The notes under the pieces: generated by a model
Told to the model about the DNA's origin: nothing
The model's database searches: none
The model's input: only the letters and a program-made list of their open reading frames with translations
Assembly: GCA_034004025.1 (NCBI GenBank)
Contig: JAVEXM010000004.1
Coordinates: forward strand, 1-59,441
Reading direction: 5' to 3'
Source of the DNA: Bacteroidales bacterium
Lineage (GTDB): Bacteria; Bacteroidota; Bacteroidia; Bacteroidales; VadinHA17
Length of the DNA: 59,441 nucleotides
In this document: piece after piece, positions 1 through 59,441 of the stretch
How positions within the stretch are numbered: the stretch's first letter is position 1
How the letters are laid out: each line of letters begins with the position of its first letter
Made by a program: the position numbers and the translations under genes

Positions 1-2
1 CG

Positions 3-644
3 GCTGAGATCATCGACCCGTGGGATGATGAGAAGTTCTTCAACATGGGGTACAGCCTCGGACTAAATGCAATGACCTTCAGGATAGATCCCTCAGAACA
101 GTTCATGGCATACGATTCTCTCTATCCTTCGAAGAGTAATCCCTCCCCCGGCATCAACATCCACCTCATTGCCAATTTCAGGCTGAACCAGTTCTTTGAC
201 ATCAGGCTGCTGCCGGGCATTTCGTTCGGACAGAGAATGATAAATTTTGACTCTGACCGCGTAACCGATACGGTTTACGGGCCTCAGAAGATAGAATCAA
301 GCTTCATCGAGCTCCCCATCCAGTTAAAATATGGCTGGCGGATGCGTAACATAAAACCTTACGTCATTGGCGGTGTAAACTATCGTTACGACTTCTATGC
401 ACAGGAGAAATATCGCCTGGAAAGACCCGTCTACCTCCGTCTTAACCGTCCTGACCTATACTGGGAAGTGGGTACGGGGATGGATTTCACCCTGTCTCAT
501 ATCAAGCTTTCCGTGGAGCTCAAGATGTCAAACGGCATCGCCGACGTCCTGGCTCATGACCCCCATCCCGATTACCCTGAATACTGCAACTCCATCGACA
601 AACTGAGGTCGCGAATCTGGGTGCTATCGTTTCATTTCGAGTAA
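3..644 (+). CDS. porT: T9SS outer-membrane beta-barrel protein PorT/SprT, 5'-truncated by the window edge
   Basis: Frame is open from position 3 (AEIIDPWDDEKFFNMGYSLG). PorT-like motifs LLPGISFGQR, IESSFIELP..LKY, KLSVELK and C-terminal SIDKLRSRIWVLSFHFE. Confidence 0.85.
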   Translation, partial: AEIIDPWDDEKFFNMGYSLGLNAMTFRIDPSEQFMAYDSLYPSKSNPSPGINIHLIANFRLNQFFDIRLLPGISFGQRMINFDSDRVTDTVYGPQKIESSFIELPIQLKYGWRMRNIKPYVIGGVNYRYDFYAQEKYRLERPVYLRLNRPDLYWEVGTGMDFTLSHIKLSVELKMSNGIADVLAHDPHPDYPEYCNSIDKLRSRIWVLSFHFE

Positions 645-854
645 TTACACTGCATAAGCTTCCACAGGTCAGCGCTGCCCGGCAGTGTAATCTATGAACA
701 TTGTGCATTTGTCCACTCCTCTCCAATGTTGGTCAAAATTATTGCCATTTGTATTCGCAAACATGCGGATTATAAGGTTATTTCGCGAAATTTGCTGACA
801 TGTATAGCGAGGATTGAACGTTATTCCCTCTCCTGGTGTAACTGACAAATATCA

Positions 855-1496
855 ATGAAGTACAATTACAAAAGCCTCTTTGCGTCACAGCACGAGAAAT
901 TCATGGCGATATTGGGTCAGGACTATTTTTCATCACTCCTTATTGATGACGATCTTTCAGATTCTGCTGTGATCATCTCCGACAGGAGGGTATACCAGGT
1001 GGGAAAACTGTATGAGGCAGGTCTCAGGATTCATGGCGGCGGATTGAGGACAAACAGGGGTAAGAAAATTGTCAGCCTTGAGGATGTGACGGGAACAACC
1101 AGCAAGGAGATAATCAAACCTCTTCCGGGATCCGTTCTGGCTTGCCTGGGTCTCATTGCAGCAATACTCGGGCTTCTGTCAGATGTGACCGAGTCAATGA
1201 TAATCATGCTGATCATTGCAGCCCTGCTGATAGCAGCAGGCGTCTTCCTCATTATTAAACTGCGGAAACGTTACCTGATAATAGAGTATGCCGGAGGCAG
1301 CATTGCCCAGCCGGTGAAATTCATCACCGATACGGAACTCAACCTCTTCCAGGGAATAATCTCCGTAGAGAAAGAGAGGCTGATGTCGGGTGCCGGCGAC
1401 CATAAGGAATGCCCCAACTGCGGTGAAAAAATACAGCTATCGGCAAAGATATGCCGTTACTGCGGGGAGACCCAGAAGGAAATCGCTGCAGAATAG
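855..1496 (+). CDS. Membrane protein with two TM helices and a C-terminal zinc ribbon
   Basis: Hydrophobic hairpin in the middle of the ORF; C-terminal CPNCG-x9-CRYCG. Confidence 0.75.
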   Translation: MKYNYKSLFASQHEKFMAILGQDYFSSLLIDDDLSDSAVIISDRRVYQVGKLYEAGLRIHGGGLRTNRGKKIVSLEDVTGTTSKEIIKPLPGSVLACLGLIAAILGLLSDVTESMIIMLIIAALLIAAGVFLIIKLRKRYLIIEYAGGSIAQPVKFITDTELNLFQGIISVEKERLMSGAGDHKECPNCGEKIQLSAKICRYCGETQKEIAAE

Positions 1497-1588
1497 TCTC
1501 CTTTACCCCCTATGAAAGCACGTCGTGGCCGATCAACTGTCAGCGATGCTGCTACATATGCAGGAGACAGGCTTTTCCCGGCAGGTGA

Positions 1589-1774
1589 TTATGCCCCCAG
1601 GCTCCTGAATGCTTCCAACACCAGGAAAACAGGCCAGACGATTGCCTTCAGGAATCCCAGCACGCCCATCCAGAACCCTGTGGCTGTGGAGATGAAATAG
1701 ATGGCTGCGCCTATCAGCCCCAGCCCATAAACGGCACCGGATGCAGGCGTACTGCGATTGATGTTTTCTTTCAT
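1589..1774 (-). CDS. Small hypothetical membrane protein (61 aa)
   Basis: ATG after an A-rich leader; two hydrophobic segments GAVYGLGLIGAAIYF and FWMGVLGFLKAIVWP. Confidence 0.7.
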   Translation of the reverse strand: MKENINRSTPASGAVYGLGLIGAAIYFISTATGFWMGVLGFLKAIVWPVFLVLEAFRSLGA

Positions 1775-2054
1775 AGTCTCTTCCTCCTCAATTTTTTGCT
1801 TTCTTTCAGTTTGTAAGTCCGTCTTTAAATATTACAGTTTTAATATCAGGATGCTAAAATTATTACACACCGGAGTCATATCCAAATTTATTTTTGCCCT
1901 GCCAGGTCAATAATCTCCTGATACTTGTCAACTGATTGCTGTAATTCGTCAAAAAGGATTTTTTGACCAATAGCATCTTATGCTGCCACAGGGCCTCATA
2001 AAATCGCTCTTACAGAGTGTAAATGAAAAATGTACAGATTCAGGCATATCAAAT

Positions 2055-2062
2055 TATCTTTG
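2055..2062 (+). promoter_or_regulatory. Bacteroidota sigma-A -7 element
   Basis: TATCTTTG matches TAnnTTTG, about 77 nt upstream of the ATG at 2139. Confidence 0.6.
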
Positions 2063-2138
2063 CAGAAGAGAGCAAACGGTCCTAAATTGTAGGGTTTCGG
2101 CCCAACCTTTGCGGGTAAGATTTGTTAATGAAGATGCA

Positions 2139-4304
2139 ATGACTAAAATATCGGTTAAAAAAATATTGTTTGCGTCACTTGTCTCTATCTTTTTCCTTAC
2201 GCTCGCTGACGGCAGTTTCACCACAGAGCCGGCAGGCCTTTCGCATGCTGATGGAGGTATGCTGCTGGTCTTCCCTCAGCAGGATTATCCAAACGATTAC
2301 GGAGATGCCCCGTCAACTTACGGTTCGGCAGACCATGTCATCAGCAGCTGGTTATATATGGGTTCTATCCCTGACGGCGAAGCAGCAAGCCAGTTCTCAG
2401 ATGAGGCGGACGGCGATGACCGTAATGGGTTTGATGATGAGGACGGAGTGACATTCCCGGAGATGAAACCGGGGGATAAGATTACTATTCCTGTCAGAAC
2501 GGTGGAGGAATCCTGGTACAGGACCGGTTACCTCAACGTCTGGATCGACTGGAACGGAGACGGGGATTTCTCTGATAAGGATGAACGTATTGCCGACAAC
2601 CAGAGAGTGCAAGGAGGATCATCAACATTTCCCCTGTCGGTTACTGTTCCGTCAGATGCCATTGTCACAAGGCCCACCTATGCCCGTTTCCGGATAGGTC
2701 CCCGAATTAGCAGCCCCACCGGCACTGCCTCCGATGGTGAGGTGGAGGATTACATGATAAAGATCGGTTGCATCGCTCCCGATCCCCCAAAAATTGGCAG
2801 CATAGCCTTTCCGACCTGTGAAGAGCCATATGGAAGTGTGGTTCTGGAGGGATTGCCCTCCAACGGGACCTGGACCCTTACGCGCCTGCCTGACGGGGAG
2901 ACTGTCACAGGCAGCGGGTCGACATACACTTACACGGGCCTGGAGCCAGGCACCTATACTTTTATCGTCAGTATTGAAGGAGGATGTGTCTCCGAGCCGT
3001 CAGAGCCTGTAGTAATTGAACAGGGTCAGTCTGTTCCGGCAGCACCTGTGCCCGGCAGTATTACTCAGCCTAACTGTAACGTATCTACAGGTATGGTGGT
3101 GCTGTCCGGGCTGCCACCTGCAGGATCATGGACCCTGACACGATATCCCGAAGGAATCATCTACACCGGCACCGGGGTGACTATCACCCTCACCGGTCTT
3201 GAGGCAGGAACCTATACCTTCACCGTCGCCAACTCTGACGGCTGCACCTCACTTCCTTCAGCTGAAGTTGTCATCGATCCGCAGCCATCCACACCCACTC
3301 CACCGGTGCCGGGAACAATAACCCAGCCCACATGTGAAGTGCCTGCCGGCAGTGTCATTCTTAACGGATTGCCGGCAGAGGGTCAATGGACCCTGACACG
3401 GTTTCCGGGGACCGTGACCACCACGGGCACAGGCACCTCCTTCACTGTCGACGGGCTCAACCCCGGATCATATAACTTCGCTGTCACCAACAGTGCCGGT
3501 TGCACCTCTGCCGTCTCCACGGTGGTGGTAATCAATCCGCAGCCGGGACCCTTCCCGACTCTGGTGATCACCAATCCGCCACCGGTATGCTCGCCGGGCA
3601 CGGCTGACCTGACTCTGCCGGCCGTAACTGCAGGTTCAACCCCCAACCTCACCTACACCTACTGGGTCGACGCCCGGGCAACGGAACCCATGACAACACC
3701 CTCTGCAGCCCCTGAAGGGACATATTACATCAGGGGAACCATCAGCGGTGGCTGCTCATCGGTAAGTCCCGTTACCGTTACAGGACTCCAATCTCCTACA
3801 GCCAATGCCGGTCCTGACCAGACTCTTACCTATATGTTTCATGCCACCCTGAATGCAGTTCCCCCCGGGGCAGGTGAAACAGGCACCTGGACAACGGAGG
3901 AGGGCTCGGGCCTCTTTGAAAATCCCAACGACCCGGCCACACGGGTCACCGATCTTTCCATGGGTGAAAACATATTGAAATGGTCTGTCTCCAACAGCGC
4001 CTGCCCTCCCGGCTTCGACTACCTGATGATAACTGTACGTAACCTGACGGTCCCCACTCTGATAACCCCAGATATGAACGGCAGGAATGACTTCTTCTTC
4101 CTCGAGGGCATTGAGGCTCTGGGGAAAACCGAGTTCACGGTGTTCGACAGACGGGGGATGATTGTCTATGAGACAGCCGATTATGACAATAACTGGTACG
4201 GTATAGATTATAACGGCAAGGCTCTTCCTGACGATACATATTTTTATGTGCTCACGTCGGAAAACGGCCTCTCTCTCAGCGGTTACATTGTGATCCGCAG
4301 ATAG
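2139..4304 (+). CDS. Secreted GEVED-domain protein with three 86-aa repeats and a T9SS type-B (CHU_C) C-terminal domain
   Basis: Signal peptide from ATG 2139 (preferred over 1980). DYGDAP, WIDWNGDGDF, YARFR and GEVEDY motifs. C-terminus PTLITPDMNGRNDFF..VFDRRG..W.G...LPDDTYFY..GYIVIRR. Confidence 0.85.
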   Translation: MTKISVKKILFASLVSIFFLTLADGSFTTEPAGLSHADGGMLLVFPQQDYPNDYGDAPSTYGSADHVISSWLYMGSIPDGEAASQFSDEADGDDRNGFDDEDGVTFPEMKPGDKITIPVRTVEESWYRTGYLNVWIDWNGDGDFSDKDERIADNQRVQGGSSTFPLSVTVPSDAIVTRPTYARFRIGPRISSPTGTASDGEVEDYMIKIGCIAPDPPKIGSIAFPTCEEPYGSVVLEGLPSNGTWTLTRLPDGETVTGSGSTYTYTGLEPGTYTFIVSIEGGCVSEPSEPVVIEQGQSVPAAPVPGSITQPNCNVSTGMVVLSGLPPAGSWTLTRYPEGIIYTGTGVTITLTGLEAGTYTFTVANSDGCTSLPSAEVVIDPQPSTPTPPVPGTITQPTCEVPAGSVILNGLPAEGQWTLTRFPGTVTTTGTGTSFTVDGLNPGSYNFAVTNSAGCTSAVSTVVVINPQPGPFPTLVITNPPPVCSPGTADLTLPAVTAGSTPNLTYTYWVDARATEPMTTPSAAPEGTYYIRGTISGGCSSVSPVTVTGLQSPTANAGPDQTLTYMFHATLNAVPPGAGETGTWTTEEGSGLFENPNDPATRVTDLSMGENILKWSVSNSACPPGFDYLMITVRNLTVPTLITPDMNGRNDFFFLEGIEALGKTEFTVFDRRGMIVYETADYDNNWYGIDYNGKALPDDTYFYVLTSENGLSLSGYIVIRR
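2778..3551 (+). repeat. Three intragenic 258-nt (86-aa) tandem repeats
   Basis: TGGACCCT (WTL) recurs at 2871, 3129 and 3387. Units share PxC..G.V.L.GLP..G.WTLTR.P, GL..G.Y.F.V and GC.S. Boundaries are approximate. Confidence 0.9.
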
Positions 4305-4337
4305 GGCGGATATGCAGACAACAGCCTCACAGAATCA

Positions 4338-4367
4338 TGAAGGGCGCCCCCGGAGGGACGCCCTTCA
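4338..4367. terminator. GC-rich hairpin between convergent genes
   Basis: TGAAGGGCG(4338-4346) pairs with CGCCCTTCA(4359-4367), with further inner pairs; no long U tract. Confidence 0.6.
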
Positions 4368-4393
4368 CCTTCTCAGTTAACCCAAATCTAACT

Positions 4394-5857
4394 CTAGTAA
4401 CCTGGATTCTGCTGACTGGCAATTGCCGGGTTGGCATCAATCTCAGTCTGCGAAATCGGAAGAATAATCTTGTAGAAATCCCTGGTGATTGTCTTATCGC
4501 GATGTATGATGACAACAGCAGGGGTGATGAACTCATCATTAAACTCTATCGTCCTGTTAAGTCTCAGCATGTCAAAGTACCTGTGACCCTCGGCAAAGAG
4601 TTCCTTGCTCTTTTCATCCATTATCATATCGAGAGTAACGGTAGTCTCATCAGCCGGAGCCAATGCCGGTGACCGCTTACGTATCTCGTTAAGATAACCG
4701 GCAGCCTTCACCCTGTCAGGGGTAGGAAGACCAAGGGCGCACTCTGCTGCAATGAGATAGATCTCGGAAAGCCTTATCACCTTTACGTTGACCGCTGAAG
4801 TTGAACCTTTGTCTCCGGCAAGATCCACTCCTGCGTACTTCCTGCATGAGCCGAACCTTCCCGAGGATGATTCATCGTAATCCATTATACCCCAGCGCAC
4901 ATCAGTCAGGTCTTGACTCATACGTGTGATCCAGTAATCGCTGGCCATGAACCAACCCATGGCATTCTTGACGGTGCCGAGGCGAAGGAGATAGAACCCA
5001 AGCGATCCGCTGCCCAGATCAGCCTCATCCGTATATATGCCGAGTTCAAAAATGGATTCTGATCCGAACTCGTTGGACCATGAATCAACCCACTCCTCAT
5101 TCGAATACAGAGAATAGGGTCCGTCATTTATTATCTCCTCAGCTGCGGCAAGGGCTGCGGTGTAGTTCTCCATGAAGAGGTTAACCTTTGCCTGTATTGC
5201 CAGGTTGGCGTAGTAATTAAGATAGCCGTCCTCCGAAGAAGTTGAAAGCAGCGGTGCACCATCAGTAAGGTCTTTCATGATCTGCTGGTATACTGCCTCA
5301 ACACTGGCCCTGGTAGGCTGTGCGGAAGCATCAAGAGGTTCGAGTATCAGTGGAACACCGAATGATGCCTTATCCATGTTGTAAGGCTTGCCGTACATCC
5401 TGACCAAATCAAAATACATAAGTGCCCGGGCTGTTAAAGCCTGACCCTTGAACTCATTCAGATCGTCAGTTGCATTGCCTGCCTCCTCGATCTTGGCGAT
5501 GTTTGCAAGCAGGTTGTTGGCCTGCAGAATATTGTGATATATCTGCGACCAGAAACCGGAATAGGAGTTGGATGTGGCTGAATGGTTGAAGGTGTAGAGT
5601 GCGTCGAGCCCTCTTCCCTGCGACCGTAATGCAAAATCACCACCTTTGGCATCACCGTAGATGACATAGTTCCTGCCATAGTAATTTGACGATGTCATCT
5701 TCCTCATCAGGCCGTTTATCGCCACCTCGGCGTCGGCCTCATTTGTTATTGAGGTCTCAGCTGCAGCATAGTTACTTGGCTTGACATCCAGAAAACCTTC
5801 ACAGGAGGCCAGTAGTAAGATGCTCAGTACTGTAATTATCGTTGTTATCTTTTTCAT
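4394..5857 (-). CDS. RagB/SusD family lipoprotein
   Basis: Lipobox LLASC; ARALMYFDLVRMYG, IRLSEIYLIAAE, ELFAEGHRYFD and terminal QNPGY. Confidence 0.95.
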   Translation of the reverse strand: MKKITTIITVLSILLLASCEGFLDVKPSNYAAAETSITNEADAEVAINGLMRKMTSSNYYGRNYVIYGDAKGGDFALRSQGRGLDALYTFNHSATSNSYSGFWSQIYHNILQANNLLANIAKIEEAGNATDDLNEFKGQALTARALMYFDLVRMYGKPYNMDKASFGVPLILEPLDASAQPTRASVEAVYQQIMKDLTDGAPLLSTSSEDGYLNYYANLAIQAKVNLFMENYTAALAAAEEIINDGPYSLYSNEEWVDSWSNEFGSESIFELGIYTDEADLGSGSLGFYLLRLGTVKNAMGWFMASDYWITRMSQDLTDVRWGIMDYDESSSGRFGSCRKYAGVDLAGDKGSTSAVNVKVIRLSEIYLIAAECALGLPTPDRVKAAGYLNEIRKRSPALAPADETTVTLDMIMDEKSKELFAEGHRYFDMLRLNRTIEFNDEFITPAVVIIHRDKTITRDFYKIILPISQTEIDANPAIASQQNPGY

Positions 5858-5874
5858 TTTCGTAGCTTTTGTGA

Positions 5875-8800
5875 TCAGAAACTGGCTTCAATACCGAATG
5901 TGTAAGTCTTGCCGATGGGCAGTTCCCAACCCCTGGTACCATATTCGTTTACTTCAGGGTCATACACCTTGTGCGCTGCAAGTGTCCATAGATTGGCACC
6001 GTTGAAATATACCCTCACACCCGAGAGTTTTATCTTACTGACAATTTCGCCGGGTATTGTATACCCGAGTGTGATGCTCTTCAGCCTCAGATAGTCAGCC
6101 GGGTGCATATGCCTGCTGCTCCTCTGGTTGACATCCTCCATGTCAATAGCAACCCTCTGTGGATAAAGGGAGGTCTTGTTTTCGGGTGTCCACCTGTTGT
6201 CATAGGCCCATTGAGACATTATCCTTTCCCAATAATATCCGTCGTCATTGCAATCCTTACCGGCAAAGTCAAATGTGTTTCCTCCAAGCTTATAGGCAAA
6301 ATTGAGTGAGAGACCCAAACCCTTCCAGCCAAAATCGGTGTTCAATCCTCCGAAAAGCCATGGATGAATGTCGCCAAATATGACCATTTCCGCATTGGTG
6401 TAATCATATGTGGCAGGGCGCCCGTCAACTGTCAGGTCGGGTGTCTCTTCGTTATTCAGGAACCAGACGTTCTTCCCGGTCTCATCTTCCACTCCGGCCC
6501 ACTCCGGTCCGTAGAGTGCGAGCGTAGATTCACCCTCTTTGTAGATAAAGCGTGCCCTGGAGTCGTCACCCGTTGGATCCCACCACACAATATCCTGACC
6601 GCCATAGAGCTTTGTAACGGTGGACTTGACATGCGATGCAGTAAGTCCGGCGGTCCAGGTGAAGTCGCTTCTGCGCATGATATCACCGTAGAGTTCAAAT
6701 TCAATACCACGGTTGTTTATCTCACCAACGTTCTTGAGTGTCGACGAGAAGCCTGTGACCATCGAGATGGGCACGTCCTGCAGAAGATCCCTTGAATCCC
6801 TGTTGAAGAACTCAACGGTACCGCCAATCCTGTCATCCAGCAGCCCGAACTCAAGTGCAATATTGTATGTGTAGCTGGTCTCCCATGAAAGGTTGGCATC
6901 AGCGGCCGTGCTTACACCGCCACCTGGTTCCTCCATGTATTTGGAGGTGTAGCTCGTCAGTGAACGCCATCCGTAGTTGGCCATCGGCAGGGTGCCGTTA
7001 ACACCGTATGAAGCCCGTAGCCTGAGTCCTGAAATAACCCCCACATTATCCATGAAGGCCTCCTGGTCAATACGCCATGATGCTGCCAGGGACCAGAAGT
7101 TACCCCAGCGGGTCTCCGGTCCGAGGCGTGATGAACCGTCACGCCTGAAAGAGGCAGAAGCGTAGTATTTGTCATTGAAGTTATACTCGGCACGCGACAG
7201 CATTGAGAGCATGGTGTTGCCCCAATAATAGGCATTTGCATCAAGCTTGCCGGCTGTGGCCACCGTATGCAGGGCACTGGTGGGAAGATTGGTTCCCGAA
7301 GCCCTCTGGTAGTCAGTCTGGTTACGCTCAGCCTCCCAGCCAAGGAGAACATTCACATTATGCCGTGATGCAATCTCCTTGTTGTAATTTAATGTGGTGG
7401 ATGAGACCAGCTTGTTGACATTGGTATTGCTCTCAGTAATCGAACCGTTATCATTGGAACCGCTGAAGTGCAGCGGACTGAAATAAAGATGATCTGCTGT
7501 ATTGGCATTGTCATATGACAGGATCGACTTGAATATCAGTTCAGGAAGTATCGTCACCGTCACAGTTTCATTTGCAAGCATTCGCAGTGTCTTGGAACTG
7601 TTTTCCCACTGGTCATTGTAGTAAACAGGGTTGTAGGCATAACTTCCAAACCTGGCTGTCCAGGGTTCACCCGTCTGGTAATCTGTTGGCCAGTAAAGCG
7701 GCCACAGCAGGTTCCGGCTCTGCAGGAAGTAGTTGGCTCCGGTGGAACGTGAGTCATTGAACCCCTCCTTACCGCTGTTTGAAAGGTTCACATTGGTGGT
7801 AAACTCAATGAACTTGCCAATCTTCTGCGAGAAGTTAATTCTGCCTGTGATACGGTTAAAATTGTTTATCACACTGCGCCCTAACTCATTGGTGTATGAA
7901 AAGGAGGTGTAATAGCTTGATGACTCTGTTGCTCCGCTCACCGAAAGGTCATATGACTGAAAGACAGCTGTACGGAATAGCTCCTTATCCCAGTCGTAAT
8001 ATTTACCGGCCCTCTCGCCCGAAATAGTCAGCGAATTTATCGTGTTGTCAGGAGCAGTGAAGATGTAACCGTGTTTGTTGAACCTCCGGTTGAGCTGATA
8101 GAGTGCACTTTCACTGGCTTCCTCTTGAGTGTCTCCATAACTGTATACGCCTGCATTCCAAAAGTTCTCGTAATACAGCCTGACCTGATCCTCCGGGCTT
8201 GCGGTTTCAAAGTTGTCAGTGGCAAAAGATGGTGTCAGTCCCACTGAAGACTTGAATGAGATGACAGGCTTACCTTGCTTACCCTGCTTGGTGGTAATGA
8301 CTATGACACCGTTGGCAGCCCTTGACCCGTAAAGGGAAGAGGCGGCAGCATCTTTCAAAACGGTGATAGATTCAATGTCATTGGGATTAATAGTGCTCAT
8401 CACGTTATTTGACGTGTAGATGCCCATCTGCGTGACGTTACCCGAGATGACAGGCACACCGTCAACAACATACAAAGGCTCGTTGGAAGCGTTCATAGAG
8501 CCGATACCACGAACCCTGATTGAAGAGGTCGATCCTGCCTGTCCTGATAGTGTGGTAATCTGCATACCGGCGATCTTGCCACCCATGGCATTCTCAAATG
8601 AGAGAGTCGGAACATCCCTGATGGCATCGGCCTTTACAACACTGGCAGCACCGGTGAAGGTACCCCGTGTGGATGTTCCGTAGGCCACAACAATGACCTC
8701 GTCAAGAGCAAGAGCATCAGTCGCCATCACAACATCGATGACTGTCCTTCCGGCTACAGGAATCTCCTGCGTTTTGTAACCGACGTAGCTGAATACCAGC

Positions 8801-9006
8801 ACACCGTCAGAAGGAATATTGCTGAGGCTGTAACGTCCGTCAGCATCAGTGTTGGTCCCCACTCCGCGCGATCCCTTCAGCAGTACCACCGCATATGGGA
8901 TCGGAGAACCATCTTCCGAAGCAGTTACCGTTCCGGTAACCTGTGTCTGAGCCATGCCGGCATTCACCAGGAACACCGACAAAACAATGAAGATTAGTTT
9001 TTTCAT
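5875..9006 (-). CDS. SusC/RagA TonB-dependent transporter
   Basis: Signal peptide, CarboxypepD_reg-like N-terminus, PLYVVDG, IESITVLKDAAASSLYGSRAANGVIVITTK and terminal Phe. Confidence 0.96.
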   Translation of the reverse strand: MKKLIFIVLSVFLVNAGMAQTQVTGTVTASEDGSPIPYAVVLLKGSRGVGTNTDADGRYSLSNIPSDGVLVFSYVGYKTQEIPVAGRTVIDVVMATDALALDEVIVVAYGTSTRGTFTGAASVVKADAIRDVPTLSFENAMGGKIAGMQITTLSGQAGSTSSIRVRGIGSMNASNEPLYVVDGVPVISGNVTQMGIYTSNNVMSTINPNDIESITVLKDAAASSLYGSRAANGVIVITTKQGKQGKPVISFKSSVGLTPSFATDNFETASPEDQVRLYYENFWNAGVYSYGDTQEEASESALYQLNRRFNKHGYIFTAPDNTINSLTISGERAGKYYDWDKELFRTAVFQSYDLSVSGATESSSYYTSFSYTNELGRSVINNFNRITGRINFSQKIGKFIEFTTNVNLSNSGKEGFNDSRSTGANYFLQSRNLLWPLYWPTDYQTGEPWTARFGSYAYNPVYYNDQWENSSKTLRMLANETVTVTILPELIFKSILSYDNANTADHLYFSPLHFSGSNDNGSITESNTNVNKLVSSTTLNYNKEIASRHNVNVLLGWEAERNQTDYQRASGTNLPTSALHTVATAGKLDANAYYWGNTMLSMLSRAEYNFNDKYYASASFRRDGSSRLGPETRWGNFWSLAASWRIDQEAFMDNVGVISGLRLRASYGVNGTLPMANYGWRSLTSYTSKYMEEPGGGVSTAADANLSWETSYTYNIALEFGLLDDRIGGTVEFFNRDSRDLLQDVPISMVTGFSSTLKNVGEINNRGIEFELYGDIMRRSDFTWTAGLTASHVKSTVTKLYGGQDIVWWDPTGDDSRARFIYKEGESTLALYGPEWAGVEDETGKNVWFLNNEETPDLTVDGRPATYDYTNAEMVIFGDIHPWLFGGLNTDFGWKGLGLSLNFAYKLGGNTFDFAGKDCNDDGYYWERIMSQWAYDNRWTPENKTSLYPQRVAIDMEDVNQRSSRHMHPADYLRLKSITLGYTIPGEIVSKIKLSGVRVYFNGANLWTLAAHKVYDPEVNEYGTRGWELPIGKTYTFGIEASF

Positions 9007-9269
9007 TAATTAGAGTGTTAGTTTTAAGGTTTGCACGGTACAAGTTACATGTTTTTTGACATTCACAAAAAAAATTTATAATACATCATATCTGTTATTC
9101 AACATAGAGCTTATGGAGTCTTAAAATTTAACTGGCAAGCCCATCTGATGGGAAACAGAGAACACATGCCGGCTCTGCCCTGATTGGAAAAATGAATCAA
9201 ATGGCCTGTTTAATATGTCATACAAATTATTGCCGAAGGTCAAAAAAGTGTCGGTCTTGTGAAAATTTT

Positions 9270-9277
9270 TAAATTTG
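9270..9277 (+). promoter_or_regulatory. Sigma-A -7 element for the D-aminoacylase-like gene
   Basis: TAAATTTG about 45 nt upstream of the ATG at 9322. Confidence 0.55.
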
Positions 9278-9321
9278 TAAGAGCGTAATTACACTAATTT
9301 TTACATAAATTTCTTGCTATT

Positions 9322-10983
9322 ATGTCATTTTTAAAAGTTTTTCTGCCCATTCTCTTCCTTATTTACGGATGTACAGATTCTGACAGGTATGATCTCCTGA
9401 TCAGGAACGGAGAAATAATTGACGGTTCGGGATCGAAGGCCTTCACCGGTGATGTCGGCATCAAAGGTGATACAATCGCTGCCGTGGGTGATCTGACAAA
9501 TGCACGCGGCCGCACGGTGATAGATGCGCGGGGTATGATCGTTGCTCCCGGCTTCATAAATATGCTTAGCTGGGCCGTCGAATCACTCATAGAGGATGGC
9601 AGGTCAATGAGCGACATATGCCAGGGGGTGACGCTGGAGGTGATGGGCGAGGGCGACTCGTGGGGCCCCTGGAGCGAGAGCATGAAGCAGGAGATGAAGG
9701 CCTCACAGGGAGATATTAAGTATGATATTGAGTGGACTACCCTGGGCGAATACCTCGATTATCTTGAGGCCAGGGGTGTATCAACAAACATAGCCTCGTT
9801 TGTAGGCACGGCAACACTTCGGATACACAGGGTGGGGTACGACGACCGGCCTCCCACTGCTGCCGAGATGGACTCGATGAAGCTGCTCGTGAGGCAGGCC
9901 ATGGAGGAGGGAGCCATAGGCGTCAGCTCGGCACTTGAATATATCCCCGCAAGCTTTGCCTCAACGGAGGAGCTCATTGAGCTGTGCCGGGAGGCAGAGA
10001 AGTACGACGGTATGTATATCTCCCACATACGTAATGAGGATGACACTTTTCTTGAGGCCATTGACGATTTTCTCAGGATACCTCACGAGACAGGGATCAG
10101 GGCTGAAATCTACCACCTCAAGCAGGTCGGACGGACCAACTGGGGAAAACTTGACGTGGCCATCGCAAAGATCGACTCGGCAAGGGCGGCAGGCCTCCAT
10201 ATCACTGCCGACATGTACAACTACCCGGCAAGCTCCACCGGCCTTGGCATCCTGATGCCGGAGTGGGTGCAGGAGGGCGGCTTCGAGAAGTGGGTCGACA
10301 GGCTGAAGGATCCGGAAGTAAGGAAGGTTGTGGGACCGGAGATCATAAAGACCATCATGAGAAAACAGGGCTCCCCGGAAAGAGTACTGGTCATAGGCTT
10401 CAATACCGATTCACTGAAATACCTGCAGGGCAAGACGCTTGCGGAGATAGCAGCCATGAGAGGCACATCGCCTGAAGAGACGGTAATGGATCTCGTGATA
10501 GACGATGGCAGCAACGTATCTGCCGTATTCTTCTCCATGTCGGAGGACAATCTGAGGAGGCAGATTGCGCAGCCCTGGATGAGCTTCGGCTCCGACGGCA
10601 AGTCGATGGCACCCGAAGGAGTCTTTCTGAAGTCGGCCACCCACCCCCGTGCATACGGTAACTTTGCAAGGCTGCTGGGAAAATATGTGCGCGATGAACA
10701 GGTCATCTCTCTTGAGGAGGCTGTGCGCAGGCTGACCTCACTCCCGGCGGCCACCATGAAGATTGAAAGGCGCGGTGCACTGAAGGAGGGCTACTATGCA
10801 GACGTGGTGGTCTTTGACCCTGCCGGAATACAGGATCACTCAACATTTGAGGATCCGCATCAGCTTTCCACCGGTATGTCACACGTTATTGTCAACGGCG
10901 TGCAGGTTCTTCGCGACGGAGAGCATACCGGAGCCACCCCCGGCAGAGTCGTCAGGGGGCCAGGATATAAAGAGTTGCAGTAA
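9322..10983 (+). CDS. N-acyl-D-amino-acid deacylase family amidohydrolase, probable lipoprotein
   Basis: IIDGSG..GDVGI, VAPGFI, SHIRNE, IYHLK, GSDG, HPRAYGNF, ADVVVFDP; N-terminal IYGC lipobox-like sequence. Confidence 0.88.
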   Translation: MSFLKVFLPILFLIYGCTDSDRYDLLIRNGEIIDGSGSKAFTGDVGIKGDTIAAVGDLTNARGRTVIDARGMIVAPGFINMLSWAVESLIEDGRSMSDICQGVTLEVMGEGDSWGPWSESMKQEMKASQGDIKYDIEWTTLGEYLDYLEARGVSTNIASFVGTATLRIHRVGYDDRPPTAAEMDSMKLLVRQAMEEGAIGVSSALEYIPASFASTEELIELCREAEKYDGMYISHIRNEDDTFLEAIDDFLRIPHETGIRAEIYHLKQVGRTNWGKLDVAIAKIDSARAAGLHITADMYNYPASSTGLGILMPEWVQEGGFEKWVDRLKDPEVRKVVGPEIIKTIMRKQGSPERVLVIGFNTDSLKYLQGKTLAEIAAMRGTSPEETVMDLVIDDGSNVSAVFFSMSEDNLRRQIAQPWMSFGSDGKSMAPEGVFLKSATHPRAYGNFARLLGKYVRDEQVISLEEAVRRLTSLPAATMKIERRGALKEGYYADVVVFDPAGIQDHSTFEDPHQLSTGMSHVIVNGVQVLRDGEHTGATPGRVVRGPGYKELQ

Positions 10984-11084
10984 CCAAATCGGCAGTTGTC
11001 GTGAGACCGTTCTGCAAAGGACGCCGGCAACAAGACCGGCACCCGATTGTTGTGCTGATCCTGACTTGTCTGCAAAAGGAATGT

Positions 11085-11333
11085 TTATCTCTTCTTGAAG
11101 ATCAGGTTAAAGAGAAAAAGTATGATTATGGCACCTATTGCACCGGTTAGAATAGCGCCTATCCACCCGCCACCAAAGCTTACACCCAGCTTGCCAAGCA
11201 GCCAGTAACCAATCGGGCCTCCAATAATACCCACAATGATGTTGCCAAGCAGGCCCAGGCCGCTGCCCTTGAAGATGACGCTGCCAAGCCACCCTGCAGC
11301 AGCACCGATAAGAAGACTGACGATAATTTCCAT
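11085..11333 (-). CDS. GlsB/YeaQ/YmgE (transglycosylase-associated) membrane protein
   Basis: IGAAAGWLG..G.GLLGNIIVGIIG and GAIGAIIILFL pattern; 82 aa. Confidence 0.9.
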   Translation of the reverse strand: MEIIVSLLIGAAAGWLGSVIFKGSGLGLLGNIIVGIIGGPIGYWLLGKLGVSFGGGWIGAILTGAIGAIIILFLFNLIFKKR

Positions 11334-11380
11334 GATAATACTTTTTTGATTAATACTTCAGGAGCCCCCAAGTTACTAAA

Positions 11381-12253
11381 TTAATTCCTGTCCGGGGCCT
11401 GTCCCACCGGGTAAAATGGCATTTCCATCGGCAAATCCTCATTGCTGAGTATCCTGAAGAGCACCGGATCCCTGAGAATCTCCCTCACATCTTCAGGACG
11501 GCCGTCAATCAGTACCTGTCTGTTCATAAACCTGATGCCGTGACTGTAATCAACATACCACCATACATGCCCGCTGTAGACGGGCTGGATGTGACTGCCG
11601 TCAGGCCAGTGCCAGCCGTAGATCACCACCCTGTCAGTTTGCTCTGCGAGACGCGAGGAGATGATCACATCCTTCTTGATCCCCGCAACCAGCTGCCCGT
11701 GACTGCCGCCTGCCTCAGCCAGCTGCTTCTCAATCTGCACATTGTGCTCCTCAAACTTTGTCACCAGAGTATTCGCATTGCCGACAGGCTTGTAAAAGAA
11801 AGGATCAAGCTTCACATCTGCCTGCGACCAGATATGATCACTCAGCTTTGCCGTCAGCAGCGAAGCGCCGAACAGGTCCGCCAGTCGCTGTGCGGTGCGG
11901 GGGTTCATCGGGACACGGCAGAAGTCGTCATCACTGCCGATGGCCAGATAGTCAGGCATAACAGCATACTCAAGGGTATGCTTCCTGCCCTCAGCATCAT
12001 CAAACTCACCCCTCAGGGTCACCGTCTGCCTGATAAATCGCGGGATATTTCCATCTGCTACAGCCGTGAATATCTCCTCCTCACGCTCTGCCAGGGGTAG
12101 GTCTGCGATCCGTGCCATGAAGGCTGATCCGGTCTCGGCCGACGGATCACGTTCCGGGATGCTAAGCCTCTTGCCGTATGTCTGCCCCATGATGTTGCCG
12201 TCGGGCAGAACACTGAGTAGCAGCAATATCAAAAGAAGGAGTCTTTTAACCAC
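11381..12253 (-). CDS. Exported hypothetical protein
   Basis: GTG start and signal peptide; motif-like segments PDYLAIGSDDDF.R.PM, KKDV, IYGWH, IQP and YVDYSHG; a TAATTTCG element at 12279-12272 suggests its own promoter. Confidence 0.75.
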   Translation of the reverse strand: MVKRLLLLILLLLSVLPDGNIMGQTYGKRLSIPERDPSAETGSAFMARIADLPLAEREEEIFTAVADGNIPRFIRQTVTLRGEFDDAEGRKHTLEYAVMPDYLAIGSDDDFCRVPMNPRTAQRLADLFGASLLTAKLSDHIWSQADVKLDPFFYKPVGNANTLVTKFEEHNVQIEKQLAEAGGSHGQLVAGIKKDVIISSRLAEQTDRVVIYGWHWPDGSHIQPVYSGHVWWYVDYSHGIRFMNRQVLIDGRPEDVREILRDPVLFRILSNEDLPMEMPFYPVGQAPDRN

Positions 12254-12290
12254 TTATGATGACCATTTCTGCGAAATTAAAACAAAAATG

Positions 12291-13640
12291 TCATCTGAGA
12301 CCGTTGATGTATTCTTCCAGCATGGTGTAACCCGACTTTGCAATCACATTGCGGTCGGAAGGATCGGAAGGATCCAATCCCTTTTTCAGTTCCCATGCAT
12401 CGGCCATCCCGTCCCTGTCATTGTCGGGCTGCACATTGTATGTCTTCAGGAGAGGCCATCCGCCAACACTGTTCTGAGAATCAATGATGCCTGTAGCGGG
12501 ACCGTATGAATCGCCGTAGGCACATCTTCCGGACCTGGCCTCCGAGATGATCCTTGTATCATGTGCATCACGGCCTGGCAGGGTGGCGCCTGCATTTTTC
12601 AGCACGGCACGGTAAGCTCTTCTCGCGGTGGTGGTTTTCACCGGAGCAACCGGGAAGGGCTCATCTGCCCTTATGGCTGCATGACCGGCATAATCGCCCT
12701 GCACCCCTCCTGCCCAGTTGGAGGAAGAGATTTTCCTGCTGCCTGCAACACAGTTGCCGCTGACGTGCCATCTGCCAACTGTGTCCCAGGGCTCAACAAT
12801 ACGGAATAAAACGTCCTTCTTCGTTGCCGGACCGGGTTTGTAGTAGTTGTTGATCATGTTCTGCTGCCCCATTTCTCCTCCGTAGGAGCTGTTGAATCCC
12901 CAGTTGAAGATGACGTTGTTCCTGAAATCGACCAGCTCCGTCTCACGCGTGTCAGGATGATATCGTGCCCCGCAGAACCGCGGCAGGCGGCTTGTGTGAC
13001 TCGCCAGCAGGTTATGATGGAATGTGGCACCCTTACCTCCCCAGATGCCACCGTAGCCATGCTCACCCTTGGGATGACCGGCGTCATAGAGACTCTCGGC
13101 GATGATGCACCACTGGAGGGTGAAATTCTCAACATCATAGAAGGAGGCAGCCTCATCCACCGACCAGCTCATGGAGCAGTGGTCAACGATTATGTTCTTT
13201 TGCCTTATGCATGAGATGGCGTCCCTGGGCTCCTCGCCTGGAACCTCATTGCCGCACCTGAACCTTATATGTCTTATGACCACATTGTCCGACTCAATGG
13301 AGACCGTCTCTCCGCTCAGACAGATGCCCTCTCCCGGTGCCGTCTGACCCGCAATGGTGACATCACCCTTTGAGATGTTCAGCCTCCGCTTCAGCTCAAT
13401 GGTCCCTGAGACGGCAAAGACGATGGTCTTCGGACTCTCCTTGTTCAGCGCCCAGCGCAGTGAGCCTTCAGGTGGTTTGGTTACCGAATCCTGCAGGTTG
13501 GTTACAATATATACATCACCTCCCCTGCCTCCTGTCACATATCGACCGTAACCCTCAGCTCCCGGGAAGGCCGGCAGCTGAGCCGTAACGGCCTGCATGG
13601 CAGGGAACAGCAGCAGGAATATGAAATAAACTATCCTCAT
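12291..13640 (-). CDS. Pectate lyase, PL1 (PL1_2-like)
   Basis: AFPGAEGYG..TGGRGG, TIAGQTAPG, IVDHCSMSWSVDE, SRLPR, DFRNNVIFNWG and D.DRDGMADAWE. Confidence 0.93.
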   Translation of the reverse strand: MRIVYFIFLLLFPAMQAVTAQLPAFPGAEGYGRYVTGGRGGDVYIVTNLQDSVTKPPEGSLRWALNKESPKTIVFAVSGTIELKRRLNISKGDVTIAGQTAPGEGICLSGETVSIESDNVVIRHIRFRCGNEVPGEEPRDAISCIRQKNIIVDHCSMSWSVDEAASFYDVENFTLQWCIIAESLYDAGHPKGEHGYGGIWGGKGATFHHNLLASHTSRLPRFCGARYHPDTRETELVDFRNNVIFNWGFNSSYGGEMGQQNMINNYYKPGPATKKDVLFRIVEPWDTVGRWHVSGNCVAGSRKISSSNWAGGVQGDYAGHAAIRADEPFPVAPVKTTTARRAYRAVLKNAGATLPGRDAHDTRIISEARSGRCAYGDSYGPATGIIDSQNSVGGWPLLKTYNVQPDNDRDGMADAWELKKGLDPSDPSDRNVIAKSGYTMLEEYINGLR

Positions 13641-16084
13641 CTCAAGGTTCTGACTGTCACAGTGCCGTCGGCGGTGACGGTTTCCACCGTGATGTTACGC
13701 GACCTGTCGCCACTGACATCGTAGAGGATGTCACCATCTTCGGCCACAGTAAAGTTAAGAATATTGACATCGCTGCTGTTCACAAACAAAAGCGCCGGCT
13801 CATTTGCCACTTCCAGCCTTAGGTTTTTAATGGTGATATTCTTTGAATCTATGCAGGTCAGGCCGTTCTCAGCCGACATATCAATATTCTCCATGGTCAC
13901 ATTCTCGAGGTTGAGCTCCGGAAGCCCCTGGAGATAAAGAGCCTGCTGTGCTCCACGGCAGATGATGTTTTTCATCGAGATATTTTTGAAATGCGGTGTC
14001 TCTTCGGTCACAGGGGGTATATCACCCTCTGCAGTCATCGTACTGTCGCCCCGTGCCAGCTGTTCCGAGACCGACAGCCCCCCGTAGTAGAGGTTAAAGG
14101 AGACAGCTTGTGTCGGTATGTCTGTCATCAGTATATCACTGAACCAGATGTCCTCTACCACCCCGCCCCTGCCGCGGTTACTCTTGAAGCGGATACCCAC
14201 ATCGGTGCCCATGAAGGTGCATCCTGAAGCAGAGACATTTCTTACTCCGCCTGACATCTCACTCCCTATCGTGACACCGCCATGGCCATGGTATACTATG
14301 CAGTTCCTGATAACGAGGTTCTCTGTCGGCATGCCTCTCTCCCTTCCGTCCCTGTTCTTGCCCGATTTGATACATATGGCATCATCACCCACGTCGAAGT
14401 TACTGTCGTACAGAAGCACGTTACGGCACGATTCGATGTCGATGCCGTCACCGTTCTGCGAGTACCACGGGTTTTTCACGGTTATGTTCCTGACTGTCAG
14501 ATCCTCGCACATCAGCGGGTGGAGGCACCATGCCGGTGAGTTCTGAAAGACGGGGCCGTCGATCATGATTTTTTTGCAGCCCACCAGGCTCATCATTACC
14601 GGTCGCAGAAAATCCCTGATGCTCTCGTACTCTTCAATACTCCCTCTCATGACCGGCACATTCATCTCGCTCATCTCCTGGGCCTTCATGTATGATTCTG
14701 AAGGGTACCATGTCTTCCCATCATCGCTCACAACCCCTCCCGACTTCACTGTCTCTTTCCACTGCGGCGGAGGCAGCTTATCTCTTTTCACCGGCCTCCA
14801 GACGTCGCCGCTGCCGTCCCACACACCCCTGCCCGTGAAGGCAATGTTCTCAAGATCCTTTCCGTATATCGGCGAGATGCACCTTACAGTGTTGTAACCC
14901 TCAAAACTGGTCTCTATCAGGGGATAGAGGCTTTTGTCAGGACTGAACCGGATGAGTGCTCCCTCTTCGGCATGAAGGCGGATGTTGCTTTTGAGTATGA
15001 TCGGCCCTGTGAGCCACATGCCCCGTGGTATCACAACCGTGCCTCCCCCTTTTGATGAGACCGCCTCTATAGCCTTACGGAAGGCCCCGGTGTTCAGCAC
15101 GATGCCGTCGCCCACAGCGCCAAACTCGGTAATGCTTACGCTGTTAAGCGGTATCTGTGGCTCAATTACCTGGGGCATTTCAAACTCCAGATCGCGATAG
15201 ATCTCCCCTGAAGGTCCGCTGTAAACCTGCCGGCTGTCTGAAGCGCCAACTGCCGCCGGCAATTCTGCCGGGGCCTTCAGATCCTTCATGGCCCCGAAGA
15301 CCAGGGAGGCCACCGCGGTGGCTCCCGCGGGCTGGAAGTGGGTGTTGTCACTGCTGCCGTCAGGATAACCAGGGTAAATACCGGGAGGGAAATTCATGAA
15401 GTAGGCAGATGTCACATAATCCCTTCCCCTTTGGCTGAAGAAATCAATGCTCAGTGAAGTGAGATCTATCAGAAAGACATCCAGCTCTGCCGCCACCTCC
15501 TTCATGGCCCCGGGGTATTCACCGTGGGTGTTCCCAAGCCTGCCATCCTTCCATGGATAATTTCGTGCAACGGGAGTGACAAGGATGGGAACTGCTCCCT
15601 TCTCACGGGTCTGGTTTACGTATAACCGCAGAAACTCCTTGTATCCGGTGAGTGAGGTATACCTTTCGCCCTTATTTACAGATGCGTCATTATGTCCGAA
15701 CTGCATCAGTACCAGGTCACCGCGACGCAGGGAACGGAAGATATCTGCCCACCGCCCCTCCTCGAAGAAGGAGCGTGTGCTCCGGCCGCCCCTTGCCCTG
15801 TCCTCAACGATTGCACTGTCGGTCCTGATAATATGCTTAACCAGTTTCAGGGAATCGGAGGAGAGGAATGTCTGGAAGACCTGGCCCCATCCCATGATGG
15901 GATAGCGCTTCAACTGGTAATCCTTCTCCAGTGAGTAATCGGCCACCGTGGAGTCCCCGATAAGCCATACCCCGGTGATCTTTTTGCCTGCTGCCCGTTT
16001 ACCCTGCTCTGGCGGCTGCTCAGCTATGAATGCCGAGAGAAGGAGCACCAGCAGTATCATTGTTGAAATCCTAATCACTTTCAT
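13637..16084 (-). CDS. Fusion of a CE12-like SGNH acetylesterase and a GH28 polygalacturonase
   Basis: N-terminal SGNH blocks GDSTV, GGRS, QFGHND and DNTH. C-terminal GH28 motifs NGDGIDIES, GDDAICIKSG, HGHGG and RFKS. Confidence 0.9.
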   Translation of the reverse strand: MKVIRISTMILLVLLLSAFIAEQPPEQGKRAAGKKITGVWLIGDSTVADYSLEKDYQLKRYPIMGWGQVFQTFLSSDSLKLVKHIIRTDSAIVEDRARGGRSTRSFFEEGRWADIFRSLRRGDLVLMQFGHNDASVNKGERYTSLTGYKEFLRLYVNQTREKGAVPILVTPVARNYPWKDGRLGNTHGEYPGAMKEVAAELDVFLIDLTSLSIDFFSQRGRDYVTSAYFMNFPPGIYPGYPDGSSDNTHFQPAGATAVASLVFGAMKDLKAPAELPAAVGASDSRQVYSGPSGEIYRDLEFEMPQVIEPQIPLNSVSITEFGAVGDGIVLNTGAFRKAIEAVSSKGGGTVVIPRGMWLTGPIILKSNIRLHAEEGALIRFSPDKSLYPLIETSFEGYNTVRCISPIYGKDLENIAFTGRGVWDGSGDVWRPVKRDKLPPPQWKETVKSGGVVSDDGKTWYPSESYMKAQEMSEMNVPVMRGSIEEYESIRDFLRPVMMSLVGCKKIMIDGPVFQNSPAWCLHPLMCEDLTVRNITVKNPWYSQNGDGIDIESCRNVLLYDSNFDVGDDAICIKSGKNRDGRERGMPTENLVIRNCIVYHGHGGVTIGSEMSGGVRNVSASGCTFMGTDVGIRFKSNRGRGGVVEDIWFSDILMTDIPTQAVSFNLYYGGLSVSEQLARGDSTMTAEGDIPPVTEETPHFKNISMKNIICRGAQQALYLQGLPELNLENVTMENIDMSAENGLTCIDSKNITIKNLRLEVANEPALLFVNSSDVNILNFTVAEDGDILYDVSGDRSRNITVETVTADGTVTVRTLR

Positions 16085-16087
16085 CTT

Positions 16088-17776
16088 CTAATCTCCTGTT
16101 TTTACCCTGAACCAATCGAGGTCAGTATAACCTGAATCATTTGTGGCACCGTCACGCAGCGCAAAGAAACCAATTTTTGCACCTGTCCAGACTCCCTCAC
16201 GTGCCGCAAAGGGTTCGCCGACTTCTTTATATGTTTTGTCGTCTGTGCTGTAACTGAAGACAGAGCGGGCCCCCGCAGTGACCTTCACACCGAAAAAAAG
16301 CGTATCACTGTCTGCCTCTTCCGAAAAGAGAACCTCCTCCGGCTGACCTCTGTCAGCATCAACGCATCTGACCACTCTCAGCAAGAGTCTGCCGTCAGTA
16401 CGTTTCATGGAGATATACTGGTAGTCCCGACCCATCACAATCATACCGGCCTCTTCCCCTTCATGCCGCAGGGTGCAGCTCATGCGGGCAGTAGCGGTGA
16501 ACTCTTCTGCCGGCAGTTTCTGAAGGAAGAGACTGGGCACCATCCAGAGGTTAACAATGCTGTCGGGCCTGCTAATGCAGTTCAGCCTGTAGCAGCCGTA
16601 TGCTTTGGATGGATAGCCCCAGGTGACCGACGGGTTGGCCTGCCACTGCCACTGCAGCCCCCTTTTGTCAGCGTTGAATTCATCACTGGCCTGCAGAACC
16701 CTAATGCTGTCATACAATTCATCCTTAGCCTGCAAGGATGTCTCCTTGTCGTCCTGACTTTCGCTGCTTTGCAGCATTCCCTGTTCCTGTTTTCTTCTCC
16801 CGTCGGGCATCCTGAACTCTGTTACCGGCTCACCGGTTCCATCGCCATCCGGGTCATCCCCGATCACCGGCCAGTCATCAATCCATCTCACAGGTTGCAG
16901 GTGGACGATCCTGCCGTAAGCACCCTTATCCTGAAAGTGGATGAACCAGTCGCTGCCTTTCCTGTCAGTCACCCATGCACCCTGGTGAGGACCGTTGATA
17001 TCGCTCTCTCCCTGATGCATAACCTTTCTGACTTCATAGGGTCCAAAAACACTCCTTGAACGAAGCACCAGCTGCCAGCCACGGGTGACCCCTCCTGCCG
17101 GGGCAAAGAGGTAGTACCATCCGTTCCTTTTGTAGAATTTCGGGCCCTCGACGGTAGGGTTGTCATCATGACCGTCAAATACCATCACGGGATCACCTGA
17201 GACGCCGGTGCCGTCAGGGTTCATGCGGGAGACCATGAGAACGCTCTTCACTCCCGTCCTGCTGCCCGCAAAGGCAAAGGCGAGGTATGCCTTGCCGTCA
17301 TCATCCCACAGGGGAGAGGGGTCAATAAGTCCCCTGCCCTCCATTACCGTCACCGGCTCTGACCACGGGCCTGCCGGATCGGCACTCTTCACCATGAAGA
17401 TGCCGTGATCGGGATCAGGGTAGAAGATATAGAACTCCCCGTTATGTATCCTTATACAGGGTGCCCATACACCTCCGCCGTGCCTGACATCAGAATAATA
17501 ATCTTCGGGCTGCAGTCTCTCAAGGGCATATCCGATCAGCCGCCAGTTCACAAGATCGGTGGAGTGCAGCACCGGCAGTCCCGGCACACAGTTGAATGAT
17601 GAGGCAACCATGTAGAAATCATCACCTGCCCTGACCACATCCGGATCAGAGTAGTCGGCATGCAGTACAGGGTTTCTGTACGTTGCAGCGGTTCCCTCAC
17701 CACCCTGGCTGCATGAGATGAGGATGACGGGTGAAAGGAGAATCAGAATTGAACCTATGGTAAAGGGAACTTTCAT
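16088..17776 (-). CDS. GH43 glycoside hydrolase with C-terminal beta-sandwich, lipoprotein
   Basis: Lipobox LISC; NPVLHADYSDPD, WAP, IDPSP, EGPK, HQG and SDEF...WQW. Confidence 0.92.
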   Translation of the reverse strand: MKVPFTIGSILILLSPVILISCSQGGEGTAATYRNPVLHADYSDPDVVRAGDDFYMVASSFNCVPGLPVLHSTDLVNWRLIGYALERLQPEDYYSDVRHGGGVWAPCIRIHNGEFYIFYPDPDHGIFMVKSADPAGPWSEPVTVMEGRGLIDPSPLWDDDGKAYLAFAFAGSRTGVKSVLMVSRMNPDGTGVSGDPVMVFDGHDDNPTVEGPKFYKRNGWYYLFAPAGGVTRGWQLVLRSRSVFGPYEVRKVMHQGESDINGPHQGAWVTDRKGSDWFIHFQDKGAYGRIVHLQPVRWIDDWPVIGDDPDGDGTGEPVTEFRMPDGRRKQEQGMLQSSESQDDKETSLQAKDELYDSIRVLQASDEFNADKRGLQWQWQANPSVTWGYPSKAYGCYRLNCISRPDSIVNLWMVPSLFLQKLPAEEFTATARMSCTLRHEGEEAGMIVMGRDYQYISMKRTDGRLLLRVVRCVDADRGQPEEVLFSEEADSDTLFFGVKVTAGARSVFSYSTDDKTYKEVGEPFAAREGVWTGAKIGFFALRDGATNDSGYTDLDWFRVKTGD

Positions 17777-17809
17777 TGATCTGTCAGTAACCGGGTCTGA
17801 ATATTCCGG

Positions 17810-17839
17810 GGACCGGGAGGAGTATCTCTCTCCCGGTCC
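17810..17839 (-). terminator. Intra-PUL stem-loop (partial terminator or mRNA stabiliser)
   Basis: GGACCGGGAG(17810-17819) and CTCCCGGTCC(17830-17839) form a perfect 10-bp inverted repeat. Confidence 0.6.
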
Positions 17840-17884
17840 GTCAGAATAACCCTAACTCTAACACAAAACCCTTGCTGTCAATTA

Positions 17885-19495
17885 TTACTGTTTCCAGCGC
17901 GGTGCTCCTGCACTACCCGCTCCCTCAAAATTAACATCCATGAAGGTGAAGTCGCCGTTTAACGGGTCAGTCCACAAAGCAGATGATGTACCGGCATACG
18001 ATATCAGTGAAGCCAGGTACAGTGCATTGATGTCCGTAAAGTCGGCTGTGGCGTACGATCCCGTCACTGTCATGTTCATCGCTCCAAGTCTGACACCGTT
18101 GGCTACAGCACTTGACTGTCCCATGATACAGTCACTTATTGTCATCGTCCCTGCAGATGTTCCTGAGGATCCAAAGTCAATAAACCACCTGCCCGATGAG
18201 GCATCCATTGCGACCTGGTCAAAAGTACAGTTGTCTATTATGACGCTCTCGCACCCGGTTCCTGATCCGTAGTTGATGATGCCGCCACGGATATTATAGA
18301 CAGTTGAGTTGATGAACCTGATATTGACCATTGAGGCATTTGAGTTATTCGGATTTAGCATCCCGTAATGGCTGTCCCAGGCGAAGTCGTACATAACGCA
18401 GTTATTGAACTCAACATGATTTATTACCTGTCCGTCAGCGTGGCCGCGCAGGCGAACCACACTTCGTCCGGAGTTTCTGACAATGCAATTATTGAATATC
18501 AGCGAGCCCAGGCTGACTGATGAGCCTTCGACATCGAACACGCCCCGGTGTTTGGTGTCTCCTACGCCGTCATAAAGACAGGTTATGTCGACATTCTCAA
18601 AGATGACAAAATCGGAAAATGTCATGGCAGGATCAACGTCGAACATGTGGTTTCCGCCGCCCGTCATAAGATATATCGTCGGCAGGTCTTCCGGGAACAG
18701 CCCCCTGATCTTGATGCTGCTCATGATGGTGTCGGTTTCCACCAGGGGATAGTCGGCTCCGTTGGTCAGTACCAGCACTCCGCCGGGAGCCATGGCAGCG
18801 ATAGCTGCAGCGAGGTCCCCTCCTGCCGGCAGCAGAACGTCACCCTCAATGAGAAGGTTGACTCTGCCCCTGACAAAGGTGCCGTTCATGAGTTTCACCT
18901 CATAGTCACCGTTGGGCACTGCCGTCAGCGTCTTTTCTCCGGCAGCGATATCACCGGCCGTAAGGGGATAGGATGTATCACTGCCTCCGGCGGTGAAGAG
19001 CAATGCTGTTGCCGTGGCGCCGGGCTTCCATCTTACTGTGCATTCCCCCAGCCCCGTCATCATGCTCACATAATCAGTGAAAAGGTTTTCCGGTGCAGAC
19101 TTGAATTCAACGGTTCCCCATTTTGATTCTGCCACCCCGCTGAGGGAGCTGACTGATTTGATCCGTGCCGAAAACTGGGTGTCTCCCGCAGGCAGGATGT
19201 AGGTAAAGGAGATAACATCACCCGCCAGCTCCTCTGTAATCAGCAGCGATGCCGGGGCAAAGGCAGTACCCTCGTATATCTCCAGAACATAATGATCAGT
19301 GTTCTTTTCAGCTGTCCATGACAGGGTGACTGTTGTAACGTTACTGATCTGAGCGGTCAACCCGACGGGGGTAAACGCCCGGTCGAAATCAAGTTCCTCT
19401 ATTATCGGCTCAATCTTATCATCGCATGCACTGCAGATGAGAAGGGCAAAGGCCGCCAGGAACAGTGCTGTATTTTTTATTCTCTCTTTCATCAT
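17885..19495 (-). CDS. Surface glycan-binding lipoprotein (FN3-like plus beta-helix, DUF4957/DUF5123-like)
   Basis: Lipobox CSAC followed by acidic DDKIE; FN3-like N-terminus; beta-helix repeats; ends DPLNGDFT..GAPRW; directly downstream of susD. Confidence 0.8.
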   Translation of the reverse strand: MMKERIKNTALFLAAFALLICSACDDKIEPIIEELDFDRAFTPVGLTAQISNVTTVTLSWTAEKNTDHYVLEIYEGTAFAPASLLITEELAGDVISFTYILPAGDTQFSARIKSVSSLSGVAESKWGTVEFKSAPENLFTDYVSMMTGLGECTVRWKPGATATALLFTAGGSDTSYPLTAGDIAAGEKTLTAVPNGDYEVKLMNGTFVRGRVNLLIEGDVLLPAGGDLAAAIAAMAPGGVLVLTNGADYPLVETDTIMSSIKIRGLFPEDLPTIYLMTGGGNHMFDVDPAMTFSDFVIFENVDITCLYDGVGDTKHRGVFDVEGSSVSLGSLIFNNCIVRNSGRSVVRLRGHADGQVINHVEFNNCVMYDFAWDSHYGMLNPNNSNASMVNIRFINSTVYNIRGGIINYGSGTGCESVIIDNCTFDQVAMDASSGRWFIDFGSSGTSAGTMTISDCIMGQSSAVANGVRLGAMNMTVTGSYATADFTDINALYLASLISYAGTSSALWTDPLNGDFTFMDVNFEGAGSAGAPRWKQ

Positions 19496-19507
19496 ATCAT
19501 AGATTTA

Positions 19508-21304
19508 TCAGTACCCATAATCATTTTTCAACATTCCGTTACTGGCATCGATGAACACCTGCCAGATAGGCCAGAACTGGTGGCTGTCCGGATCATTCCT
19601 GAAGAGTGATGTACGCTTGCTTTCCGGGATGGCATCCGGTGTGACCCACTCCTCGAAGCCCGGGTATTCACCTGACATGTCAGCCGTCTCTCCCCTGTTG
19701 AGCCCGTAGATCTCAAGTTTTGTCTTCTGGCCGTCCTCATCGGCAACATACCTGTAATAGAGGTTTGCAGGCACGTCAGAATACTCTCCGGCCAGGTTGC
19801 GCAGGTTATCCATCTTTACCAGGGCCTCATCCATCTTGGAACCCAGCAGGTTCCACCTTATGAGGGCCGATTTGCGCTCCATCTCGCCGCAGAATTCAAA
19901 GGCATGTTCATCCACTATGGCATCAAACATAGCTTCCTTCGAGGTGATGGCATTCAGGTACCCGTCAACCCTGGCAGGCCAGTCGGCGGGGGCAAAGGCT
20001 CTCTGGCGTAAAAGCTTCAGGTAATCCTTCGCACCTGAGAGGTTATTCAGCTCATTTTCAATCTCGGCAGCCATCAGCAGCACCTCGGCATAGCGCAGGT
20101 AGATCTTGTTGAGGCCGTCGTCATTGGTTGATGTTACAAACCTGTTCATCCACTCATAGCGCCATTTGCCGAAGCACCAGTTGCCGAGCGAACGCAGCTC
20201 CTGGGTTGCAACATTGTTCACCGCCGTACCGTACTGATAAGGCACGCAGGTGACATCGCGGCGTGTGTCCTTCACATCAAAATCATAGAAGACAAACGGA
20301 AGGGGACCGGCTGATCCGCCCCTGGGCTGGTCGGTATACTGGTCGGCTGACCTGTGCTGCACGGCAAATGTAAATGCAACACGTCCGCGGCCGGCTGCAA
20401 AGGGTATCTCCCACAGCGATTCTCCACCGGCGGTGAGGTCCTCCTCACACACCAGCCTGAAGACCTTTTCGAAGGTTGTCTCCAGTACTGCTGTCTGGCT
20501 TGTTATGACATCCTTGCACTCCTGCAGGGCTATCGGATAGAGTTTTGCCACTGACAGATCAGGGTCATTGCTCCTCCTTATACCGTCAGGGTATTGCGAA
20601 TAACCTGAGGCCATCAGGCAGAGACGTGCCCTCAGAGCCTTGACAAAAGCCCTGTTGATCCTCTCCACAGACCTGGTTGCTTCAGTCTCGTTTGGCCATG
20701 CCACCAGGGTGGCTGCCTCCTCAAGATCAGCCAGCACCTGCTTATAGACCTCGTCGCGGCTTGACTTTGCAAGGTAGATGGTTGACGAGGAGACAGGCTC
20801 GAAACGGGCCACAACATCACCCCATGCCTTCAGGAGGTCAGCATAGTATATTGACCTGAGCGTCAGGGCTTCGCCAAGGAGCTGCCCCATCTCATTGCCC
20901 GGAGCCGGGTCACCGTACGTCCTGATCCCCCTGATGCAGATATTTGCGCGCTCGATGCCCAGGTACATCATCGCCCAGGCATTGTTGGTAGTATTCATGT
21001 AGGTATTGGTGGCCGAATTCTCATATCTCGCCAGCTCCTGTGTGGGGCCGGTGCCGTCAGACGAGTTGTGCCACTCGATGTCGGTATTGGTCCCGTAATA
21101 GGGAATGAACCTTCCCCTGTATGAGTTGGTCTGCCCCAGCGGTTCCTTGATACCGTCAACAGCCATTGAGGCCAGCGTGGGGTTGGAGAAGATAAGTGAT
21201 TCGTCCAGCGTCGATTGTGACGGAGCCTCCAGAAAGTCCTCGCAGGAGATGAAGAAACAGGCCAGGACCAGGCTTATAATATATATTGCTTTTTTCATGA
21301 TCAT
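19508..21304 (-). CDS. SusD family lipoprotein of the pectin PUL
   Basis: Lipobox FISC-EDFLE; GEALTLRS.YY.DL...WGDV, LRYAEVLLMAAE, EFCGE and terminal NDYGY. Confidence 0.95.
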   Translation of the reverse strand: MIMKKAIYIISLVLACFFISCEDFLEAPSQSTLDESLIFSNPTLASMAVDGIKEPLGQTNSYRGRFIPYYGTNTDIEWHNSSDGTGPTQELARYENSATNTYMNTTNNAWAMMYLGIERANICIRGIRTYGDPAPGNEMGQLLGEALTLRSIYYADLLKAWGDVVARFEPVSSSTIYLAKSSRDEVYKQVLADLEEAATLVAWPNETEATRSVERINRAFVKALRARLCLMASGYSQYPDGIRRSNDPDLSVAKLYPIALQECKDVITSQTAVLETTFEKVFRLVCEEDLTAGGESLWEIPFAAGRGRVAFTFAVQHRSADQYTDQPRGGSAGPLPFVFYDFDVKDTRRDVTCVPYQYGTAVNNVATQELRSLGNWCFGKWRYEWMNRFVTSTNDDGLNKIYLRYAEVLLMAAEIENELNNLSGAKDYLKLLRQRAFAPADWPARVDGYLNAITSKEAMFDAIVDEHAFEFCGEMERKSALIRWNLLGSKMDEALVKMDNLRNLAGEYSDVPANLYYRYVADEDGQKTKLEIYGLNRGETADMSGEYPGFEEWVTPDAIPESKRTSLFRNDPDSHQFWPIWQVFIDASNGMLKNDYGY

Positions 21305-21317
21305 ACTGTTAAATCAT

Positions 21318-24300
21318 TTAAAATGACAGATTTATTCCAAACAGGAGTTGCCTGCTCTTTGGATATGCAGAGTAATCAACGCCGGGGGTGAGTCCGGTAT
21401 TCCGCCTGGAGGATACCTCGGGATCAAAGCCCGAATAGTTGGTCAGAATAAACACATTGTACGCCGAGACATAGAGCCTGACGTTCTGCAGGTAGACCTT
21501 GCTCAGAACCGCCGAGGGAATCGTATAACCCAGCGAGAGCGTGTTCAGTCTCAGGAATGAACCGTCTTCAACAGCCCAGTCGCTGAAGACATGCCTGGTC
21601 ATGTAAGGTGACCACATTGTAGTATTTGCATTCATGGACTGCAGCGTTGCAGGGTCATTGACCAGGTTGCCTTCAGCGTCAACATTGGTCCACCTGTTGC
21701 CCTCAGCCATGATGTCAATCATGTTCCTGAACTGGTATCTTGCACTGGTGTATTCAATCTTGTTCGCATTGTAGATGTCGTTACCGTAGCTCCAGTTGAA
21801 CACTGCAGAGAGATCAAACCCGTACAGCCTTCCGTCAACGGTGAAACCTCCGGTATGCAGTGGGTTGGCATCCCCGATGATAACACAGTCATCGACATTA
21901 ACAAGTCCCTCGCCAGTGTTGTCAACCAGTTTCAGAGTCCCTGGTCTCAGTGATCCGACAACCGGAGAGGAGTCATCTACTCCCTCTTTCAGGATCCAGG
22001 TATCAGTTGCTTCATCATAGCCGGTAAAGTCTGAGACCTCATACCGTCCGGCATTCTGATAACCGATCATCTGCCCCACGGAACCACCTACGGCAACCCA
22101 GTAATCGTTCCCGATCTCCGTTGAAGCCCAGGAGGTGTTCATGCCGAAATCGTCCATGATCCCCAGGGATACAATCTTATTCCTGTTAAATCCAATATTG
22201 AATCCCATTGTGAGACCATATTTTGGCTTGTTGGCAGCAACCCAGTTCAGCGACAGCTCAAGCCCCCTGTTTTCTGTCTCACCCATGTTTCTGTACTGGG
22301 TGGAATACCCTGTCCCGGATACGGGGAAGTTGATCAGAAGGTCTTTTGTCGTATTGTAATAGAGTTCAAACGCACCGTAGAGGGTCCCTCTGAAAAAGCC
22401 AAAGTCAAGGCCGGCATTCCTGGTATAGGTGGTTTCCCACTTAAGCTCCGGATTGGCCATGGTCGTTGAAGGAGACCAGTAATTCATTACATTATTTATA
22501 TAGGAAGTAGCACTTGAATTAAATACCTGTGCAATCTGGTTCGCGGGAATGTTGTTATTTCCTGCGGTCCCATAGCTGAAGCGGACTTTCAGGTTATTGA
22601 TGAAGGAGATCCCTTTCATGAAGTTCTCTTCCGAGATGCGCCATGCGATGGCTGCTGACGGGAAATAACCCCAGCGGTTGCCCTGCGCAAACTTGCTGGA
22701 ACCGTCGGCTCTGAAAGTTGCAGAAATCAGGTATCTTCCCTTAAAGTCATACATAGCCCTTCCGAAGAATGAGAGCAGCTTTTCGTCCGGATTAAAGGTG
22801 TTGGAATAGAGGTAAGTGCCTCCCTGGCTTGATAGTTTGTAAGCCTCTTCAGAGGTGAAGAAGTCAGGGAAACCCCAGATTGTATTCACTGCCGTATTTG
22901 ATGTGCCATGAATAAGTTCATGGCCCAGCAGTAACTTCACGGAATGGCCGGATGTCCCAAGCAAATTCCTGAAATCATAATTTAGGGTGTTTGTATTCCT
23001 GAGGGTCCTGTTTTGTCTTTGTGTAGACTCAACGGCCGGCATATTCTGGTAGTCGACTGACGGAGTATTCTTGACATAATATGTCGTCAGCCCGTAGAAT
23101 CTGTCATCAATTCTGCCCAGGCTTCCCAAACCGACTTCTGTTTTGAGCTGGAGATTATCAATGATATTCCATGCAAAGCTTCCGCCCATGAGGTAACGTG
23201 TTTGTTTCTGCTGGCGGTCGTTATCGGCTACCGCTTCAAGAGGATTGACCATGGAGGTTGAGACCTCCTGGTCATCATAATCGCCCATAGCCGTAAAAGG
23301 GGTGGGCCCGAAGACCATAGTCTGCTTAACCCTCGCGTCATTCGGGGTGGCGTTGGACTGATCGGTACCACCGGCACCTCCGATGTTGGTATCTGAATAA
23401 CGAAGAGAGAACGAAAGCTCAATCTTGTCGTTCGGCCTGTGGTCGAGCTTAAGGGAGACATTATCTCGCCTGTATGCCGAGTTGAGCATGATCTCATCAC
23501 TGTTGATCCCGGCATAGCCAACCGAATACCTGAACTTTTCCGATCCGCCTGTAACATTAAGGTCGTGATTGAATGTGTGTCCGATATGCCCGAATACCTG
23601 CTCGAACCAGTTGATACCTGGCTGACCCCTGTAGAGATCAATATCCTGGTAAAGTCCGAAGAATTTTTCATAGTTCTCGAGGTCATCCGACAGAAGGGCG
23701 TATTCATACTGCCAGTTGACATAATCTTCCACTCCCAGGGAAGTGAGTTGGTTTGCCACCTTCTTGAATCCGTACCAGGCATTATAATTTACGGTGACCT
23801 TACCTGCCACGCCGCTTTTGGTAGTAATAATAATAACACCATTGGCACCTCTGGATCCGTAAATGGCTGTTGAAGAGGCATCTTTGAGAACATCAATGGA
23901 TTGTATCTCAGACGCCGGTATATCATTAATAGACGATACCGGGAATCCGTCAACGATAAACATCGGGGTGTTGTCCTGGGTTATGGAGCCTCCTCCCCTG
24001 ACGCGAATCCTTACCTCTGCATCGGGCGAGCCTTCAGTCGTCAGCACCTGGACGCCTGCCATCTTACCCGTCAGTGCTTCCGCAGCAGAAGAGACGGGAA
24101 TTGTTGTCAGGTCTTCACCCTTTACGGATGCTACCGAACCGGTGATATCCCTCTTTGCAACGGTTCCATACCCGATGACCACTATCTCATCAAGCAGGCT
24201 GCTTGAGGTTCTCATCTCCACGGCAATATTTGCCCTGCCCTGTACCGGCACCTCCAGCGGCTCATAGCCGACATAGGAGAAGGCAAGTACGGCATCCGGC

Positions 24301-24551
24301 GGACAGTCCGTCATGGTAAACTGACCGTTAATATCAGTGACCACACCCCGGATAGTCCCTTTGATGACCACATTCACTCCGATCATTGCTTCTTCCGTCC
24401 CGCTATCGGCGACTGTTCCTCTCACGGTTATGTTCTGTGAAAAGGCAGTCAGGGAAATCACAAGCATGGCAATGACCAGGCAGGCCCTGATACCGCCTTG
24501 AGGGCGGTAAAGGGATCTTCTGATTTCAAAGATTGATTTTGACATAGACAA
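21318..24551 (-). CDS. SusC TonB-dependent transporter of the pectin PUL
   Basis: IDVLKDASSTAIYGSRGANGVIIITTK, FRADGSSKF, NPELKWETT, VEDGSFLRL and terminal Phe. Confidence 0.96.
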   Translation of the reverse strand: MSMSKSIFEIRRSLYRPQGGIRACLVIAMLVISLTAFSQNITVRGTVADSGTEEAMIGVNVVIKGTIRGVVTDINGQFTMTDCPPDAVLAFSYVGYEPLEVPVQGRANIAVEMRTSSSLLDEIVVIGYGTVAKRDITGSVASVKGEDLTTIPVSSAAEALTGKMAGVQVLTTEGSPDAEVRIRVRGGGSITQDNTPMFIVDGFPVSSINDIPASEIQSIDVLKDASSTAIYGSRGANGVIIITTKSGVAGKVTVNYNAWYGFKKVANQLTSLGVEDYVNWQYEYALLSDDLENYEKFFGLYQDIDLYRGQPGINWFEQVFGHIGHTFNHDLNVTGGSEKFRYSVGYAGINSDEIMLNSAYRRDNVSLKLDHRPNDKIELSFSLRYSDTNIGGAGGTDQSNATPNDARVKQTMVFGPTPFTAMGDYDDQEVSTSMVNPLEAVADNDRQQKQTRYLMGGSFAWNIIDNLQLKTEVGLGSLGRIDDRFYGLTTYYVKNTPSVDYQNMPAVESTQRQNRTLRNTNTLNYDFRNLLGTSGHSVKLLLGHELIHGTSNTAVNTIWGFPDFFTSEEAYKLSSQGGTYLYSNTFNPDEKLLSFFGRAMYDFKGRYLISATFRADGSSKFAQGNRWGYFPSAAIAWRISEENFMKGISFINNLKVRFSYGTAGNNNIPANQIAQVFNSSATSYINNVMNYWSPSTTMANPELKWETTYTRNAGLDFGFFRGTLYGAFELYYNTTKDLLINFPVSGTGYSTQYRNMGETENRGLELSLNWVAANKPKYGLTMGFNIGFNRNKIVSLGIMDDFGMNTSWASTEIGNDYWVAVGGSVGQMIGYQNAGRYEVSDFTGYDEATDTWILKEGVDDSSPVVGSLRPGTLKLVDNTGEGLVNVDDCVIIGDANPLHTGGFTVDGRLYGFDLSAVFNWSYGNDIYNANKIEYTSARYQFRNMIDIMAEGNRWTNVDAEGNLVNDPATLQSMNANTTMWSPYMTRHVFSDWAVEDGSFLRLNTLSLGYTIPSAVLSKVYLQNVRLYVSAYNVFILTNYSGFDPEVSSRRNTGLTPGVDYSAYPKSRQLLFGINLSF

Positions 24552-24604
24552 GTTGATTAGGGTTGTTATTAATTGGTTTAACTGTTAGCCATGATTACCG
24601 CTCC

Positions 24605-24712
24605 TCAAAAAATGATCAGCATGAAGATCACAATCGCAATGATCAGGCCCATGGAGACAAAAATGATAAGCCAGTTAATTCTTTTCAGCCTCGGGTCTGT
24701 TGTTCGGTTCAC
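24605..24712 (-). CDS. Putative 35-aa single-TM microprotein (below the ORF-track cutoff)
   Basis: Manual translation from GTG 24712 to TGA 24605 gives MNRTTDPRLKRINWLIIFVSMGLIIAIVIFMLIIF; ATAAA precedes the start. Confidence 0.5.
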   Translation of the reverse strand: MNRTTDPRLKRINWLIIFVSMGLIIAIVIFMLIIF

Positions 24713-24732
24713 TTTATGCCGGAAATTGCATT

Positions 24733-24819
24733 ATGAAAGTTATGACAAACCTGCGAGAGGGGATGCCGTCAACTTCCCAAACAGGCGTGGCATACTTCCC
24801 GCAGCGGGCAATATTTCCC
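24733..24819 (-). promoter_or_regulatory. PUL promoter region with -7-like element and candidate HTCS direct repeats
   Basis: Minus-strand TAACTTTCAT at 24742-24733; three GGGAA repeats (plus-strand TTCCC at 24774, 24796 and 24815). Confidence 0.45.
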
Positions 24820-24839
24820 AAAAAGGGGGGCTGTTTTTC

Positions 24840-27800
24840 TCAAGCCTGTCCCTTGCGGCGGATGTACTCCGAGGCACTCATGCCAAACTCACGGCTGAAA
24901 CATTTTCTGAAGTGCGACAGATCCCGGAAGCCAGTTGCAAAAGCCACCTCGCTCACCGACATCTTTTTTTCGAGCAGCAGCTGTGATGCCCTCTTAAGCC
25001 TTATACTGCGAACAAACTCCTTGACAGTCATGTTGGTAAGGGCGTCGAACTTGCGGTAGAGCTGCATCCTGCTCACACCCGTTGCAGCAGCAAAACTCTC
25101 AATGTCAAAGTCGGGATTGGAGATATTCTTTTCAACAACCTCCATAGCCTTCACCAGGAATTTCTCATCGGGTGATGTCACCGTGACCCCGGAAGGCCTG
25201 AGGATCATCTCCCGGGTGTATTTGTCCCTGAGTGCCCTACGCAGGGAGAGCATGTTCTCCACCTTCGTCTGAAGTACTGAGATGTCAAACGGTTTTGTAA
25301 TGAAATCATCGGCACCGTGCGACAGACCCTCGATCTCGTGCTCCCTGGAGTGAAGCGCTGTTAACAGCAGCAGGGGAATGTGGGAGGTGCGCTCATCCTT
25401 CTTAATACGCCGGCAGAACTCATAGCCGTCAACATCAGGCATAAGTATGTCGCTGATGATCACATCAGGGATGACCTGCAGCGCCAGCTCCCATCCCTCC
25501 TGTCCGTTCTTTGCCTCGAAAACCCTGAATGAGGATTCAAAATGGCTCCTGATGAAATATCTGACATCGGGATTATCCTCCACAATGAGCATGATCCTTG
25601 CCTCACTCCTCTCGGTCATCTCCTCCCCGGCTCTGGAGTGCAACGCCATTGCTTTTCCTTCGCATTCATCGACTTCATCTTCGGCCGGCCCCTCACCGGG
25701 AAGAGAGGTCTCATAGGGCAGCCTGACGGTGAATTTGGAACCTTTGCCCGGCTTGCTGATGACGAAGACATCACCGCCGTGAAGCTTAACCAACTCCCTG
25801 ACCAGCGAGAGGCCGATGCCTGTACCTGCACTCTCATGCTGCTCATCAGCACGGAAGAACCTGTTGAATATCTTGTCAATGTTTTTTTCCTCAATACCCC
25901 GGCCGCTGTCTTTGACCGATATCTCTACAAACTGCTTCTCAGGTTCATTGCTCAGTAACTCACCGTCCTCAGCAGCAAAGACCAGTGAGAGATGAACTGT
26001 CACCGCGCCGCCCTGCCCCGTGTATTTCATGGCATTGGAAAGCAGGTTGTTCAGTATCGTCTCTACCTTGTCAGGGTCAAAAACGGCAATGAGCTTCTTC
26101 TTCAGCGTGTTGAACCTGAGTGTTATCTGTTTCTCCCTGGCATACTCCTCAAACGAACGGACCACATCTGAAACCAGCGTCACCATGTCATGGCTGGTCA
26201 CCTCGAGCTTCAGGTTGCCGGCCTCAAGCTTGCGGAAGTCGAGCAACTGGTTGATGAGCCGGTCAAGATGCTTGGTGTTGCGGTAAACCACATCCAGGTG
26301 GGAGTGCACCTCCTCCTCCGGAACCGTACCGGAAACAAGTTTCTCCAGTGGACTGAGAATAAGTGTCAGCGGGGTGCGGATCTCATGCGAGATATTGGTA
26401 AACAGCCTCAGCTTAAGCATATCCAGCTCGTGCAGGTTTCTGGCCCTGCTCCTTTCAGATACAAGCTCATTCTTTATCTTCTCACGGTTGATTATAAACC
26501 TGACCAGCATGTAGATAAGTATCGCAATCAGCCCGAAGACAATGGCGCGGAACCACCATGTCATCCAAAACCTGGGAAGCACGGTGATATTCAATGTTAG
26601 TTCATCGTCTCCCGGCGGGTTGCCGGGAAGGATCCGTCTTACACGGAATATGTAGTCATCGGGATTAAGGTTGGTGTATGTTACACTTCGGGTGAGGCTT
26701 GGCTCACTCCACTCCCTGTCAAATCCCTCAAGAGTGTAAGAGTAAAGGGTGCTGCCGCTGTGAGCGAAGTCAAGAGCTGCGAACTGAAGTGTGATTACAT
26801 TCTGGTCATAGCGCAGCACAATGTGGTCCGTTTCTGAAATACTCTTCGTGAGAATGGCATCCCTGGCGTCGCTGACCTCCAACGGCCTGTTGAAGATCCT
26901 CAACTCGGTGAAGAGAAGGGGAACGGGGATATCCTCGTCTACTATCTCTGACGGATTGAACATGTTGAACCCGGACAGGCCTCCGAAAAGCAGCTCACCG
27001 TTGTCAGACCGGTATGCCGCGCCGTAGCTGAACTGATCATTCATCAGGCCTTCTCTCCTGGTGAAATTGCGAAACTGCCCTGTCACACGGTTGTATCTTG
27101 ACAGTCCCCGGGTAGTGCTTATCCATAGATTACCGCTCTCATCTTCCAGTATGCACAACGACTGATTATTTGCCAGACCGTCATTCTCACTGAGGTACCT
27201 TACAGCTCCCTCCTCCTTATTATACAAAGCTATGCCGCGATCAAGGGTGGCGATCCAGAAACCGTGGCCGGAGTCTTCAAGGAATGACCTGGAGTGTTCG
27301 GGGTGCCTGATGACATTTTCATTTACCGGGTCATAAATGATCACCTCGTCAGGGGTTCCGAGCCAGATATGCTTTTCGCTGTCCATGCTTATCCAGTTTA
27401 CCTGACTGTTGGACACTATCTCGGTATAACGGTCAAAAGAGTCAGTGGAAGGGTCATAGCGATCGATGCCGGCACTGCTGCCTACCCAGATGCCCCCGCC
27501 GTCGTCACGACAGAGAGCCCAGACCCTGTTGTCGGAAAGGGAAGAGGGATCACCGGCAACATGACTGTAGTTCCTGATCTTTCCTGTTTTCAGGTTCAGC
27601 ACATCAATGCCTCCCCAGAATGTGCCAATCCACAGGTTACCCTGGCCGTCATCAAGCATCGCCTTTATACAGTTCTGCGACAGCGAGTTGGGATTTCCGA
27701 CATCCGAGGTGAGGTATTCAAAGGTACCGCTGGCCGGGTCATAGATGTTGATGCCCCCGTCTTCGGTGCCGACCCAGATCCGCTCTCTGTCATCGATCCA

Positions 27801-29003
27801 GAATGCATAGATGATACTGCTGTTAAGATATCGGTTATCATTCGGGAGGGCGCTGAAACTCCTGAATACCTGCTTGCTCCTGGCCAGAAGGTTGAGGCCC
27901 CCGCGCGTTCCGATCCATGTCTCCCCCCGGGAGTCGTGAAAAATGTCCAGCACCGAGTTATTCGCCAGGCTCCGGCTGTCACGGTCATCATGCCGGAAAT
28001 AACCTGTCACCCCCCTGTTTTTGGAATATACGTACAGGCCTCCGCGGGTGCCGATCCAGTACTCCCCCGGAGCCCTGACGGAGATAGCCCTGATAGTCTC
28101 GGTCCTGTCATAGACAGGCTCAAGGGTGACATGTTCGGCACTTCCTGCGGCGGGATCAATAATAAACAGTCCGCCGGTATAGGTGCCTGTCCAGAGCATG
28201 CCCTCCTCGTCCATTACTATCTCGAAGACCTCCTTTGACAGCGTATTGGTCAGCGGCAGGATGAACTCCTGAAGAGTGTTTTCACGGGGATTGTATACGT
28301 ACAGCCCCTGTGTTGCTCCGATCCACAGGTTTCCCTCCCTGTCCTCCTGGATGCATCTTATGAAAAGATCGGACCCGGCACCGGCCTCTCCCTCCCCGGA
28401 AGGTGTCACCTCCCCGGGCACACCGTCAGGGTCAATCCTGATCAGGTTATGGTCAGTGCCAATCCATAGTCTGCCGTGTGAATCCCCGGTGATGGCATTG
28501 ACTGACATACCCGGAGTGCTGAATACACTGTGCTGCCTGTAAGGATGGATGAATCGCTCCTTCTCCCTGTCGTAAAGGTTCAGTCCCCCGTTCTCCGTGC
28601 CGATGAAAAGACGACCGTCACCGGTCTCATAGATAACCCGTATCAGCCTGCCGCTGAGACTGGTCGTATCGTCCGGGTCATTGATATAGTTGACGAAACG
28701 GTAGCCGTCGAAACGGCTGAGCCCCTGGCTGGTGCCCAGCCATATCCATCCCCGGCTGTCCTGGTAAATACACTGAATCTGATTGTTGGGCAGTCCGTCC
28801 TCCTGTGAATAAGTGTCAAAGCTGTGGATGTTGGTCCTGCCGTCGGCAAAGCTCACTGCGGACGACACCGTCAGAAAAATAACCATTATCAGCCGGCAGA
28901 GCAGATACAACCGGAAGCGATCCGTCTTCCTGTTCACATCCCGGGAGAATAAGTACGGTCCTGCTGCGGTCAGGTTTTTCATGAGTCGGGTAATGGCGAC
29001 CAT
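24840..29003 (-). CDS. Hybrid two-component system (beta-propeller sensor, Y_Y_Y, HisKA, HATPase, REC, AraC)
   Basis: Repeated WIGT..GGL units; YTNLNP; TM; FTNISHEIRTPLTLI; NLLSNAMKY; GTGIGLSLV; IISDILMP; AraC HTH. The true start may be a later ATG. Confidence 0.96.
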   Translation of the reverse strand: MVAITRLMKNLTAAGPYLFSRDVNRKTDRFRLYLLCRLIMVIFLTVSSAVSFADGRTNIHSFDTYSQEDGLPNNQIQCIYQDSRGWIWLGTSQGLSRFDGYRFVNYINDPDDTTSLSGRLIRVIYETGDGRLFIGTENGGLNLYDREKERFIHPYRQHSVFSTPGMSVNAITGDSHGRLWIGTDHNLIRIDPDGVPGEVTPSGEGEAGAGSDLFIRCIQEDREGNLWIGATQGLYVYNPRENTLQEFILPLTNTLSKEVFEIVMDEEGMLWTGTYTGGLFIIDPAAGSAEHVTLEPVYDRTETIRAISVRAPGEYWIGTRGGLYVYSKNRGVTGYFRHDDRDSRSLANNSVLDIFHDSRGETWIGTRGGLNLLARSKQVFRSFSALPNDNRYLNSSIIYAFWIDDRERIWVGTEDGGINIYDPASGTFEYLTSDVGNPNSLSQNCIKAMLDDGQGNLWIGTFWGGIDVLNLKTGKIRNYSHVAGDPSSLSDNRVWALCRDDGGGIWVGSSAGIDRYDPSTDSFDRYTEIVSNSQVNWISMDSEKHIWLGTPDEVIIYDPVNENVIRHPEHSRSFLEDSGHGFWIATLDRGIALYNKEEGAVRYLSENDGLANNQSLCILEDESGNLWISTTRGLSRYNRVTGQFRNFTRREGLMNDQFSYGAAYRSDNGELLFGGLSGFNMFNPSEIVDEDIPVPLLFTELRIFNRPLEVSDARDAILTKSISETDHIVLRYDQNVITLQFAALDFAHSGSTLYSYTLEGFDREWSEPSLTRSVTYTNLNPDDYIFRVRRILPGNPPGDDELTLNITVLPRFWMTWWFRAIVFGLIAILIYMLVRFIINREKIKNELVSERSRARNLHELDMLKLRLFTNISHEIRTPLTLILSPLEKLVSGTVPEEEVHSHLDVVYRNTKHLDRLINQLLDFRKLEAGNLKLEVTSHDMVTLVSDVVRSFEEYAREKQITLRFNTLKKKLIAVFDPDKVETILNNLLSNAMKYTGQGGAVTVHLSLVFAAEDGELLSNEPEKQFVEISVKDSGRGIEEKNIDKIFNRFFRADEQHESAGTGIGLSLVRELVKLHGGDVFVISKPGKGSKFTVRLPYETSLPGEGPAEDEVDECEGKAMALHSRAGEEMTERSEARIMLIVEDNPDVRYFIRSHFESSFRVFEAKNGQEGWELALQVIPDVIISDILMPDVDGYEFCRRIKKDERTSHIPLLLLTALHSREHEIEGLSHGADDFITKPFDISVLQTKVENMLSLRRALRDKYTREMILRPSGVTVTSPDEKFLVKAMEVVEKNISNPDFDIESFAAATGVSRMQLYRKFDALTNMTVKEFVRSIRLKRASQLLLEKKMSVSEVAFATGFRDLSHFRKCFSREFGMSASEYIRRKGQA

Positions 29004-29209
29004 AAACTTACATAAAAACTTATGATCTTTACACAGGCGATTAAAGATTAAGGCTACACCCCGGATTTATAGATGAAAGTTAACCAATTCATTACAAACC
29101 CGGAACAGACAGCCTGATTAATCATATATTCCTCTCTTCTCATTGCGATTTTTCAGAAGTAATTTTGCTATCTTGGTGGCTGAACCTGACCCGGTACATA
29201 CCCTGACCC

Positions 29210-32200
29210 ATGAGTGAAGAGATCCTGCGGGCAATGATGGAGTTGTTCGCCCTGATAGTAAAGCAGGACGCCGGAATGCTGCAGAGCGAAAGGGATTATG
29301 TATCGGCCTTTCTCCAGAAACAGCTTACCCACCAGAGTGCAGATGAGTTCATGACTCTCTTCCTGGAGAACGCCGGCCCCATGGCCGGCACGGAGAGCAA
29401 AGCCTCAGCGGGCAGCGCATCAGTCAGGGATTCAATCAGGATCTTCCACAACTGTACCAAGATCAACAAGACCCTGACACAGGAACAGAGGGTCATTGTC
29501 CTCATGCGATGCTTTGAACTCATAAGCACTGACAGGCAGTATACCCCGCAGCGCATGAACATCATCAACACAATCGCCGAGGTATTTAAAATTTCACAGC
29601 AGGAGTTTACCGATATCAGCCTGTTTGTCAGGGAAGAGCAGCAGGAAGCCTTCAGTGACCCGTCAATGCTTGTAGTAAGCACAGGCCACGCATCTGAGGC
29701 AGACGGTAAAGGCCCGTTTGTCGTTTTTCTGAAGATATCAAGCGTAAACCTCTATTTCCTCCGCTGTTTCTGTTCCGGCACCACCCTTCTCAACGGCCTT
29801 CCCATGGCATGCGGGAAGGTGTATACCTTTGCTCCCGGAAGCTCGGTGCACGCACCGCCTGCGACCATGCTGTACTACAGCGACATCACCTCACGGTTCA
29901 TGGCAGACAAGGACCTGCATCGCATTACACTTGTTGCCGATCATCTGAACCATCGCTTCCCTGACGGTACACCGGCCATCACAGACCTGAGCTTCTCGGC
30001 CAGGGAGGGTAACCTCGTTGCAATCATGGGCGCCAGCGGCTCGGGCAAGACCACTCTTCTCAATCTGCTGACCGGCCTTATGAATCCGGATTCAGGTGAG
30101 GTCAGAATAAACGGGATACCGATCACCGGAGGGGAAGAGAGACTTGACGGCGTTATAGGATATGTGCCGCAGGATGACCTGCTTGTTGAGGACCTTACGG
30201 TATTTCAGAACCTGTGGTATGCTGCCGCCCTCTGTTTTGCAGGCCGGAGCGATGAGGAGATAACCGGGATTGCAAACAACACCTTACAGACGCTGGGCCT
30301 CTTTGAAAAGAGAAACCTGAGGGTGGGGTCACCGCTCGACAAGGTCATCAGCGGTGGCCAGAGAAAGAGACTGAACATAGCCCTCGAGCTCATCAGGGAA
30401 CCCTCGGTGCTCTTCCTTGATGAGCCTACATCAGGACTCTCCTCCTCGGATTCAGGCAATGTCATGGACCTGCTTCACGACCTTACACTGAGGGGCAAAC
30501 TGGTGGTAACTGTGATCCACCAGCCTTCATCCGAGATCTTCAAGGGGTTTGACAACGTGCTCGTGCTTGACATGGAGGGGCACTTGGTCTTCTACGGCAA
30601 CCCCATAGAATCGATTGTCCACTTCAAAACCCTTGAAGCACAGATTAACAGAGCAGCAGGTGAGTGCCCGACATGCGGCAATGTTAATCCCGAGACAATC
30701 TTTGACATCCTCGAAACCAGGGTTGTAGATGAGTACGGAAGATTAACCGAGAAGAGAAAAGTCTCTCCCCCGGAATGGGCAAAGGCGTTCCGGGAGACAT
30801 CACCGCCCACACCGGTCCATGAGGAACACGAACCTCCTTATTCAGGCCTGCAGAGACCCGGATGGCTCAGGCAGATCTCGCTCTTCCTGATGCGCGACCT
30901 GAAAAGCAAACTGGCCAACCGGCAGTACCTGATGCTCACCCTGCTGGAGGGGCCGGTGCTGGGTCTTATCCTTTCATACATAATCAGATATATAGCGGAT
31001 CCGACGTCAGACATCTATATCTTCAGGGAAAATGAGAATATCCCCGTCTATATCTTTATGAGCATCATCGTGGCCCTGTTCCTCGGCCTGACAATCAGTG
31101 CCGAAGAGATCTTCAGGGACAGGAAGATGCTCAGACGTGAGCATTTTCTCCGTCTGAGCCGGAGCAGCTACCTCCTCAGCAAGATATCTGTCCTGGCAAT
31201 CATCTCGGCATTGCAGGCCTTCCTCTTCCTGGCTGTCGCCAACCCGGTGCTGGGCATCAGGGGACTCTTCTTCACCTACTGGCTCACTCTCTTCTCTATT
31301 GCCCTGTGCGCAAACATGATCGGACTCAATATCTCCTCGGCACTCAACTCGGCAATCTCCATCTACATAGTGATTCCCCTGCTGATGATCCCGATGATGA
31401 TACTGAGCGGAGCAATGTTCCCCTTTGACAAGCTGAACAGAAACATCGCCCGTCCCGACAGGGTGCCGCTGATCGCAGAGCTGATGCCCACCCGCTGGAG
31501 CTATGAAGCCCTGATGGTAAAACAGTTTACAGGAAATGAATACGGCAGGAGAGTATATCCTCTCAAACAACAGATGAGCATCTCTGACTTCAATACAATC
31601 TACCGCATTCCAAGGATGGTTGATGCCCTCGATAAATCAATTGAAAACCTCAGCCACCAGGGACGCACCGATCCGGAAAACAGTGAGCTCAGGCTGCTCA
31701 GCAATGAGATCAGGACAATATCCGCATCAGGCATCGTCAGTCCTTTCGAAGCCGCAGACTCAGTGACTCCGGAGCTCTTCACCGTAGAGCTTGGCAGCAG
31801 GATAAGGGAATGGATCGCCAGCGCCGACAGGGAATACAGACGGGTGAGCCATATCGCAGACATGAGCCTCGACAACTATGTCAGCTCCAACAGGGAGGCA
31901 CTTGACGTCCTTTACAACAACTATCACAATGACAAGCTCGAAGATATCGTGAGAAAGGTCTACGAGAGGAACAAGATGCTGGAGTTCCGTGAACGACTAG
32001 TCCAGAATGCAGACCTCATCTACCTTGAGCCTGCGCCTTCAGGACCACTCAGCATCAGGACACACTTCATGGCACCGGTAAAGAATTTCCTCGGGCTCAG
32101 GATCGATACATTCACATTCAATACTATGCTTGTCCTCTTTTCCGTTATAATACTTTACATCCTCCTCTATTTCGAAGTGCTCAGACGGATCATCAGTTAT

Positions 32201-32248
32201 TTTGAAGGTCTCAGATTTCAAAAACAGGGGAGAACAGGATTGCAATGA
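29210..32248 (+). CDS. ABCG/White-type half transporter with N-terminal TerB-like and FHA-like regions and a large extracytoplasmic loop
   Basis: Walker A GASGSGKT, YVPQDD, ISGGQRKR, LFLDEPTSGL and IHQP in NBD-then-TMD order; ABC2-type TMs. The TerB and FHA calls are weaker pattern-level inferences. Confidence 0.85.
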   Translation: MSEEILRAMMELFALIVKQDAGMLQSERDYVSAFLQKQLTHQSADEFMTLFLENAGPMAGTESKASAGSASVRDSIRIFHNCTKINKTLTQEQRVIVLMRCFELISTDRQYTPQRMNIINTIAEVFKISQQEFTDISLFVREEQQEAFSDPSMLVVSTGHASEADGKGPFVVFLKISSVNLYFLRCFCSGTTLLNGLPMACGKVYTFAPGSSVHAPPATMLYYSDITSRFMADKDLHRITLVADHLNHRFPDGTPAITDLSFSAREGNLVAIMGASGSGKTTLLNLLTGLMNPDSGEVRINGIPITGGEERLDGVIGYVPQDDLLVEDLTVFQNLWYAAALCFAGRSDEEITGIANNTLQTLGLFEKRNLRVGSPLDKVISGGQRKRLNIALELIREPSVLFLDEPTSGLSSSDSGNVMDLLHDLTLRGKLVVTVIHQPSSEIFKGFDNVLVLDMEGHLVFYGNPIESIVHFKTLEAQINRAAGECPTCGNVNPETIFDILETRVVDEYGRLTEKRKVSPPEWAKAFRETSPPTPVHEEHEPPYSGLQRPGWLRQISLFLMRDLKSKLANRQYLMLTLLEGPVLGLILSYIIRYIADPTSDIYIFRENENIPVYIFMSIIVALFLGLTISAEEIFRDRKMLRREHFLRLSRSSYLLSKISVLAIISALQAFLFLAVANPVLGIRGLFFTYWLTLFSIALCANMIGLNISSALNSAISIYIVIPLLMIPMMILSGAMFPFDKLNRNIARPDRVPLIAELMPTRWSYEALMVKQFTGNEYGRRVYPLKQQMSISDFNTIYRIPRMVDALDKSIENLSHQGRTDPENSELRLLSNEIRTISASGIVSPFEAADSVTPELFTVELGSRIREWIASADREYRRVSHIADMSLDNYVSSNREALDVLYNNYHNDKLEDIVRKVYERNKMLEFRERLVQNADLIYLEPAPSGPLSIRTHFMAPVKNFLGLRIDTFTFNTMLVLFSVIILYILLYFEVLRRIISYFEGLRFQKQGRTGLQ

Positions 32249-32286
32249 CCATTTTTCTTAAATTTGTATATTAACACAACCGCCTG

Positions 32287-33204
32287 ATGACAGGAAAAAT
32301 CTCAAAACTGGCCGCGATCATCCTGCTGATCCTGGCATACTCATGCGGGAACAGCAGCACAAGGCACGGCAACCTGGGTTTTCCCGTCGCCGATTCGGTG
32401 CCTGCAGGAGAAGCGGAAAAGCTTAGTGATGAGGCAATTGCAGATATAGTCCAGAACATTGCATCACCAGTTGAGATAGCTGCAATAATGCAGTCTATGC
32501 AGGTTCCCTTTACGGCTGAGTACCTTGCACCCACACAGGACGCTGAAAGGCTTACCACGAACTACCAGAAAGCAGTGATGCTTGGCATATACGGGGCTGA
32601 CCTCGGATATCTCAACATCTATGAGAAGACAGGCAACTCCGTCGACCTGCTCTCAACAATAAAACGAATGGCTGACGGCCTTCGCGTAGGACAGTTTCTT
32701 GATTTTGAAACCCTGAAGAGGCTTTCAGTGAGCAAGTCAAACCTTGACTCCCTTCTCTTCCTCTCGGTCAACTCCTACAACAAGATAGACGAATACCTGC
32801 GTGAAAGCAACCGCGGATCGGTCTCTGCCCTAATGATCGCAGGCGTATGGGTTGAGGGTCAGTACCTGGCTACACAGGTTACCCGCACTCACCCTGACAG
32901 GGTGCTTAGAGACCGCATAGGAGAGCAGAAGATCATACTGGGGGACCTGCTCATGCTTCTGCGACCCTATCGTGACAGCAGCGGTGATTATTCGTCGCTC
33001 TACAACATGATGGAAGAGATCAGCAACACTTACCGCGATGTGCGAATAACATACAGGCTCGGAGAACCGGAAACGGTTGAAGAGGACGGACGGCTGGTGA
33101 TGATACAGCATGAGGAGAGCATCGTTGAGATGACTGATGATCAGCTGGAAGAGATTGCCTCTGTTTCGGAAAAGGTGAGAAATAAATTAATATCAGGAGG
33201 ATAA
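32287..33204 (+). CDS. Hypothetical alpha-helical lipoprotein
   Basis: Lipobox LAYSC; segments IASPVEI, KAVMLGIYGADLGY and AGVWVEGQYL; TAAATTTG element at 32259-32266. Confidence 0.8.
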   Translation: MTGKISKLAAIILLILAYSCGNSSTRHGNLGFPVADSVPAGEAEKLSDEAIADIVQNIASPVEIAAIMQSMQVPFTAEYLAPTQDAERLTTNYQKAVMLGIYGADLGYLNIYEKTGNSVDLLSTIKRMADGLRVGQFLDFETLKRLSVSKSNLDSLLFLSVNSYNKIDEYLRESNRGSVSALMIAGVWVEGQYLATQVTRTHPDRVLRDRIGEQKIILGDLLMLLRPYRDSSGDYSSLYNMMEEISNTYRDVRITYRLGEPETVEEDGRLVMIQHEESIVEMTDDQLEEIASVSEKVRNKLISGG

Positions 33205-33205
33205 G

Positions 33206-33646
33206 ATGATATACAGGTTTGCCATTATATCTGCCGCACTGCTCCTCTTGTCGGCCCTGGCCTCGGGCCAGCCTGCCGCCGATGACCTGGTGAGCAGGTG
33301 TGTCCTCGGCGCAGGAGACAACACCACATACCTGAAAGACTTCCGGGTGCAGCTGCCGGAGACAGCCCCCGATGCTGCAACACCGGTCTATAAGGCAAAC
33401 ATGTACCTGATGAAGAACATGAAGTACAGGTTCTCCGTCTGTGATGCCCCGGAATCAAAGGGAGAGCTTGTTGTCACCATCTATGACCAGGGGAAGGAGC
33501 TTATCTCCTCATACAGCAAAGGCACCGGGAAAAGATACCCGTCCGTTGACTTCTTCTGCAACAAGACCGGACTCTATACTCTCTGGTATAATTTCCGTGA
33601 CGGAAAGCAGGGTTCAGGAGTGGGCGTGGTGTGTATGATCAGGTGA
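33206..33646 (+). CDS. Secreted hypothetical Cys-containing beta-sandwich protein
   Basis: Signal peptide; starts 1 nt after the upstream stop; YLKDF, YRFSVC and FFCNKTGLY. Confidence 0.75.
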   Translation: MIYRFAIISAALLLLSALASGQPAADDLVSRCVLGAGDNTTYLKDFRVQLPETAPDAATPVYKANMYLMKNMKYRFSVCDAPESKGELVVTIYDQGKELISSYSKGTGKRYPSVDFFCNKTGLYTLWYNFRDGKQGSGVGVVCMIR

Positions 33647-34633
33647 TCAGAAGGGCCAGACCCGCGATACTACAATCATTATTACCATCAGCCAGAACAG
33701 GATCTCCGCAGAGACGAGATTGCGGGTAAAGGCCATGTAATTGGCTATAATGAATGCAACGGGTATTGCCGTCACCGCATTCATCTCCACCGACACCGAG
33801 GGCACAAAAATGTAAGCTGCCACGCATATGAAAGTCATCCAAAGCAGCATCTCAAAGGTCTTGCGCGACCTGATTTTCTGCGTGGGCATCTCTCCCGCCA
33901 GGGAGACCAGCGCAGGCAGAAAATTCAGTCCGGCCACCACCAGCAGTATGACCATGGTACGGGCAATGTATACAGAGAGCATCTCATCGAAGAGATTGTG
34001 TCTGACTATCTCAGTGAGGTCAGCCACACTGCCCCCGGTCACGTACCAGACGGCATAAAGTACCAGCCACGGCAGCAGCGCACCAGCCAGGGCAAAGATC
34101 ATCTCCCTGACGTCCGGACTGCGCAGTATCAGTGCACCGATGAAAACGAGCAGGATGAACCATACCGCACCTGCATAAAACATACTCCCTGCCGAGATCA
34201 GCAGGGCAGCATCGAAGAAGTTAAATGCGAGCCCGTTCACACGGTACGCCGATATCATCCTCCACAGTCCGACCATCACCAGCAGTGCTGCCGGGAGAGC
34301 AGGGTTAAGCACCATCTCTCCGGGAAAAAGTGAGTAGAGAATGATGTATATCAGGGCAGGAAGATAGGTCCTGCGGGGAATGAAGAATATTGCAATATTG
34401 AACCTGACCATTACGATTGCCACAACCAGCATCAGTCCAAATGAGAGTATTACGGCCAGCATGGGCATGGCCGACAGAGCTCCTGCAATCAGGCCCCAGA
34501 GCGGCATGGGCGCACCACCGGTAATGTCGGGCACCAGCGGAGGCGAAAGAAAATGTTCACTCCACAGTGCCAGGGTGATGAGCATAAGAAGTGTCACCGG
34601 AGCTATCCCCGACCCTCTGAAAAACCTGATCAT
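33647..34633 (-). CDS. Polytopic membrane protein (DUF6427-like)
   Basis: Many hydrophobic segments; RTYLPAL and FFDAALLIS motifs; overlaps the purD stop by 4 nt. Confidence 0.7.
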   Translation of the reverse strand: MIRFFRGSGIAPVTLLMLITLALWSEHFLSPPLVPDITGGAPMPLWGLIAGALSAMPMLAVILSFGLMLVVAIVMVRFNIAIFFIPRRTYLPALIYIILYSLFPGEMVLNPALPAALLVMVGLWRMISAYRVNGLAFNFFDAALLISAGSMFYAGAVWFILLVFIGALILRSPDVREMIFALAGALLPWLVLYAVWYVTGGSVADLTEIVRHNLFDEMLSVYIARTMVILLVVAGLNFLPALVSLAGEMPTQKIRSRKTFEMLLWMTFICVAAYIFVPSVSVEMNAVTAIPVAFIIANYMAFTRNLVSAEILFWLMVIMIVVSRVWPF

Positions 34634-35913
34634 CGTTCAATCTTTTTCAGGTCAAAACCTATATCCTTCCTGAAGTTTACTCCCTCGAAGCCTATCCCGG
34701 AGATGGTGCGGTAGCTCTTTTCCAGCGCCTCCTCCATTGTTTCTCCCCTGGATGTGACCGACAGCACTCTGCCGCCTGAGGTCACTATACTGCCGCCGCT
34801 CTTCCCGGTTCCTGCGTGAAAAACAGTGCTACCCCTGACACTGTCGAGGCCTGTTATCTCAAAGCCCTTGTTGTAAGCATCAGGATAGCCTCCCGAAACC
34901 ATCATCACGGTTACGGCGCTGTCAGGGGAGGTCACCAGGGTCCGGCTGTCAAGATCCCTGAGGGCCACCCCCTCAAGCAGATCGTACAGGTCACTCTCTA
35001 TGCGCGGCAGTATCACCTCGCTTTCAGGATCGCCCAGCCTGGCGTTGTATTCAATGACATAAGGTTCGCCGCCCACGTTCATCAGACCGAAAAAAATGAA
35101 GCCTCGATATTCTATTCCTTCCTCACGCAAACCCTCCACTGTGGGCCTGATCACCTTATCTTCCACCTTTCTCATGAATTCTGGAGTGGCAAACGGCACC
35201 GGTGATACGGCTCCCATCCCTCCGGTATTCTTTCCGGTGTCACCCTCGCCGATGCGCTTGTAGTCCTTGGCCTCAGGGAGCAGCCTGTATGAGATGCCGT
35301 CAGTGATAATGAAAGCCGACATCTCGATACCGGTAAGATACTGTTCAATGACAACCTTACTGCCTGCCTTGCCGAACCGGCCGCCGAGCATCGCTTTCAG
35401 TTCACTCACTGCCTCATCGGGGTCACTGATGATCAGCACTCCCTTGCCTGCAGCAAGCCCGTCAGCCTTGAGCACCCAGGGCGCTTCGAGGGTGTGCATG
35501 AAACGTACAGCCTCCTCAACAGTCGCGGCATTGAAGGTCTCATATGCAGCAGTGGGTATCCCGTGTCTCTTCATGAATCCCTTTGCAAAGTCCTTGCTTC
35601 CTTCAAGCATCGCCCCATCGCGACCAGGTCCTATCACTGCCAAAGATGACAGCTCCGGGTCCGCCAAGAGATAATCAGCAATGCCCTCCACCAGAGGTGC
35701 TTCCGGACCGACAACCACCATACCGATGTTGTGTTCGAGTATTGCCGAGCGTACGGCAGAGAAATCAAGAGGATCAACCGGCAGGTTTGCTCCCAGCATG
35801 GCAGTGCCGGGATTACCGGGTGCAGTGAACAGCTTCAGCGGCCTGCTGCTCTGCGACAGTTTCCATGCCAGGGCATGTTCACGCCCGCCTGATCCGAGGA
35901 TAAGTATATTCAT
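34630..35913 (-). CDS. purD: Phosphoribosylamine--glycine ligase
   Basis: GSGGREHAL, VVGPEAPL, LEGSKDFAK, KADGLAAGKGV, NTGGMGA and EYNARLGDPE. Confidence 0.98.
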   Translation of the reverse strand: MNILILGSGGREHALAWKLSQSSRPLKLFTAPGNPGTAMLGANLPVDPLDFSAVRSAILEHNIGMVVVGPEAPLVEGIADYLLADPELSSLAVIGPGRDGAMLEGSKDFAKGFMKRHGIPTAAYETFNAATVEEAVRFMHTLEAPWVLKADGLAAGKGVLIISDPDEAVSELKAMLGGRFGKAGSKVVIEQYLTGIEMSAFIITDGISYRLLPEAKDYKRIGEGDTGKNTGGMGAVSPVPFATPEFMRKVEDKVIRPTVEGLREEGIEYRGFIFFGLMNVGGEPYVIEYNARLGDPESEVILPRIESDLYDLLEGVALRDLDSRTLVTSPDSAVTVMMVSGGYPDAYNKGFEITGLDSVRGSTVFHAGTGKSGGSIVTSGGRVLSVTSRGETMEEALEKSYRTISGIGFEGVNFRKDIGFDLKKIER

Positions 35914-35963
35914 CGTACGGTGTTTATTCCCTGTTCAAAAATAACACTTAGCCTGTAAATAAC

Positions 35964-36590
35964 TCAGACAGCCGGCGAATAATCGTCAGGCAGACTGAAA
36001 GTATACCCCTGCCGCAGCGCTTCTGTGATGAACCTGTCAAGGTAAAGGAGAGCGGAAGAGGTGGCGGTGTCATGCAGGACGATAAGAGAACCGGGCCTAA
36101 GCCTCTGCATAAGGATACGCAAGGAAGCATCAGGCGACAGGGTACTGTCAAAGTCGTAAGGCATCAGGTCCCAGAAGACGATCCGCATGCTCCTCTCCAG
36201 GATTCTGTATTGCCTTATACGTATCCTTCCGTAGGGAGGCCTGAAGAGATTGCTGCAGGTGACATCCCTGCCCTTGAGAACATCGGAACAGTATTCCCTT
36301 ACCGGTGTCTTCAATCCGTTGAGATGGCTAAAGCCGTGATTGCCTGTAGCATGACCCGAGGAGGCTATACGTGCAAAGAGACCGGGCAGAGCCTGTACCT
36401 TCCTGCCTGTGCAGAAGAAGGTGGCCCTGACACCGTGCCCCTCGAGTATGTCAAGCACCCGTGGAGTTGATTCGGAGTCAGGCCCGTCATCAAAGGTGAG
36501 GCATAACCTCCTGCCTGAACCTCCGGTCCTGTAGATGGCATCAGGGTAGATGACTGCCGCCGGAAAGGGCCTGCCGTAGTTCCTGATCAT
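35964..36590 (-). CDS. Polysaccharide deacetylase (CE4/NodB)
   Basis: LTFDDGP, NHGFSH, FRPPYG and IVLHD. Confidence 0.92.
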   Translation of the reverse strand: MIRNYGRPFPAAVIYPDAIYRTGGSGRRLCLTFDDGPDSESTPRVLDILEGHGVRATFFCTGRKVQALPGLFARIASSGHATGNHGFSHLNGLKTPVREYCSDVLKGRDVTCSNLFRPPYGRIRIRQYRILERSMRIVFWDLMPYDFDSTLSPDASLRILMQRLRPGSLIVLHDTATSSALLYLDRFITEALRQGYTFSLPDDYSPAV

Positions 36591-39500
36591 CCGGGCCGTA
36601 CCTCCCCGTAATACCTGTTGAGCTCCTGTGAGGCCCTCTCAGCCAGTGCCGGCATGCTGAGAGATATTGCCTTCCTGTAAACCTCGAGCAGTGCCTGAAG
36701 TGATACCGAAACGGTGTAATCAAGTCCGTAGCCCTTGTCGTCAGGCAGGGCAGCTATGAAGGAGAGCGATGCCAGGGCATTGTCAGTGATTGTGCCGAAC
36801 ATTTCCTCTGCCCTCTCCCTCTCTCCGGCCATGGCCAGCGCCTCGGCAAGCTCGATGCTGAAGTAATCGTAAGGCATCTTCTCCGGAGGAACAATGCTCA
36901 GCCCCTTCTCCGCTGCCGCCAGGGCCCTGACCGTGTCTCCCTCAAGGACCAGCGCTTTTGAGAGACGTGCGAACTGACGCCTGAAGACATCAAACAGCCT
37001 TCGGTTGTTCTCGTCAAGATAAACGCCTTCATCTCCGGCGTTACCCCACCTGAAACTGTTCATCATGTTATCATACATCTCCCTGGTATCAACCATGCCG
37101 GTCTCACCCGGTGCGGGAGGATCAATACTTATAGGACTGACCCTGTAGGCCATACCCTCGAGCACGAAGAATTCCTCGAGGCCGATATAGGTGGAACCCG
37201 GAACAGTAGTGGCATAATAGAGGGGCCGCACCCAGTTGTTGCCGGCCATGATGTCCATGACCGCGAGATCATCCTTGATGGCCATGGTACCCTTGAACTT
37301 CCAGATCATCGGTATCAGCATCCTGTCGGAATGCCATGGCCGTACGGCACCTGTTGCGAGCACGTGCGCCGAATCGACATCAACAATGAACTCCCTTACC
37401 GGGATGAAATTGAAGAAGTCGCCGCGGCCTGAGAGGTCAACCTTTGCCTTGGGATCATCCGATCCGGCAAACTCAACAACCTTGCCGATGGGCGTCGGCT
37501 CCTTGATGAGATCCTCAACGGGAAGCTGTACACGCTCACCCTCTATATATTTCTCGGGCGGCAGCGTGAAGGGCAGCGGATCGGACTCAAAGGCCTTACG
37601 GCTCATGGTCTCGATATAAAATCCGCTCTGCAGGTAACTGAGATTAGCAACGCGCACATCAGTGCGGAAACCCTCCACGTCCTGGATGTACCACAGAGGG
37701 AACGAATCATTGTCGCCGTAGGTCAGTAGAATGGCATTCTCGTCACACGACGAGAGGTAATTTGATGCTATATCCCTCGCCGTATACCTGTCAGACCGGT
37801 CATGGTCATCATAGTTTTCTGCTATCAGGAGGAGGGGTACCGCGGCCAGGAGCACAACAGAGGGGATCACCGCCGCGGGGTAATCCTTCATGAACCGCCT
37901 CATGATATCGAAAAAGAACATCACCCCCATGCCTATCCACATTGCCCAGGCATAAAACGACCCCGCGTAGGCATAGTCCCTCTCCCTTGGCTGGCTGGGA
38001 TTCTGGTTCAGATATGTGACGATTGCCAGTCCGGTCATGAGAAAGAGAAGCAGTACCAGCGAGAGCCCCTTCCTGTCTTTCCGGTACTGCCAGAAGAGAC
38101 CCGCCAGACCGGCCAGCAACGGCAGGAGATAATACCTGTTGTGTGCCGGGTTGTCAGTGTTCTCAGCCGGAAGCTGCGACTGGTCCCCGAGACGGGGATT
38201 GTCAATAAACGGTATGCCCGAGACCCAGTTGCCGTCCATGACATTGCCGTTACCCTGGATATCATTCTGGCGCCCTGACCAGTTCCACATGAAGTATCTC
38301 CCGTACATCACCCCCACCTGGTAGCGGAAGAAAAAACGGAGGTTCTCGCCGAACGATGGAAGGGTAACCTGCTCATTGCTGCCTCCCGACCTGACGGCCA
38401 CCCTCTGTCCTTTCACCTTTCCCCAGTATTCATACTGCCTTATATGATCGGCGTCGCTGCTGTACATCCTGGGGAACAGCGTCATGAAGCGCTTATCATA
38501 CTCGTATTCTGTGCTGTAGTAAGGCACATATCTGCCCTCCTTCTTGTTGTACCCGCCAATCTTTCTCTCAATGCCAACCACGGGGGCAGAATAATAGTGA
38601 CCGTAGACAAGCGGTGCACGGCCGTACTGCGTCCGGTTGATATAATAGATGAACGAGAATACATCGGAGGGATCATTCTGGTTCATGGGGGGATGCGCAT
38701 TCGCCCTGATGATGATGAGTGCGAACGACGAATAGCCGAGAAGGAGCACAGCAGCCACCGTCATCACCTGGTTCAGGATCACCTTCTTCTTCTTCAGGGA
38801 ATACCACAGGCCTCCGGCTGTCAGGCCTACGAGAAGCACCAGGTAGATGTACAGTCCGGAGTTGTAAGGCATCCCCAGCGCATTCACGAATAAGAGCTCA
38901 AACCATCCGGCCACCTTGGCCACCCCGGGAATAAAGAGGAAGTTAAGCACCCCCAGGATCAGAAAGCCCGCGACGGTGGCGTAGACAACACCCTTCGCCG
39001 TTACCCGGTATTTGCGGAAGTACCAGATGAGAACCAGCACCGGCAGCGCCAGCAGGTTAAGCAGGTGAACCCCGATGGAGAGACCCATCAGGTATGCTAT
39101 CAGTATTATCCATCTCCCGGCATGCGGGTCGTCAGCCTCATCGTACCAGCGCAGCATGGCCCAGAAGACCGCTGCGGTGAAGAGGGAACTGGTGGCATAG
39201 ACCTCCCCCTCCACTGCCGAGAACCAGAAGGTGTCGGAGAAGGCATAGGCCAGCGCACCCACAGCTGCCGAGGCCAGTATTGCAAGGGCCTTGCCTCCCC
39301 TGACATCCGTGCCGTCTCCGGTGGCCAGACGTATCAGCCTCGTGACACTCCAGAAGAGGAACAGTATTGTAAAGGCGCTTGCCAGTGCCGACATGATGTT
39401 TACCATCATTGCCACCTTCGATGTGTCACCGCCGGCAAAAAGGGTGAAGAAGCGGCCCAGGAGCAGGAAGAAGGGAGCACCGGGAGGATGACCCACCTCC

Positions 39501-39640
39501 AGCCGGTATGAACAGAGTATGAACTCGCCGCAGTCCCAGAAGCTGACAGTCGGTTCTATCGTCAGGAGGTAGACCAGGAGCGACACTGCAAAAAGTGCCC
39601 ATCCTGTTATGTTGTTCCATAGCCTGAAATCCTTTACCAT
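36587..39640 (-). CDS. DUF2723 (TMEM260-like) GT-C membrane glycosyltransferase
   Basis: SFWDCGEF, HPPGAP, FWFSAVEGEVYA, GVHLLNLL, RERDYAY and GDNDSFPLWY. Confidence 0.9.
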   Translation of the reverse strand: MVKDFRLWNNITGWALFAVSLLVYLLTIEPTVSFWDCGEFILCSYRLEVGHPPGAPFFLLLGRFFTLFAGGDTSKVAMMVNIMSALASAFTILFLFWSVTRLIRLATGDGTDVRGGKALAILASAAVGALAYAFSDTFWFSAVEGEVYATSSLFTAAVFWAMLRWYDEADDPHAGRWIILIAYLMGLSIGVHLLNLLALPVLVLIWYFRKYRVTAKGVVYATVAGFLILGVLNFLFIPGVAKVAGWFELLFVNALGMPYNSGLYIYLVLLVGLTAGGLWYSLKKKKVILNQVMTVAAVLLLGYSSFALIIIRANAHPPMNQNDPSDVFSFIYYINRTQYGRAPLVYGHYYSAPVVGIERKIGGYNKKEGRYVPYYSTEYEYDKRFMTLFPRMYSSDADHIRQYEYWGKVKGQRVAVRSGGSNEQVTLPSFGENLRFFFRYQVGVMYGRYFMWNWSGRQNDIQGNGNVMDGNWVSGIPFIDNPRLGDQSQLPAENTDNPAHNRYYLLPLLAGLAGLFWQYRKDRKGLSLVLLLFLMTGLAIVTYLNQNPSQPRERDYAYAGSFYAWAMWIGMGVMFFFDIMRRFMKDYPAAVIPSVVLLAAVPLLLIAENYDDHDRSDRYTARDIASNYLSSCDENAILLTYGDNDSFPLWYIQDVEGFRTDVRVANLSYLQSGFYIETMSRKAFESDPLPFTLPPEKYIEGERVQLPVEDLIKEPTPIGKVVEFAGSDDPKAKVDLSGRGDFFNFIPVREFIVDVDSAHVLATGAVRPWHSDRMLIPMIWKFKGTMAIKDDLAVMDIMAGNNWVRPLYYATTVPGSTYIGLEEFFVLEGMAYRVSPISIDPPAPGETGMVDTREMYDNMMNSFRWGNAGDEGVYLDENNRRLFDVFRRQFARLSKALVLEGDTVRALAAAEKGLSIVPPEKMPYDYFSIELAEALAMAGERERAEEMFGTITDNALASLSFIAALPDDKGYGLDYTVSVSLQALLEVYRKAISLSMPALAERASQELNRYYGEVRPG

Positions 39641-39649
39641 ATCGTTATT

Positions 39650-40162
39650 CTATTTGTCTTCAGTTATAAACCTCCACGGCATGCTCACCCACGGCTCTCC
39701 GGCATAGTCGATGCCCACGCGGGGGAGTGCCCTCAGCAACGGTCTGCGGCCTGTATTCTCCAGCCAGATGCGTGCAGAGGTGGTCAGGTCCTCCCCGTTG
39801 AATGAGCCGTCAATGCCCAACGCCCGGGTAACACGTCCGGGACCGGAGACGGATGCCACGCCCCTGATAAGAACAGCCTGCGGCTCCTCAGCCTTTCCCG
39901 TCACTATGTTCATCATCCAGTGCATTCCATAGATAAAATAGATATAGAGAAGCCCTCCTTCCATGTACATCACCCCGGTACGCCCCGTTCTTCCCTTGCT
40001 GGCATGACAGGCCCTGTCTTCCTCACCCAGATAGGCTTCAGTCTCGGTTATCATGTACCGGCCGGAGTGATCTCCCGCTCCGATGACGATATCCATCCCC
40101 GGAAGCATCCTGGCTACGCTCACCGCATCCCCGGCGAAGAATGATCTCTCTGTCCGTGGCAT
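39650..40162 (-). CDS. DNA-3-methyladenine glycosylase (MPG/AAG family)
   Basis: ITETEAY, DRACHA, YIYFIYGMH, AVLIR, GPGR and PRVGI..WRF. Confidence 0.93.
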   Translation of the reverse strand: MPRTERSFFAGDAVSVARMLPGMDIVIGAGDHSGRYMITETEAYLGEEDRACHASKGRTGRTGVMYMEGGLLYIYFIYGMHWMMNIVTGKAEEPQAVLIRGVASVSGPGRVTRALGIDGSFNGEDLTTSARIWLENTGRRPLLRALPRVGIDYAGEPWVSMPWRFITEDK

Positions 40163-40171
40163 CGAGGCTGA

Positions 40172-40651
40172 TCAGTATCTTACCTTATCAGGGTACTCCT
40201 CCCACTTCCTCAGCACATTGTCACCCTGGTCCCGTAGTCCGCGCTCCATGACAATACTCCTCTCGCTGTTGTCAAGCGCCAGCTCGTTGTATATCTTTTC
40301 ATCATCAAACCCTGCAGCTGCAGCCCGGTGGCGGTCAGAGGCGTAGACCACCCTTCTTATGCCCGCCCAGTATATGGCTCCAAGGCACATGGGGCAAGGC
40401 TCGCATGATGCATACAGCACACATTCGCCCAGATCATGAGTGCCCAGCAGGGCGGAAGCCTGCCGGATAGCTTCGATCTCGGCATGGGCCGTGGGGTCAT
40501 GTGAGGGCACCACCATATTTCCTGCACGGGCCACAATACGCCCGTTGTATGCTATCACCGCACCAAAGGGCCCGCCGCCCTCGCCGATGTTCCTGTAGGC
40601 GGTATCTATCGCCAGCTCAAGATATTCCCGATCTATGCTCTTAAGTGTCAT
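40172..40651 (-). CDS. Zn-dependent nucleoside/guanine deaminase (GuaD-like)
   Basis: GGPFGAVI, DPTAHAE, SCEPCPMC, AIYWA and GFDD. Confidence 0.9.
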   Translation of the reverse strand: MTLKSIDREYLELAIDTAYRNIGEGGGPFGAVIAYNGRIVARAGNMVVPSHDPTAHAEIEAIRQASALLGTHDLGECVLYASCEPCPMCLGAIYWAGIRRVVYASDRHRAAAAGFDDEKIYNELALDNSERSIVMERGLRDQGDNVLRKWEEYPDKVRY

Positions 40652-40809
40652 CTCTGAATTGTGTGAAAACTAACAACGTGTAAAAATAAGAAAAGTATGG
40701 AGCTACGGTAATTGAACAGTTACTATTGTCCCGTTAAACCTCTCTTTGACAGTTTGAACCCCGGGGAAAATTAAAAGTACAACATATTGCTCAGAATAAA
40801 AATAAGTTG

Positions 40810-40837
40810 TATTTTTGCAGACCCCAAAAACGGGGTT
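40810..40837 (+). promoter_or_regulatory. rplM promoter -7 element and 5' leader hairpin
   Basis: TATTTTTG at 40810-40817, then GACCCC-AAAAAC-GGGGTT hairpin at 40820-40837. Confidence 0.6.
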
Positions 40838-40880
40838 TTTATTTTGAATTTATATTAATTACCAAAACCTTAGTACCAAA

Positions 40881-41336
40881 GTGAACACCTTAAGCTACAA
40901 GACAGTATCAGCCAACAAGGCGACTGTTGACAAAGAGTGGGTACTTGTAGATGCGGAGGGTCAGACGCTCGGACGCCTGGCATCTGTTGTTGCCCTGATG
41001 CTGAGGGGGAAGCACAAAACCAGCTTCACACCTCATGTTGACTGTGGCGACAACGTTATCGTCATCAACGCAGAGAAGATCACGATGACAGGAGCAAAGA
41101 TGACAGACAAGGAGTACATCAGGCATACGGGTTACCCCGGAGGCCAGAGGATCGTCAAGGCTGACGAGCTGATGAAGAAGCACCCTACACGGATGATTGA
41201 ATACGCCGTCAAGGGCATGCTCCCGAAAAACAGGCTAGGAAGCGCCATCTTCAGGAACCTTTATGTGTATGAGGGCCCGGAACACAAACATGAGGCCCAG
41301 CAACCCAAACTAATCGATTTAAAAACCATTAAGTAA
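40881..41336 (+). CDS. rplM: 50S ribosomal protein L13
   Basis: GTG start; LGRLAS, TPHVDCGD, HTGYPGG and KGMLPKN. Confidence 0.99.
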   Translation: MNTLSYKTVSANKATVDKEWVLVDAEGQTLGRLASVVALMLRGKHKTSFTPHVDCGDNVIVINAEKITMTGAKMTDKEYIRHTGYPGGQRIVKADELMKKHPTRMIEYAVKGMLPKNRLGSAIFRNLYVYEGPEHKHEAQQPKLIDLKTIK

Positions 41337-41341
41337 GAAAC

Positions 41342-41728
41342 ATGGAAGTTATCAACGCTATCGGAAGACGAAAGGCAGCGGTCGCCAGGGTTTACCTCAG
41401 CGACGGTAAGGGTCAGATTACAATCAACGACCGGGAGTACAAGCAGTATTTTCCGGACGAGATCCTTCAGTATGTTGTCCTTCAGCCACTTAACCTTCTT
41501 GAGGTTGCCGACAAATATGACATCAGTGTCACTCTTGACGGCGGCGGATTCAAAGGTCAGGCAGAGGCGGTACGTCTGGGGATTTCCAGGGCTCTGATCA
41601 AGATTGATCCGGAGTACAAGCCGAAGCTGAAAGCTGAAGGCTTCACCACCCGTGATCCGCGCGAGGTAGAGAGAAAGAAGCCCGGCAGACCCAAGGCACG
41701 CAAGAGATTCCAGTTCAGCAAGCGTTAG
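41342..41728 (+). CDS. rpsI: 30S ribosomal protein S9
   Basis: GRRKAAVARV, GGGFKGQA and ERKKPGRPKARKRFQFSKR. Confidence 0.99.
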   Translation: MEVINAIGRRKAAVARVYLSDGKGQITINDREYKQYFPDEILQYVVLQPLNLLEVADKYDISVTLDGGGFKGQAEAVRLGISRALIKIDPEYKPKLKAEGFTTRDPREVERKKPGRPKARKRFQFSKR

Positions 41729-41758
41729 GAGTTCAACAGCAATTTATCATAGATGCAG

Positions 41759-41827
41759 GTTTAGTATCTAAATTGCATTGACTTCCCGCGAGGAACTACT
41801 CTGCAATTGACTTCACAGAACGTAAAC
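41759..41827 (+). promoter_or_regulatory. Structured rpsB leader (candidate S2 autoregulatory element)
   Basis: Nested pairings GTTTA/TAAAC, AATTGCA/TGCAATT and TTCC/GGAA. Confidence 0.55.
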
Positions 41828-41845
41828 TTAACAATCACTATCAAA

Positions 41846-42718
41846 ATGTCAAGAACCAATTTTAAAGAATTACTTGATGCCGGAGCACACTTCGGGCACC
41901 TGAAGCGAAAGTGGAACCCTGGTATGGCTCCCTATATTTTCATGGAGCGCAACGGCATTCACATCATCGACCTTGAGAAGACCATAATCAAAATTGACGA
42001 GGCGGCAGCTGCCATGAAGCAGATAGCCAAGTCGGGGCGCAAGGTGCTCTTCGTCGCAACAAAAAAGCAGGCAAAAGATATCGTCGCCGAGAAGGTGGGA
42101 GCGGTGAACATGCCGTTCGTGACCGAGAGATGGCCGGGAGGAATGCTCACCAATTTCCCCACCATACGCAAAGCGGTCAAGAAAATGGGATCGATAGACA
42201 AGATGGCCGTAGACGGAACATTCGACAACCTCTCAAAAAGAGAGAGGCTGCAGATTACACGCCAGAGAGCCAAGCTTGAAAAGAACCTCGGCTCCATAGC
42301 CGACATGACCAGGCAGCCTTCAGCGCTGTTCGTGGTTGACGTTGTCAAGGAAAAAATAGCCGTGCATGAGGCCAAAAGACTGGGTATACCCGTCTTTGCC
42401 ATGGTTGATACCAACTCAGACCCATCCGATATAGACTTTGTGATACCTGCCAATGACGATGCGGCAAAATCCATCTCACTGGTGATTGACCTCATGTGCA
42501 AAGCCATTGCGGAAGGACTCGAGGAGCGCAAGTCAGAGAAAGACAAGGACAGCACCTCCGGAGATAAGGAGGAGGCTCCCGCGGGAACAGGCAGGCGCAG
42601 GTTCACTGCCGTAGATTACGTTGAGGAAAAAGCAGGGGTGGCAGATGAAGAGGAGCCGGTAGCCGAGGCTGCAGCAGACGAAACAGCTGATGCAGAGACG
42701 ACCGCAGAGGAGGAATAA
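41846..42718 (+). CDS. rpsB: 30S ribosomal protein S2 with acidic C-terminal tail
   Basis: ATG 41846 preferred over TTG 41807; AGAHFGH, WNP.M, RWPGGMLTN and IPANDDA. Confidence 0.99.
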   Translation: MSRTNFKELLDAGAHFGHLKRKWNPGMAPYIFMERNGIHIIDLEKTIIKIDEAAAAMKQIAKSGRKVLFVATKKQAKDIVAEKVGAVNMPFVTERWPGGMLTNFPTIRKAVKKMGSIDKMAVDGTFDNLSKRERLQITRQRAKLEKNLGSIADMTRQPSALFVVDVVKEKIAVHEAKRLGIPVFAMVDTNSDPSDIDFVIPANDDAAKSISLVIDLMCKAIAEGLEERKSEKDKDSTSGDKEEAPAGTGRRRFTAVDYVEEKAGVADEEEPVAEAAADETADAETTAEEE

Positions 42719-42748
42719 TTATTTCAACCATTAAAAAGATTTAATACT

Positions 42749-43579
42749 ATGTCAAATATTAGCGCTGCCGATGTCGCCAAACTGAGAAGGATGACAGGCG
42801 CCGGCATGATGGACTGCAAAAAAGCCCTCGAAGAAGCGCAGGGCGACTTCGAAAAAGCACAGGAACTGATACGCAAGAGAGGCCAGGCAATAGCCAACAA
42901 GCGCGCCGACCGCGAAGCAACAGAAGGAGTCGTACTGGCAAAAACAACCGCTGACGGCACCAGGGGCATGATGACCGCCCTCAACTGCGAGACCGATTTC
43001 GTGGCCAAAAACGCTGACTTCATAGCTCTCAGCCATAAGATTATCGATACCGCACTGAGCAGTAACCCTGCTGACCTCGAAGCATTGAAGGAGACCGTCG
43101 CCGACGGAAAGAAAATATCCGACCTGGTGCTAGAAAACAGCGGCATCACCGGTGAGAAATTTGAGCTTTCTTTCTTCAGCAAGATAGAAGCAGCAGCCGT
43201 CCAGGCTTATATCCACCAGGGTAACATGCTTGCCACTCTCGTCGGTTTCAATAAGGCCGGCATCGATCAGCAGGTCTACAAGGATGTGGCCATGCAGGTG
43301 GCTGCCATGAACCCCGTCTCCGTTGACAAGAACGACGTACCTGAGAAAATTCTTGCTCAGGAGCTCGATATAGCAAAGGATCAGGCCAGACGCGAAGGCA
43401 AGCCCGAAGAGATGCTTGAAAAGATTGCCCAGGGCAAACTTAACAAGTTCTTCAAGGAGAGCACCCTGCTGAACCAGGAGTTCATCAAGGATAACAAGCT
43501 CACTATAAGACAGTATCTGCAGAGTAAGGACAAAGATCTTACGGTCACCGGATTCGTTCGTTTCACTCTGAACACCTGA
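42749..43579 (+). CDS. tsf: Elongation factor Ts
   Basis: LRRMTGAGMMDCKKAL, NCETDFVA and AMQVAAM. Confidence 0.99.
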   Translation: MSNISAADVAKLRRMTGAGMMDCKKALEEAQGDFEKAQELIRKRGQAIANKRADREATEGVVLAKTTADGTRGMMTALNCETDFVAKNADFIALSHKIIDTALSSNPADLEALKETVADGKKISDLVLENSGITGEKFELSFFSKIEAAAVQAYIHQGNMLATLVGFNKAGIDQQVYKDVAMQVAAMNPVSVDKNDVPEKILAQELDIAKDQARREGKPEEMLEKIAQGKLNKFFKESTLLNQEFIKDNKLTIRQYLQSKDKDLTVTGFVRFTLNT

Positions 43580-43619
43580 CCCCCGGGAAGAGACAGGATT
43601 ACCCTTCCGGGTAATTCAT

Positions 43620-43658
43620 AAAGCAAAGACGCCACAACCGGGCGTCTTTGCTTTTTTT
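43620..43658 (+). terminator. Intrinsic terminator after tsf
   Basis: AAAGCAAAGACGCC-acaaccg-GGCGTCTTTGCTTT followed by a T run. Confidence 0.9.
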
Positions 43659-43713
43659 ATTGACCCAAACCTTAAAAATTAGTAACTTGTACCGCTAATA
43701 ATATTGTCGCCTT

Positions 43714-43920
43714 ATGAAAAAAAACATCGGTAAAACGGACATGATCGTACGCCTTGTATTGGCAGCAGTGCTCCTGATCCTCTATTTTGTCATTAATGCG
43801 AAGATACTCGGACTGATCTTCATCATTCTTGCCATCATCCTGGCTCTCACCGCACTGACAGGAACCTGCCCAATCTATTATCTCTTCAGGACAGACACCC
43901 TGGAGAAGAAAAAGGAGTAA
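43714..43920 (+). CDS. DUF2892 (YgaP-like) small membrane protein
   Basis: MKKNIG..D..VR, two TM segments and G.CPIY. Confidence 0.88.
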   Translation: MKKNIGKTDMIVRLVLAAVLLILYFVINAKILGLIFIILAIILALTALTGTCPIYYLFRTDTLEKKKE

Positions 43921-44145
43921 GCTGTTGCTTTAAAGGTTCTGGACTGATGCAGCAATGCCCGGAGAGGCTTTGCTGCATTTTTTATTGATGTCATAGCTGA
44001 CGGGCACAATTTTTGCTAATTTCGTTACCATCATATTAACAGATCGTTGTAATGAAACTTGCATGAGCAGTAACCCGTAAAAGAAAATGATTTTTTGACT
44101 ACATGTAAGTTCCATTCGACCAATCAAATAATAATAAATAATTGA

Positions 44146-44853
44146 ATGAAATACAATAGGATACTTCTGAAGCTCAGCGGCGAGTCGGCCGGCGGCCCTG
44201 ACGGCACCGGCATCGATGCCGGAGTGCTGACTGCATATGCACAACAGATAAAGAGCGTGGTGTCACTGGGATGCCAGGTTGCCGTTGTCATCGGCGGAGG
44301 AAATATCTTCCGCGGCCTTGGCAGCAGCGGCGAAGGTTATGACCGCGTCAAGGGCGATCAGATGGGTATGCTTGCCACCGTCATCAACAGTCTTGCACTG
44401 GAGAGCTTCCTCACCAGGAGCGGATGCAGCGCAAAGGTCTTCACATCAATACGCATGGAACCCGTCGGAGAACTCTATGCCCGTGACAAAGTCAGGTCAG
44501 CCCTCGAATGCGGATGCGTATCCATCCTGGCAGGCGGTACCGGCAATCCTTTCTTTACCACTGACACCGCAGCCGCACTGCGCGCCGTGGAACTGAACTG
44601 CGATGTGCTGCTCAAAGGCACCAGGGTGGATGGCGTCTATACCGCTGACCCGGAGAAAGACCCTTCGGCGGTAAGATATGAGACACTTACCTTCGCCGAG
44701 GCACTTGAGAAAAAACTCAGGGTGATGGACCAGACCGCCTTCGCAATGTGCAGCGAGAACGACATGCCTGTTATCGTCTTTGATATGAACAGGGAGGGAA
44801 ACCTCCAGGCGGTCGTCAGCGGCAGCAGGCAGGGTACCCTCATTACTCCCTGA
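44146..44853 (+). CDS. pyrH: UMP kinase
   Basis: LLKLSGE, IGGGNIFRG, DQMGMLAT, GTGNPFFTTD and VDGVY. Confidence 0.98.
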   Translation: MKYNRILLKLSGESAGGPDGTGIDAGVLTAYAQQIKSVVSLGCQVAVVIGGGNIFRGLGSSGEGYDRVKGDQMGMLATVINSLALESFLTRSGCSAKVFTSIRMEPVGELYARDKVRSALECGCVSILAGGTGNPFFTTDTAAALRAVELNCDVLLKGTRVDGVYTADPEKDPSAVRYETLTFAEALEKKLRVMDQTAFAMCSENDMPVIVFDMNREGNLQAVVSGSRQGTLITP

Positions 44854-44868
44854 AAAAATTATTTTAAT

Positions 44869-44876
44869 TACATTTG
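44869..44876 (+). promoter_or_regulatory. Sigma-A -7 element for frr
   Basis: TACATTTG about 25 nt upstream of the frr ATG. Confidence 0.55.
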
Positions 44877-44901
44877 CCTAATCAGGAACAATACCAAAAT
44901 A

Positions 44902-45465
44902 ATGACTGACGAACTGGAACTGATAAGAGATGAAGCCGATGAGAGGATGGAAAAGTCCATCAGGCATCTCGAATACGAACTGTCGCACCTCCGTGCCGGA
45001 CGGGCCAATCCCCTTCTGCTTGACGGTATTAACATCGACTACTACGGAACCAGCACCCCTCTGGCGCAGGTCTCCAACATCAACACCCCCGACGCTAAGA
45101 GCATCATCATCCAGCCCTGGGAGAAATCCATGCTGGGAGTGATCGAGAAGGCAATACTGGCCGCAAATATCGGTATGACGCCCATGAATAATGGTGAAGT
45201 CATTCGCATCAATGTGCCGCCGCTTACCGAAGAACGCCGTCACCAGCTTGTCAAACAGGTGAAACAGGAGGGCGAGACAGCCAGGATCAGCATAAGGTCC
45301 AGCCGAAAATGGTTCCTCGATGAACTTAAAAACCTTGAAAAGGAGGGACTGCCTGAAGACGAGGAGAAAAATGGTCAGAAGATCATCCAGGAAATAACCG
45401 ACAAGCATATAGCCAGGGTTGACAAGATCATTGAGGTCAAGGAAAAAGAGATTCTGACGGTCTGA
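44902..45465 (+). CDS. frr: Ribosome recycling factor
   Basis: RAGRA, YYGT.TPL, IQPWEK, PPLTEERR and KEKEILTV; follows pyrH. Confidence 0.98.
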   Translation: MTDELELIRDEADERMEKSIRHLEYELSHLRAGRANPLLLDGINIDYYGTSTPLAQVSNINTPDAKSIIIQPWEKSMLGVIEKAILAANIGMTPMNNGEVIRINVPPLTEERRHQLVKQVKQEGETARISIRSSRKWFLDELKNLEKEGLPEDEEKNGQKIIQEITDKHIARVDKIIEVKEKEILTV

Positions 45466-45621
45466 AAGAGGTCCGGCAACAGGTGACGCTGAACCTTATC
45501 CTCTGCCATCCATTGATCGCCATCCTGCCTCTCAGATAAATCAATACGCATCTTACCTGCCTGGCTTCGCCGTCACCCATCCCCCAACAGAAATGATCAG
45601 CCGGCAACAGGCTGCTCTCAT

Positions 45622-48222
45622 ATGAAAAAAACAGCCCTGATATTCCTGCTTGTCGCCTTCAATGTTCACCTGACGGCACAAATCTCCGAAGGGGGCCTTC
45701 CGCCCTCTTACAAGGCTCCGGGAACAAAAGCCGCGGCGGCAGTCGCAGCATACAGACTGCAGGCTATCGATACAGCGGGACTTGCAGACTATAACCGGGA
45801 AAAAGCCTTCCCGCTGAGATATGCTGTTCTTGAAGAGGTTGACCTCGACCTGAGAAAGGCAGGCACAAAATCACTGCTTCCTGACGGCAGCACACTGTGG
45901 CAATACAGGATCAACTCGCCGGATGGCCTGTCTCTGCAGGTTATTTTCCGGAAATTTCTTATCCCGGAAGGAGCACGCCTCTTTCTCTTTGATGAGGCCT
46001 ACACCCATGTCAGGGGAGCTTTCACCAACCGCAATATCACTGAGGACCTCTCATTCGTCACCGCTGACCTTCCCGGTGATCATATGATCATCGAATACAA
46101 TGAGCCTGCAGATGTGCCTTTCGGGGGCGAGGTGATCATCGGACGGATTGGACAGGCTTATGTTGACATCTTCGGACTCAAATCGGCAAATATCGACCAG
46201 GACGGATATATCCCGGTTAACTGCGAGGAAGGCATTCCCTACCAGGACCAGAAACATGCGGTGTGCAAGTACAGCTTCAACGACGGGGTTTACAGTTACC
46301 TCTGTTCAGGAAGCCTCATCAACAACACCAGGAATGACGGGACGCCATATTTTCTTACGGCCGCTCATTGTATAAGCACCGCTACGGAGGCATCCTCCAT
46401 AGTTGCCTGGTTCAATTATGAGGAGGCCTCCTGCACCGGCGTTTCACTCTACTCCTCACAGACACTGACAGGCTCTTCGCTTATGACAACCGGTAGCATG
46501 TCAGACTATACCCTGCTAAAATTCAGAAAGCCTGTGCCGCCCTCCTACATGCCCTATTTTGCAGGATGGGATATCACAGACACTCCCCCCCGGTACTCTG
46601 CCGGCATTCATCATCCCCACGGCAGAACGAAGAAGATATCGCTCGACTATGATCAGGCACAGTCAGTAGACAGGGTCCTGAGCTGGGAGAGCGGTGGAAG
46701 CTCTCCGGCTAACTCCCATTGGAATGTCTTTTTTGATGACGGGATAACCTCATCGGGCTCATCAGGGTCACCGCTGCTTGACCAGAACGGGAGAATCACC
46801 GGACAGCTTCACGGAGGCAGCTCCAACGATTACTACGGCAAAATGAGCTACTCATGGTCCCATCCGAACAGCTCCTACGAACCTCTGTCAACTTATCTCG
46901 ACCCCGATACCACCGGCGTGAAAACCGTCGACGGATATTATCCGCCGGAGAACCTTCCCGATGCCCAGTTCCTCTCGGATTTCTCCGCCGTATGCCTCGA
47001 TGCACCCTTTGACCTGACCGGTTTCTCGGCCTTCGACCCCCTGGGCTGGGAGTGGACGTTCAGACCATCCGGTGTCACGTATTATGACGGTACCACCTCA
47101 TCGTCCCCCTCACCCAGAGTATCCCTGAATTCTGCCGGTCCCTATTCCGTGACCCTCAGGGTGACCAATGCAGCAGGACAGGGTGCTCTGACACTGGAGA
47201 ATTACATTACGGCCGGCAGCTCACTTAAACTGTCAGCCTATCCCATGGATCTGACAGACTCATGCATCTTCTCATTTACAGGCGTTGCTGTAGAGGCCTG
47301 CGGTGCCGATGCCTACCTCTGGACACTGTCGGACAACTCTGACGACCTCTTTTATCTGGAAAACAATACCGTTAACCCGGCCGTGATAAGAGTACGTGAC
47401 GGTGTCGAGCTTACAGAAAGCACGGATATTGAGCTGACAATAACCGGTATACAGGGCACCTGCCAGAGCCTCCTGGCTTTCAGCATCCCGCTCGAGGCTC
47501 AGACAAACGATAATGTAATGCATGCTGTCGCAATTGCAATAGGTGAGAACGGACCCTTCTCAAACAAATGTGCAACCATTCAGGACCGTGAACCCGTGCC
47601 GCCGTACGACAGCTGCACGGGACAGCTGTCGTGGTGCGATGAGTACAGCACCGGTGAAGATATAATCGAGAACAGCGTATGGTTTTCGTTTACCCCTGAG
47701 GTGAATCAGAAGATAATGCTCGCCTCTATGGGCATGGATAACCAGGTAGCCGTTTACAGGACTGACTCGCCGCAAGATCTCCTGGCCGGTAACTATACTC
47801 TGATAGGTGCAAATGACGACTTTACGGACACGGACTATAACGCCCGCATAAGCTCGATGGATGTCGAGGCCGGCCGGAAATACCTGATCCAGGTCGACGG
47901 CAGCGGAGGAGGACTGGAAGGCAGTTTCTACCTCACCCTGAGTGTTCTCAGCAGCACCGGGGAACTCTCCGCGATTAGCGAAGAGATCAGGGTATATCCC
48001 CAGCCCGCAGGCGATGTCGTTACAATTGAGTCTGCTGCATTTGCCGGATGCAGGGAGGTGCGGGTGGAACTTATAGACAACAGCGGCAGGGTAATATGCC
48101 AGGAGCTCATTGCCGAATCATCAGGCAGGCTGCAGCTGCCTCTGGGCGATCTGCCCAAGGGGGTTTATTTTGCACGCATCTACTGCGGCAGTAAGGTCAC
48201 CGTTACAAAAGTGGTGCTTTAG
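45622..48222 (+). CDS. Secreted S1 serine protease (lysyl-endopeptidase-like) with PKD-like domain and T9SS type-A CTD
   Basis: Signal and propeptide; CSGSLINN, TAAHC, DYTLL, HHP.G..KK and GSSGSPL; PKD-like YSVTLRVTN; CTD VYPQP..LPKGVYF..KVV. Confidence 0.88.
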   Translation: MKKTALIFLLVAFNVHLTAQISEGGLPPSYKAPGTKAAAAVAAYRLQAIDTAGLADYNREKAFPLRYAVLEEVDLDLRKAGTKSLLPDGSTLWQYRINSPDGLSLQVIFRKFLIPEGARLFLFDEAYTHVRGAFTNRNITEDLSFVTADLPGDHMIIEYNEPADVPFGGEVIIGRIGQAYVDIFGLKSANIDQDGYIPVNCEEGIPYQDQKHAVCKYSFNDGVYSYLCSGSLINNTRNDGTPYFLTAAHCISTATEASSIVAWFNYEEASCTGVSLYSSQTLTGSSLMTTGSMSDYTLLKFRKPVPPSYMPYFAGWDITDTPPRYSAGIHHPHGRTKKISLDYDQAQSVDRVLSWESGGSSPANSHWNVFFDDGITSSGSSGSPLLDQNGRITGQLHGGSSNDYYGKMSYSWSHPNSSYEPLSTYLDPDTTGVKTVDGYYPPENLPDAQFLSDFSAVCLDAPFDLTGFSAFDPLGWEWTFRPSGVTYYDGTTSSSPSPRVSLNSAGPYSVTLRVTNAAGQGALTLENYITAGSSLKLSAYPMDLTDSCIFSFTGVAVEACGADAYLWTLSDNSDDLFYLENNTVNPAVIRVRDGVELTESTDIELTITGIQGTCQSLLAFSIPLEAQTNDNVMHAVAIAIGENGPFSNKCATIQDREPVPPYDSCTGQLSWCDEYSTGEDIIENSVWFSFTPEVNQKIMLASMGMDNQVAVYRTDSPQDLLAGNYTLIGANDDFTDTDYNARISSMDVEAGRKYLIQVDGSGGGLEGSFYLTLSVLSSTGELSAISEEIRVYPQPAGDVVTIESAAFAGCREVRVELIDNSGRVICQELIAESSGRLQLPLGDLPKGVYFARIYCGSKVTVTKVVL

Positions 48223-48273
48223 CAACACTCCCGCTGCCCCTGCAGAAATATTTTACAACCGGCCGGCGGCCCG

Positions 48274-50673
48274 TCATTCGCCGTTGCCAGCCGGCCTGAA
48301 CAGCATCTCATACTTCTTTGCAGACTCGACAGCCTGATCCGTAAAAGGCTCACTGTAGAATCCGTTATTGACATACGTCTCCGTCTGCGAGAGATAGAAG
48401 GGACTTCCCGGGATGCCGGAAGTGCCGGTGGGTATGACTGTCAACGATTTATCCCAGTCGGCCGTGTTGAAGATATGCCTTTCCGAAGCACCGTGGTACG
48501 CCCCGAAATTTTCCCTGAAGGCATACGGCTGAACAGTATGATAGCTGCCCCCAATGCCGTAGGTCTTTGAGTTGAGCCCCAGCAGCCTGTCGAGGATCTT
48601 CACACCACCCATGGGATGTTCAAGAGTGAGGGTGTGTATGTTACCCCACTGCCACCTCTCTCCGAACTCACCGTACCTTGCGGTGAGTGTGTCAACAGCA
48701 GATGTTATGCTCAGAGCAATGATCTGATCCATGGTCTCAACCTCCGGCGTGGTTGTATTGTCAACCCACGCGTCCGGCCCTTCATTGACCATCCGGTAGA
48801 TGTAAAAGTCATGCTGACGGCCGTGAGGCGATCCGTAGAGCTCGTCAAGCTCATCACTCATTATATGCCGGGCCAGCTCTATCCGTATGAACTCGAACAG
48901 CGTGGGCGCAATGAGTGATCCATCCATCGCATAATCCCATCCCTCAAGTTCTTCAAGGGCAGCCTTCACCCCGGCGCCAGGATCACTGATCGCCTCCGAT
49001 GCCCTAAGTATCACCGGCGTCATCATGGCAGCATAGGCAGAGTGGTTGTCTGTAATCATTCTTTTAAAGTCGTCAATCCCCAGTATCTCTTTCTCTGCGG
49101 CCATCTCCCTGATACGCAGTATGCGGTAGGGCATGGCAAACTCCCCGCTTATATAGAAGGGATAGTCGCCTGTCACTGTACGCTGGTTGGCCGATGAGAC
49201 AAAACCGTTTTCAGGATTGAAAGAAGAGGGCAGTAGCTCAAATGGTACATATCCCTTCCACTCGTATTCGTCCGTATCTCCCTTGCGGGGCAGCAACCCG
49301 GTACCCTTTCTGACCGGAATACCGCCGCCGGTTTGAATGCCTATGTTTCCGTCAACATCTGCATAGGCGAAGTTCTGACTGATCGAACTGAAATAGCTAA
49401 GCGCAGTCCGAAAATCATCCCATGACCCTGCCCGGTTGAGCAGATAGACAGCCCTGATCTCGTCACTGTAGTCAAAGCCTGACCAGCACATCGTCAGCAC
49501 TTCATCATCTATGCCCCTCATGCCCGAGATGACCGGACCATGATGAGTGTACCTTATGGTGCGTGTCTGCGAAGAATCATCAGTGATCTTCAGTACCTCC
49601 TCACTGGTTTTGAAGGGCAGCCACTCTCCGTTATAGAGATAATTGCTGCCTGTGGAATCAACCGTCTCCACAAACAGGTCAATATCGTCAACACTGAGGT
49701 TGGTCAGCCCCCAGGCTATCCTGTCATTGTGACCCGCAACTATGTAAGGCTCGCCCGGGAAGAGTACTCCTGTAACATTGATCCGGCCCGGAACGACCTG
49801 ATGGATCTGCATCCAGAAGCCGGGCACATTGAGACCGAGGTGCATGTCGTTTGACAGTATCGGTTTCCCTGTCTCGCTCCTGCTGCCCGAGACAGCCCAG
49901 TTATTGCTTCCCGAGAGAGAGACAATGCCCAGCTCCTCCATCTCCCTGAGTGAACCAACTGCTTTCAGTGCATCCTCCAATATTTCCTCATCCAGCTCAA
50001 AGCCGGGAAATACAACCTCGTCAACATGGTTCCAGTCGGCTATCAGCTCAGAGGCCTTCTCCGGTCCGAGCTTCCTGCCCAGCCTGTAATTGTTGATCTC
50101 ATCGCTGAGATTTGATGATGCCAGATCCCAACCGATAAAGCCAATGATATTGGCAATATCTGTCAGAGTCCAGGGCTCTGGCTGGTACCCCAGCACCCTG
50201 AATTCCGGCGGCAGCTTCCTGCCGGTCTCTTTTATCCATGCATTGACTCCGTCAGAATACGCCTGAAGCGTTTCAAGCACCTCCGGAGCCTCCTTTTCAA
50301 GCACCAGCCGTGATTTTTCCGACATACCGAGAGCTCTCAGAAAATGATCCGTCTCCGTCATATCCCTCTTGAAGAGCTCCGACAGCCTGCCCTGCGTAGC
50401 ATGCCTGACCATATCCATCTGCCAGAGCCTCTCCTGGGCGGTTATGTAACCGGTCATGAAATAGAGGTCGTGCTCATTTGTGGCATAAATATGAGGTACT
50501 CCGCGCTCATCGCGGATGACCTTCACATCGTCATTGAGCCCGGCTACCGGCTTCTCGCCGTTAAGTCCGGCCAGCCCCGACCGGCGAAGGGAGGGTACGA
50601 TGATCAGGCCTGCCAGAATGGCTGCCCCAATGATGGCAGCAATGACAATCAGGGATACTCTGAGGATTTTCAT
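48274..50673 (-). CDS. Penicillin acylase family (S45 Ntn hydrolase)
   Basis: N-terminal TM from ATG 50673; RDERGVPHIYA, QERLWQMD, GSNNW (beta-subunit Ser) and NDMHL. Confidence 0.93.
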   Translation of the reverse strand: MKILRVSLIVIAAIIGAAILAGLIIVPSLRRSGLAGLNGEKPVAGLNDDVKVIRDERGVPHIYATNEHDLYFMTGYITAQERLWQMDMVRHATQGRLSELFKRDMTETDHFLRALGMSEKSRLVLEKEAPEVLETLQAYSDGVNAWIKETGRKLPPEFRVLGYQPEPWTLTDIANIIGFIGWDLASSNLSDEINNYRLGRKLGPEKASELIADWNHVDEVVFPGFELDEEILEDALKAVGSLREMEELGIVSLSGSNNWAVSGSRSETGKPILSNDMHLGLNVPGFWMQIHQVVPGRINVTGVLFPGEPYIVAGHNDRIAWGLTNLSVDDIDLFVETVDSTGSNYLYNGEWLPFKTSEEVLKITDDSSQTRTIRYTHHGPVISGMRGIDDEVLTMCWSGFDYSDEIRAVYLLNRAGSWDDFRTALSYFSSISQNFAYADVDGNIGIQTGGGIPVRKGTGLLPRKGDTDEYEWKGYVPFELLPSSFNPENGFVSSANQRTVTGDYPFYISGEFAMPYRILRIREMAAEKEILGIDDFKRMITDNHSAYAAMMTPVILRASEAISDPGAGVKAALEELEGWDYAMDGSLIAPTLFEFIRIELARHIMSDELDELYGSPHGRQHDFYIYRMVNEGPDAWVDNTTTPEVETMDQIIALSITSAVDTLTARYGEFGERWQWGNIHTLTLEHPMGGVKILDRLLGLNSKTYGIGGSYHTVQPYAFRENFGAYHGASERHIFNTADWDKSLTVIPTGTSGIPGSPFYLSQTETYVNNGFYSEPFTDQAVESAKKYEMLFRPAGNGE

Positions 50674-50795
50674 AGCGGTTTTGTTTTGTTGCCTAAACTT
50701 ACATAAAATCACCCGGTTTTTATATGCAAATTCCCAACAGGAAAATTTTCCGGAAAAAATCAGACAGTGTAACTATCCTGAACAGCAGGCAGGGT

Positions 50796-51800
50796 TCATC
50801 TTTTGAAAAGAATTCTTGTGCCCTGCGGACAGTGAGCACAGATATCTACAGTCTGGCGGTCCTTCATCACAGCCGCCCTGAAATCCCGGTACCTCCCGCT
50901 GCGCCAGATCTCCGCAAAACTCTGGCTGTTCAGATTTCCCATTGCATGCACACCATGCTTGTCGAAACAGCACGGAACCACATCGCCGTCAGTGGTTATC
51001 ACGGCTGAGGACCACATCCGCAGGCAACCTCGCGATGGTGACCCTGCATGCCGCCAGGCTCCGTCATCACCCCTGACATACCGTGATCTCAGGTCATCTG
51101 AAGACAACCACTCTCCCGCCCTGGCAGGGTCAAGCACCTGCATACTCTTTATTATGAACCCTGCCCCGACTGATCCGGCAAAGGCAGCAGCAGCGCGCAC
51201 CTCATGCTCATTTCCCCGGTGCAGCAGGAACTGCAGCACGATCTTCAGCCCGGACCGCCTCTCCCTGACAGTGGCAGCCAGCCTCCTGATCCCCTCCTTC
51301 ACAAGTTCATGATCACCGCCGTGCCTGTAGATGCCATAGCTCCCCGGAGTCACCCCGTCATATGAAATGATTACCTTCTTCAATGACGAGCCTGCCAGGC
51401 CGAGGCATCTCTCCCTGTCAAGATAATGGCCGTTGGTGGCTATCACCGGGTTCATACCTGCAAAGAGTTCAGCTATACGGAAGAATTCAGGGTGCATCAT
51501 GGGCTCACCCTGGAAACTTAGCCAGGCTGAGAGTGTAAATCCTCTGATCTCATCAGCAATCTTCTCAGCAAGAGTATACGCGAGGAAACTGTTTCCCCTT
51601 GAAAGCAGTCCGGCACCGGTGACACACTCGGGGCATGAGAGGTTACATACGCTGCTCAGCTCGATGCTTATCGCCGGAGGCAGGGGAGCATCAGCAGGAA
51701 TACCGGCAAACCTGCTGGCAGCGTACGAAAAAACAGAGTAACTTGCATTCAGAAACCTGGAGGCCATGGCAGAGGCAAATGAACAATTTTTTTCTCTCAA
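50796..51800 (-). CDS. Radical SAM protein with SPASM/Twitch domain
   Basis: CNLSCPEC, QGEP and TNG; C-terminal C..MW..DGDVVPCC.D and C..C. Start may be ATG 51767. Confidence 0.9.
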   Translation of the reverse strand: MREKNCSFASAMASRFLNASYSVFSYAASRFAGIPADAPLPPAISIELSSVCNLSCPECVTGAGLLSRGNSFLAYTLAEKIADEIRGFTLSAWLSFQGEPMMHPEFFRIAELFAGMNPVIATNGHYLDRERCLGLAGSSLKKVIISYDGVTPGSYGIYRHGGDHELVKEGIRRLAATVRERRSGLKIVLQFLLHRGNEHEVRAAAAFAGSVGAGFIIKSMQVLDPARAGEWLSSDDLRSRYVRGDDGAWRHAGSPSRGCLRMWSSAVITTDGDVVPCCFDKHGVHAMGNLNSQSFAEIWRSGRYRDFRAAVMKDRQTVDICAHCPQGTRILFKR

Positions 51801-51804
51801 TGTA

Positions 51805-51833
51805 TAGGGTATGGGGAATGTTTCCGGTCTTAC
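51805..51833 (+). promoter_or_regulatory. Candidate ECF-sigma promoter
   Basis: TAGGGTA-N14-GGTCTTAC about 45 nt upstream of ATG 51879; I found no TAnnTTTG in this interval. The ECF assignment is inference. Confidence 0.45.
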
Positions 51834-51878
51834 TAATGAAATAAGATCCGAAATAAGGAACCATAAAAGAACGCGACA

Positions 51879-53183
51879 ATGAAAACAAAAATTTTTTACT
51901 CAGTAATAGCTTCTGCACTCCTGCTGATAATGCCGGCAGGAGATATCAGCGCATCCGGCTCCCCTGACAGGAACAGGAAGGAGAAGGTACAGCAGCAGTT
52001 GATAACAGTCAGGGGAAGGGTGGTCGATATCGAGACACGTGTCCCTCTTGTCTTTGCAGGGATAGCCGTGCAGGGAAGCAACGTATCCACCGTGTCAAAC
52101 CTCGACGGTGAATTTACCCTTAAGGTCGGCAGCGATCAGACAGGTAATATCGAGGTTTCATATGTGGGCTACAAGAACAGGGTGGTGCCCATCGAAGAGT
52201 TGAAGACCAACGGGCAGCGAAACGTGATCGAGCTCGAGACCGCACTGATACCTATTCAAGAGGTAATCGTAAAACCCATCCTTCCTGAAGAGATCATGCT
52301 GGAGGTCATAGACCGATTCGATGAGAACTATCCGAATCTGCCCAATGACATGACCGGGTTCTACCGTGAAACCATCAGGAAAAACCGAAGCTACATATCC
52401 ATCGGTGAGGCCGCAGTTGAGATATTCAAGGCCCCCTACCAGAACGACCTGCGCTTTGACGCCGTCAGGCTGTACAAGGGAAGAAAGAGCAATGACGTGG
52501 AGAAGATGGATACCGTGCTCTTCAAGCTTCAGGGCGGTCCTACAACCACTCTCTACCTCGACGTGGTCAAGAATCCCGAAACCTTCCTCACCAGGGAGGC
52601 ACTCAGCCAGTATGACCTGGAGCTGTCAAACATAGTGGTCATCGATGACAGGACAAACTATGTCATCAAATTCATCCAGAAGCCTTCGATAACCACACCC
52701 CTGTACCAGGGACGTCTATTCATCGACATAGAGACCTACGCCGTGGCACAGGCAGAATTCGCCTTCAATCTTGAGAACAAGGAGCTGGCAGCTTCAATGT
52801 TCATCAGGAAGAAACCGATGGGTATGCAGGTGACGCCCGAGGTGACATCCTACTACGTACGCTACCGCGAGATGGACGGCAAATGGTACTTCAGCCACTC
52901 AAGGGCAGAGGTCAAATTCAAGGTCAACTGGAAGAAGAAACTGTTCAACACCAACTATACCACTATGTCTGAGCTGGCAATAACAGACCGTACAGAAGAG
53001 GATGTTGTGAAATTTGCAGCAAAAGAGAGAATCCGCCCGACCGACTTCTTCACCGAGGAGGTGGCAGCATTTGCCGATCCCGAGTTCTGGGGCGACTATA
53101 ACGTGATTGAGCCCGATCAGAGCATTGAGGCAGCCATCAGGAGACTGAGCAGAAAACTCAGATTCAGCGACAGAAACGAATAG
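51879..53183 (+). CDS. Exported CarboxypepD_reg-like domain protein with uncharacterised C-terminal domain
   Basis: Signal peptide; VRGRVVD..PLVFA..TVSNLDGEF..SYVGY; C-terminal domain paralogous to that of 54727..56286. Confidence 0.85.
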   Translation: MKTKIFYSVIASALLLIMPAGDISASGSPDRNRKEKVQQQLITVRGRVVDIETRVPLVFAGIAVQGSNVSTVSNLDGEFTLKVGSDQTGNIEVSYVGYKNRVVPIEELKTNGQRNVIELETALIPIQEVIVKPILPEEIMLEVIDRFDENYPNLPNDMTGFYRETIRKNRSYISIGEAAVEIFKAPYQNDLRFDAVRLYKGRKSNDVEKMDTVLFKLQGGPTTTLYLDVVKNPETFLTREALSQYDLELSNIVVIDDRTNYVIKFIQKPSITTPLYQGRLFIDIETYAVAQAEFAFNLENKELAASMFIRKKPMGMQVTPEVTSYYVRYREMDGKWYFSHSRAEVKFKVNWKKKLFNTNYTTMSELAITDRTEEDVVKFAAKERIRPTDFFTEEVAAFADPEFWGDYNVIEPDQSIEAAIRRLSRKLRFSDRNE

Positions 53184-53200
53184 ACCGGTGTCGTGAGCGC

Positions 53201-53737
53201 ATGAAGAGTGACAGTGAGATTATAAGGAGGATCAGGAACGGTGACAAACAGGAGTTTGAAAAACTGTTCCGCTCCTCCTATGTTTCACTGGTGCGTTATG
53301 CAAAGACTCTCATCAGGGACCATGATACGGCTGAAGAGATAGTACAGGAACTGTTTTTCAGACTGTGGCAGGACAGAGATAAGCTGAACATCAAAACCTC
53401 ACTGAACGGATATCTCTTCCGCTCGGTACACAACAGGTCGCTCCATCATATTGAACATCAGCAGGTGGTCAGCCGTCATGCCGGCGAGGTCGCTGCCAGT
53501 GCCCAAAGCGTATCAGAACCCGTGACCGAGGCAATCTACTACAGCGAGCTCCAGGCAAAGGTTGCCGGAGTACTTGAACGGCTGCCGGAAAGATGCAGGA
53601 TGATTTTCAGGATGAGCAGGTTCGATGGGTTGAAATACAACGAGATAGCTGAGAAGCTTGCGGTTACCGTAAAGACGGTTGAAGCAGACATGGGCAGGGC
53701 ACTGAGGGAATTCAGAAAAGCATTGGCAGAACAATGA
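53201..53737 (+). CDS. ECF sigma-70 factor (FecI-like, Bacteroidota expansion family)
   Basis: AEEIVQELFFRLW, YLFRSVHN, LPERCRMIF.MSR.DGLKY.EIAEKL and KTVE. Confidence 0.95.
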   Translation: MKSDSEIIRRIRNGDKQEFEKLFRSSYVSLVRYAKTLIRDHDTAEEIVQELFFRLWQDRDKLNIKTSLNGYLFRSVHNRSLHHIEHQQVVSRHAGEVAASAQSVSEPVTEAIYYSELQAKVAGVLERLPERCRMIFRMSRFDGLKYNEIAEKLAVTVKTVEADMGRALREFRKALAEQ

Positions 53738-54720
53738 ATAAGATAAACAATACAAAACAAATGTCAGAACAGGATTGGGCTGATGCAGCCGCGTGGCTCT
53801 CCGGAGAGAACACGGCAGGCGAAGAGGCTGCCCGTATCCTTGTTAATGAAGACAATGATATAATGAAAAAGTGGAACGACCTGAAAAACATTGATAACGA
53901 AGTAATTGATGTTGACAAAGCATGGGAGAAGCTGAACCGGAGGATAGAGACAGAGACTCCGGTCATAACCCTGAACAGGCGGTCATTCATGCACTCCTTT
54001 GCAAGGATAGCCGCCACAGTCATCATCGTAACAGGACTGGGATGGCTGTTTTTCAAGGTGGCAGGTCCGGACAGGATCACTGTCTCATCAGGGTCCGATG
54101 AAAAGAATATCGAGGTGCTGCTCGCTGACGGTAGCATGGTCTATCTCAACCGTGACAGCAAACTGACATATCCGGAAAATTTCGGGAGCGACAACCGTAC
54201 GGTTTCACTTGAAGGGGAAGCGTTTTTTGACATCACTCCTGACGCAGCACACCCATTCATCATCGATGCCGGCAGAGCCAGCGTGAAAGTGCTCGGCACC
54301 TCATTCAGCGTCATTACTGACAACGGTAACGATGAAGTGGAGGTCTTTGTCGAATCAGGAACCGTGATACTCTCCAGCAATAACAGCTCGCATACCGTGA
54401 CACTGGAACCGCAGTTCGTCGGACGGATCTCCGACAGGGGTTCATCACAGGCAGTAAACACAGATGCCAACTACCTCTCATGGCATACTGACATGCTCAT
54501 CTTTGACGGGGAGAGGCTGGAGACGGTCTTCGCAGATCTTAAACGTACATTCAATATTAACATCGTGGCCGCAGACCCGGCAATCAACGACTACCGGCTG
54601 ACCTCACCCTTTGTGGATCAGCCCCACGATACAATTATTAAGGTTATTTGCACTACCTTTAACCTTCATTCTGTCAGGGAAGAAGGTGTTTACAGGCTTT
54701 ATCCCGGACAGGTACGGTAA
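53734..54720 (+). CDS. FecR-family anti-sigma factor
   Basis: ATGA overlap with the sigma gene; TM; LADGS.VYLN..S.L.YP, LEGEAFF and VLGTSF. Confidence 0.94.
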   Translation: MNKINNTKQMSEQDWADAAAWLSGENTAGEEAARILVNEDNDIMKKWNDLKNIDNEVIDVDKAWEKLNRRIETETPVITLNRRSFMHSFARIAATVIIVTGLGWLFFKVAGPDRITVSSGSDEKNIEVLLADGSMVYLNRDSKLTYPENFGSDNRTVSLEGEAFFDITPDAAHPFIIDAGRASVKVLGTSFSVITDNGNDEVEVFVESGTVILSSNNSSHTVTLEPQFVGRISDRGSSQAVNTDANYLSWHTDMLIFDGERLETVFADLKRTFNINIVAADPAINDYRLTSPFVDQPHDTIIKVICTTFNLHSVREEGVYRLYPGQVR

Positions 54721-54726
54721 AAACCG

Positions 54727-56286
54727 ATGTGGCCGACAGGTTCAGTGAGAAACAGGGGAATTGCGTTTGCCGCCCTGCTTCTGCTGTCGTTGCAGCTTTT
54801 CCCTCAGGATAACATCCTTGACAGAGAGATCCGGCTGCCCGGCAACAGCATCAGGGTCGCAAAGGCACTCAGCGAGGTAAGCAGCCTTACAGGCTATCTC
54901 TTTACCTATGACTCCCGGATAATAAGCTCAGACAGGTCCTTTTCGCTTCCTTCATATGATATGCCGCTCAGGGAGTTGCTGGATTCGGTCTCGGATGACC
55001 CTGACGTCAGAGTCTCAGTGATAGGCAAGCATATCATTCTTTACCGCGAGAGTGCCATCCCTCCTGCTGCCGGTCAGCCATATGACTCCAACCAGTCAGA
55101 TATCTTCATCAGCGGCAGGGTCACCGATGCGGAGACTGCGGAACCTTTGCCCTATGCTACTATAGGCATCAGCCACCGCGGCAGAGGCACGGTGACGAAC
55201 TTCAACGGCGACTTCATCCTGAGGCTGGACAGCCAGTTCCTTGAAGACACACTGTCAGTATCATATGTTGGTTATGTCAACCGGCTGATACCGGTCAGGA
55301 GCCTTCCCGGTAACATCCTGACCATCAGCATGGAGAGAGACTATATCCCCATCCCGGAGATAATCATCCGGGCCCAGGACCCACGCCTCATCATCAGCAA
55401 AATCCTCTCTTCCGTAGCCTCCAACTATGGAACTACCCCTGCCCTTCTTACCGGATTCTACCGCGAAGGGGTCTACCGCAAAAAGGAGCCGCAGGTCTAT
55501 TCCGAAGCTGTGGTGCAGATTTACAAGAGCCCATATGCAAGATCACTGCAGAGCGACCAGATTAAGGTGCTTCGCAGCCGTAAGATAGAAAACCTGGAGG
55601 TAAAGGATACCCTGGCTGTCAGGCTTAAGGCAGGACTCGGTGCAACACTCACACTGGACGTCATGAGAAACCTGTTCGATTTCCTTGATCCCGCATCATT
55701 CGATTCCTATGAATATCATCTGACAGATATAGTGACAATAGACGACCAGTCGGCATTTGTGGTATCATTCCGCCAGAGGGAAGATATTACCGAACCTCTT
55801 ATGCAGGGCGACATCTATATCAACGTCGACAACTATGCCGTGGTGCTTGCCGAGTTTGAGATCAATCCGCTCTATGTTGACCAGACAGCCACATCCTATA
55901 TCAGCAGGCTGCCCCGCGCCTACTCCATGAGACCCGAGTATGTCAGGTACAGGGCCCGTTACCGCGACGTCGGCGGAAGATACTTCCTGTCTCACGTAAG
56001 GGGAGACCTGGGTTTCATGGCCAGGGGCAGGAAGAGGCTGTTCAACAGCCGCTTCAATATCTTCTTTGAGCTGGCTGTCACAGACCACCGGACAACAGAT
56101 GTCTCCCGCTTTGATCATGACGAGCTGACCCCTGCTTATTCGGTATTCTCAAATACAATTACCGGATATGACGCCGGATTCTGGAAAGGATTCGATTTTC
56201 TCAAGCCCGAAGAAGATCTGGTTGAAGCACTGCAAAGGCTGCAGCTGCGACTTGGAGAATTCGCCGGCCAGGATTCCCCTCAGTAG
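54727..56286 (+). CDS. STN + CarboxypepD_reg-like domain protein lacking TonB plug and barrel
   Basis: Signal peptide; STN-like LDREIRL..ALSEVSSLTGYLFTY..LRELLD..IGKHIIL; ISGRVTDAETAEPLPYA; only 519 aa and ends QDSPQ. Confidence 0.85.
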   Translation: MWPTGSVRNRGIAFAALLLLSLQLFPQDNILDREIRLPGNSIRVAKALSEVSSLTGYLFTYDSRIISSDRSFSLPSYDMPLRELLDSVSDDPDVRVSVIGKHIILYRESAIPPAAGQPYDSNQSDIFISGRVTDAETAEPLPYATIGISHRGRGTVTNFNGDFILRLDSQFLEDTLSVSYVGYVNRLIPVRSLPGNILTISMERDYIPIPEIIIRAQDPRLIISKILSSVASNYGTTPALLTGFYREGVYRKKEPQVYSEAVVQIYKSPYARSLQSDQIKVLRSRKIENLEVKDTLAVRLKAGLGATLTLDVMRNLFDFLDPASFDSYEYHLTDIVTIDDQSAFVVSFRQREDITEPLMQGDIYINVDNYAVVLAEFEINPLYVDQTATSYISRLPRAYSMRPEYVRYRARYRDVGGRYFLSHVRGDLGFMARGRKRLFNSRFNIFFELAVTDHRTTDVSRFDHDELTPAYSVFSNTITGYDAGFWKGFDFLKPEEDLVEALQRLQLRLGEFAGQDSPQ

Positions 56287-57293
56287 CTCTCAAGCACATC
56301 ATAAAGGGCGGTAAGATCCGGCGTAAGAATGATCTCCGTCCTCCTGTTCTTCTGCCGCGAGTCAGCGGTCTTCCTCGTATCTACCGGCATATACTCGCTC
56401 CGGCCTGAAGCAACCAGGCGTTTGGGGTTGATATTGGTGTCGTTGGTAAGCACCCTTACCACTGTTGTTGCCCTCTTGACGCTCAGGTCCCAGTTGTCAA
56501 GTATCTGCTGGCCGGGTGCCGCCCTGTAAGGCACATCGTCGGTATGGCCCTCTATGGTGATGGTGATGTCAGGGTTCTTTTCGAGGAGCGCTCCCAGCTT
56601 GCGCAGCACCGTGCGACCGTTGGCGTCTATCTCGTAACTGCCTGTCCTGAACAGCAGCTTGTCGTCCATGGAGACATACACCTGCCCGTTCTTCATGGTG
56701 ACGGTGAGGCCGTTGTTCTCAAAACCGAACAGCGCATCCGACACCTTCTCCTTGAGCTCCTTCACCGCCTTCTGCTGCGCATCCAGCATCTTCTCAAGCT
56801 CCGTCAGCCTGGCATTGCGCCTCTCAAGCTCATAGGTGAGCTCCTCCAGCGTGGCCTTCTTCGTGTCGAGGTTTATCTCCAGGTCACGCATGAGATTCTC
56901 CTTCTGCTGAAGATCATCCTGCGCCTGCCTCAGCTCTGCCAGAAGCCGCTGCGTCTCCTGCGCCTTGCCTGCCGCCAGCTCCTGCCCCGCCCTCTGCAGC
57001 TCCTCATACCTCGCCGAGAGGCTGCCCAGTTCCTCTCTCCTTTGAGTCAGCTCTGAACGCACTTCGCCCAGCTCCTCCTCCATCCTTTCAGCGTCGTTGG
57101 TGAGCTGCATTGACCGCGTTGTCAGCTCCCTGTTCGACATTGAAAGCCATATGTTCTCTGCCTTGAGGGAGTCACGCTCTGACAACAGCATTAGACTCTT
57201 GTCATTCAGCGTATTGTATCTCTTCCCCGTAACGCATGAAGCTGCAAGAAAGATTGTCATCACGACCGGAAAAATAAGATTGAGCCTGTTCAT
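56280..57293 (-). CDS. Coiled-coil lipoprotein with OmpA/MotB peptidoglycan-binding domain
   Basis: Lipobox LAASC from ATG 57293; long heptad region; LLFRTGS, IEGHTD, NWDLSVKRA and NRRTEI. Confidence 0.9.
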   Translation of the reverse strand: MNRLNLIFPVVMTIFLAASCVTGKRYNTLNDKSLMLLSERDSLKAENIWLSMSNRELTTRSMQLTNDAERMEEELGEVRSELTQRREELGSLSARYEELQRAGQELAAGKAQETQRLLAELRQAQDDLQQKENLMRDLEINLDTKKATLEELTYELERRNARLTELEKMLDAQQKAVKELKEKVSDALFGFENNGLTVTMKNGQVYVSMDDKLLFRTGSYEIDANGRTVLRKLGALLEKNPDITITIEGHTDDVPYRAAPGQQILDNWDLSVKRATTVVRVLTNDTNINPKRLVASGRSEYMPVDTRKTADSRQKNRRTEIILTPDLTALYDVLESY

Positions 57294-57418
57294 GACCTGT
57301 CTGTTTTTTAACCACACCCCGTCTGCGAATTAAACAATAAATGAGAAACCATGTTATTGAAAACATCATGATTAATTAACAATAAAAAAAAATTACAAGC
57401 CTTGCCGGACAAAGGTCA

Positions 57419-57451
57419 TTTGTAACAAAAGTTAAAATATAAGTATCTTTG
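57419..57451 (+). promoter_or_regulatory. Sigma-A promoter for dxs (-33 and -7)
   Basis: TTTG(57419-57422)-N21-TATCTTTG(57444-57451). Confidence 0.75.
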
Positions 57452-57476
57452 CCCGGTCTTTTACTACCTTTAACTG

Positions 57477-59378
57477 ATGTCAGAAAAAGAGCAGCTGCTT
57501 GACGGAATCAACACTCCTGAGGACCTCAGGAAGCTCGACAGGCTTGACCTGGTGCGACTCAGTGGCGAGCTCAGGCAACATATCATTGACGAGGTAAGCA
57601 ACAACCCCGGTCACTTCGGCGCCAGCCTGGGGGTGGTCGAGCTTACCGTCGCCCTTCATTATGTCTATAACACTCCTTATGACAAGATAGTCTGGGATGT
57701 CGGACACCAGGCCTACGGGCACAAGATCCTAACGGGACGCAAGGCACAGTTTCATACAAACCGCAAGTACAAAGGAATCAGCGGCTTCCCGCGCATGGCC
57801 GAGAGTGAATATGACGCCTTTGGGGTAGGTCACTCCTCCACATCCATATCCGCCGCTCTTGGTATGGCCGTGGCAGCACAGACCAAAGGCGAAAAACGGA
57901 AGGTGGTGGCGGTGATTGGCGACGGCGCACTCCAGGCAGGACTGGCATTCGAAGGACTGAATAACGCCGGGAACGAGAAGGCGGACCTGCTGGTGGTCCT
58001 CAATGACAACCATATTTCTATTGATGCCAGCGTCGGAGCCCTCAAGGAGTATCTCCTCGACATAACCACCAGCCGTACCTACAACAGGTTCAAGGACAAG
58101 GTCTGGCGGCTGCTGGGCCGTTACCGGCGGGTGGGCACCAGGGCAAGGATACTTGCCTCACAGATAGAGGGCGGCATCAAGGGCACCGTGCTCGAGCGAA
58201 GCAACCTCTTTGAGGCACTCAAATTCAGGTATTTCGGTCCTATCGACGGTCATGATGTGCTTCACCTGACCCGGGTTCTCGAAGACCTCAGGACCATCCC
58301 CGGACCCAAGATCCTCCACTGCATCACCGTAAAGGGGAAAGGATTCCCAAAAGCAGAAGAGCTGCAGACCGTGTTTCATGCCCCCGGCAAGTTCGACAAA
58401 TGCACCGGTGAACTGATAAGACCGGCCAACTGTGACAAACACCCCCTCTACCAGGATGTGTTCGGTCACACTGTCCTGGAACTGGCACGGCTGAATGATA
58501 AGATAGTGGGCGTCACCCCGGCAATGCCTACCGGCTGTTCACTTAACATTATGATGAAGGAGATGCCATGCAGGGCCTTTGACGTAGGCATCTGCGAACA
58601 GCATGCGGTGACCTTCTCTGCAGGCATGGCAGCCAACGGCATGATCCCCTATTGCAATATTTACTCATCATTTATGCAGCGTGCCTACGACCAGGTAGTG
58701 CACGACGTGGCCATACAGGGACTGAAGGTGATCTTCTGTCTCGACCGCGGTGGACTGGTAGGCAGCGACGGCGCAACACACCACGGCTTCTTCGATATAG
58801 CCTTCATGCGTAACATCCCCGGCATGATCACTGCAGCTCCTATGGACGAGGTAGAACTGCGCAACATGATGTATACAGCCCAGCTGGAGAGCGTGAAGGG
58901 ACCGTTCAGCATACGTTACCCGCGCGGTACAGGCGCAATATGCGAATGGCAGCAGCCTTTCTCGGAAATACCCGCGGGCCGGGCGCGACTGATCAGTGAG
59001 GGCAGTGACATAGCGGTGCTGAGTATAGGCCATCCGGGTAACTTTGTTGTTGAGGCCGCGTCCGCGCTGCGCGGGAAGGGTATTTCGGTGATGCACTATG
59101 ACATGCGCTTCGCCAATCCGATTGATGAGGAGGTGCTGCATGAGGTGATGAAGCGTTTCCGCAAGATCATCACCGTGGAAGACGGCGTGATCAAGGGAGG
59201 CTTTGGCAGCGCCGTGCTCGAGTTTGCAGCCGACCACGGCTATACTGCGGAGATAAAGCGTTTGGGTATCCCCGACTACTTCGTGGAACACGGCTCGCAG
59301 CAGGAGCTGTGGCATGAGTGCGGGTATGATGCTGACGGGATAAGGGAGACCATACTGGAGGCAGTAGGCAAACTTTAA
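57477..59378 (+). CDS. dxs: 1-deoxy-D-xylulose-5-phosphate synthase
   Basis: GHFGASLG, WDVGHQAY, GHSSTSISA, IGDGA..NDN, DVGICEQHA and DGATH. Confidence 0.98.
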   Translation: MSEKEQLLDGINTPEDLRKLDRLDLVRLSGELRQHIIDEVSNNPGHFGASLGVVELTVALHYVYNTPYDKIVWDVGHQAYGHKILTGRKAQFHTNRKYKGISGFPRMAESEYDAFGVGHSSTSISAALGMAVAAQTKGEKRKVVAVIGDGALQAGLAFEGLNNAGNEKADLLVVLNDNHISIDASVGALKEYLLDITTSRTYNRFKDKVWRLLGRYRRVGTRARILASQIEGGIKGTVLERSNLFEALKFRYFGPIDGHDVLHLTRVLEDLRTIPGPKILHCITVKGKGFPKAEELQTVFHAPGKFDKCTGELIRPANCDKHPLYQDVFGHTVLELARLNDKIVGVTPAMPTGCSLNIMMKEMPCRAFDVGICEQHAVTFSAGMAANGMIPYCNIYSSFMQRAYDQVVHDVAIQGLKVIFCLDRGGLVGSDGATHHGFFDIAFMRNIPGMITAAPMDEVELRNMMYTAQLESVKGPFSIRYPRGTGAICEWQQPFSEIPAGRARLISEGSDIAVLSIGHPGNFVVEAASALRGKGISVMHYDMRFANPIDEEVLHEVMKRFRKIITVEDGVIKGGFGSAVLEFAADHGYTAEIKRLGIPDYFVEHGSQQELWHECGYDADGIRETILEAVGKL

Positions 59379-59441
59379 AGTCGGCAGTCCTCTGTTGGCA
59401 GTCGGCAGTCGAGGCGCTGACCCAGGAGGGGTCTCAATCCC

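Follow-up and report, generated by a model that had tools for sequence, protein, structure and literature searches.

In the textbook view, signalling through FecR-type anti-sigma factors depends on an outer-membrane transporter. The closest described systems with such a transporter are FecI-FecR-FecA, PupI-PupR-PupB and the ECF240 sigma/FecR/STN-SusC systems of Bacteroidetes. According to one account, the STN domain contacts the anti-sigma factor's C-terminal domain and its release exposes the anti-sigma factor to proteases (PMC9249621). ECF240 is described as having a TonB-dependent receptor at position +2, but no conserved promoters (PMC7826278); its systems are further characterised by a SusD-like protein at +3. 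A partner without a barrel is also known: VreA, from the PUMA3 (VreA-VreI-VreR) system of Pseudomonas aeruginosa, is an STN protein, soluble and probably located in the periplasm, whose gene accompanies those of an ECF sigma factor and its anti-sigma factor (PMC2729926, PMC4971064).

The window analysed here, a stretch of 59,441 nucleotides from a Bacteroidales bacterium, carries a module related to these systems. As proposed by a first-pass annotation, it comprises four ORFs, all on the + strand and separated by 17, -4 and 6 nt. Gene 1 (51879..53183, +) encodes a protein of 434 aa, likely the effector, with a signal-peptide-like N-terminus, an NTE/CarbopepD_reg_2 segment, a TonB-box-like stretch and a predicted LolA/RseB-like domain. 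Gene 2 (53201..53737, +; 178 aa) encodes an ECF sigma factor that reaches 170.4 bits against TIGR02985, the profile of Bacteroidetes ECF sigma factors (cut-off 126.4); its ECF240-like label derives from this match and not from an ECF240 HMM. The product of gene 3 (53734..54720, +; 328 aa) is a FecR-type anti-sigma factor, which matches FecR and FecR_C and has a single hydrophobic stretch around aa 90-110. Gene 4 (54727..56286, +; 519 aa) encodes a barrel-less STN protein, predicted to be a periplasmic sensor. This protein, and not a TonB-dependent receptor, occupies position +2 after the sigma factor; the gene at +3 is not SusD-like, the neighbour downstream of gene 4 being a convergent gene of the OmpA/MotB family. 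This architecture can be affirmed with very high confidence.

The module resembles the transducer systems by its TIGR02985 sigma factor, its FecR at +1 and its front end of STN-NTE-TonB-box type at +2, all in the same order, but it is devoid of plug, barrel and SusD. Compared with the available description of ECF240, it differs by the conserved promoter that precedes it and by its barrel-less +2 protein. With VreA, it shares a barrel-less STN protein encoded together with an ECF sigma factor and an anti-sigma factor. However, VreA has about 240 aa and a TolA/TonB-like C-domain, is controlled by PhoB and is not autoregulated, whereas gene 4 encodes an NTE and a predicted LolA/RseB-like domain, with an STN-less paralogue as predicted target. 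The C-terminal part of the gene 4 protein consists of the Ig-like NTE and a 295-aa sheet domain, with no TolA/TonB-like C-domain. The first-pass annotation knew of no characterisation of such an arrangement. This has to be amended, as a barrel-less STN protein in an ECF/anti-sigma operon had already been described (VreA; PMC2729926, PMC4971064), although its TolA-like C-domain is unlike gene 4. Given this precedent, the module represents a further variant within cell-surface signalling.

No published account of the module was found in a literature search that covered few subscription papers and in which an ECF subgroup note could be missed. Term searches in two preprints of 2026 that deal with the expanded Lpt translocon did not find any protein of the gene 1/gene 4 type. 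BamP was considered as a relative and set aside from its description alone (three-helix C-domain, Flavobacteriaceae only; PMC12611786).

The module is found across many Bacteroidales-like genomes. Among genomes of the same order, 40 of 151 have a match at E<1e-20. The neighbourhood survey bears out the conservation of the cluster, the sigma and FecR genes lying between the paired genes in 22/22 loci. Sigma, FecR and gene 4 are present in all 73 held-out loci with sufficient room, these loci being mostly close kin collected with a gene-1 profile. Gene 4 remains beside the FecR gene at the nine loci where gene 1 has been relocated.

Predicted promoter and likely output of the module

A predicted ECF-type promoter (51805..51831, +) lies 74 nt 5' of the gene 1 start and comprises TAGGG (-35), a 17-nt spacer and GTCTT (-10). 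It is the top genome-wide hit of a PWM trained without this site. Over the loci, the consensus is TAGGG-N17/18-RTCWT. This motif was first derived from a discovery set, where it occurs in 26 of 37 loci (shuffles: mean 0.24, maximum 2) and has a spacer of 17 in 25 of the 26 motif-bearing loci. It was then present at 69/75 held-out loci vs 40/4000 random windows.

The motif precedes gene 1 at all 22 module-adjacent loci and in four of six cases where gene 1 has been relocated and gene 4 lies elsewhere in the genome, but before none of 11 orphan gene-1 copies. It precedes the sigma gene in three genomes (G242, G448 and G452) in which gene 1 lies apart from it. Genomes with an orphan gene 1 have no sigma factor above 129 bits in four of the five tested, nor in G230. 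The orphan genome G400 lacks the promoter motif although it has a sigma factor that scores 180 bits and whose partner is long and of barrel type. Since the promoter tracks the module, is missing at orphans and precedes the sigma gene when gene 1 is elsewhere, gene 1 is the likely output, as anticipated in the first-pass annotation, and the sigma factor probably transcribes it.

A search for relaxed sites did not find a wider regulon in the genome of origin: 1/29 sites, that of gene 1, is correctly placed vs 5/81 for the reversed control. The other top PWM hits of this genome are mostly within ORFs, one being upstream of a nikR-like gene. In the same way, the 15 sites selected in G422, G405, G242 and G441 are mostly misplaced, and genome-wide site counts reveal no excess over controls in five genomes. 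G303 has 11 sites (control 5), four of them correctly placed, and no match to the shared domain with the query used. Promoters of this class are thus not confined to the module. In G398, they are found 5' of exported hydrolases. The housekeeping motif TAnnTTTG precedes the sigma gene in 7/32 cases vs 1/37 for gene 1 and is not seen at this place in the window; a constitutive expression of the sigma factor is therefore not claimed.

Domain organisation of gene 4 and its paralogue

The gene 4 protein contains, in this order, a signal peptide, an STN domain, a SusC-type NTE, a TonB-box-like linker and a domain of about 295 aa. The STN signalling domain (aa 26-110; 54802..55056, +) was announced from the sequence and is recovered in relatives, Pfam STN being found in 21 of 39 aligned gene-4 proteins (E<=0.05, best 3.5e-10); the STN flags of the held-out loci, which come from an insensitive single-sequence tblastn, were set aside. 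Pfam STN has no match in the window's own protein. In the model of its aa 26-110, two helices pack against short strands, the order of elements being that of STN; these residues show a weak profile match with the PupA signalling domain 2a02 (E 0.045) and, by structure comparison, a Z of 6.9 with the secretin N-domain 3gr5. The absence of lipobox and of T9SS tail match, together with the signal peptide, predicts a periplasmic location; lipobox-like motifs occur in only 2/93 gene-4 orthologues and 2/79 gene-1 proteins. This exported protein is predicted, with good probability, to be the input of FecR. Deletion of vreA, which left the regulon unaffected under phosphate starvation (PMC4971064), counts against an input of this type.

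The SusC-type N-terminal extension (NTE, Ig-like; aa 123-206; 55093..55344, +) corresponds to the CarboxypepD_reg-type segment previously reported. It matches CarbopepD_reg_2 in Pfam, as does gene 1, and superimposes on the SusC NTE 9hfj (Z 12.9, rmsd 1.8, 80 aligned residues). It is followed by the TonB-box-like linker IPIPEIIIR (aa 207-215; 55345..55371, +), modelled as a low-confidence coil. The stretch E-[IV]-[IV]-[IV]-R is kept in both paralogues, its E (E211 in gene 4) being present in 71/75 gene-4 orthologues and 37/43 gene-1 proteins. The linker occupies the position of the TonB box VDEVVV of BT1763, which has been tested (PMC7782687). This conservation, equivalent position and flexible coil could mean that NTE and linker are the working part, gene 4 informing FecR of the TonB that is free and energised, and gene 1 titrating TonB. 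However, the 88 positions of the Pfam model CarbopepD_reg_2 include the motif, which may simply be a legacy, and the strongly conserved 295-aa domain is left unexplained, so that this status sensor or decoy appears improbable.

Genes 1 and 4 are clear paralogues: they align along 422 aa with 33% identity (E 3e-82), a stretch which includes the domain of about 300 aa noticed at first, and every motif then quoted is visible in their alignment. Gene 1 is devoid of STN, as stated, its NTE beginning near residue 42 with no STN-type segment before. It comprises this NTE/CarbopepD_reg_2 (about aa 42-123), the TonB-box-like stretch (aa 124-132) and the shared domain (about aa 133-428). In a quick tree, the STN-less copies form one branch (39/40, SH-aLRT 98), in which the orphan copies are nested. 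Gene 1 proteins have more invariant positions (GGP, D228, K231) and shorter branches than gene 4 proteins.

The shared domain and its predicted fold

In gene 4, the shared domain (about 295 aa; 55372..56256, +) is predicted to adopt a lipid-carrier-type fold like that of LolA and RseB, by a distant match. The model of gene 4 has a pLDDT of 90.1 and that of the domain a pLDDT of 92.6 with a pTM of 0.89; the domain is modelled as a sheet plus helices, with helices at both ends. Foldseek returned RseB, MucB, DUF1329 and one LolA-superfamily protein in its top 10 rows, then LolA3, LolB, LprG, lipovitellin and MTP, with E down to 2e-7, yet with TM of 0.22-0.40 and 8-14% identity. In VIA comparisons, the domain was matched with Bacteroides LolA 4mxt (Z 9.3, rmsd 7.0, 141 aligned), P. 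gingivalis LolA3 (Z 9.1, rmsd 4.5, 181 aligned) and MucB (Z 8.5, rmsd 3.3, 125 aligned). All six rows with Z>=8 are LolA/LolB/MucB-like (Z 8.2-9.3, rmsd 3.3-7.0), these scores being near the level that the comparison tool calls common. Pfam LolA_like is matched in one of 39 gene-4 proteins, and PDB sequence searches gave NTE and weak STN matches only.

RseB and MucB sense lipid signals. Like them, with their anti-sigma factors RseA and MucA and the sigma factors sigmaE and AlgU, the module is predicted to link an anti-sigma factor to a protein of the periplasm that carries a LolA-like domain. It differs from them by its FecR-type anti-sigma factor, by a contact predicted through STN and by the distance of the match (TM about 0.25 over about 125 residues).

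The absence of plug and barrel, already noticed in the first reading, is borne out by Pfam, which has no plug or TonB barrel family match in genes 1 and 4; TIGR04056 matches gene 4 at positions 3-82 of 981 only. In the model, helices flank some 10 long strands and there is no 22-stranded barrel. These long strands, and autotransporter and porin barrels in the fold list (Z 5-6.2), would suit an outer-membrane barrel that has been truncated or has diverged, or a SusC that has decayed. This reading is largely refuted and its probability is now very slight: gene 4 length is intact across more than 100 homologues, the protein ends in ...DSPQ, with an aromatic residue (F) at the end of only 2/93 orthologues (as claimed for the window protein), several strands have no consistent barrel-type hydrophobic alternation, helices flank the domain and lipid-carrier folds outscore the membrane barrels, whose Z never exceeds 6.2.

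Most of the residues that do not vary in the domain carry a charge (R246, E247, E260, D311), as would suit a protein interface or a polar site no less than a lipid pocket. These R/E/E/D residues, invariant in both paralogues, the better conservation of gene 1 and the hydrolases preceded by the same promoter class in G398 would agree with gene 1 being a catalyst or a binder of polar ligand and gene 4 its sensing copy. As no enzyme family is matched in Pfam, NCBIfam and PDB sequence searches and the best fold matches are carriers, this reading appears improbable.

The domain also has relatives outside the module. The ESM Atlas gave Bacteroidota clusters plus one DUF5686 lead at 0.89. In proteins of Bacteroidota with CarbopepD_reg_2 and DUF5686 (PF18939), the NTE likewise precedes a domain of weak homology, but the match is below the cut-off (best 29.5 bits vs a gathering threshold of 39.2; 8/39 members match) and is limited to an early part of the model (positions 126-248 of 669), and these proteins reach about 800 aa. 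DUF5686 is uncharacterised, with passing mentions only in the literature searched. NTE and shared domain also occur as a tandem (P0269) and, in L012, joined to a domain of the beta-lactamase family; a search for longer fused forms gave 17 proteins, all of 527-554 aa, which is weak evidence.

The domain could alternatively be a dock for proteins: gene 4 would clip onto an outer-membrane barrel or an envelope machine encoded elsewhere and relay its state to FecR, gene 1 competing for the dock. The weak relationship with the N-terminal part of DUF5686, the fusion and tandem forms, the LolA-fold relatives solved with protein partners (MucB-MucA, LolA-LolC) and the equivalent model put forward for VreA (PMC2729926) favour such an adaptor. 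However, a DUF5686 gene was not found in the genome of origin (91% complete), no conserved barrel gene lies beside the module among labelled neighbours, and lipid carriers dominate the structural neighbours. This split receptor is therefore considered rather unlikely.

A proposed periplasmic circuit

The preferred reading is that of a periplasmic signalling module which responds to a hydrophobic ligand by inducing gene 1, a proposal given an even chance as a whole. The exported gene 4 protein would hold FecR through its STN domain, and binding of a likely hydrophobic envelope ligand in the predicted LolA/RseB-like domain would release it. That the signal is such a ligand is a prediction which could equally well fail; candidates would be a lipid, a lipoprotein, an LPS acyl chain or an amphipathic compound. 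By analogy with PupB-PupR and FecA-FecR, STN binding would stabilise FecR and release would lead to proteolysis by Prc and RseP and to sigma activation. The flexible TonB-box-like linker may also let TonB pull the STN off. The freed sigma factor would then transcribe the STN-less gene 1 from TAGGG-N17-GTCTT. Gene 1, better conserved and often kept alone, may be the protein that does the binding or carrying. Once induced, it would mop up the ligand, a negative feedback, and read-through from gene 1 may also raise sigma, FecR and gene 4.

More tentatively, the module could be a hybrid of two classical envelope switches, the STN/TonB-box relay of nutrient transporters being grafted onto a lipid sensor of RseB/LolA type. 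FecR would then read mislocalised periplasmic lipid or lipoprotein, TonB perhaps exerting a pull on a soluble protein, and a dedicated carrier paralogue would be induced. If true, Bacteroidales would possess here a circuit for lipid stress, and a function could be assigned to the NTE-LolA-like module also present in DUF5686 proteins.

VreA is the sole printed exception found to the rule of an outer-membrane transporter, and a barrel-less version is present in about a quarter of the sampled genomes of the same order (40/151). A protein of another kind can thus probably feed into the STN-FecR relay. The role of NTE and TonB box without a barrel and what the DUF5686-related domain binds become testable. 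Furthermore, this compact module, with its predicted promoter and target, makes the sensing of envelope lipid or lipoprotein stress in Bacteroidota amenable to test.

Architecture of the four-gene module

The four ORFs reported by the first-pass annotation, their gaps and the motifs common to genes 1 and 4 are borne out by an ORF check and an alignment. Gene 1 (51879..53183; 434 aa) and gene 4 (54727..56286; 519 aa) share 33% identity across 422 aa and flank a TIGR02985 sigma factor gene (gene 2, score over the cut-off) and an anti-sigma gene encoding FecR and FecR_C domains (gene 3). Both carry CarbopepD_reg_2, the N-terminal extension (NTE) of SusC, which matches the structure of the SusC NTE 9hfj (Z 12.9, rmsd 1.8), and a shared domain of ~295 aa. 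An additional segment of ~85 aa, found only in gene 4, matches Pfam STN in 21 of 39 aligned members, the window's own copy giving no match in this search, and displays STN-type elements in its predicted fold; the STN proposed for the N-terminus of gene 4, and its lack in gene 1, thus stand. The same is true for the claimed lack of plug, barrel and terminal aromatic residue, since no plug or barrel family was matched by either gene in the family search and an aromatic end occurs in only 2/93 gene-4 orthologues. As lipobox-like motifs are also rare in the module proteins, those encoded by genes 1 and 4 are predicted to be soluble and exported. That gene 4 serves as an adaptor docking onto a barrel encoded elsewhere is a rather unlikely reading. 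A conserved E-[IV]-[IV]-[IV]-R stretch, a low-confidence coil in the model, lies between NTE and shared domain, where BT1763 has a TonB box that was probed by mutation (available part of PMC7782687); sensing of TonB status is given little probability.

The AlphaFold2 models of full gene 4 (pLDDT 90.1) and of the gene-1 domain (pLDDT 92.6, pTM 0.89) show a shared domain with about ten long strands and helices at either end. Its top Foldseek ranks are RseB, MucB, DUF1329, LolA-superfamily proteins, LolA3, LolB, LprG, lipovitellin and MTP, with E down to 2e-7, yet TM of just 0.22-0.40. In a second, independent wide structure search, all six rows with Z>=8 are LolA/LolB/MucB-like (Z 8.2-9.3), whereas membrane barrels score lower (Z <=6.2). 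Weak sequence matches link the domain to the first part of DUF5686 (8/39 members, under the cut-off) and to LolA_like (1/39). A LolA/RseB-like fold is therefore predicted, an assignment that is consistent but distant, and a common fold shows no function. The domain is also found in tandem and fused to a beta-lactamase-family domain; L012:1135-3456 joins NTE and shared domain to such a serine hydrolase domain (773 aa). That the shared domain is an enzyme seems improbable.

Conservation and history

The shared domain was matched in 45 of 151 same-order genomes (40 at E<1e-20) and, phylum-wide, in 24 of 301 (10 at E<1e-30). All 22 fetched places with two hits ~3 kb apart have the order gene 1, sigma, FecR, gene 4. 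Eighteen further single-hit regions comprise nine in which gene 4 follows FecR and gene 1 is not next to them (eight of the nine gave a sigma hit), seven with gene 1 alone, and two that are one module split by contig ends. Among 80 loci fetched by a gene-1 profile, the other three genes are present in 73/73 with enough downstream DNA, although these loci are not independent, since many are close kin with common rSAM, motB and dxs neighbours. Most of their records bear titles of Bacteroidales or Rikenellaceae MAGs; some are titled as uncultured Bacteroides or as Labilibaculum. This neighbourhood survey confirms the expected conservation of the cluster.

In a quick tree, 39 of 40 STN-less copies form one branch (SH-aLRT 98), within which orphan copies, i.e., gene 1 without regulators, appear at about five separate points, a pattern suggesting that an old duplication was followed by repeated loss of the regulators.

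L040 (G371) holds a second STN-less copy 2.3 kb upstream of the module, without promoter motif. In the window, a divergent radical SAM/SPASM gene (50796-51800, minus strand) starts <=5 nt from the predicted -35 box; most close relatives retain it next to the module, and the distant loci lack it. Further upstream lie a T9SS-tailed trypsin-like protease with a PKD domain (45622-48222, plus strand) and a convergent penicillin-amidase-family gene (48274-50712).

A predicted promoter motif within and beyond the module

Inspection of the DNA upstream of gene 1 first revealed a predicted ECF-type motif, TAGGG-N17-RTCWT, found in 26/37 discovery loci (shuffles: mean 0.24, max 2) and in 69/75 held-out loci versus 40/4000 random windows. 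It precedes all 22 module-adjacent gene-1 copies and 4/6 relocated ones in genomes holding gene 4 elsewhere, and neither the single second tandem copy (0/1) nor any orphan copy (0/11, wider window included). Among five orphan genomes and G230, the module-sigma profile found a sigma above 129 bits in G400 only. The motif precedes the sigma gene in 1/32 discovery loci (G242, whose gene 1, located elsewhere, has it too) and likewise in G448 and G452. In the window's genome, the site at 51805..51831 (plus strand) is the top PWM hit and the sole correctly placed one among 29.

Evidence from G303 and genome-wide counts argues against a promoter class exclusive to the module: G303 has 11 motif sites and no shared-domain hit, though it does have two related sigmas paired with barrel-type partners, and genome-wide counts show no excess over controls in five genomes. 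G398 has sigma, FecR and gene 4 and no close gene 1. There, 12/15 sites with a 17-nt spacer (L151-L164; an uncontrolled count) precede genes of the same orientation by 16-145 nt. The products are mostly exported (esterase, two SGL-type propellers, isochorismatase, BamB-like propeller, DUF3836, alpha-amylase, STAS), and one divergent pair is included. A wider regulon is possible in this genus, whose members mostly gave just a gene-4-sized hit.

In G303, the 443-aa protein encoded at L212:4820-6148, behind a related sigma and FecR, ends in an aromatic residue and is too short to form a 22-stranded TonB barrel. This protein and another short partner, L214:3558-5636 (693 aa), are possibly further non-canonical STN partners. 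Two canonical ECF loci of the window's genome share a near-identical stretch in their FecR-SusC intergenic regions (contigs C83:2645-2786 and C85:8549-8652), which contains an inverted repeat (GGAAATCG...CGATTTCC); neither region has a TAGGG motif.

Proposed working and known systems

In PupB-PupR, the signalling domain stabilises the anti-sigma, which on release is open to proteases (available part of PMC9249621). By analogy, gene 4 would keep FecR bound and let go once a signal, most likely some hydrophobic molecule of the envelope, occupies its LolA/RseB-like domain. Transcription of gene 1 by the freed sigma would follow and, in the window's genome, read-through across the 17-nt gap would extend it to the whole module. 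Gene 1, more conserved and also kept alone, is likely a binder or carrier.

This putative working resembles cell-surface signalling, but gene 4 lacks the plug and barrel that define a TonB-dependent transducer. In ECF240, a TonB-dependent receptor is found at +2 and SusD at +3, with no conserved promoter (available part of PMC7826278). The nearest described oddity is VreA of P. aeruginosa, also a barrel-less periplasmic STN protein, but with a TolA-like C-domain; vreA deletion leaves the VreA regulon unaffected under phosphate starvation (available parts of PMC2729926 and PMC4971064). The earlier statement that the arrangement had no known characterisation thus holds for the module, of which no description was found in the literature searched (a term search in the accessible part of 10.64898/2026.10.03.756453 gave no matches), but not for barrel-less STN proteins, VreA being already described. 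The module is real and conserved, and apparently uncharacterised; what is new is a variant of an already known type of signalling.
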